Source of the DNA: Wallemia ichthyophaga EXF-994
Taxonomy: Eukaryota; Fungi; Basidiomycota
Reading direction: 5' to 3'
Length of the DNA stretch: 32,000 nt
NCBI RefSeq assembly: GCF_000400465.1
Contig: NW_008806274.1
Location: forward strand, 510,244-542,243
This document shows, one piece after another, positions 1 through 32,000 of the stretch; position 1 is the first letter of the stretch; every line of letters starts with the position of its first letter. The position numbers and the translations under genes were made by a program. A model generated the notes under the pieces. That model had not been told where the DNA came from, searched no databases, and saw nothing but the letters and a program-made list of their open reading frames with translations.

Positions 1-762
1 TTGTGGTGGTGGCGATGCTGCCACTCATATTACCATTGTTATTGCCGCTGCTGCTGCTCGTTGGCTGTCTCTCGCCTGGGGCTGACAGCCTTGGAGCTCG
101 TTTGGCAGGTGGTCTCGTAGGAGTTGCGAGAGATTGCGTGGCTGGCTTCGTTGGGTACTTTTTAGGCGGTGGAGAGGCATTTGAGAAAAAGGTCAATTCA
201 AGACGCACTTCGCCGCGATATTTGCCGCCGTCTTTCGAATCGAGAGTGAGGGGAACCCATACTGAAGAGTCTTAGCGCGTAGATAAGATAAGAATAGTGT
301 AACACCCACAGTCATCCTCGCCTTTGGTAAGTGAACGCGTGAGATCGACGAAAGCCTCACCGACCTTGGTCGGATCCCTGCTATCATCAGCCCAGCATAC
401 GACAGACATACTCTTGGTAGAAGCCGTTGACGCGCTGGAAGACCTTCTACCCATCGAATCCTCGAGTTCAGACATGATGGGAAAGCGCAACTCAGCATCC
501 CATTCAGGCGCTTGGCCACCGCGGTTGATCGTCTGTGTACGCTTGGTAGGAACGGGTGAAGAGGGAATTCTTAGTGTAACGTATGGAGATTGCTTGCCTA
601 TACGCTGCTTGTCAACCAGATTGCGCTGACCAAATGCGTCAAAATAGGAAAACAAGGCGGAAAACCGAACAAGAGACTCACGGCACGATCAACGACGATG
701 ACGAGAGTACCAATCTCATTTCCAGCCTCAAATTGCTTGGGAGGTGGGCGAGGTGGAGACAT
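1..762 (-). CDS. C2-domain cytokinesis protein, Fic1/Inn1-like; 3' end runs off the window start
   Basis: ATG at 762; introns 681-626 (GTGAGT..CAG) and 309-262 (GTGGGT..CAG). Spliced: MSPPRPPPKQFEAGNEIGTLVIVVDRA|RNLVDKQRIGKQSPYVTLRI...KRTQTINRGGQAPEWDAELRF...|LWVPLTLDSKDGGKYRGEVRLELTF, then a Pro/Ser-rich tail open to base 1. As recalled, this resembles the N-terminal C2 domain of S. pombe Fic1. Confidence 0.75.
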
Positions 763-796
763 GTACGATGTTGGTTGTTAAGAAGGAACGGCGAAG

Positions 797-2137
797 ATGG
801 TCAGAGCAATTGCGTCAATATTGGATACAGATTTGTATAAGGTGAGTTTGTGTGTGTTTACGTGGTTATATTATAATTTATATTTAAACAGCTCACAATG
901 CAACAAGCTGTCCTTGAGCATTTCCCCAATGTAGACGTTAGCTATCGATTCACAAATCGCAGTATGCAAATGCGTTTTAATAAACAAGCTTACGATTCTA
1001 TTATGGATGGATTACAATGTGCGTAAGATACGTAACAGCCACACAGCAGCCACTCAACTCACTCCACTCCAAGTCCTTACCCAACTCACCCTACAGCCCC
1101 ATGAATACTCCTATTTACTATCTGATAAGGCCCCCATGTTCAAATCCAGCTATGTCGATTACCTCTCCAACTACCGCTTCAAGCCACACGAGCAACTTGA
1201 CGTACGTCTCGTAAATACAGACAATAACGGCTTTGGTGACCTGGAAATTGATATACGTGGTAAATGGGTGGAGACCATCCTCTATGAGGTACCACTGATG
1301 TCAATTGTCTCCGAGTCTTACTTTGCTTACGTAGACACTGATTGGTCTTATGATGGCCAAGAATCTATCGCCAAAGAAAAAATGAAATCTATGGCTCAGA
1401 ATGGTATTATTCTCGCAGAATTCGGTAGCAGACGTAGAAGATCGTTTCAGGGACATGATATCGTTATACGCGCGCTTAAAGAGGAGAGTGATCGTTTGCA
1501 GAATACAGGCGCATCTGGTAAACTCGGTGGAACGAGTAACGTTTTTTTCGCTCTCAAGTACGATCTCCCTCCTATTGGTACTGTAGCCCATGAATGGACT
1601 ATGGGTATCGGTGCTATCACCGGATATAAGAATGCTAACTACACGGCATTGGATTTATGGGAAAAAACTTTCGGTGACAAACTACTCATCGCTCTCACTG
1701 ATACTTTCACCACTGAAGCTTTCTGGAGGGAATTATTGGACCATCCTCAGAAAGCTAGCAAATGGATTGGGATTAGACAGGACTCAGGTGATCCCGTCAA
1801 ATTCTGCAAGGATGCTAATGCTGTTTATCAGCAGTTGGGTATAGATACTCACACCAAAACTATCGTCTTTAGCGATGGACTGGATAGTGATTTGTGTATC
1901 AAGCTCAAGCAGGTAACAGACGAGCACGGCTTCAAATCTAGTTTTGGTGTTGGTACTTACCTCACAAACGACTACCGCAAAGCATCAAATGTTAGTGAAA
2001 AGAGCAAACCTCTGAATATCGTCATCAAGATAGCCTCAGTGGGAGATACACCGACAATCAAACTGAGCGATGACCTATCCAAGATTACTGGGAATAACAG
2101 TACAGTAAAGACAGTTAGAGATGAATTGCATGTTTAA
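797..2137 (+). CDS. NPT1: Nicotinate phosphoribosyltransferase
   Basis: Exon 1 MVRAIASILDTDLYK, intron 842-891, exon 2 LTMQQAVL, intron from 1019 (acceptor probably 1073). Family motifs DTDLYKLTM, EFGSRRR, GTSNV, GTVAHEW, LTDTFTT, GIRQDSGDP, FSDGL, FGVGT, KLSDD. Confidence 0.95.
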
Positions 2138-2192
2138 TTTTGTTTTTAATATTTTTATATTCTTGCATTTTGCATCTTAAACTCAATCCACG

Positions 2193-2971
2193 ATGATCAC
2201 AAACATCGGAAGACAGATACTTAGAGGAGCAACGAAGAATCTGAGAGTAGCTTCACGCGCTCCAATTGCAAGTCGTGCATTCACAGTAACCCCAATGCGC
2301 TTTGGAGCTGGGAGTAGTGGGTAAAGAACTGCAATCTATGGACCACCGACTGACATGACACAGCCGATGGTACACTCACAGCTCAGCTATCCAACGAGAT
2401 TAAATTCGAAACTGAAAGCGCCAGCCCAGAGGAACCTGAATGGGTTAGAGTTTTCAATGAGGAGAAGATCTGGTCGATTGAGGATAAAGCTGGCTCAGAT
2501 GAGATAGTGCTTAGCAGGCAATTCGGAAATGAGTTTATCAGGGTACTTTTCTCCATTTCAGACCTTGAGCAGGATGAATCTGCAGCTGGACAAGCAGAGG
2601 AGCCCGTCGATGAAGTACCTGCATATAGCGTGAGGATGTCAGTCAGCGTTACTAAACCAAATAGCGGTGCTTTGACCGTTGATTGCGTATCGCAGAATGA
2701 ATCAATTCTTATCGATAATATATCCTTCTACAAAGATTCAAAACTGGCTACACAGCTCACTGCAGACGCAGATTGGGAGAGAAGGGGATTATACATTGGA
2801 CCAGTATTTGAGCACCTCGATTTAGACGTACAAGGTGAATTCCAAAACTATCTCGCTGAAAGAGGTATCGATGAGCGTCTGGCTACGTTCGTCCCTGAGT
2901 ATGCCGTGTACAAGGAGCAAAAGGAGTATGTCAAATGGCTCGACAACGTCAAGAGCTTCATTGAGGCATGA
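2193..2971 (+). CDS. MAM33: Mitochondrial acidic matrix glycoprotein, MAM33/C1QBP family
   Basis: Arg-rich presequence MITNIGRQILRGATKNLRVASRAP; intron 2317-2363 (GTGGGT..CTGAC..CAG). C-terminus YIGPVFEHLD...LAERGIDERLATFVPEYAVYKEQKEYVKWL is typical of the family. Confidence 0.92.
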
Positions 2972-3056
2972 GGAATTAAAAAAGTTTTGTAAAAATTTAA
3001 GCTCGAATTAGCCACAACGGTGTTTGAATAGAAACCACCAATTGGATCAGCTGAAA

Positions 3057-5104
3057 ATGTCAGAGAAATTAACGAGAATTGCACTGGTCAATAACGACAA
3101 GTGTAAACCAAAGTGCGTTTAATGGCTGCTCTGTGTTGCATCATCTCACAGCTTACAGGAAATGTCGTCAAGTGGGTAATCCCAACCAAGAAGACACAAA
3201 TCTAACGAATAAACAAAGGAATGCAAAAGAGCTTGTCCTGTTGTTAAAATGGGTAAGATAGCTTTGTTATCGTATCCCAATCCAGCTCACGCCCATTCCA
3301 GGCAAACTTTGTATCGAAGTTGCTCCATCTGACAAGGTATTTCGATTTTGAACAAATACCTGCAACCAGCTCATGTTTCTACGTAGGTAGCGTTTATTTC
3401 GGAAACTCTCTGTATCGGTTGTGGTCTCTGCGCTAAGAAATGCCCATTCGAAGCAATCAACATTGTCAACCTTCCTACAAACCTCGAGTCCCAAGTCAGC
3501 CACAGATACACCGCCAACTCCTTTAAGCTCCACAGACTTCCCACTCCAAGAGCTGGTCAGGTTCTCGGTATGGTCGGTCAGAATGGTACTGGTAAATCTA
3601 CCGCTTTGAAAATTTTGGCTGGTAAGCAGAAGCCTAATCTCGGTAAATACGACGATCCTCCTGAGTGGACTGAAATCTTGAAACACTACCGTGGCTCTGA
3701 ATTGCAAAACTACTTTTTAAAGATCCTCGAAGACAACCTCAAAGCCATCATCAAGCCTCAATACGTCGATCACATACCTAGAGCCATTAAAGTTCCAATC
3801 ACGGTTGAGAAAATGTTGGATAGTAAGATGGAAATGGGCAACAAGGACCTCATCATGGATCTTCTGCAATTGAGGGTTATCAAGGACCGTGAAATCAACC
3901 AACTCTCCGGTGGTGAGCTCCAGCGATTCGCTATCGCTATGTCATGCGCTCAGAAGGCAGATGTGTATATGTTTGATGAACCATCCTCATATTTGGATAT
4001 CAAACAGCGTCTCAATGCCGCAAAGGTTATCAGAAGTCTCGCGGAAGACCAGGTATACGTTATTGCAGTAGAGCACGATCTGTCTGTTTTGGATTATCTG
4101 TCTGACTTTGTTTGCTGTATGTACGGCATGCCTGCAGCTTACGGTGTCGTCACCATGCCGTTTTCGAGCAGAGAGGGTCTTAACATCTATCTCGATGGTT
4201 TCCTTCCTACTGAAAATATGAGATTCAGACAGGAGTCTCTCAACTTCAAGATCGCAGACGCGGCAGATGATCTTACACTCGATAAGACATCTTCAGTTCC
4301 ATACCCAGCCATGACCAAGACGATGGGCGGGTTCAAGCTCAATGTCAAGGCTGGTGAGTTTACAGATTCGGAGGTGATAGTGATGCTTGGAGAGAACGGT
4401 ACGGGTAAGACAACACTCGTTAGAATGTTGGCTGGTGCCACTAAGGCGGACAATGAAGCAGATCAGCCTGAGCTCAAGGTTTCTATGAAGCCACAAAAGA
4501 TAACACCAAAGTTCCAAGGTACGGTGAGAATGTTGCTGTTGAAGCAGATCAAGGGAGCATTCATGCATCCACAATTCCAGACTGATGTGGTTAGACCAAT
4601 GCAGTTGGATGCCATCATTGACCAGGATGTGCAAACATTGTCTGGTGGTGAGTTACAGAGGGTTGCTATTGTCTTGGCACTTGGTAAACCAGCGTCTGTT
4701 TACTTGCTCGATGAGCCATCATCCTTTTTGGACTCTGAACAGAGAATTAGCGCATCAAGGGTAATTAAGAGGTTCATTTTACATGCAAAGAAGACTGCGT
4801 TTATCGTTGAACACGATTTCATTATGGCTACGTACCTGTCCGATAGAGTTATAGTGTTTGATGGTGAACCGGCAGTCGAAGCAACTGCAAACGCCCCACA
4901 GAGTTTGCTCACTGGGATGAACAAATTCTTGGAGTCGCTCCAGGTTACGTTCAGAAGAGACACGACCAACTATAGACCTAGGGTGAACAAGACTGATTCA
5001 CTCAAAGATAAAGAGCAGAAGTGTGAGTCGGCGGCGGCTTTGTGTGACAAATATACTAACGGTAAAACACAGCGACTGGAAACTTTTTCTTTGTTGGTGA
5101 TTAG
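3057..5104 (+). CDS. RLI1: ABCE1/Rli1 Fe-S ABC ATPase (ribosome recycling)
   Basis: Introns 3113-3158, 3172-3218, 3253-3301, 3337-3386, 5023-5072. Splicing restores [27 protein letters not shown] and [13 protein letters not shown]; two Walker A motifs ([16 protein letters not shown]) and two LSGGELQR signatures; spliced end [14 protein letters not shown]. Confidence 0.97.
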
Positions 5105-5233
5105 ACCGTGTACACATAATATTATTGCATTTCTCCATTCCGTGTTCAAGATTAAGAAAAAAAAAAGAAATACATAGTAGACATGTACATAAAGGGGAAT
5201 GTTCGCTTGAGCTCGTTTAGTTTGTTAGTTTGG

Positions 5234-5750
5234 TTAATTCTTATCAGATTGCGTCTTGGCAATGGGGACGACTATGATGATGATGATTACGATGACGACG
5301 ATTGCTAGGATGATCTTCATACGCGTGTCTTTCCACCACATAGCCTTCCTTACACGATGAGCGCCTTTCCTAAAACCTTGAGCGGAGACAGCGAGATCGT
5401 CTGTCTTGTCCTGGAGCTGGTCGAGTCTCTCACCACGTTCAGAGACCTGTAAAAGAGTGTAAATGGTTATAAGCAAGGATAGAATCTACATCAACGGCTG
5501 TCAACGGACCTTTGTGATATTTTCTCTCATGATGCCAACCGTGTCATCGATCTGGGCTTGTATGGCAGCTGTCTTTGGCTGCAGAGTGGGAGTGAGCTGG
5601 GTGTAAAACAACGGTGGATTAAACAGACGTTTCCAGCACCGCCATTGGCAGCGTTCGCACCGCTGTTTTCTGGACCTGGGTATGGATCGTATGGGGCAGA
5701 CCTGGGCGGTGTAAATATTTAATATTCCTTCCAACCACTCATGCTCACAT
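5234..5750 (-). CDS. SNC1: Synaptobrevin/VAMP R-SNARE
   Basis: Exons 5750-5749 (AT), 5701-5629, 5578-5510, 5446-5234. Protein [10 protein letters not shown]...[62 protein letters not shown] followed by a C-terminal TM helix. Confidence 0.93.
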
Positions 5751-5775
5751 CGTCGTATAGTGAAGAGGCACAGCG

Positions 5776-6570
5776 ATGAGTGCGGCGTCGTTGAAAAAGA
5801 AATTAACGGGGAGTTTACAGAAACTAAATCTCGACGCGCGGATACAGCTCATGTCTGGCCAGCTCAACAGACTGACGGGCTACGAGCGTATCGAGAAACT
5901 CAAAGCAGTGGTTATTGATGCCGAGCAGGCGATAAAGCATTCGCGGGGAATGCTTGTTGATAGCAAGCAAGAGTATGGCAAATATACAGAGATGCGTAGA
6001 TCGTCGCAGAAGCAAGTGAATGATTTGCTGTCAAACAAATCCAGTTGGGGGGATGTAGAGCTCAATAGATTCACGCAGCTCGTCAAGAGCGATCATAGCA
6101 TTGAGAAGCTCGAGAAGGAGTACTCGGGCAAGGTGGAGGAGTACGAGCGGTTGGTTGATCGCGGCTTTGAGAAGCTCCTCAAGAGCATCCTCGAACGCTA
6201 CCACGAGGAGCAGATATGGTCAGATAAAATAAGATCGGTATCGAGCAACTACACTCTCATGGCTCTTTCTGTAAACGTCCTCGTCTTCCTCACCGCTATC
6301 GTCTTTGTCGAGCCTTGGAAACGGTCCAAAATGCTCAAAGAGCTGGAAATAAACCTCGATCAAGACCAGATCAGACTGCTGGGCGAGATTGATAGCATGC
6401 GAGATGATATACGCAGCCTTAAACCGATCCCCGCCATGTCTTCTTCCCTTGTACCTCCACCGCCATCACCCCCAACGACCGTGGATAGCGCTATTATCAC
6501 CAACAATCCCTTCGCCAGCCTCTCTCTGGGTATCGTTATTGGAATCTCCAGTTTCTATTGTTTATGTTGA
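5776..6570 (+). CDS. SHE9: Mitochondrial inner-membrane She9/Mdm33 family protein
   Basis: Intronless ORF with LNRLTGYERIEKLK, RRSSQKQVNDLLSNKSSW, LKSILERYHEEQIWSDKIRSVS, TM segment NVLVFLTAIVFVEPWKR and a second C-terminal hydrophobic helix. The start could alternatively be the Met at 5851. Confidence 0.9.
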   Translation: MSAASLKKKLTGSLQKLNLDARIQLMSGQLNRLTGYERIEKLKAVVIDAEQAIKHSRGMLVDSKQEYGKYTEMRRSSQKQVNDLLSNKSSWGDVELNRFTQLVKSDHSIEKLEKEYSGKVEEYERLVDRGFEKLLKSILERYHEEQIWSDKIRSVSSNYTLMALSVNVLVFLTAIVFVEPWKRSKMLKELEINLDQDQIRLLGEIDSMRDDIRSLKPIPAMSSSLVPPPPSPPTTVDSAIITNNPFASLSLGIVIGISSFYCLC

Positions 6571-7595
6571 TTATACTCCCTTTTAGAATCCTTCTGCTTG
6601 TTGGGCTTGGTTTGTGTGTCTACACCGAGGCGCTGTCGAGGTACAAAGGCCTTTTCGATGTAAATCTGCGGTGTTTGTGGAATATTATCTGCGTATATCT
6701 CGCTGGTGTGGGATGCAGTTTGCTAGTTTACGAAGCCACGACTACACACGGCGACATGGACAGCAAGGCGTTTATACCCGCGCTGACTTATATAGTCATC
6801 GCTCTCACTCTCTTCTACCCTTTCGATGCCTTCTACAAGCAGCAGAGGAGCCAATTTCTCAGCACACTCACCCAGATCATCTACTCACCCGTCACCAAGG
6901 CTATTACATTCAACCAGGTGTTTTTAGCAGATATACTCACCTCGTATGCAAAAGTTTTCGGTGACTTCTACTCTTCAATCATTCAATGTCTTGATCCGGA
7001 GAGTTCTTTCGCAATAACGCCCCAGTCGGCCAACTACATGGCTCCGCTGTTCACAACTATTCCCTACCTGCTCAGACTGAGGCAGTGTGTAGTGGAGTAC
7101 ATAGCCAGTGACTACCAGCAGAAGCGTTCGCTAGCCAACGCCCTCAAGTACGCATCCGCTCTTCCCGTGATTGCCTTCTCGGCGATCCACAAGCACAACA
7201 AGAGCGTGTATCCGTGGTGGTTGATTAGTGTAGTCGTCAATTCCCTCTACTCGTTCTGGTGGGATGTTCGCAATGACTGGGGGCTGAATTTCTTGGATCG
7301 CGATGTGTGGTTGGATGACGGTGTCGAGAAAACTCCCCTCCGCCAAACTCTCCTATACAGACAACCGGGCAAATACTACGCTGCTATCCTCGCCGACTTT
7401 TTCCTGCGCTTCACTTGGTCTCTTAAGCTGTCCTCCCATTTACACGCTTACGTCCAACTCGAGTCGGGCGTGTTTGCATTCGAAATACTCGAAATCCTTC
7501 GCAGATATCTGTGGTGTCTGTTTAGGCTCGAATGGGAAGTCATCAAGACGGAGGAATATCCTAGTATACCCATACACCAGTACACAACGGAGTAG
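6564..7595 (+). CDS. ERD1: ERD1-like EXS-domain membrane protein
   Basis: First in-frame ATG at 6564 (the ORF track starts at TTG 6558). EXS motifs FNQVFLADILTSYAKVFGD, PYLLRLRQC, NALKYASALP, NSLYSFWWDV..DWGL, LRFTWSLKLS, EILRRYLWCLFRLEWE. N-terminal LPFRILLLVGLG matches the PLP(F/Y)R motif I recall from fungal ERD1-like proteins. Confidence 0.85.
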   Translation: MLIILPFRILLLVGLGLCVYTEALSRYKGLFDVNLRCLWNIICVYLAGVGCSLLVYEATTTHGDMDSKAFIPALTYIVIALTLFYPFDAFYKQQRSQFLSTLTQIIYSPVTKAITFNQVFLADILTSYAKVFGDFYSSIIQCLDPESSFAITPQSANYMAPLFTTIPYLLRLRQCVVEYIASDYQQKRSLANALKYASALPVIAFSAIHKHNKSVYPWWLISVVVNSLYSFWWDVRNDWGLNFLDRDVWLDDGVEKTPLRQTLLYRQPGKYYAAILADFFLRFTWSLKLSSHLHAYVQLESGVFAFEILEILRRYLWCLFRLEWEVIKTEEYPSIPIHQYTTE

Positions 7596-7669
7596 AAAAG
7601 GTGTTATAAAGTGTGTTAATATGGTAGTGTGGTAATATGGTAAATGAATAAAATACAAATGCAAATAAT

Positions 7670-8446
7670 CTAATTACTCTGGCTAATATGGCGACTGTCC
7701 TCGCTACTCGTCTGGTAATGCTCCATCACCCTCTTAAGAGCTTCGGGGTTGTCTTTGAACTCGGCCCTCCTGACCTCGTACATGTAGCGTGTATCTTCTA
7801 TCTTCTTGAGGCTATTTTCGAGTGTCTTGAGTTTCTGCTGGAGGGTGTGGAAATGGTGTGTGTTATCCTGTAGCACTAGTTTCACACTCGTGATCAGCTC
7901 GACGATCCTCTCGATCAGCGTGAGGTCTGCCATGCCGAGGAGTTGTATCGCCATACGCATCAATTCGCCTGTGAGATCACCCAGCCCAGCGAGGTATTCA
8001 AGTGGGCGTACCGGGACGATGGGTTGGTTATCAATCGACAGCATAAGTTGAATTTTATCCACGGTAATAAGCGTATCGCTCTCGAGGAACTCCAGAAATG
8101 ATATCGCCTCTATATACTCTTCCAAACCTGCGAAAGCGAATTTGGAGAAGGAGTGGCGGATATTTGATCGCTGAATGGGGTCTGAATGGGTGAACTCTAC
8201 GGCTACTCTCTCCACCCAGATTTTGTGTATCTGCGTGAGCTGTGTATTGCGGATACTAGACAGCTGGTTGAATTGCTCGATCCGCGGTTGTTTGTACACG
8301 CGGTGTAAGGAGAAGATCATTCTCTTGCTCAGGGCTGTAATGTCCCGCGATGCTTTTATGACGCGCTCACGCTTATCTTGGTCTTGGTCTACCGTGTGCT
8401 TTATAGACTCGAATTCGCCGTTGATTCGTTGTGAGCGTGTGGACAT
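7670..8446 (-). CDS. TSNAX: Translin-associated factor X (TRAX), translin family
   Basis: ATG at 8446 in GCCATG context; DKRERVIKASRDITALSKRMIFSLHR, GLEEYIEAISF, EYLAGLGDLTGELMR, KLKTLENSLKKIE. The acidic C3PO catalytic motifs appear intact. Confidence 0.88.
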   Translation of the reverse strand: MSTRSQRINGEFESIKHTVDQDQDKRERVIKASRDITALSKRMIFSLHRVYKQPRIEQFNQLSSIRNTQLTQIHKIWVERVAVEFTHSDPIQRSNIRHSFSKFAFAGLEEYIEAISFLEFLESDTLITVDKIQLMLSIDNQPIVPVRPLEYLAGLGDLTGELMRMAIQLLGMADLTLIERIVELITSVKLVLQDNTHHFHTLQQKLKTLENSLKKIEDTRYMYEVRRAEFKDNPEALKRVMEHYQTSSEDSRHISQSN

Positions 8447-8557
8447 GGCTGTGGGTGGGGAAGGATATCTATTATGAGCAGTGTGTATCAATCCAATTGC
8501 AACAGAACAATTACAATATTCTTCTCCTCCTCCTTCCTTTCTCTTGTACCACCAGAA

Positions 8558-9588
8558 ATGCCTTTCAATTTGGCGCACAACACGCACATAGAGACACTGC
8601 AGCCAGCGGACAGAGAAGAAGTCAATGACGCAGACGCTGATATAGAAATGGACGACGATGATTCTTTCCCGCGTTCCAAACTCACTTCTCCGGGCGATGT
8701 GATTGCGTCGTCGTCGGCATACATGCAGTGGGTGTTGAGTGGCAGCAGTGCGTACACCCGCTCACAACCCGCAGCGGACACGGCACATATGTTCACAACG
8801 ATAACATCGTTTCCAACATGTTCGGCACAGTAGAGCGTGTCAACAAACTCGTTTCTGTACGTCCACTAAAACACAAGTATATTCCTCAAGTCGGTGATCT
8901 CGTTATTGGCCGTATCGTTGAAGTTCAAGCTAAGCGTTGGAAAGTTGACATCCACTCCTCCTCAGATGCTGTCCTTATGCTCTCCTCTATCAACTTGCCT
9001 GGTGGTGTACAGAGACGTAAATTGGAATCGGATGAGTTGCAAATGCGCAATTTCTTCACTGAGGGTGACTTGTGCGTCGCTGAAGTTCAGTCCTTCTTTC
9101 ATGATGGAAGCGTTTCGTTGCACACGCGTAGTTTGAAATACGGTAAACTGCGTAATGGAACTCTAGCTACTGTCCCGCCAAATCTCATGAGACGGCTCAA
9201 ATCTCATTTCTACACACTACCTGTCAATGTTGACCTTATTATTGGCTTGAATGGCTCTATCTGGGTGAGCATGCACGACGACGTCAGTCAGGACCTCAAC
9301 CTCAACGATGATAATCAGGGTTTCGATAGTGAGGGCGTGTATAATGACACCAACGACTCTATCGACTCTCAGACTCGCGAATCTATCAATCGCACTGCTA
9401 TCGTTATAGACATACTCGCTAGCCATAGAGTTCCCCTTACTGACACACTCATTGCTACTGCTTATGATGTGGCTCTCGATCTAGAGCAAGATAATGGTAT
9501 TAGGTTTCTCTCCAGTAATGAGGATGTTCAGGATGAATTGGTACACTGCGCACTCCAAGTCGAGGAGAGTGCTATGGATAATGCATAA
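8558..9588 (+). CDS. RRP4: Exosome cap subunit Rrp4 (S1 and KH domains)
   Basis: Intron 8728-8774 joins SPGDVIASSSAYMH|GHGTY; VERVNKLVSVRPL, YIPQVGDLVIGRIVEV, INLPGGVQRRK, LHTRSLKYGKLRNG. Confidence 0.95.
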
Positions 9589-9594
9589 TTTATT
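9589..9594 (-). terminator. Candidate AATAAA polyadenylation signal for DPH1
   Basis: TTTATT on + directly after the RRP4 stop reads AATAAA on -, 20 nt past the DPH1 stop. Confidence 0.45.
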
Positions 9595-9618
9595 ATATCT
9601 ACATATCTACATATCTAT
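9595..9618. repeat. Three tandem ATATCTA(C/T) octamers between the RRP4 and DPH1 stops
   Basis: ATATCTAC-ATATCTAC-ATATCTAT read directly; the third copy contains the DPH1 stop codon. Confidence 0.8.
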
Positions 9619-11244
9619 ATAGCAGCGACTGCTTGGGCGACTTGATTGGGATTCGGTGTGTTGTTGGTGCTTCTGTTGGTGCTCCTCTCAACACTCTCAT
9701 TTGCACGCGCTGCCGGTGTTCTGCGAGGCCGTCTAGGAGGCATCAATCCATAGCGCGGTGTCCAAGGACCTCTGCTATCATTTGCGTAGAAATCCATCGG
9801 ATAGTCTCTCTCACCGTCGACATCTCTATCCCAACCCTGCGTCCGCTCCAGCGTCACAGCTGCTTCATAAGGCGAAAGAAGTGGTTTCGGGAAAGCGTAT
9901 CCCCAGTCTATAGATAAACGCGGACACGACGTCTGCACAAATGTCGAAAGCTCATCACCGAACAGAGATACCTTCTGCGGCGACAGCTCTGATATCAGTA
10001 TCGGCACGTACTCTATCCCACCGCGCGTTTCAATCAGATTCGCTATCGTCTCCAATACCTTCAGACTCCCCTGTCTACCTAACGTGCCGAGCACTACACC
10101 CCACGTGGCTGTGGATGCATTGTCGGCATGCTGTGCATCGCTGCCACCTTTCGCTAGTGCTACCGCATCTGATCGTATCATGCGCATCTCTGCATGGTCG
10201 TAGTGCTCCCGCGTGATCTTTTTGCTGTAGGGGTCGTACCGGAATGCAGGTACGGCCGGGTTTGCTATCATTATACTCTCGAGGTGGAAACGGCCATCGC
10301 CGATATAGAGCAGGGCGTCAACGGCGTCCAATTTAGGTGCCGTGCATCCGAGTACTTCTCCAGGAGATAGCGGACGGATTTGTGGAATGATGACTTCGTA
10401 GCTGTCCATGTGTATGTCGCTTTGTTGGGAGTCGAAGGGTGTTTGAGCACTACCGGTAGCAGTAGCAGCCTCAGTTTTACCATCTTCATAGCCCCCCTCG
10501 ATCAGTCCTGCTGGCTTGGATTGGGGTGTCTCCTGACGCAGGTCCTTGCGCAGATCGAGTGCTAATCCTTGCAACGCACCGACGAACTGTACTGTGCCCA
10601 CGAGCGCCAATTTCGTCTTTTTGGGTGGAGCATTCTCCAATTCAACACTTTGATATCTCTCTGTATCAGAATGGAGGAGAGTGTTTTCAAATTGCTGGGC
10701 GTTGGTAGGGAAGTTCTTCCTTATCGTCTTTGCCAGGTGGGTAGAATCGACACTGATTTCGACAAAGACGTAGAGCGTTTTGATGGAAGTTTGGTTAATG
10801 GGTACGAGGCAGCTGTGTCCGTAGTGTACGAGCATATCGCAGCCGAGAGCTCTGGCAGTGAAATCGTCGACGCAGCAAGCGCCGTAAGTGACATCACCGA
10901 GGATTATAACTTGAGCGCTAGTGAATCTGTGGGAAGTGTCAGTGTTGCTTTCGACGCCACCAACAAGCCACAAACTTCTCGAGGAGATCAGAGATGGTAC
11001 AAGCGAACATCTGTAAACCTTCTGGAAATTGTAGGCCAACAACAGTTGCGTTCTCTTTGCGTATCCAGTGAATAGTTTTGTGGATTTCAAATGAGTAATT
11101 ATCTGGGAGCAGTGCCATGGCAATATTCAACTGCGTATCATTTAGTATTTCATCTGGTATTCCATTCTGTGCGGCTGCTGGTTGGCTTGATGGCGCTTTC
11201 GTGCTGCCTACGAACTTCCTCCGCGGTTTCTTATCTTCGGTCAT
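9615..11244 (-). CDS. DPH1: Diphthamide synthesis Fe-S subunit 1
   Basis: ATG 11244 (MTEDKKPRRKFVG); intron 10975-10927 (GTTTGT..CTGAC..CAG). LPDNYSFEIHKT, LQFPEGLQMFA, LGDVTYGACCVDD, HYGHSCL, GEVLGCTAP, GDGRFHLES, ACPRLSIDWG-like TSCPRLSIDWG, YPMDFYA. Confidence 0.96.
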
Positions 11245-11359
11245 CGACGTACGGGAGAGAGAGGGAAATAAGCAATCCATACTTAATAATTACAACGCTT
11301 TTTTGTATATTGGGCTACCGTACAGATTGCAGGCTGTTAAATCGAATCCTCATTCTCAG

Positions 11360-12601
11360 ATTCGTGAGGGTACCTGTGACCGGTGTGCAAGAGGACGATC
11401 TAGGTTCTTGATTGCCATATTGCCAGTCGCCGTTGAAGCATGCTATGTCAAAATGGATGTTGCTAAGGCTTTACAAAGAGATGTGCTTCATTCCCAGTGG
11501 ATGCTCACAGGATAATCTTATGTCAGTGAGCTTCACGTCCGCCCGAGAACTACCAGCTAGCCCGATATGTGCGTGGCGCAAAATCTGGATGCTTCGGATG
11601 TGTCGCGTAAGTCTATTTGTGAACAAATGAAACTTTTGTCAGTCAGCCCGCAAGTTGAGATGTTCTTGGTTGCTGAATTTGATCAAGATTAATGAAATGC
11701 TAAGATTACATTCAAAAGCCACGAAGATATTCACTTATCCTTGAGCCCGAGTTCAATGGCTGAAGTTAATAATATGGTTTTTTCACCAAACAATGGCTTA
11801 AGCCTTCAATTTTACCCGGCTTGCCAAGGAGACCACAACGTCTTCCGAAGCCGAAGCCACTTAAGCCGGAAAATCTTCATCCAACCAAAAGTACCCAAAG
11901 GAATCACCTCACATTCAGGAAAAAGGTTAGTTCTAGAATACAGATACCAGTGAGCAGCTGGAAGAGCTATACTCAACCCTAGACTCTTGAACCTTACTGC
12001 CAGAAAGAAGATTGCTACGCGATCACAAAAAGCAAAGTCAAGAAAAGCTCATATCTGTATCATCAATACAGCTGATTTCGAAAAGAAAAAGTTCAGTTTG
12101 GGTAAATTCATCAGAATGGCATGGTCAGGCCGTAAGGTGAGATGTCGCAATTCCCATATCTCACAGGGTTGAGAGAAATTTTAATCAGGAAAGCTGTCTA
12201 CGGAAAGGGTTTAATTCCAGCAACAAATACAAATCAGCCACCCGTACATTCATCACTTGGCTCCCCACCTGGTTCACCCCACATAAACAACGCCGAGTTG
12301 CCGACAAAGGCGCGGGATGCAGTGAGCAAACTGCAATTCCAATACTATAAATAATTCTAATAAATATCATTGTAACAGAAATGTTGGTGGTAATCGTCAA
12401 TGCCACGCTTGCTATAATTATCAGAGGACGCATAACACTCAAATATCGGTACATCTGCAACAGGCTTTAGCAGAAACGATCGAAGGCCTGGGTATACAGT
12501 GTGCAAACTGCACTAACACTACTACAAATCATTGGTACAGAACTATTAGTGGTCATATTAGCTTAAAAAACATATTTAATTGCATTAACCAACTAATGTA
12601 A
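11360..12601 (+). pseudogene. Decayed multi-GATA-type zinc-finger gene (relic); 5' boundary uncertain
   Basis: A frame with no start codon is open 12326-12601 and reads (GMQ*)ANCNSNTINNSNKYHCNRNVGGNRQCHACYNYQRTHN...GLGIQCANCTNTTTNHWYRTISGH. The first Cys is TGA (12323-25), there is a 1-nt deletion near 12316, and the last finger lacks its distal CxxC. Weaker Cys fragments lie upstream in different frames (CDRC..EACY about 11375-11445, GCFGC about 11590, CQKEDC 11998-12015). Confidence 0.55.
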
Positions 12602-12876
12602 CCTATATCAGCAGTGAAATAGTGAGTTGATATCTATATCTAAATCTACATCTACGTCATCATATTTACAAGATACTGTTGGCAGCTCTTTGCCATACAC
12701 TCCTTCGATTCTGCTAAACCAGCAATAAACACCTTTTGCATTTTAAATCATCAAAAGTTTCTACTTATTCCTTGCACTTTCTCCTTCATCATAGAAATCG
12801 AGTTAGTTTGAGAATTTAGCTGTCACATCAAACTTCGTTTATTTGACATACCCTTCTACATCATTGGGACCCAATA

Positions 12877-13369
12877 ATGAAAGATGTCGTCGATTACGAT
12901 AGAGGCAGACGCTCTGATGCCGTCAAATACGCTCAAAGCCTTCAAATTTGGCACGGTACTATTGGAATGATTAAGTACACTTGTTACGGTAGCATTCTCG
13001 TTTATCTCGCAAATATGCGCTTCCCATGGGTGCAAAAACAAACGCTCGCTGGCAAGGCTTTCGTTGTTAGCTCTTTCTCTATCTTTGGGTGCGTTTTGCG
13101 TTTTTCACATGACACAATCGATAACACGACTCGATTCCTCACTCAGTCTTGTCGTATCCGCTGATAGCCACCTATTGTCCCATGAGAGGCAGCAGGGCTC
13201 CGTTGAGAATGAAGTCAGGCGGCGCGCTCTAGAAGATCTTAGCGCTAATCACGGCATCGTTGCCAGTGAGGGTCAGATTAGGCGCTGGGTGATGAAAAAG
13301 AAAGCAGAGGCCGAGGCCGAATCGAAAGAGGAATCTAATGTACTGTATAATGTACCTTCTACACAATAA
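12877..13369 (+). CDS. Small two-TM membrane protein, possibly HIG1/Rcf3-like mitochondrial (family uncertain)
   Basis: Intron 13089-13146 (GTGCGT..CTCAC..CAG) joins two ORF-track pieces in frame: WHGTIGMIKYTCYGSILVYLANMRFPWVQKQTLAGKAFVVSSFSIFG|LVVSADSHLLSHERQQ... Confidence 0.75.
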
Positions 13370-13374
13370 TTTGT

Positions 13375-14294
13375 CTAAACGTGCACTCTTTTTGCAATCA
13401 ATTTGCTGTATGCTTCCTCTACTTTGGCCCAGTCGACAACCTTCCAGAACTCCTTTATGTATTCTTCTCTTCCCCATACGCCAAAGTCATTCATGTAGCA
13501 CCTCTCTGAAACGCTCAAGCAGAGCAGGGGAGTGAGCACATCACCCGTTTCCGCTAATGCTCTCGTCTCCTGGTTCAAAGTGCTGTATTCTCTTGATTGA
13601 GATGGCGCGTGTGCTGCTGGGCTTGCATGGGTTGTGTGACTTGGTGAACTAAGTGGTTTTCCACTCTTCTCCAAAGTGCTATTGCTGCTCATTCCAGCCT
13701 TATCGAGACTAAAATTGCTCCACAAGCCACGTTGTTGCCTGCTACGCACCAAAACTGTTCCAGCACCGTAAGTAGTAACTATGCCAAGTGTTCTCGAGCT
13801 ATCGCTAACGAGCCAGACGTATCCCGAACCAGTGAGCGCACTAGCAGCAGCACCAAACTGTGACTTAAACCCTTCTAAACTTCCAAAGCTTTTCTCAAGC
13901 TGGCTGACAAGGTAACCTCTTGGATCCTGTGGTTCAGACGTTTGAGTCAAATTTGATAAGAAGAAGCTGTTGTTGAGTGCCTCGGATGCATAATTGAATG
14001 CCAGTACATTCTGCCTGTTTGTTGCCGAATTGATCACCGTCTGAACCACTGAGAGATTCTCGAGTTCTGTGTCTGTGTCGGCGTATAAGCGATGCAATAT
14101 TCTCGAAAAATGCACAAACCTCTAACTAAATCGTTAAGCCTATTCAACAATCCTTCTTGCCACTGCTGAGATACAATTTGCAGCGTCTTTGGGCTCATGA
14201 ATCCAGCCAATCCTTTATCGACATTGAATTTCGAAGCTGGGACGCTATGATATTGGCGTACACCACTTAGCCTGCTTAATCCAGCTCTCAGCAT
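13375..14294 (-). CDS. Fe/Mn-SOD-fold mitochondrial small-subunit ribosomal protein (Mrp1/Rsm26, mS43/mS42-like)
   Basis: Presequence MLRAGLSRLSGVRQYHS; intron 14119-14073. SOD-fold landmarks AFNYASEALNNSFFLSNL, FGSLEGFKSQF, GSGYVWLV, WKVVDW, but the SOD metal motif DxWEHAY is replaced by SVSERCY. Confidence 0.8.
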
Positions 14295-14361
14295 TTTTCT
14301 TTACGCTTTTCGCTTTGGAAGATGAACGATGAGCTTCAAGAAGTACGCCCAACAGACATCC

Positions 14362-17300
14362 ATGGGAATATCTCACTCGCGCTCATTCAGCTTAGACTCG
14401 TTTGTCGCAGAGATCGGCAACGACGTCAGCTACGATAGGAGGTGTGCTGCTTATCTCTCTCCACCGCCGCTGGTCGCTCATCCACCGCTAGTCTCGGCAA
14501 CTCCCGCTTCCTCAAGGCGATACGCGGCAAGAGCAGAAGCGGGCGGATCATAGTAAAGGTCTTTACCAAGGCTGATCCATCCGTTAACCTCTCGTCTTTC
14601 ATCCAGCGCTTGAAGAGTGGGTATCGATGACGTTGATGGCCGATATCTTACGCTTTACATCTTACAACAGAGGAAAAATCGCAGCTCGTCGGTATCAGCA
14701 ATGTTTATGCCTTTCAAACCTTCCTCGAAACTGACAAGGCTGGCTACATGATCCGCCAGTACATCGGCACAAATCTCTACGACAGAGTTAGTACACGTCC
14801 ATTTCTATCCACAGTAGAGAAGAAATGGATAGCATTTCAGTTGCTATGCGCCCTACAAGACTCGCATACTTGTCAAGTACCTCACGGTGATGTGAAATCC
14901 GAGAATGTTTTGGTGACATCATCAAATTGGGTTTATTTGACAGACTTTGCAAGCGTGAAGCCTTCACATTTACCTCTAGATGATCCATCAGACTTCAGTT
15001 TGTACTTTGATACTTCTGCGCGGCGCACTTGCTACCTTGCACCAGAGAGATTCTTCGATAACGATAGTGATATAGCTCACTTTCGTCAATTGATACTGGA
15101 AAAGGGTACAGCTAATGTCGATACCCAAGACAAACTTGTTGTCACCGAAGCAATGGATGTCTTCTCGGCTGGTTGTGTCATCGCTGAATTGTTCTTAGAA
15201 GGCACACCACTATTCACTCTATCACAGCTGCTGAGATACAAAGAAGGCAACTACAACCCCTCATCTGTTATCTCCCAGATTGATGACCAGGAGGTTAGGG
15301 TGGGTGTTGTCTCATACACAGAAATATTCTTCTCTGACTATTAATACAGCATCTCATCACGTCAATGACTCAAATGGATCCATCCGAAAGATTGTCATTT
15401 TCTGGGTACCTAGCTGAATATAGACAGAAGCTGTTCCCTAATGTCTTTTACACTTTCTTGCATGACTACTCCGCTCAAATCCTCGAACCAATCCAACAGC
15501 CACCCAATTCGACCTTTGTTGCTCCATCCAATACCTCAGCGACCCCCTTTGATACCTTCCAAGCTAACAACCAGATTCAAACACCCAATCATGTGAAATA
15601 TGTACCTGAGGAGAGAGTAGAGAAGTTGTGGAATGATTGGCTGGAGATATCCAGCAACTTCGATGAAAAGTATTGCCAAATCAAGGAAGAATTAGATGAG
15701 GATGACTTCGTTGATGGTGTATGTGCTCAAGTTTTCTTGAGCTTTTTACTGACCTGTATAAGGCTGTCTTCCCTGTTCAGCTAAGTATACCAAATGTCAA
15801 GCCTCTTCTCATGGTGAGAAAAGATAACATAGACTCTAGTGACGGTGAAGGTAATTATTTTATTCATTGGCTATACGACTTGGCTAACAACCGAAAGATG
15901 GTGCTGCTCTAATTGTATCAACATTGCTGTGTTCGAACATTCGCAATTGCATCAAGCCTAGCTCAAAGATGAAAGCTTTGGAACTGCTGCTCGCAGTAAG
16001 CAGCTATTTGAAAGATGACACAAAGCTCGATAGGATCATACCCTATATGGTTGATCTACTAAGCGATGCAAGTGCAAATGTGCGAGCATCAACCCTTCGT
16101 AATATAACGCAAATGGTGAGCAGAGATTGCTATTTAACAACCGCCACTTATGCATCTCTAGCTACTCATTGTCGGAAGCATCACACCTGCCAACTCAACC
16201 ATTTTCATCGAATACCTCCTTCCACTTATCCTGACACTAGCCAGCGACAGCTCCGAGCTAGTGAGGTCTACTTTAGCTCAGTGCATCGCGCCTATTGCAG
16301 AGACAGGACAAAAGTTCCTCAACTTGGCTGAATCGATGAAGTCAAACAATACATACACGGCGAATGAAGGTGTTGAGAAAATGTTGCTAGATGGGAACGA
16401 ATCTTTTGAGGTAGGAGTTCTGCACTGACGAAAAATTTACTGACAACATACCCAAGAACTCGTATGAAACATCGAGGCAAGACTTGCAGGTTTTCATACA
16501 GGATATCGTAGCCACTCTGCTTACAGATTCGTCATCGATGGTCAAAAGATCGTTACTACAGGATATCATCCCCCTTTGTCTCTTTTTCGGCGCTGCTAAG
16601 TCCAACGACTTACTCCTTACTCATATCAACACATACTTGAATGATAGAGATTGGGAACTGCGCTCGGCTTTCTTTGATAGTGTTGTCGGCATAGCTACTT
16701 GCATTGGAGGAAAGTCCGTCGAAGAGTACATTCTCCCATTGGTCATACAAGCGCTGTCAGATGCTGAAGAAAATGTCATTGTTAACGTCCTTAATTCCAT
16801 ACGCAAGCTTGCTGAGCTGGGTTTGATTAAGAAGGTGCATGTCTGGGAATTAATTGGTATTACATATCCTCTCATTGTTCATCCGAATAAGCGAATTCGA
16901 CAGAGTGAGTAGGACTTCGTGTCAATAGCTAGGCTAACTGGGTCAGATATTATTACGTTCATAAGCGTGGCTGTATCTAGGCTACCAGAGACTGATACTT
17001 GGTGCATAATCTACCCACAGTTAACATCCTTACTGAGTGGGCAGATTAGCAGCATAGATAGCGACTCATTGAACGAAGCCGCTTTACCACCGGTGCGTAT
17101 TAATAACTAGCCAAACTGTCCTGACAAATTGTAAGCTCTCGAGGACGCTTTTTGAGATTGCCCAGGAATGGTCCCTCGAAGTACCCAAGTCCCCATTCTG
17201 GAGGAATGGCGTCATGTATCAAACAATTGGCCTCAAGGAAGGGCTACGAAGTTTGCACAACGGCATATACAAGCAAGTTCCCAAAGTTGATACTCAGATA

Positions 17301-19694
17301 TGTGATGACGACAAGCCTTACATTGATAGAATGGCAGAGGTGGGCTTCACAAAAGATGATGAAATCAAACTCGCCTACCTTCGTTCGCACATCTCCATGT
17401 TCGCTCGGGCTCAGGAGAGTAGGTCAAGTGTCAATGGTGGTGACCAGCCGAAAAAGGAGGACATCGATAAAGTAATTGCTCTCTCTGATCTCAAGGTAGC
17501 TCCACAGACGGTGTTTATTGGTCTTAAAAGCTCCAATCTGATTTCAGGGACACTTGAAGCCAACGTCAAGAGCAGAAGCAATTTATCGAAGCAGCGGAGT
17601 ATTGAGAGCTGGTCTAAGCAGATTTCGTCTATTTCTCAGCGTAATACGCCTAGCAATGAACACGCTAGACCACAAGTTTCTAATCGGGTCGATGTGATGG
17701 ACTTGCGTAAAAGATTGGCACAACCACAAACCTCTTCTGTTGAGCCAGTCGCTACGAGAGAAGCGGATAATGGTAGTAGACGGGAATCCAGCACGACACT
17801 CGATACAATGCATTCCACATCTCCTCGTATGAATGATCTAGCTGGATTCGGAAACAATGATACAAGTCCACCAGAACCTGGCTCGTACGCAGGCTCGCCT
17901 ACACTCAGCGTTGTGCGACCACAAGCAATTGGTAAACGCAGCGGGCCTTTGCCTGGCGACGGCCAAAAAGCTGCTGCTGCAGTCGGGTCTGTAAATACCA
18001 ATGCTATAGGCATGCTCGAGGTACCTGGTCGGGAAGCGCCTGGTGAGGAGCAAGGCCAGAACAGCAGTCAGACACCCAACACCGGCGGTGGAAACACCAA
18101 TCCTAGAATCAATTTGAAAAGTGCAACATACCAGCACACATACGAGGGTGGTGACACTGCGATATTGAAGATGCTCGATAGTGTATGCAGGGAAACGTTA
18201 CGCGAGCCTCTTGTCGAGTTTGGTAACACTTTACCACCACCGCTCATCAAAAGGCGTAGAAGCCCTTATAGTCAGAACGACGAACCGCCCTCGTTACGGC
18301 TAGTTGGACAATTCAATGAGCATGAAGGGGGTTTGACGTGTGTTGCAGTCTCCTCAGATCATGTCTTTTTCGCTACAGGTTCTCATGACCACACTGTCAA
18401 AATATGGGATACCGCGAGATTGGAGAAGAATGTTACGGCCAAGTCGCGCCACACTCTACGGAGATCAGCTGGGATTAGTGCAATAAGCATGATCGAGAAC
18501 ACTCACTCACTAGCTGTCGCATGTCGTGATGGTACTGTTGTGATATACAGAGTTGATGTGTCTCAGGGCACAACGCTTCCACGGTATGCTGCTGATGTTA
18601 ATGATGTTCCTGTCGTTCGTGAATTCAGTCTCAATGGCGCAAGCGAAGGTGAATATGTGACATGGATGTATCATTACAGCAGCGACACAAGCAGCAACTT
18701 GGTGTACACGACCTCGTTTTCTAGACTGTGTATTATCGACTTGAGAACGACGCTACCTACGATGGACATTGACGGCCCTGCGTGGCATGGTCCTATAGTT
18801 AATGCGTGTATAGATCGCGACAGGACGTGGGTAGTTACTGGTACAATTTTCGGCTGGCTCGCTTTATGGGATATTAGATTCGGGATAATGGTGCACGCGT
18901 GGCGATGTAGGAATGGTGGTGGAATCACCCAAGTCAATATGGATCCTTCGAGTGACCAGCTCGTTGTGGTCTGTGTAGACGACGTTAATGGTTCTCGGAC
19001 GGTTGTAGAGGTGCACAACGTGGCCACTAGGCAGATTGTCGATGTATACGAGTCGCAAGGATCCGCATACAAGAGTAACAGTGATGGACTTATGGATGTG
19101 TATGGTAGTGGTAGTTCTGCTGAGGCTATTGAGAAGCTGGCAAACACAGATACCACCAATTATGCTCAGAGCGTTCCACCTTCTAGTGAGGCGGGTCGCT
19201 CGCTTCTGATAGGACCGGCTACTAAGCGATCTGGAGGAATTTGGTATGATTTTGGTAATGCGACTGGTCACGCAAATGCTCAACTCAACGCTAGCGGATG
19301 GGTATTCGAAGATATCAAGTCGAAGAAAGAGACAGCAATGCCTAAGAAGCGATTTGTGTTGATCGGTACGAATGCACATGAAATTAAGTGGTGGAATCTT
19401 GGTGATAAATCGTGGTATAAGTCTGCTGTTTTAAGCGGTAAAGCGGCTGATACTAGGGAGTATATCGTGCGGCAGGACGAATCCGATGCGAGAGACGTAC
19501 ACTACGAAGAGAAGGTAGGAGTGCAAGCGCAAACGAGAAGAAGCAGCAAGGAGACACAGGTGAATGAACAGAATGATAGGCTGATGCAGTGTCACAGTCA
19601 TTCTGTAGAAGTCTTGGCCGCGATCGAGCTGCCGTTCCGCGCATTAGTAAGTGGTGACAGGAGTGGGGTAATGAAAGTATGGCGGGTGGATTGA
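14362..19694 (+). CDS. VPS15: PI3K regulatory pseudokinase/kinase Vps15 (kinase-HEAT-WD40)
   Basis: MGISHS myristoylation motif; nine introns (14442-14491, 14617-14670, 15300-15349, 15719-15762, 15851-15897, 16116-16161, 16411-16456, 16905-16946, 17093-17135) join the ORF pieces. LYDRVSTRPFL, EKKWIAFQLL, HGDVKSENVLVTS, DFASVKP, YLNDRDWELRSAFFD, FATGSHDHTVKIWD. Confidence 0.95.
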
Positions 19695-19777
19695 GTTGTG
19701 TGTGACTCTCTCCTGTAAATTTATGTAAAATTCATGTACCATAAGCACTTGACAGACTACCGTCATCGTCAGCGATA

Positions 19778-20428
19778 ATGGAAGATTTATTTAGCATACT
19801 GATAGCTGTTGGAGCTATATACGGATTCTATAGATGGTTCAACTCGAGCACAGCCCCAGCTAGCAGCAGCAGCAGCAGTAGCAATGGCGGTGGCTTATCC
19901 AATAGTGAGCTGGAAGTAATGACACAATAAAGAGACTAATTGTAGGACATGCAGTCAGGCAAGCTGATGTACAGGCGCTGCGTACACTTTTCCCCCAGAT
20001 AGACAATTCAGCGCTTGTTTACGATTTGATGGAGACTCGGTCGATTGAACGGACTGCAGAGAACGTGTTGCGTCGCGGGAGGCTGACTACGGTGAGTGAC
20101 TGGGTGGCTGGCTGGTTTTATAGTGCACTGCTCACTCGGCTTGCAGCCTCCATACGGTTTTCAGCTGCCGTCGCATCTCGTCGTCGAACCGCTTAGCGAA
20201 TCATTGCCGAACAACACTGGTAACAGCACCAGTAGCACAAAGGACACACATAAGAACCTCATAAAGAAGTACAATCTCGAGGACAAGGACGTGGATTCTA
20301 TCAACGTCAATAACGGCTGGGGGACAACAACCGGCGAGCGCGATAGACAGTTTAAAGAGCGCAAGGCTAAGATGATCCTTGAGGCGCGTAGGAAGCTGAT
20401 TGATAAGAAGAAGAGAGAGGTGGCTTAG
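19778..20428 (+). CDS. Cue1/Cue4-like ERAD factor (N-terminal TM, CUE domain, C-terminal Ubc7-binding-like region)
   Basis: Introns 19905-19945 and 20092-20146. MEDLFSILIAVGAIYGFYRWF; DVQALRTLFPQIDNSALVYDLMETRSIERTAENVL (CUE-like FP motif); NLIKKYNL; WGTTTGERDRQFKERKAKMILEARRKL. Confidence 0.8.
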
Positions 20429-20633
20429 ATGACGTGTATATCTGATAAAGGGATACCTACAAAGTGATATAAGTGAGAAATGATTGAGATACAAGAATCT
20501 TAGACAAGAGAAGAATGAGAGGAGTAATGAGACAGATGAAAAAGATAATAATATAAAAAGATAGAAAACTTAAAAGAGATAAAGGTAGCCTAGGTGGGGT
20601 ATCTAGAGAGTAGATATAAGACGATTAGATACT

Positions 20634-21673
20634 CTAACAACAGGACCAGCCGTTGTTGCTGCTTGACGGTGCTCGAGACATGGACGATGATGATTGAACG
20701 AGGTTGCTGTCTGACATGACGCTGCCATCGCCAGGGGTGGATGAGGATAGGAAGATGGATTCCCTGTGTCTGGTGGCTTGTTCTCTTGCCAGTTTTGCCT
20801 TGGACTGTACAAGTTTGCGCGATATGTGCAGGAAGAGGTCGTTGATCCCGCTGTCATCCTTAGCGGATACTTCGAGGAGTGTAATTTGATCGATGAGGTT
20901 GTCTGTGGGTGTATCAAGAGTACCAGGGGTACCAGGAGTGTCAGAAGTGTCGTGGAAATTTGTATGTGAGTTGTTGGAGTAAGACCTGGCAATTGAGGAT
21001 GACATACTTGTTGATCGAGATCTGTTTATCCTTGTTGGCTTCTCATAGGGAAGTTCCTGGTTGCGCATGACTTCAACAAAGTCAGAGCTGTGCTCAGCAG
21101 TCCACTCCTTTATCTTATCCTTAGCATGATTGAAATCAACCTTACGCTGTGACTCGAGATCAGATTTAGAGCCAACGATAGCGATTAAAATGGATTGATT
21201 GAGATTATCTGTCAGCTCAGATAGCCAAGTCTTTACTTGTAGGAAAGAATTGTAGGATGTGATATCGTAGACGATGATAGCAGCATGAGCACCACGGTAG
21301 TAGAGTGGAGTGAGAGCCTTGAAGCGCTCTTCACCAGCGGTATCCCAGATTTGGATTCTTACGCGTGTTTTATCGATAGTCAATTTCCTGGAGCATATCA
21401 GCTGTGTTTATCATGTGTTTCGGCGCACTGACTTTGTGAGGAACGAAGCGCCGATAGTGGCAGCAGTAGTGTTCTGACTAAATAGCCCACTCGTGTATCG
21501 CTCTGCGAGTGATGTTTTTCCAACGCCTTTTTCAAATGTAAGTGATACATACGCAGCCACGGCGACACTTGCTCACGCTGAGTACCAAGGATCACGACCT
21601 TTGCTTCCAACTCAGATTGCATTGGATCTGTACTTGAAGAGGAAACATATCTTGGTCTCCTTTTTCCGCTCAT
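20634..21673 (-). CDS. Atypical Rab GTPase (Rab5/21/22-related), C-terminal CC prenylation motif
   Basis: Introns 21576-21527 and 21432-21388. AKVVILGTQRVGKTSL, TIGASFLTKK, IWDTAGEERF, YYRGAHAAIIVYDIT, VGSKSDL, EVSAK, GWSCC*. The start is either ATG 21673 or ATG 21622. Confidence 0.88.
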
Positions 21674-21708
21674 TTACATTTACTTGAGTCTCTTCAACCA
21701 ACCACCAA

Positions 21709-22568
21709 ATGGAGAGTGAAGCTTCGTCTAAACTCACTCAACTAAATATTGAAAAACTTTCAAGGCCTTCAAAGCCTTCAAGGGCCTCATCCGTCGATAC
21801 AAAGACTAGTGCTCCCGTCGCAGACGTAAATGGTCTCGGTTGGCCAGGTTTGTTCTGTCGTCATTCTAGGCATACCCACTCACCCAACTCACAGCAAAAT
21901 CAACTCTTCAGCGCCTGAAGGAAACTCCCGATCAGAAAGACGCTAGAACCGCTAAGCTCACCGGGGCCGTCAAAACTCTTCTCGAATGTATCGGCGAGGA
22001 TCCCTTAAGGGATGGTCTACTCAAGACTCCAGAGAGATATGCAAAGGCTCTCCTCTTCATGACCAAAGGATATGAGGAGAAGCTGAGCGATGTTTTGAAT
22101 CAGGCTGTGTTTGAAGAAGATCACGAGGAAATGGTTATCGTGAGGGATATCGATGTCTTTTCATTATGCGAGCACCATCTTGTTCCTTTCAATGGTAGAG
22201 TGCGTTAAATTGATACCTCTCTTGCTCTATTGACTCACCCTGCGCAGATTTCAATTGGATACATACCCAACAAGAAAGTTCTCGGTTTGTCTAAGCTTGC
22301 TAGACTTGCTGAAACTTTCGGTCGCCGTTTGCAAGTTCAAGAACGTATGACGAGACAGATTGCTCTTGCTATCGAAGAGGCTATTCAACCACAGGGTGTG
22401 GCTGTCGTTATGGAGGCTAGCCATATGTGCATGGTTATGAGGGGTGTACAGAAGCCATCAGCAACTACCGTTACGTCTACAATGCTGGGTTGCTTCCGCC
22501 ATTCTGCTAAAACTCGCGAGGAGTTCCTTACTTTGATAAGGACACCAAAATCAACATTTCCTTATTAA
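21709..22568 (+). CDS. FOL2: GTP cyclohydrolase I
   Basis: Introns 21848-21894 and 22200-22247. [68 protein letters not shown]. Confidence 0.96.
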
Positions 22569-23058
22569 TTATTAGATTAGGCTTGCCTTGAGCGTTGAAA
22601 ATGGTACATTTTGCTACCATCTGCTCCTGCTCTCTGCTACCTTCTGATGCGTTATGGACTATTTATTTTCTATCACTCAGCTAATTCAACTTGAAAGCAC
22701 TCTTCGTACTCATAAATATACTAACACGGTATGTTGTACCACTATCCTTGCCTCTTTTAGCCATTCAACTGTGTTAACTGTTTATCGCATGAATTTGTCT
22801 CATTATAATGAAAATTTGTCTCCTTCATCCTGTGATTTGCATATCAGAAATCGCGACCCTTGTGCTTGTCTGCTTCCTGTCAATTTATCAAGTCCTTTTC
22901 TTATATTATAATTTATGGCTCAAGTCGATGGCATCACAAGCTGATAAATTTCCGTGAACCTGGGAACGAGCCGGTTAATGTTCCGCAACTTCTACAGTGC
23001 AGCTATCCTCCTCTTCATCACAACGAAAACGTCATCTCCATCTTTCATCTTAACCGCC

Positions 23059-26000
23059 ATGGTCGTAGACGCCTCCATTTACGAGGAGTGCGCACAAATA
23101 ATATCTAGTTCTAATTCTGAAAATACCAATAACGAACAAGCGTACGTGTTCCCGTATTCTACTCGACGCGTGCAAGACTCACGCCCAATCTCAGCGTGGA
23201 CTTAGTTCAGAACTTCCCGAACGAATTCTTTGCCACTTTACTATCAGCTAATCCCCTACCGGAATCTACGCTTAGTCTTATCAAATTCGTAATCCTCTCC
23301 CTCGAAGGAGAATTCAAACAACTCGCTCAATCTGCTCTATGCGACACTTTCAGCGTTTTAGACCTCCCATACGAGGATGCAGCCATGGGTTTGAGATTGA
23401 AATTAAAATCCACGCTCCCAGATGACCAGAATGCCGTCAAGATGCAACTCGATCAAGTATCTACTCAAAGGAAACCACTTTACGATTTAGTCAGAGCTTT
23501 AATTGTGAGTTGCAGCTCGCTCAATATGTCTATCTAACACTTTTCTAGATGGAGGGTTATCTCAGTTCTCAGATGCTCTCACAACGCATCGGTGCATCTG
23601 GTTTGAGCCAACTTGGTCTCATCGGCGACCCTACAATCCACCAGCGTAAGGAAGCTAGAGCCAACACCGCGGCTATATATCGCCAGCATCGTTTTAACTT
23701 GCACAGAGAAGTTGCAGAGGGTTTCGCCAAGATGTCGACTCTTATTCTCAGCTCAATGGGTGATGGTGATGCTGTTGGCACAATAAGGAGTAGTGAATAC
23801 ATCGAAGCTGAAAAAAGGCGTGCTTTTCAATGCTGGATTGGCATTGAGAAGCTCATTGGTTTCTTCGATCTTGATCCTCTTAGAGCTCTTTCAACAATAC
23901 TGGATATATTCTCCTCATCAATTGCATCTCACTGGCGGTTCTTCTTGGCTCTGCTGGATTGCTCACCTTGGAGACGTAAGACTAATGAACAGGAGATGCA
24001 AACGGATATCACGCCAGGTAAATATGAAAATTGGGACTTTAAGGACATTATACAAGACGCAGAACAAGGTAGAAGACAACCACTTAATCAAACACGGAAT
24101 ACCAACGGTAATTCTTCACTGGAGGCTAACCTTGTTATTGCTCAAGTGTTAGGTTTCCAGATGAGATACTACCAGAGGAAGCAATCAGAGAAGAACTCTG
24201 ATAGCTGCTATCATCTCTGTGCTCTGTTGATACGTGAAGACTACGTTTCTTTGTTGGATCTACTCCCACATTTACATCCTGACGACAAGACTTTGAATGA
24301 TTTAAAAAGTATCTACAAGGACACCCTCAGTGACAGGCTGATGTCAGCTAAAACTACAAACAACAAGCTGGCGATGGCTGCTCCACTTAGTGATGATATG
24401 CCTACTGCAGCCTTGAACGATAACAATAGTTCCAAGGAGGATGAGAAGGATGAAAAGAAGGAAAAATCAAGTGAAAAGGATGAGAAGCCTTTTGAGCCAC
24501 CGATGCAGAAGGTCTGTCTGATCATTTCCTTGCTCAGTGTTGGTGCTCTGAAGGAGGGATTCTTTTTACTATCACTTTACCCACACATCCCTTACATTTA
24601 CCCACGCATTATTGACATTATTTTGAGGATAGCAGAGTATTCAATGGAACCAGTATATGAACCCATTTCAACTAGGACAAAACGCAAGATTGACAAGAAG
24701 ATTGGTAATACTAAGCAATTTAGCTGCGAAGCTCCGACACCAGTTGCCAGTGAAAAAACCGAACATGTATTCTATTACGACAAGTGGACTGAGAACGTCC
24801 CACAAGTACACACAATTAAGGAGACGTTGACCGTTATAGACGGATTTCTAAAATTTGTGGGACCATGCTGTTCACGTAATTCAGTCTTTTTTCAAAAGCT
24901 ACTGCGTTTAGCCAGTCACGAGTCGCAGAAAGCTAAATCAGAAACATGTTTGGAACCTTGGATTAGTATGACAAGAAATTACTTCTTACCAGGTTTGGCA
25001 TTGTCAATCTCGAGCAATACATTATCGATAGCCTTGTGGGATCTCATGAAGCGCTTCCCACTCCACACGCGATATCAACTTTACGGAGAGATGAGAGGCT
25101 CTACCTTGAAAAGACTTCCTGAAGTGAGGGTAAAGTATTTGGAATCTGAACGCGATGCGAAGTCAATTTTACGAAGACTCAGTTCAAATAAGGCGTATTT
25201 GAAAGTACAAGGCCGAGCAATAGGAAAGATATCGCATACCAACCCAGTTGCATTGTTTCATACAGTTTTGCAGCAAGTGCAGTCATATGAGAACATTGCA
25301 CTACCAGTGATTAATGGTCTTAATTACTTGTCGGAGTTGAGCTACGATGTGTTTACTTATACGTTACTAGATTTCTTCACTGATCCTGCCAAGGAGAGGA
25401 CCAAATTGGATGGTACAAACGCTTCACTTTGGCTACAAAGTCTGGCAACATTTACAGGAGGTTTGTTTAGAAGACAAGTCAACTACATGGACCCTTCACC
25501 CTTGCTTATGTATGTCGGACATGAGTTAAAGAGATGTCACGTAAAGGATCTCATCATATTCAGAGAGATATTGAAAGAAATGTCAGGCATTCACCCACTA
25601 TCTGACCTTAGTGATGATCAGATTATCGCTCTTAGTGCTGGTCCATCACTCAAAAGCGAAGCCATTCCTCATCAAATGGACAGCGAGGTTGCCAAGTTTA
25701 TAAAGAAGTCATCGAAGAATTTGAGACATGCTCTTCATACCTCCAATCTCACCATACCTATGCTCGTGCTTATAGCGCAGCAACTTCAGGTCTGTGTATA
25801 TATGGTGCCTGAAAGCGAGGCCCACCCTAAACATCTGTCAACTTTGTATGATGAGACGGTCGGTGTTTTGCTGCAGTATATTGCCTTCCTCAGGGCCACT
25901 CCACCTCTCCAAAATGATCCTTGGTCGACTTACGAAGATTCACTACCGTCGTTTGAAGATCTTGTCAATAAGTTTGGACTGGATATTGGAGTTGCGTTTG

Positions 26001-28582
26001 CGATTATTAGGCCAAAGGTATCAGGTGAAATCTACGCGTACGAGAAGCAGAAGAGAATTGATGATGATGCCGAGAAGGCAAAAGCCAAGGAAGCGACTGA
26101 CAACGAAGGTCAATCTGAGCAAGTCATGATGGAGGGAGATAAAAGCAAACCAGAAGCAGATGATAAGGGAGGTGATGTAAAGATGGAGACAGATGTTACT
26201 TCGAAAGCACCATCAACGCCACCAAGTACCAAGGATGTGTGGCATCCAATGCTTTCTGGATTGATTTCACAAATGAGTCATGTCCTGAGTGACAAAATCA
26301 AGCAGGCGCTTTCACCTGCATTCGTGACGACATTCTGGCAGTTAAGCATGTATGACATTTCAGTGCCGATTGAAAGATATGGTCAAGAATCAGCTAAGTT
26401 ACAGAGTATGGCTAAGACCCGTGAGTGGTCGATGGTTGATAAGGAAACTGGAAAAAGCAAAGCTTCTACTGTTCCCGCTAGGAAGGATGCGCTAAATAGT
26501 GATATGCATGAGCATATGAAGGTTTACGAGGCTACGAAAAAGCGCATAAGTAATGAGAAGCAACATTGGTTTAGTGATGTTAATGCTAGGAGGAATTCGT
26601 CCATCAACTTCTATATCCAGTACTGCATCATGCCACGTGTAGTACTCAGTCCTGAAGATGCGCTTTATTGTGCGAGGTTCTCGAAACTTATGCATAATTA
26701 CGGCGTACCTTCTTTCCCGACGTTACTATTCCTGGATAGGGTGAGTTGGTTTGGCCAATCTTAATTTCCAACTCACACTACTTAGATTCTCTGCGAAAGT
26801 CCTTCAGCTATTTTGTCATCATCTACCGAAAACGAAGCTAGAAATTACGGTTGGTTTATGTTTTTATGGCAAATGAATCGAAACTAACGAGAAACAGCTC
26901 GCTTCTTGACAGAAATACTGTCCGATGTTTCTGCTTGGCAGAAAAACGAGGAGGCATACAACAAAGGCGCAAGAGGTACAGGTGCTCAACCATTACCTGG
27001 TTTTCGCAAGAGTTGGGATGCTCAGAGCAACGTTTTACTCACCTACGAAGAGTTCAAGAAAGCGTTCAGCAAATGGCAGAGCAAGTTACTGAATGCATTT
27101 ACAGCATGCGTCTCTTCTGGTGAATACATGCACGTACGGAATGCTGTGATAGTATTCAATATCGTCAGCGAGTTCTTCCCAGAATCGCATAAGACTGGCG
27201 AGAGTATGTACAATCTCGTCAAGGAATTGGTGTCAAACGAAAAGAGAAACGATCTCAAGATTCTCGCCCAAGGATACCTTGCTCAACTTAGCAAGAGAAG
27301 ACACTCATGGGGAGGAGCTGATCCTGAGCCACACAAGCCCATTACAGAAAAGAAGCCTGAAACGAAATCTTCTGCACCAGCGGAAAAGACTAAAATTGTT
27401 GAGAATAAAGTTAGAGAGACTAAAGTTGATGAGTCTCCAGAGACTGCTGAATCAACAAAACCAGTTAAACAAGCTGAGACAGTTGAACCAGCTTCAACAG
27501 AAGCACCAGCTGCACCCGAAAATACAGGAATAGGCCAAGAAGCCAGCTTGAGGGCTCGCATACAGTCACGCACAGAACCTCCGAAAGAAGTCAGCATCAA
27601 GAGGGACAGAGAGAAGGTAGATTCGCCTGCAACGACACCAGCACCTTCGCAAGATGATGATCGTCGTGAATCACAGCCAAAACCACCCCAGGGTCCCAGA
27701 AAGAGTGATTCAGCTCGCAATAATGGGTTACCTCCTAAGCCAGGTTCTGATACAACGAGGCAGAATTCTGAAAGAACACCCCAGCAATCCCAAAAACCAC
27801 GCTCTCCTGTACAATCGAGCGGTGCTAGCACAAGAAGAAGATCACCGCCACCTAGCAGACCAGATTCGCCAACGTCCAAGTATGTAGTATCTGTCACCGT
27901 ATGGATTCAAAGAAATCTAACATATGACTACAGTGTGCCACCTTCTGGACCACAGAGTATAAGAGGCAGAGCAGCAGCATCGGAGAAAGCAGGAGGCGGC
28001 TCAGCCTCACTGCTTAGTCGTTTCGAGCCTGAACATGAACGTAACGGGCGTAGCGGATCAGGTGGGGGTCGCAACAGAAATAGGTCACTTTCACCGCCAC
28101 GAGGTGGTCGCAAGTATGACCAACGTGATAGGCGTGATGGGCGCGATGAGCGTGAGGGTCGCGATGCTCGGGATAATCGTGAAAATCGTGACAATCGTGA
28201 CAATCGTGACAACCGCGATCGCCGCGACCAACGCGATCAACGTGATTCTCGTGACTCTCGCGAACAGCGTGACCATCGTGATAGATATGAGGATGATAGG
28301 TCGGGGTATAGCAAGCGTCGCAGAGTAGAAAATGAAGACAGTGGCCGCGGTGGTTCTGGTAGATACAGAAATGAAGAAATGCGCAAGTCACATCAATACG
28401 AGGACCGAGCAAGCACTAATAGCAAACGATCACGTAATGATCAATCTCGAGCATTCGAGTCTGCAATGTCAGTAGCTGGCTCGGGTGACGACTATCGAAG
28501 GAAGCGCGGTGACGACAGAGCGAATGAGAAAGAAAGGGAAGTGAAGCGAGACCAGAACTATAGGAAGAAAAGAGCAGGCTAA
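23059..28582 (+). CDS. THO2: THO complex subunit 2
   Basis: ATG 23059 in ACCGCCATGG context; introns 23142-23194, 23505-23548, 26741-26785, 26849-26897, 27880-27933. YRQHRFNLHREVAEGFAK, LIGFFDLDP, RYQLYGE, YDVFTY, WLQSLATFTG, FWQLSMYDI, PRVVLSPEDALYCARF, TENEARNYARFL, SGEYMHVRNAVI; charged low-complexity tail. Confidence 0.95.
28124..28285 (+). repeat. Eighteen 9-nt units encoding (R-D/E-x)18 in the THO2 tail
   Basis: CGN-GAN-NNN periodicity with a core of (CGTGACAAT) copies; protein RDRRDGRDEREGRDARDNRENRDNRDNRDNRDRRDQRDQRDSRDSREQRDHRDR. Confidence 0.9.
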
Positions 28583-28658
28583 TTAATTTTAAATAATGTT
28601 TATCGTGCATTTAAAAGTACAATTTTGTATTTTCATATTTATCTTATCGGAGATTGAG

Positions 28659-28689
28659 TTTGACGCGACTAGATTGGGATTTGACGCGA
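28659..28689 (+). promoter_or_regulatory. Two identical TTTGACGCGA boxes (MCB-like ACGCG core) directly upstream of MRC1
   Basis: Exact 10-mers at 28659-28668 and 28680-28689, period 21 bp, ending 3 bp before the ATG at 28693. Confidence 0.6.
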
Positions 28690-28692
28690 ACG

Positions 28693-31600
28693 ATGAGTAC
28701 AGGCGTGGATGGAAAGGAGCCAAGTAAAGAAAATAACTCAGATTCACCAAAGAGAAATGTAATTAGAAAGTATGGCAGAGCGCGTCCAGCAGAAGCAGCA
28801 CAAGAAGTTAGCGCAACCAGTCATTTCGCTCAAGAACAACAGCAGAAACCATACGAAAGCAATATGTTAGATAGTGATGATGAAGGCGGTGAAGACGCGT
28901 CTTATGCTGATCTAAGAAAGGAATTGGGTATTGGTGGATGGAACGATGAAGTTGAGGCTATAGACGCGATGCCAGAAGAGCAGCTGCGTACACTTCCAGC
29001 TAACCTAATTGACGAGTTTGATAGCGACGGCGAGGAAACTCAAAGTGCTCATGTGCGTCCTTGTTGAGAATTGTATGTCATCTAATCAACAGCGCTAGAA
29101 GGAGAAGGAGAAGGAGAATGGAGAGGATTTCAGTCTTTCCATGGCAGAGCAACGTCAGCTAGTTGAGAAAGAGGAGGGGAGCACTGATCACAATCCTCAA
29201 GAGTCGCGTTTACCGCTGCCGTTTGAGGAAGAGGAAATGGATTTCACGGCTGACAGGATCAAGAAGCCGAAGGTGCGTCATCACTATACGCGCTTATTGC
29301 CTCCGTCTAACATACCCCAAGGGACTTAACAAGAAGGAAGTCGATAATTTACATCGTGAAACAGCGAGGATGGTCAGAGGTGAGTTGTATAAAGCTTAAG
29401 ACTAACAAAGCTAACAAGATAAGATCAAAACGTCAGACTGGAATCACGCAGCGATAAGATGACCTTAGCTGATTATTACGCAAAGCTAGCGATAAAGAGA
29501 GGGTGCGTGTCTTGGTCTTTGTCGCCCTCCTCGCTCACTTTACTGATACAGTCACGCTGAAAACAAGGCAGAAGAAACGGTCCAAGCTGATGAGGAACAA
29601 CCCCCAGAAACCACCCTACTCACAACATCCAAAGACACACCAGCAGAGCACGCAAAGGCTGACAAAGATTTAGATCATCAACCAGAAGAAGACATTCTCG
29701 TGCAGCAAGACATTGACGCGAAGAAGACACAACAATCAGAAAAGTTAAGACATCTCAAAGTCAAGGCTCTCGAAAGCGCACATCAAAAGAGCCAACAACT
29801 TAAAAAATCAAACAAAGAGCAAGACGTTGATGAAGATATTGAAATACTTGCAGATGAGTCTGCTGTTGGTCCAGTCGCCCGTACTGCCGGTGCACGTTTG
29901 GGTGCTGGACATGAAGACGCTACCAGTAAAATGTCAGCTAAGCGTCGCTGGGATAGTCGTGAAGCCCATAAAATCAGGAAGTTTGTTGGCATTTCTGAGC
30001 GTGGTGGATCAGGTGCCAAGAGGCGCAGAAGCAGTGAAGGCACACCAAACAAAAAGGGAAAAATGCTCACGAATGAGGAATTAATGGAGAGTATCAGACA
30101 GAAGACACTTAATCAGGAACTCCAATTTAAGGATCATGTGGAAGAGCTCGAACGTGTGCGCAAGAATAAATACAACATACCTAAACCCAAGACGGAGCTG
30201 TCTGAGCGCATTGATCCGGTAGAGGCGGCCATTAAACGTGCTGAAAGAAAGTCGGAAATATATGCTGATATTGGAGCTGATGATGGAGTAGACAGTGACG
30301 ACGATGCTGAGGACGAAGACTGGGCGGGATCGGCTGATGAAGAGGAAGATAAGCCAGCGATTGCATCAGGCTCTGAACGAGGATCAGAAGAACCTGACGA
30401 GAATGAGATAGAGAAGGAAAACCACTCATCCTTCTCATCTAATGCTACGAGTGGCAGACCCGAAAACACTCGCAAACCTCTAGGAGAAGCAACCGGACAT
30501 GCCTATGATAATGCCAGCGATGATAGCGACGGAGAAGTTCGCGGATATAGGCGGATAAGGAGGATTATCAATGATGACAAGGATGAGGAGCAAAATGAGG
30601 CTAGTAAGATTGAGGGTAGATTGGAGTCACCATTTGAAGATAATTCACAGCCTGAGTTTTACATGAATGAGGATGGGCTGCTGACACAGTCGAAGCCGTC
30701 AATGGAATTCGCTGAGGAGGGTATGCAAGTGGATAGAACTGAAGAAGTCAATCATGGTAATCAGCTCAGACGCAGATCATATGTGAGTGATAATGACGAT
30801 GAGGGTTATGTAGCGAGGAAGCCAATGAGACAGACACAGCAAGCAACTCAAGCGACTCAACCAACCCAGGTAACGGAAGCAACTCAAGCAGCCACACAAC
30901 CAGCCACAGAAATCAAGACACAGCAGCTTACGCAAATTGAACCAATACCGACAATGAAAGAATCAACGCAAGCCACTCAAGCTAAACAAACCATCCAAGC
31001 ACCAGCCAGCCCATCTTACAGCGACAGTGACAGTGAGCAAGAGCAACCACCAAAACCATCGAGGAGTGCATTCGATACACTCAAGAAGGGAATGAAGAGG
31101 CAGGAAGAGAGGCAGAAGCGACCAATTGATCCGCGCTACTTTGAAGCACAAGCTGAGATATCTGATGAGGACAACCTGGTAGGATTGATTAGTGATGATG
31201 AAGAAGATGACGAAAGAAACAATCGCCAATTAGATGAGCTGGTGAATGACGACAGGGTGGCACGGGAGACGCGCGACAAGCAGGATAAGTTGGCTACCGA
31301 GAAGTACCAAGAGCAGTTAAAAGAGGACGATGAACTGGATAAGAAGGTAGCGCAAAATGCTGCAGATGGTCGGTATAGATATAGGAGGAGACATCGTAAT
31401 GAGGATGGATTGGAGATGAGTAGTGATGACGATGATATCGAGTTCATGAAGGCGCAGGAACAATTGGCGACTAGGTTGGCAAAGAGAAGAAGGAAACAGG
31501 CTGGAGAAGAGCCGATGGAGAGATATGGTGGGTTTAGATGGATTTTTCTATAATTGACGCTGACATTTGCACTCGATACAGCTCGTAATCCTAGAACTGC

Positions 31601-32000
31601 TGCTTTCGTCGCTGCGTTCGAGGCGCCTGCGAATGCTGAAGATTTTGAAGCGGACTTTGATGTGGAACATACAGGTGGACCTTTGATCGAGCAGCCGGAG
31701 CATAGGAAGGATAGTGAAAACAGTGCCAGCGACAGCGTAGATGAGGATGAGGATAGTGATGTATCTGAAAGTACACATCAAAATGACAGCGTTAGGGTGA
31801 AAAAGCAGATGACGTTGAAGGAAGAAGCAGCAGCAATGCGCAATTTCATGGAAAGGGTAGGTCTGCTGCCTTTAACGGTAGCGCCGCAGCTGAGATAACA
31901 ATAACACAGAAACACGCGTACGAAAACATACAGTCGAGCGACTCGGAAGACGAGAGCCAGGCTATGCAGTTCGTCAGGAAGGGCGATCCGGGTAAGCAGA
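28693..32000 (+). CDS. MRC1: Mrc1/Claspin-like replication checkpoint mediator; 3' end beyond the window
   Basis: Introns 29053-29098, 29273-29321, 29380-29423, 29503-29551, 31528-31581, 31857-31909 give one open frame. Acidic low-complexity protein with a TQ cluster and MRC1-like segment YFEAQAEISDEDNLVGLISDDEEDD...ARNPRTAAF. Confidence 0.8.
30831..30997 (+). repeat. Degenerate (A)TQ coding repeat, 10 TQ motifs in about 50 aa
   Basis: QTQQATQATQPTQVTEATQAATQPATEIKTQQLTQIEPIPTMKESTQATQ from GCAACTCAA-like units. Confidence 0.8.

Follow-up and report, generated by a model that had tools for sequence, protein, structure and literature searches.

A conserved seven-base coding overlap between SHE9 and an ERD1-like gene in Wallemia, with nested transcripts as the favored hypothesis for its expression

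Same-strand genes whose coding sequences truly overlap are rare, even where eukaryotic genomes are at their most compact. In the microsporidian Encephalitozoon cuniculi, 129 head-to-tail overlaps of coding sequences were first annotated, 120 of which were gone after correction of the start codons (PMC2803860). Polycistronic and monocistronic RNAs coexist in this species, and the downstream genes have 5' ends of their own (PMC2803860). More generally, transcripts in the compacted genomes of the microsporidia (E. cuniculi, Antonospora locustae) and the nucleomorphs are expected to start and end within neighboring genes, with multi-gene RNAs present beside gene-specific 5' ends (Williams et al., 2005; Corradi et al., 2008; both as summarized in PMC2803860). 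Polycistronic read-through transcripts have also been described in the Agaricomycetes (Gordon et al., 2015; PMC4503453), and these cases were defined by long-read RNA evidence and by non-overlapping ORFs with stops in all frames between them (PMC4503453).

Overlapping stop and start codons occur in termination-reinitiation in viruses, as in calicivirus and the influenza B TURBS, the AUGA of Helminthosporium victoriae virus 190S and the UAAUG of Cryphonectria hypovirus 1 (PMC3035654; PMC10275272). In such viral cassettes the context of the start codon is unimportant, and fungal hosts support such events, but the ribosome must be held by an upstream sequence or structure; the known cases of reinitiation rely on sequence or structure in the upstream coding region (PMC10275272). 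Overlapping downstream ORFs accessed after termination are also on record for cellular mRNAs (Gould et al., 2014, as cited in PMC10275272). In the prokaryotes, the start codon in an ATGA or ATGNTGA arrangement is embedded, on the same strand and in the -1 frame, among the final codons of the preceding gene, and the coupling depends on the behavior of 70S and 30S ribosomes and on operon transcription, to which there is no general eukaryotic equivalent.

Here, we describe a pair of genes in a 32,000-nt window (the whole stretch of DNA that was analysed) from the genome of the halophilic fungus W. ichthyophaga. The upstream gene is SHE9/MDM33 (5776..6570, plus strand), which codes for 264 aa and ends with a TGA stop codon at 6568-6570, and the downstream gene is an ERD1-like member of the EXS family (6564..7595, plus strand; 343 aa, hereafter ERD1), which starts with an overlapping ATG at 6564-6566. 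Both were taken from the ORF list and identified by their Pfam domains, with SHE9 matching PF05546 (She9_MDM33; E = 9.5e-57, score 192.5 bits, curated cut-off 22.2, aligned over positions 11-188 of the 198-position profile) and ERD1 matching PF03124 (EXS; E = 8.5e-77, score 259.1 bits, curated cut-off 25, aligned over positions 22-330 of the 330-position profile). The best named homologues of the 343-aa protein are fungal ER-retention/ERD1 proteins, and the annotation of the type strain (GCA_000400465.1) includes an identical 264-aa SHE9 as a gene of its own.

The two genes are flanked by a divergent gene for a synaptobrevin-type SNARE (5234..5742, minus strand; reference annotation, Pfam Synaptobrevin and minus-strand translation), the ATG of which is located 33 nt from that of SHE9, and by a convergent translin gene (7670..8446, minus strand; Pfam Translin and reference annotation), which follows 74 nt after the ERD1 stop codon. 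The synteny, including the translin neighbor, is the same in all five taxa compared below. According to the reference annotation, the spacers around the locus measure 85, 129, 33, -7, 74 and 111 nt, which is too short for promoters and terminators. The genome as a whole contains 514 genes per Mb and about three quarters of it is coding (PMC3849046). Given this extreme compactness of both locus and genome, regulatory DNA must in any case fall within the adjoining genes.

The overlap itself consists of the heptamer ATGTTGA (6564..6570, plus strand), in which the ERD1 start codon and the SHE9 stop codon share 7 nt, such that the reading frame of ERD1 is -1 with respect to that of SHE9 and no intergenic DNA is left between them. 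A previous reading of this DNA from its sequence alone (hereafter the sequence-only reading) had pointed out this arrangement, and the sequence, the ORFs and the conservation across five taxa bear it out. The heptamer by itself means nothing, since ATGNTGA is common by chance (37 occurrences in the window against 26.8 expected), whereas its conservation is beyond chance. An alignment of the orthologous locus in W. ichthyophaga, W. hederae, W. mellicola, a further Wallemia and a distantly related AT-rich taxon, the ERD1 of which is only about 46-51% identical, showed that the same 7-nt overlap, spelled ATGTTGA throughout, connects the orthologous ORFs in all five; the ERD1 ORFs of the four other taxa are 341-353 aa long and all begin at the overlapping ATG. 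The overlap is also present in several independent assemblies of W. ichthyophaga and is thus not a sequencing indel, an error that the sequence-only reading had named as one that would undo its claim.

Several features indicate that the junction is under constraint. The SHE9 codon that provides the A of the ERD1 start codon is TTA, CTA, CTA, ATA and ACA in the five taxa (L, L, L, I and T), so that the A is constant while the residue changes. Bases 6567 and 6569, which are free to vary in both frames, are invariant in 5/5 taxa; for comparison, none of 42 conserved leucine columns has kept one and the same codon throughout. SHE9 ends with TGA in every taxon, whereas the ERD1 stop codons differ. 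The heptamer thus appears to be more invariant than the two proteins together would demand, an argument that concerns one site only. Furthermore, the pattern of variation among codon positions follows the SHE9 frame right up to the junction and the ERD1 frame immediately past it; TATGTTGAT is invariant in the four Wallemia, as is ATGTTGAT in the complete set of five taxa. The sequence comparisons demonstrate a genuine coding overlap, in which SHE9 is read to its TGA and ERD1 from the embedded ATG, and they place the origin of this overlap before the split of the Wallemia species from the AT-rich relative.

Both protein ends at the junction have the marks of functional sequence. SHE9 ends in a hydrophobic helix, SLSLGIVIGISSFYCLC (6517..6567, plus strand), the protein sequence of which is conserved in the five taxa. 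As judged from the alignment, the two hydrophobic segments, LMALSVNVLVFLTAIVFV and then the terminal one, correspond to those of other basidiomycete She9 proteins, and equivalents of the terminal helix are found in Puccinia, Sporobolomyces, Tilletia and others, as expected from the sequence-only reading. In the segment 6490-6563 (-74 to -1 from the ERD1 ATG), 20 of 24 third positions in the SHE9 frame vary, compared to 9 of 25 second positions. On the other side of the junction, residues 5-16 of ERD1, LPFRILLLVGLG (6576..6611, plus strand), correspond to a motif with the consensus PLPFRVLxLIxLG in an alignment with nine other fungal ERD1 proteins; the suggestion that LPFR belongs to a conserved N-terminal motif of this family was therefore correct. 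Here the variation follows the ERD1 frame (28 of 29 third positions against 9 of 30 second positions), with clean periodicity over codons 2-30. The N-termini of both proteins are shorter than in their fungal homologues; Wallemia She9 lacks the N-terminal extension of 60-130 residues seen in most of the aligned basidiomycete She9 proteins, and has only about 20 basic residues ahead of the domain.

How does this locus compare to the described systems? Like the compacted genomes, it has tiny spacers, shortened proteins and a history of gene-caller errors. However, in contrast to the microsporidia, Wallemia is a free-living basidiomycete with a genome of 9.6 Mb and ordinary introns, not an intracellular parasite, and the coding overlap has survived every check and is conserved over a deep divergence, unlike most of those once annotated in E. 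cuniculi. It resembles the Agaricomycete cases in that the same-strand neighbors belong to a basidiomycete and in that the pair is conserved in related species, but the ORFs overlap by 7 nt where the Agaricomycete ORFs are separate, the evidence comes from DNA where theirs comes from RNA, and the pairing of SHE9 with ERD1 is restricted to the Wallemia lineage. A metagenome scan with a degenerate pattern of the junction gave no matches, and a scan with an ERD1 profile recovered 80 other fungal ERD1 loci, none of them Wallemia-like and none with She9 close by.

The likeness to the viral cassettes is that the stop codon of a long ORF overlaps the next start within a few bases, here as ATGTTGA in five taxa. 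The differences are that no ribosome-holding sequence or structure is conserved, that the region is unusually unstructured and that SHE9 and ERD1 form a nuclear, cellular gene pair. The geometry is identical to that of the prokaryotic junctions, although the likeness is in form only. Compared to the cellular mRNAs discussed by Gould et al. (2014), the ORF in second place, ERD1, is a conserved housekeeping gene, for which the mechanism considered here is hypothetical. Our literature search recovered no paper tying Wallemia to polycistronic or overlapping genes.

Our preferred hypothesis, to which we assign a probability of roughly 0.55, is that the two genes are expressed from nested transcripts with a common 3' end, that the start site for ERD1 transcription is located in the tail of SHE9 and that the overlap is a frozen by-product of compaction. 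According to this hypothesis, ERD1 would be translated from its own shorter capped mRNA with a 5' end inside SHE9, roughly within the final 120 nt of its coding sequence. With too little space for a terminator ahead of ERD1, the mRNA of SHE9 probably continues through this gene, and it would end at a shared poly(A) site past 7595. A long RNA covering both SHE9 and ERD1 would thus exist and mainly serve SHE9, and the overlap would represent the frozen result of genome compaction rather than a device for coupling the two proteins. The sequence-only reading had offered three options, namely a bicistronic mRNA, an internal promoter inside SHE9 and a splice fusion, of which we consider the internal promoter to be the most likely; its description of the locus as a candidate bicistron is fair as such, but a bicistron is not the best-supported reading.

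The region in which ERD1 transcription may start is the SHE9 tail at 6439..6563 (plus strand), which is free of AUG, rich in pyrimidines and weakly structured, and which we regard as the candidate leader of ERD1. The last ATG upstream of the ERD1 start is located at -128 in W. ichthyophaga and at -140, -175, -122 and -163 nt in the four other taxa, and the run that precedes the ERD1 AUG is the longest of the 61 jointly ATG-free runs in the locus. However, a simulation with synonymous codons showed that the SHE9 peptide cannot encode an out-of-frame ATG in this run; the run is thus fully dictated by the peptide and has no independent weight. The strongest skews of C over G and T over A in the neighborhood also fall within 6439..6563. 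The folding z-scores for the interval -90 to +46 range from +0.8 to +2.7 in 5/5 taxa, which means that the RNA is predicted to be less stable than its shuffled controls, and this interval is the least structured of 25 window offsets (mean z +1.67 compared to -0.2, sd 1.09, elsewhere in the locus).

Several observations are in line with nested transcripts: the compact locus with spacers of 33-129 nt; the least-structured junction in all five taxa, which fits an accessible initiation region; the position of the longest jointly AUG-free run directly before the ERD1 AUG; the lack of a TURBS-like motif, a conserved structure and an Rfam family at the junction; and the precedent of E. cuniculi, in which the RNAs of downstream genes begin with 5' ends of their own (PMC2803860). 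Other observations point in the opposite direction. The base at -3 of the ERD1 AUG is a pyrimidine in 4/5 taxa, compared to a purine in 5/5 of the neighboring genes, and a pyrimidine in this position is a poor context for scanning and irrelevant to reinitiation. Nested transcripts also leave the invariance of ATGTTGA at the doubly free bases and the constant TGA unexplained, and we identified no promoter motif.

At the 3' end, a candidate polyadenylation signal, AATAAA (7647..7652, plus strand), is located in the 74-nt spacer between ERD1 and the translin gene and is possibly common to the SHE9 and ERD1 transcripts. AATAAA or ATTAAA is present 4-52 nt past the ERD1 stop codon in 4/5 taxa, and neither hexamer was found in the first 630 nt of ERD1 in the four Wallemia; because fungal signals are degenerate, such a mapping by hexamers is suggestive only. 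An exact look-up of the 343-aa ERD1 for transcript evidence gave no match. The Logan and ENA contigs that carry these ORFs, recovered by look-ups of She9, of a 1392-nt Logan contig and of other short contigs, are all genomic, colinear and without poly(A), and several of the matched contigs run into the neighboring genes on the opposite strand.

The strongest competitor, although clearly less probable than nested transcripts, is termination-reinitiation on a bicistronic mRNA. In this scenario, the 40S subunit would be retained after the UGA and move back four bases, such that the output of ERD1 would be tied to the translation of SHE9. The overlap is within the range of the viral UAAUG and AUGA systems (PMC3035654; PMC10275272), the unfavorable base at -3 of the ERD1 AUG would be of no consequence (PMC10275272), and polycistronic RNAs are documented in the Agaricomycetes (PMC4503453). 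Furthermore, a spanning RNA probably exists, as there is no space for a SHE9 terminator, and the five taxa share the heptamer unchanged, down to the two doubly free bases, with TGA always as the SHE9 stop codon. However, this invariance argument comes from a single site, and reinitiation after an ORF of 264 codons is normally very inefficient unless there is a dedicated upstream element (PMC10275272).

Our data provide no indication of such an element. Upstream of the junction, conservation is no greater than the SHE9 protein requires. Within about 80 nt of the SHE9 stop codon, no UGGGA-type motif is conserved in a comparison that was made without the Wallemia 18S sequence; the sole G-rich positions belong to a glycine codon and read UGGGU, AGGGA, CGGUA, CGGUA and AGGAG in the five taxa. 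RNAalifold predicted 0 consensus pairs near the junction for the five taxa, a search of the junction region against Rfam returned no family, and the predicted folds of this region are less stable than those of shuffled controls. The two proteins are functionally unrelated, with SHE9 in the mitochondrial inner membrane and ERD1 in the Golgi/ER, and from what we know of the two families there is no functional link that would reward a coupling. What would be needed is reinitiation without a tether and without structure at the conserved AUGUUGA of a cellular SHE9-ERD1 mRNA, kept since the split from the AT-rich relative, which we regard as doubtful. If true, a free-living eukaryote would naturally translate an essential gene by prokaryote-style coupling to a long preceding ORF. 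A milder variant is that an internal transcript begins 5' of a late in-frame SHE9 methionine (at -128, -140 and -122 in three taxa), such that the last 43 or so SHE9 codons would act as a short upstream ORF ending on the ERD1 AUG; eukaryotic reinitiation is more efficient after a short upstream ORF.

The locus is of interest beyond this particular gene pair. Although the ERD1 proteins of the most distant taxa are only about half identical, the overlap has been kept base for base, and under nested transcripts this would be a clean case of compaction freezing the ends of genes. It also provides a compact and well-defined test bed for nested transcripts as opposed to translational coupling, for a housekeeping gene without intergenic DNA in a free-living fungus.

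Leaky scanning along the long RNA and an internal ribosome entry element are both very improbable routes to ERD1, and we found no specific support for either. SHE9 and ERD1 together contain 27 ATGs, the majority of which precede or fall within the body of SHE9, and with so many AUGs leaky scanning cannot get to 6564, which removes one of the two translational routes suggested in the sequence-only reading. The absence of a conserved or stable structure by the junction and of an Rfam match argues against internal entry. We also considered minus-one frameshifting into the ERD1 frame and rejected it; a slippery heptamer is absent, and in W. mellicola the ERD1 frame contains a stop two codons 5' of the ATG.

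An equally improbable hypothesis is that splicing over the junction gives a single fused She9-EXS protein. Such fusions are present in GenBank, with lengths of 600, 549 and 524 aa in W. ichthyophaga, 595 aa in W. hederae and 583 and 559 aa in W. mellicola (the records include TIB00673.1 and TIB82150.1), and in-frame GT...AG pairs exist in every species. However, the models were made ab initio with MAKER, Augustus (Laccaria parameters) and SNAP, without RNA evidence and with introns of at least 10 bp retained (PMC6738226). Their junctions differ by species, with spans of 17 nt (W. ichthyophaga), 44 nt (W. hederae) and 62 nt (W. mellicola), and no pair of donor and acceptor is conserved in position in the five taxa; the single candidate donor with a G at +5, GTGAGA, occurs in one taxon and is not conserved. 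The 17-nt "intron" of the 600-aa model E3P94_02014 (6535..6551, plus strand), which makes the protein read from ...LSLGI directly into FLLFMLIILPF, is far shorter than the mean intron of 68 nt and is an artefact. Every version of the fusion loses the SHE9 helix, the ERD1 N-terminus or both, each of which is conserved, and a conserved stop, start and frame switch would not be expected within an intron. The GT at 6481 and AG at 6551 put forward in the sequence-only reading do delimit an in-frame intron of 71 nt (6481..6551, plus strand, GTGGAT...CAG), but it is available in W. ichthyophaga only and would remove the conserved helix; the pair stands as a sequence observation and the fusion is rejected, given that the stop and start are under selection.

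The least probable of all is that there is no true overlap, with ERD1 starting at the downstream in-frame ATG (6756..6758, plus strand), as in the 279-aa model of the type-strain annotation (6756..7595, beginning MDSKAF), or with the 3' end of SHE9 misassembled: a start at 6756 would drop 64 N-terminal residues with the PLPFRVLxLIxLG motif common to distant fungi, as the sequence-only reading had foreseen, codons 2-30 show clean coding periodicity, an in-frame ATG at this position (+192 from the ERD1 ATG) is limited to W. ichthyophaga and one other taxon, and the identical junction recurs in several independent assemblies and five taxa.

Every public annotation of Wallemia is thus wrong at this locus, either by a pseudo-intron fusion, by a truncation of ERD1 at 6756 or by a partial SHE9. 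In the reference annotation of W. mellicola CBS 633.66, the ERD1 model EIM21103.1 (341 aa) begins at the overlapping ATG, and it is the She9 model that is partial, with 166 aa that cover the domain only and with both ends missing. Other clear chimeras were observed in the annotation sets that contain the fused models, such as NAPRTase+MAM33+RLI1 and translin+synaptobrevin. These population-genomics sets contain 4188 gene models compared to 4884 in the reference, about 700 fewer, which suggests that merged genes may be common there.

The ATG of ERD1 (6564-6566), a gene for an EXS-family Golgi/ER membrane protein, lies inside the last codons of the mitochondrial gene SHE9, and the heptamer ATGTTGA (6564-6570) is common to both ORFs, with the ERD1 frame at -1 relative to SHE9. 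The window corresponds to scaffold KE007224.1 of the type-strain assembly GCA_000400465.1, and W. ichthyophaga proteins are its best protein hits, with 99-100% identity. The SHE9 ORF (5776..6570, plus strand) encodes 264 aa, stops with the TGA at 6568-6570 and matches Pfam She9_MDM33 (9.5e-57), and the ERD1 ORF (plus strand, ending at 7595) encodes 343 aa and matches Pfam EXS (8.5e-77) over profile positions 22-330 of 330. The string proves nothing by itself, because it is common by chance (37 ATGNTGA observed in the window versus 26.8 expected). The ORFs and the orthologous loci nevertheless bear out the 7-nt stop/start overlap proposed in the sequence-only reading, which was also correct about the two protein ends: She9 closes with a hydrophobic helix, as do other basidiomycete She9 proteins, and ERD1 residues 5-16 (LPFRILLLVGLG) fit the fungal consensus PLPFRVLxLIxLG, before which the ERD1 proteins of other fungi are longer by 4-20 residues. 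A start at 6756 would, as had been argued, sacrifice conserved sequence, since it removes 64 N-terminal residues including this motif.

An identical ATGTTGA joins the She9 and ERD1 ORFs by a 7-nt overlap in the four orthologous loci compared, which come from a Wallemia sp. (Logan assembly; ERD1 83% identical to the window by BLASTP), W. hederae (75%, BLASTP), W. mellicola (65%, BLASTP) and an AT-rich relative seen only on metagenome scaffolds (ERD1 46% by BLASTP and 51% in a MAFFT alignment; She9 48%). The order SNARE(-)/SHE9/ERD1/translin(-) is maintained in all four. A sequencing indel behind the overlap, raised earlier as a possibility, is ruled out because the junction recurs across taxa and in several independent W. 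ichthyophaga assemblies. SHE9 is not adjacent to ERD1 in Cryptococcus neoformans, in Dacryopinax or at any of 80 further ERD1 loci of fungi taken from metagenomes, which places the origin of the pairing in the Wallemia lineage. The AT-rich relative (ENA ERZ28597369 scaffold_6260, proteins P0143-P0151) turns up in numerous metagenome and Logan assemblies; a single variant of its She9 is present on 33 contigs, the longest of 276 kb, and compared with Wallemia its She9 is 48-50% and its ERD1 about 46-51% identical, with the same gene order.

Among the four Wallemia species, codon positions 1, 2 and 3 of the SHE9 frame are variable at 14/25, 9/25 and 20/24 sites in the 74 nt before the ERD1 ATG, and those of the ERD1 frame at 15/29, 9/30 and 28/29 sites in the 88 nt after the TGA. 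The frame switch coincides exactly with a block that does not vary, TATGTTGAT among the four Wallemia and ATGTTGAT across all five taxa, and both reading frames are in use as far as the junction. The SHE9 codon supplying the A of the ERD1 ATG is TTA, CTA, CTA, ATA and ACA (L, L, L, I and T); the A is constant while the SHE9 amino acid drifts, a pattern that is direct evidence for selection on the ERD1 start codon. Two bases are free in both frames, namely 6567 (T or C; Cys in SHE9, Leu in ERD1) and 6569 (G or A; stop in SHE9, Leu in ERD1), and both are invariant in the five taxa despite this freedom, at one single site. A single codon across all five taxa is seen in 0/42 conserved Leu columns and in only 15% of conserved two-fold columns of SHE9 and ERD1. 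For a coding overlap in a free-living fungus, this one is unusually well conserved, and there is a modest chance that it is something more unusual.

Our favored explanation for the expression of ERD1, with a probability of roughly 0.55, is that the two genes produce nested, 3'-co-terminal transcripts; ERD1 would be carried both on the long RNA of SHE9 and on a shorter RNA of its own that begins in the SHE9 tail. This fits the compact locus, the open junction, the AUG-free run and the lack of a viral motif and of a SHE9 end-point. The spacers around the locus are 85, 129, 33, -7, 74 and 111 nt, and the genome, of which about three quarters is coding, has 514 genes per Mb (PMC3849046); neighbouring genes must already house promoters and terminators. 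Of 25 window offsets over the two genes, the one from -90 to +46 about the ERD1 AUG has the least structure in all five taxa (fold z-scores +2.7, +1.7, +1.0, +2.1 and +0.8; mean +1.67; other windows -0.2, sd 1.09), and neither conserved base pairs (RNAalifold) nor a known RNA family (Rfam) was found at the junction. An unstructured junction of this kind is consistent with an open site of initiation and speaks against a structured element for reinitiation or entry. The ATG-free stretch ahead of the ERD1 AUG spans 122-175 nt in all taxa, the longest joint run of 61; it carries no independent weight, because a synonymous-codon simulation left no way for this part of the SHE9 peptide to encode an ATG out of frame. 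In 4/5 taxa an AATAAA or ATTAAA comes after the ERD1 stop, and in the four Wallemia neither hexamer lies in the first 630 nt of ERD1; the SHE9 transcript has no place to terminate ahead of ERD1. Contig look-ups with the two ORFs yielded genomic contigs and none derived from transcripts.

Termination-reinitiation, including a version where the SHE9 tail, starting at a late Met, would act as a short upstream ORF, is in our judgment improbable. Speaking for it are the invariance of the heptamer at its doubly free bases, a pyrimidine at -3 of the ERD1 AUG in 4/5 taxa (a purine in 5/5 neighbouring genes) and a SHE9 stop that is TGA in 5/5 taxa whereas ERD1 stops vary. However, the known cases of long-ORF reinitiation all have dedicated upstream elements (PMC10275272), and such an element is visible nowhere at the junction. 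The five-taxon comparison revealed no conserved UGGGA-like viral motif before it, and two features that define viral TURBS-type cassettes, an upstream motif and RNA structure, are missing from SHE9/ERD1.

Among known systems, SHE9/ERD1 most resembles the overlapping transcription of compacted eukaryotic genomes such as that of Encephalitozoon, in which poly- and monocistronic RNAs coexist (Peyretaillade et al.; PMC2803860). True head-to-tail CDS overlaps are rare even there: 120 of the 129 first annotated in E. cuniculi were gone after start-codon correction (PMC2803860). Agaricomycete polycistronic units require non-overlapping ORFs, a definition that leaves SHE9/ERD1 outside.

The overlap is shown in no public annotation, and the annotations disagree among themselves. 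The type-strain set (GCA_000400465.1, scaffold KE007224.1) has a 264-aa SHE9 and a truncated ERD1 (279 aa, start 6756), the W. mellicola CBS 633.66 reference pairs a correct ERD1 (341 aa) with a partial, domain-only She9 (166 aa), and the population-genomics sets fuse SHE9 and ERD1 into proteins of 524-600 aa. The latter models were made by MAKER with Augustus (Laccaria parameters) and SNAP, without RNA evidence, and all introns of at least 10 bp were retained (mean intron 68 nt; PMC6738226). Each species has its own fusion junction: the "intron" is 17 nt long in W. ichthyophaga (6535-6551), W. hederae has one of about 44 nt, and W. mellicola one of about 62 nt. In a systematic scan, every species had in-frame GT...AG pairs that arise by chance, none of them conserved in position across species, and the splice from 6481 to 6551 suggested earlier did not hold up, its GT...AG candidate being limited to W. 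ichthyophaga. A fused main product made by splicing is rejected. Frameshifting by -1 is excluded as well: the sequence has no slippery site, and in W. mellicola a stop two codons before the ATG closes the ERD1 frame.

The population-genomics annotations hold about 4188 models versus 4884 in the reference, so gene mergers may be widespread there. The GenBank models over positions 1-6610 of the W. mellicola locus (SPRC01000003.1) are also chimeric; one of 1129 aa combines NAPRTase, MAM33 and an RLI1-type ABC protein, and on the minus strand a 356-aa model links translin with synaptobrevin over the entire SHE9-ERD1 pair.

Between the SHE9 ATG (5776) and that of its divergent neighbour, a synaptobrevin-type SNARE gene on the minus strand (ATG at 5742), there are only 33 nt. 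The promoters and leaders of the two must overlap each other or neighbouring coding sequence. In the AT-rich relative this gap is roughly 450 nt, and the SHE9/ERD1 overlap is nonetheless unchanged. Downstream, the convergent ERD1 and translin stop codons are 74 nt apart (7596-7669; 43 nt in W. mellicola), with an AATAAA at 7647, which leaves room only for very short 3' UTRs or for ones that overlap in antisense. In the RLI1-SNARE spacer (5183-5308, plus strand), a short ORF encoding an Asp/Tyr run of 13 residues is antisense to the SNARE's Ile/Val-rich membrane anchor and is probably a mirror of the anchor codons rather than a gene. In the alignment of She9 proteins, Wallemia She9 (window 5776-5840) does not have the N-terminal extension of 60-130 residues, presumably the presequence region, of most other basidiomycete She9 aligned, and its conserved domain follows only about 20 basic residues. 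A similar trimming of ERD1 leaves four residues ahead of its first conserved motif, and the short N-termini of both proteins fit protein shortening during genome compaction.

Follow-up and report, generated by a model that had tools for sequence, protein, structure and literature searches.

GATA-type (class IV) zinc fingers, collected in the Pfam family PF00320, are defined by four cysteine ligands in the spacing C-X2-C-X17-20-C-X2-C within one uninterrupted frame, and membership is judged against a curated gathering threshold of 26.8 bits. In the animal factors GATA-1 to GATA-6 two such fingers are separated by a 29-residue linker. Here we describe a locus of the salt-loving fungus Wallemia ichthyophaga, contained in a stretch of 32,000 nt (the window), in which the core residues of a GATA finger (T..W.R...G before the loop and C-x-A-C..Y...H after it) are present but split between two related units. 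No uninterrupted frame at this locus holds the four ligands, and there is no intact gene under purifying selection with a PF00320 domain. Although it fails these defining tests of the GATA family, the curated threshold included, the locus is credible as a relic of that family. As set out below, we propose that it is probably a dead, neutrally evolving remnant of a GATA-like gene lying within a lineage-specific insert.

The units are located in a gap of 1.6 kb flanked by two conserved genes (Table 1). On one side DPH1 starts with the minus-strand ATG 11242-11244; its ORF, on the minus strand at 9615-11123, shares 99% identity with W. ichthyophaga. On the other side a conserved gene for a small membrane protein of 144 aa extends from 12877 to 13369, with its ATG at 12877 and an intron at 13090-13147. 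Neither of the two annotated assemblies has a gene model inside 11245-12876. The other annotated spacers at the locus measure 6-206 bp, in line with an earlier note on this DNA, which had been drawn up from the letters alone and had described most other spacers as squeezed. The same note regarded the long gap as DNA that had been kept; this part did not survive comparison with other genomes, as the flanking ATGs are only 14-98 nt apart in the closest relative and in two further Wallemia lineages. Judged by DPH1, the nearest of the three is L005, with 90% identity to W. ichthyophaga, whereas the remaining lineages reach 82% and 71%. The short spacers of W. mellicola and L005 have the same ends, and the tight arrangement is therefore ancestral; together, the short ATG spacings in the three related lineages indicate that the 1.6 kb was gained on the W. 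ichthyophaga branch. The gap is specific to this lineage, and we infer that it arose by insertion and not by retention.

Table 1. Coordinates of features in and around the gap (positions of the window), with the corresponding spacers of related lineages
Feature	Position	Strand	Remark
W. ichthyophaga-lineage-specific stretch, 1,632 nt	11245..12876	.	flanked by the start codons of two divergent genes, DPH1 and the small membrane-protein gene
Relic reading frame with GATA-like units	11246..12601	+	codon starts: coordinate mod 3 = 2
Repeat copy A, N-terminal half of unit 1	12301..12394	+	reads (G)MQ*ANC NSNTI NNSNKYHCNRNVGGN
Intron-like module GTGAGC ... CTAAT ... CAG, 57 nt, in frame	12322..12378	+	belongs to an alternative reading only
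TGA at position of first zinc ligand	12323..12325	+	TGT in copy B
Extra segment of 15 nt (5 codons), copy A versus copy B	12335..12349	+	exact placement ambiguous
TGT (Cys) in copy A opposite diagnostic TGG (Trp) of copy B	12371..12373	+	162-nt repeat register
Sole distal Cys pair and tail, CHACYNYQRTHN	12401..12439	+	aligns with CNACGLYYKLHN of GATA C-fingers
Repeat copy B, N-terminal half of unit 2	12477..12556	+	reads GLGIQCANCTNTTTNHWYRTISGH; CANC at 12500-12511
Diagnostic Trp of unit 2, TGG	12533..12535	+	CGG (Arg) in second W. ichthyophaga lineage
TAA closing the relic frame	12599..12601	+	275 nt more until next gene
29-nt unit, tandemly duplicated in second lineage	12642..12670	.	indel polymorphism
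ATG-to-ATG distance, W. mellicola			14 nt
ATG-to-ATG distance, L005 (Logan contig)			17 nt
ATG-to-ATG distance, L008 (metagenome scaffold)			about 98 nt

The opposite course of events, in which an ancestral gene persisted in W. ichthyophaga as a pseudogene and was lost by clean deletion elsewhere, would account for a gap that is gene-sized and contains a relic ORF, and dead DNA is indeed quickly deleted in compact genomes. It would, however, call for at least two independent deletions, each leaving the ATGs 14-17 nt apart with homologous spacer ends, and one of these would have to fall in the nearest relative, L005. One gain is the more parsimonious assumption, and we regard retention as quite unlikely. 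The inserted sequence has no nucleotide or tblastx similarity to the corresponding loci of W. mellicola, L005 and L008. Comparison with the rest of the window, again at the nucleotide and tblastx levels, returned an internal repeat only; hence, the gap is not a local duplication of neighbouring genes. A search for terminal inverted repeats and target-site duplications at the gap yielded a single weak pair of 19 nt with 79% identity.

The frame that carries both units has no start codon and reads, from 12299, CRQRRGMQ*ANCNSNTINNSNKYHCNRNVGGNRQCHACYNYQRTHNTQISVHLQQALAETIEGLGIQCANCTNTTTNHWYRTISGHISLKNIFNCINQLM*. Translation thereby bears out what the earlier note had described, a frame without initiation codon that is interrupted by TGA. 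It ends with TAA, the two stops being separated by 91 sense codons. An end at TAA 12599, 275 nt short of the next gene, corresponds to a normal gene layout. Upstream, the same frame is broken repeatedly, with stops at 11513, 11558, 11690, 11693, 11951, 12170, 12182, 12212, 12284 and 12323 before the closing one at 12599, that is, ten stops up to 12598 in addition to frameshifts. The latter are implied by the segment 12141-12316, which is open in the neighbouring frame; the ORF 12142-12354 is not on record in a database look-up. The opening of 12141-12316 in that frame agrees with a 1-nt indel placed at about 12316 by alignment of the two units.

Despite these interruptions, stops are depleted in the GATA frame. 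Over the whole gap 15 were observed compared with 30.5±4.9 expected from 1000 dinucleotide shuffles, none of which had as few, and with the minimum taken over all six frames the depletion has P = 0.001 in dinucleotide shuffles. The best frame-switching path on the plus strand of the gap requires 10 lesions, compared with 16.1±2.2 in shuffled sequences (P about 0.01). Stop depletion of this extent across the gap argues for a gene-sized relic. The codon-position composition of the frame leans weakly towards the pattern that real genes show here, in which G peaks and T is rarest at position 1 and T peaks at position 3, with a 3-periodicity of p = 0.06. The codon-usage log-odds profile of the gap is without coding signal, but this measure is uninformative, as real exons themselves score only about 0.2 bit per codon.

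The two units proved to be unequal copies. A repeat search pairs 12314-12356 with 12491-12533 (79% identity over 43 nt, spacing 177) and 12352-12394 with 12514-12556 (74% identity, spacing 162), the two pieces being separated by a 15-nt indel. Within the window the match between copies A and B has a blastn E of 8e-5, and its local alignment score of 29 compares with 8.0±1.5 and a maximum of 16 in 2000 shuffles. The earlier note had counted by hand 29 of 36 identical nucleotides between units 177 nt apart; this count follows from the sequence and agrees with the repeat search, blastn and the shuffles, and the 1-nt indel that it had placed at about 12316 appears as a gap in both the blastn and the local alignments. 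The likeness ends at 12394/12556. Beyond these points the tails are unrelated (score 7.5 versus 8.5±1.4 in shuffles), and extension of the repeat into the C-terminal half and tail is not significant. The duplicated part consists of the N-terminal half and about 20 nt upstream, about 90 nt in all. Thus, of the internal duplication put forward in the earlier note the repeat is real, but it does not comprise the whole 59-codon unit. At the nucleotide level the copies are 74-79% identical, whereas their amino-acid identity is only about 40%, which indicates neutral drift since copying.

Unit 1 reads *ANC-x22-CHAC, its loop being extended from 17 to 22 residues by the 5-codon extra segment, and unit 2 reads CANC...W.R...G without a distal CxxC; no such pair for unit 2 was found in any downstream frame. 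The 22-residue spacing of unit 1, the Trp and Gly positions of unit 2 and the missing distal pair had all been noted earlier, and they hold. The repeat and the lesions are direct observations on the DNA, and the latter are those of a multi-hit pseudogene, as had been suggested: a stop at ligand 1, a 5-codon insertion, the exchange of Trp for Cys, a frameshift and the lack of a start codon. The further suggestion of a multi-finger regulator has to be abandoned, since there is a single distal CxxC and the N-terminal half alone is repeated. We infer from these two features that one finger together with a partial copy fits the evidence.

How far does the frame resemble a GATA finger? Against PF00320 the 100-aa frame scores 15.8 bits and unit 2 alone 19.2 bits, the match spanning profile positions 1-22 of 36. 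Unit 1 has no match to the Pfam GATA profile, and restoration of its Trp brings it to 15.8 bits only. We also joined the N-terminal half of unit 2 to the C-terminal half of unit 1 at the register of the DNA repeat (CANCTNTTTNHWYR followed by NVGGNRQCHACYNYQRTHN); this composite finger gives the best profile score, 21.4 bits, which is still under the gathering threshold. The profile search that the earlier note had called for thus returned GATA matches, but none that reached 26.8 bits. When all six frames of the entire gap were scanned blindly against Pfam, nothing appeared at E≤1.

A clear GATA signal came from comparison with individual proteins. When the native frame was run with phmmer against the sequences of the PDB, seven of the eight matches were GATA factors, the best being GATA-3 (24.6 bits, E 2.6e-4). 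One alignment covers 57 residues without a gap: it begins in the C-half of unit 1, crosses a linker of 29 residues and ends in the N-half of unit 2. The composite matched 16 GATA chains of the PDB and nothing else below E 0.5, with 35.7 bits (E 6e-8) for GATA-4, 32.4 bits for the GATA-3 C-finger domain (17 of 33 residues identical) and 22-23 bits for AreA. Controls were scored against the GATA-3 DNA-binding domain. Here the native sequence attains 20.7 bits, compared with a maximum of 13.9 among composition-preserving shuffles (0 of 20,000 as high). The window and three related loci supplied 2,922 real six-frame pieces of 100 aa; the GATA-like region alone scores among them, with 21.5, 15.1 and 14.0 bits, and no piece elsewhere exceeds 6.0 bits. 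This evidence has to be read with the qualifications that the family was picked by eye and after the fact, that one N-half is a copy of the other, and that the composite is a construct whose halves were chosen for their GATA-likeness from at most four combinations, a bias of at most about 4-fold. With these three caveats allowed for, descent of the frame from a GATA gene appears quite likely; the signal is sub-threshold for the native frame and clear for the composite.

Searches for a parent gene were negative. The stitched translations of 313 and 452 aa have no homologue at E≤10 among 5.8 billion proteins, and an exhaustive HMMER search with the 91-aa frame gave four matches, none of them to a GATA protein; all were artefacts that sum weak similarities to proteins with internal repeats. 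Such protein searches would reveal a full-length relative but are blind to finger-only similarity of 25-35 bits. A scan of metagenome DNA with unit 1 had 0 matches. Across the protein databases and the syntenic loci of relatives no parent gene or orthologue was found beyond the short motif; likewise, the homologous locus for which the earlier note had proposed to look did not turn up in the searches run. A literature search returned nothing on this gap locus of W. ichthyophaga. Searches of Rfam (at gathering score for the window and at E≤1 for 11200-12900) and for tRNAs gave nothing relevant. A transposase, a mitochondrial gene fragment or another domain in the gap is unsupported, the six-frame Pfam scan being silent. 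A telomerase-RNA reading was also discarded: it relied on a 7-nt telomere-like match found by eye only, and an essential RNA gene would not be lineage-specific here.

These data allow chance resemblance to be weighed, according to which the gap would be filler that never coded, derived from break capture or local duplications, with a Cys/Asn/Thr-rich frame doubled by the 90-nt duplication. In its favour, every native Pfam GATA score stays under the curated threshold, the blind scan is silent, the homologue searches are empty and a codon-usage signal is absent; furthermore, the two N-halves do not count as independent evidence, and local duplication is active here, as witnessed by the 29-nt polymorphism. 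Yet filler would hardly be expected to match GATA chains only, with E down to 6e-8 for the composite, to stand 15 bits above all other real six-frame pieces and above 20,000 composition-matched shuffles, or to bear a C-half (RN..G...C.AC..Y...HN) in the correct register behind the N-half. That stops are depleted across the entire gap in this frame is an independent argument against it. We consider chance unlikely.

A second W. ichthyophaga lineage, represented by the Logan contigs L009-L011, contains the same insert and is 99.1% identical (0.9% divergent), and therefore offers a view of how the gap evolves. Two lineages of the W. ichthyophaga clade are evidently present in the SRR2539xxxx runs. 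The window itself is identical to GCA_000400465.1 over 21 kb, whereas GCA_004917865.1 differs by 1 nt; the lesions of the gap are identical in the two GenBank assemblies. The TGA is unchanged in L006, L007 and L009-L010, and the two W. ichthyophaga lineages have both the TGA and the indel state in common. Hence, the lesions are not assembly errors; such errors, as the earlier note had pointed out, would have made the relic an intact gene. SNPs are 2.7-fold denser in the gap than in its flanks (18/1633 versus 27/6626; Fisher p = 0.002), and those up to 12601 are spread evenly over the three codon positions (6/5/5, hand count). All five SNPs within 12300-12601 are nonsynonymous in the GATA frame, including the change of TGG to CGG at 12533 that replaces Trp by Arg; to judge from the paralogous copy, Trp is ancestral at this site. 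The gap is without constraint. Disabling lesions are fixed in the population and the sequence evolves neutrally, which is what characterizes a pseudogene.

The timing estimates are mutually consistent. Copies A and B have diverged by about 0.12 substitutions per site per copy, and the stop density corresponds to about 0.10-0.17 substitutions per site since the death of the gene. The split from L005, with 51% difference at 4-fold sites, amounts to about 0.43 per lineage after correction. For comparison, the strain split is at about 0.005.

The same polymorphisms bear on the proposal that a small gene is still alive at this site. Translation would start at ATG 12317, and removal of the in-frame intron-like module of 57 nt would excise the TGA, so that the spliced ORF reaches TAA 12599 and encodes a predicted 75-aa protein of the form CHAC-x29-CANC, a putative one-zinc binder. 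The module has the signals GTGAGC, CTAAT and CAG, its length is typical of Wallemia introns and it is a multiple of three. In the second lineage, however, the branch-point A (12360) is C, and each of the three coding SNPs changes an amino acid, with Trp replaced by Arg in one case. Moreover, intron-like modules occur by pattern alone at about 1.5 per kb per strand, neither annotation has a gene here and the homologue searches are empty, which makes a live gene very unlikely indeed. Introns with strict signals were also tried as a rescue of the longer frame; the stops at 11513-11951 stay, and 12322-12378 is the sole working module.

Recoding of the TGA as selenocysteine or cysteine would turn unit 1 into an intact finger, and a TGA opposite Cys is the classic signature of a selenoprotein. 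This explanation is extremely improbable. The frame has no start codon and is preceded by a frameshift, the loop comprises 22 residues and the diagnostic Trp is replaced by Cys. Neither a SECIS element nor another relevant Rfam family was found in the window or, at E≤1, in 11200-12900, and other long ORFs of the window end with TGA. Dikarya are not known to use selenocysteine.

On the basis of these results, we favour the decayed GATA-like gene in a lineage-specific insert and suggest the following course of events. After the split from the closest sampled relative, the arrival of a gene-sized 1,632 nt would have moved the ATGs of DPH1 and the small gene apart. The insert may have carried a GATA-type zinc-finger gene, or been a fragment of one, oriented along the plus strand and with the finger close to the 3′ end; this gene would then have died. 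About 90 nt encoding the N-terminal half of the finger were presumably copied 177 nt downstream, in frame. Subsequently, the older copy would have gained the TGA at its first Cys, the 15-nt insertion in the loop and the Trp-to-Cys change, whereas the newer copy kept CANC...W.R...G and either never had or lost the distal Cys pair. Elsewhere the frame would have gathered two or more frameshifts as well as about 6-10 stops. Today the insert would make no protein, evolve at a roughly neutral rate and serve as enlarged intergenic and promoter space for DPH1 and the small gene.

The remnant in the gap is an ordinary pseudogene; it is neither a hidden regulator nor coding any more, and the finding reveals neither a new regulator nor a recoding event. 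For annotation, the 1.6-kb gap of W. ichthyophaga can be labelled as a lineage-specific insert with a decayed GATA-like relic; neither an overlooked gene nor faulty assembly needs to be assumed. It is also of use to genome biology, as a small, datable case of gene-sized DNA that was gained and then decayed in a fungal genome of roughly 10 Mb whose spacers measure 6-200 bp. Since the insert splits a head-to-head pair in which the ATGs otherwise lie 14-17 nt from each other, both DPH1 and the small gene must have acquired new upstream sequence.

Among known systems, the class IV fingers of PF00320 are the closest family; within it the C-fingers of vertebrate GATA-2, GATA-3 and GATA-4 match best, fungal AreA being less similar. 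The composite shares with them the arrangement CANC-x17-CHAC, T-T-T..W.R-N..G before the distal pair and Y...H-N after it. In contrast to genuine fingers, the DNA encodes no intact finger: unit 1 has a stop at ligand 1, a loop of 22 residues and Cys for Trp, unit 2 is without the distal pair, and there is neither an ORF nor a start codon. The difference between 22-23 bits for AreA and 33-36 bits for animal C-fingers says little on origin, AreA being the only fungal structure in the PDB. As in the animal dual-finger factors, exactly 29 residues separate the distal pair of unit 1 from the proximal pair of unit 2, and the native frame aligns without gaps to GATA-3, GATA-1 and GATA-4 over 57 residues. 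A remnant of an animal-type dual-finger gene with C-finger-like residues (CANC-TTT..W.R-N..G...C.AC..Y...HN), acquired by horizontal transfer or retained by this species alone from a lineage-restricted family, with gene conversion between the fingers instead of late partial copying behind the 79% identity of the N-halves, is nevertheless very unlikely. Unlike in the animal proteins, the second finger of the relic is a 90-nt copy of the N-half without a C-half, and the linker is dissimilar; the equal spacing is therefore most simply taken as a coincidence of where the copy landed. Finally, compared with the pseudogenes and gene fragments of compact fungal genomes, the relic stands apart in having no identifiable parent or orthologue and in being hosted by DNA gained in one lineage that splits a head-to-head pair 14-17 nt apart, but it resembles them in its multiple lesions, its neutral SNP spectrum, a substitution rate raised relative to the flanks and the residual depletion of stops in one frame.

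In Wallemia mellicola, DPH1 and the small conserved gene stand head-to-head with only 14 nt between their ATG codons, and in the L005 lineage, the closest relative of W. ichthyophaga by DPH1, their start codons are 17 nt apart. With spacing this short, the promoter and 5′ UTR of each gene must lie inside its partner's coding sequence in both lineages. In W. ichthyophaga a 1.6-kb stretch of new DNA, upstream of each gene, has taken the place of this tight layout.

Two unsampled Wallemia lineages are present in public runs of one accession series. L005 encodes a DPH1 protein about 90% identical to that of W. ichthyophaga and differs from it at 51% of 4-fold sites, while the second W. ichthyophaga lineage (L009-L011) is 99.1% identical at the DNA level. 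The 29-nt unit AAATCTACATCTACGTCATCATATTTACA in the gap is single-copy in the window and a tandem duplicate in L009-L011. Separately, a 14-nt inverted repeat (TTTAGCAGAAACGA / TCGATTCTGCTAAA, 93% complementary, arms 225 nt apart) flanks the second GATA-like repeat unit and may be due to chance.

Features and sources at the locus
Feature	Window	Other locus or source
Start codons flanking the gap	11242-11244; 12877-12879	
Head-to-head starts, W. mellicola		L001 9984-10000
Head-to-head starts, L005		L005 9570-9586
29-nt unit	12642-12670	L009 about 3737-3794
Inverted-repeat arms	12466-12479; 12705-12718	
Small conserved gene	12877-13369	L006 7876-8368; L007 8013-8368
Intron of small gene	13090-13147	
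RLI1-type ABC/Fer4 gene		L006 16011-18274; L007 16141-18188
L005		Logan SRR25399871 contig 4201
L009-L011		SRR25394091, SRR25393947, SRR25394065

The RLI1-type gene is annotated in GCA_000400465.1 (L006) and has no gene model in GCA_004917865.1 (L007), despite a single nucleotide difference between the two assemblies in 21.6 kb; VPS15 is also partitioned differently in their annotations. The two GenBank annotations likewise conflict over the small gene, modelled with 144 aa and one 58-nt intron versus 82 aa. The 144-aa model is supported by tblastn, which shows it to be conserved in three further lineages. Its sole Pfam similarity is a weak one, to ENOD93 (E 0.057).
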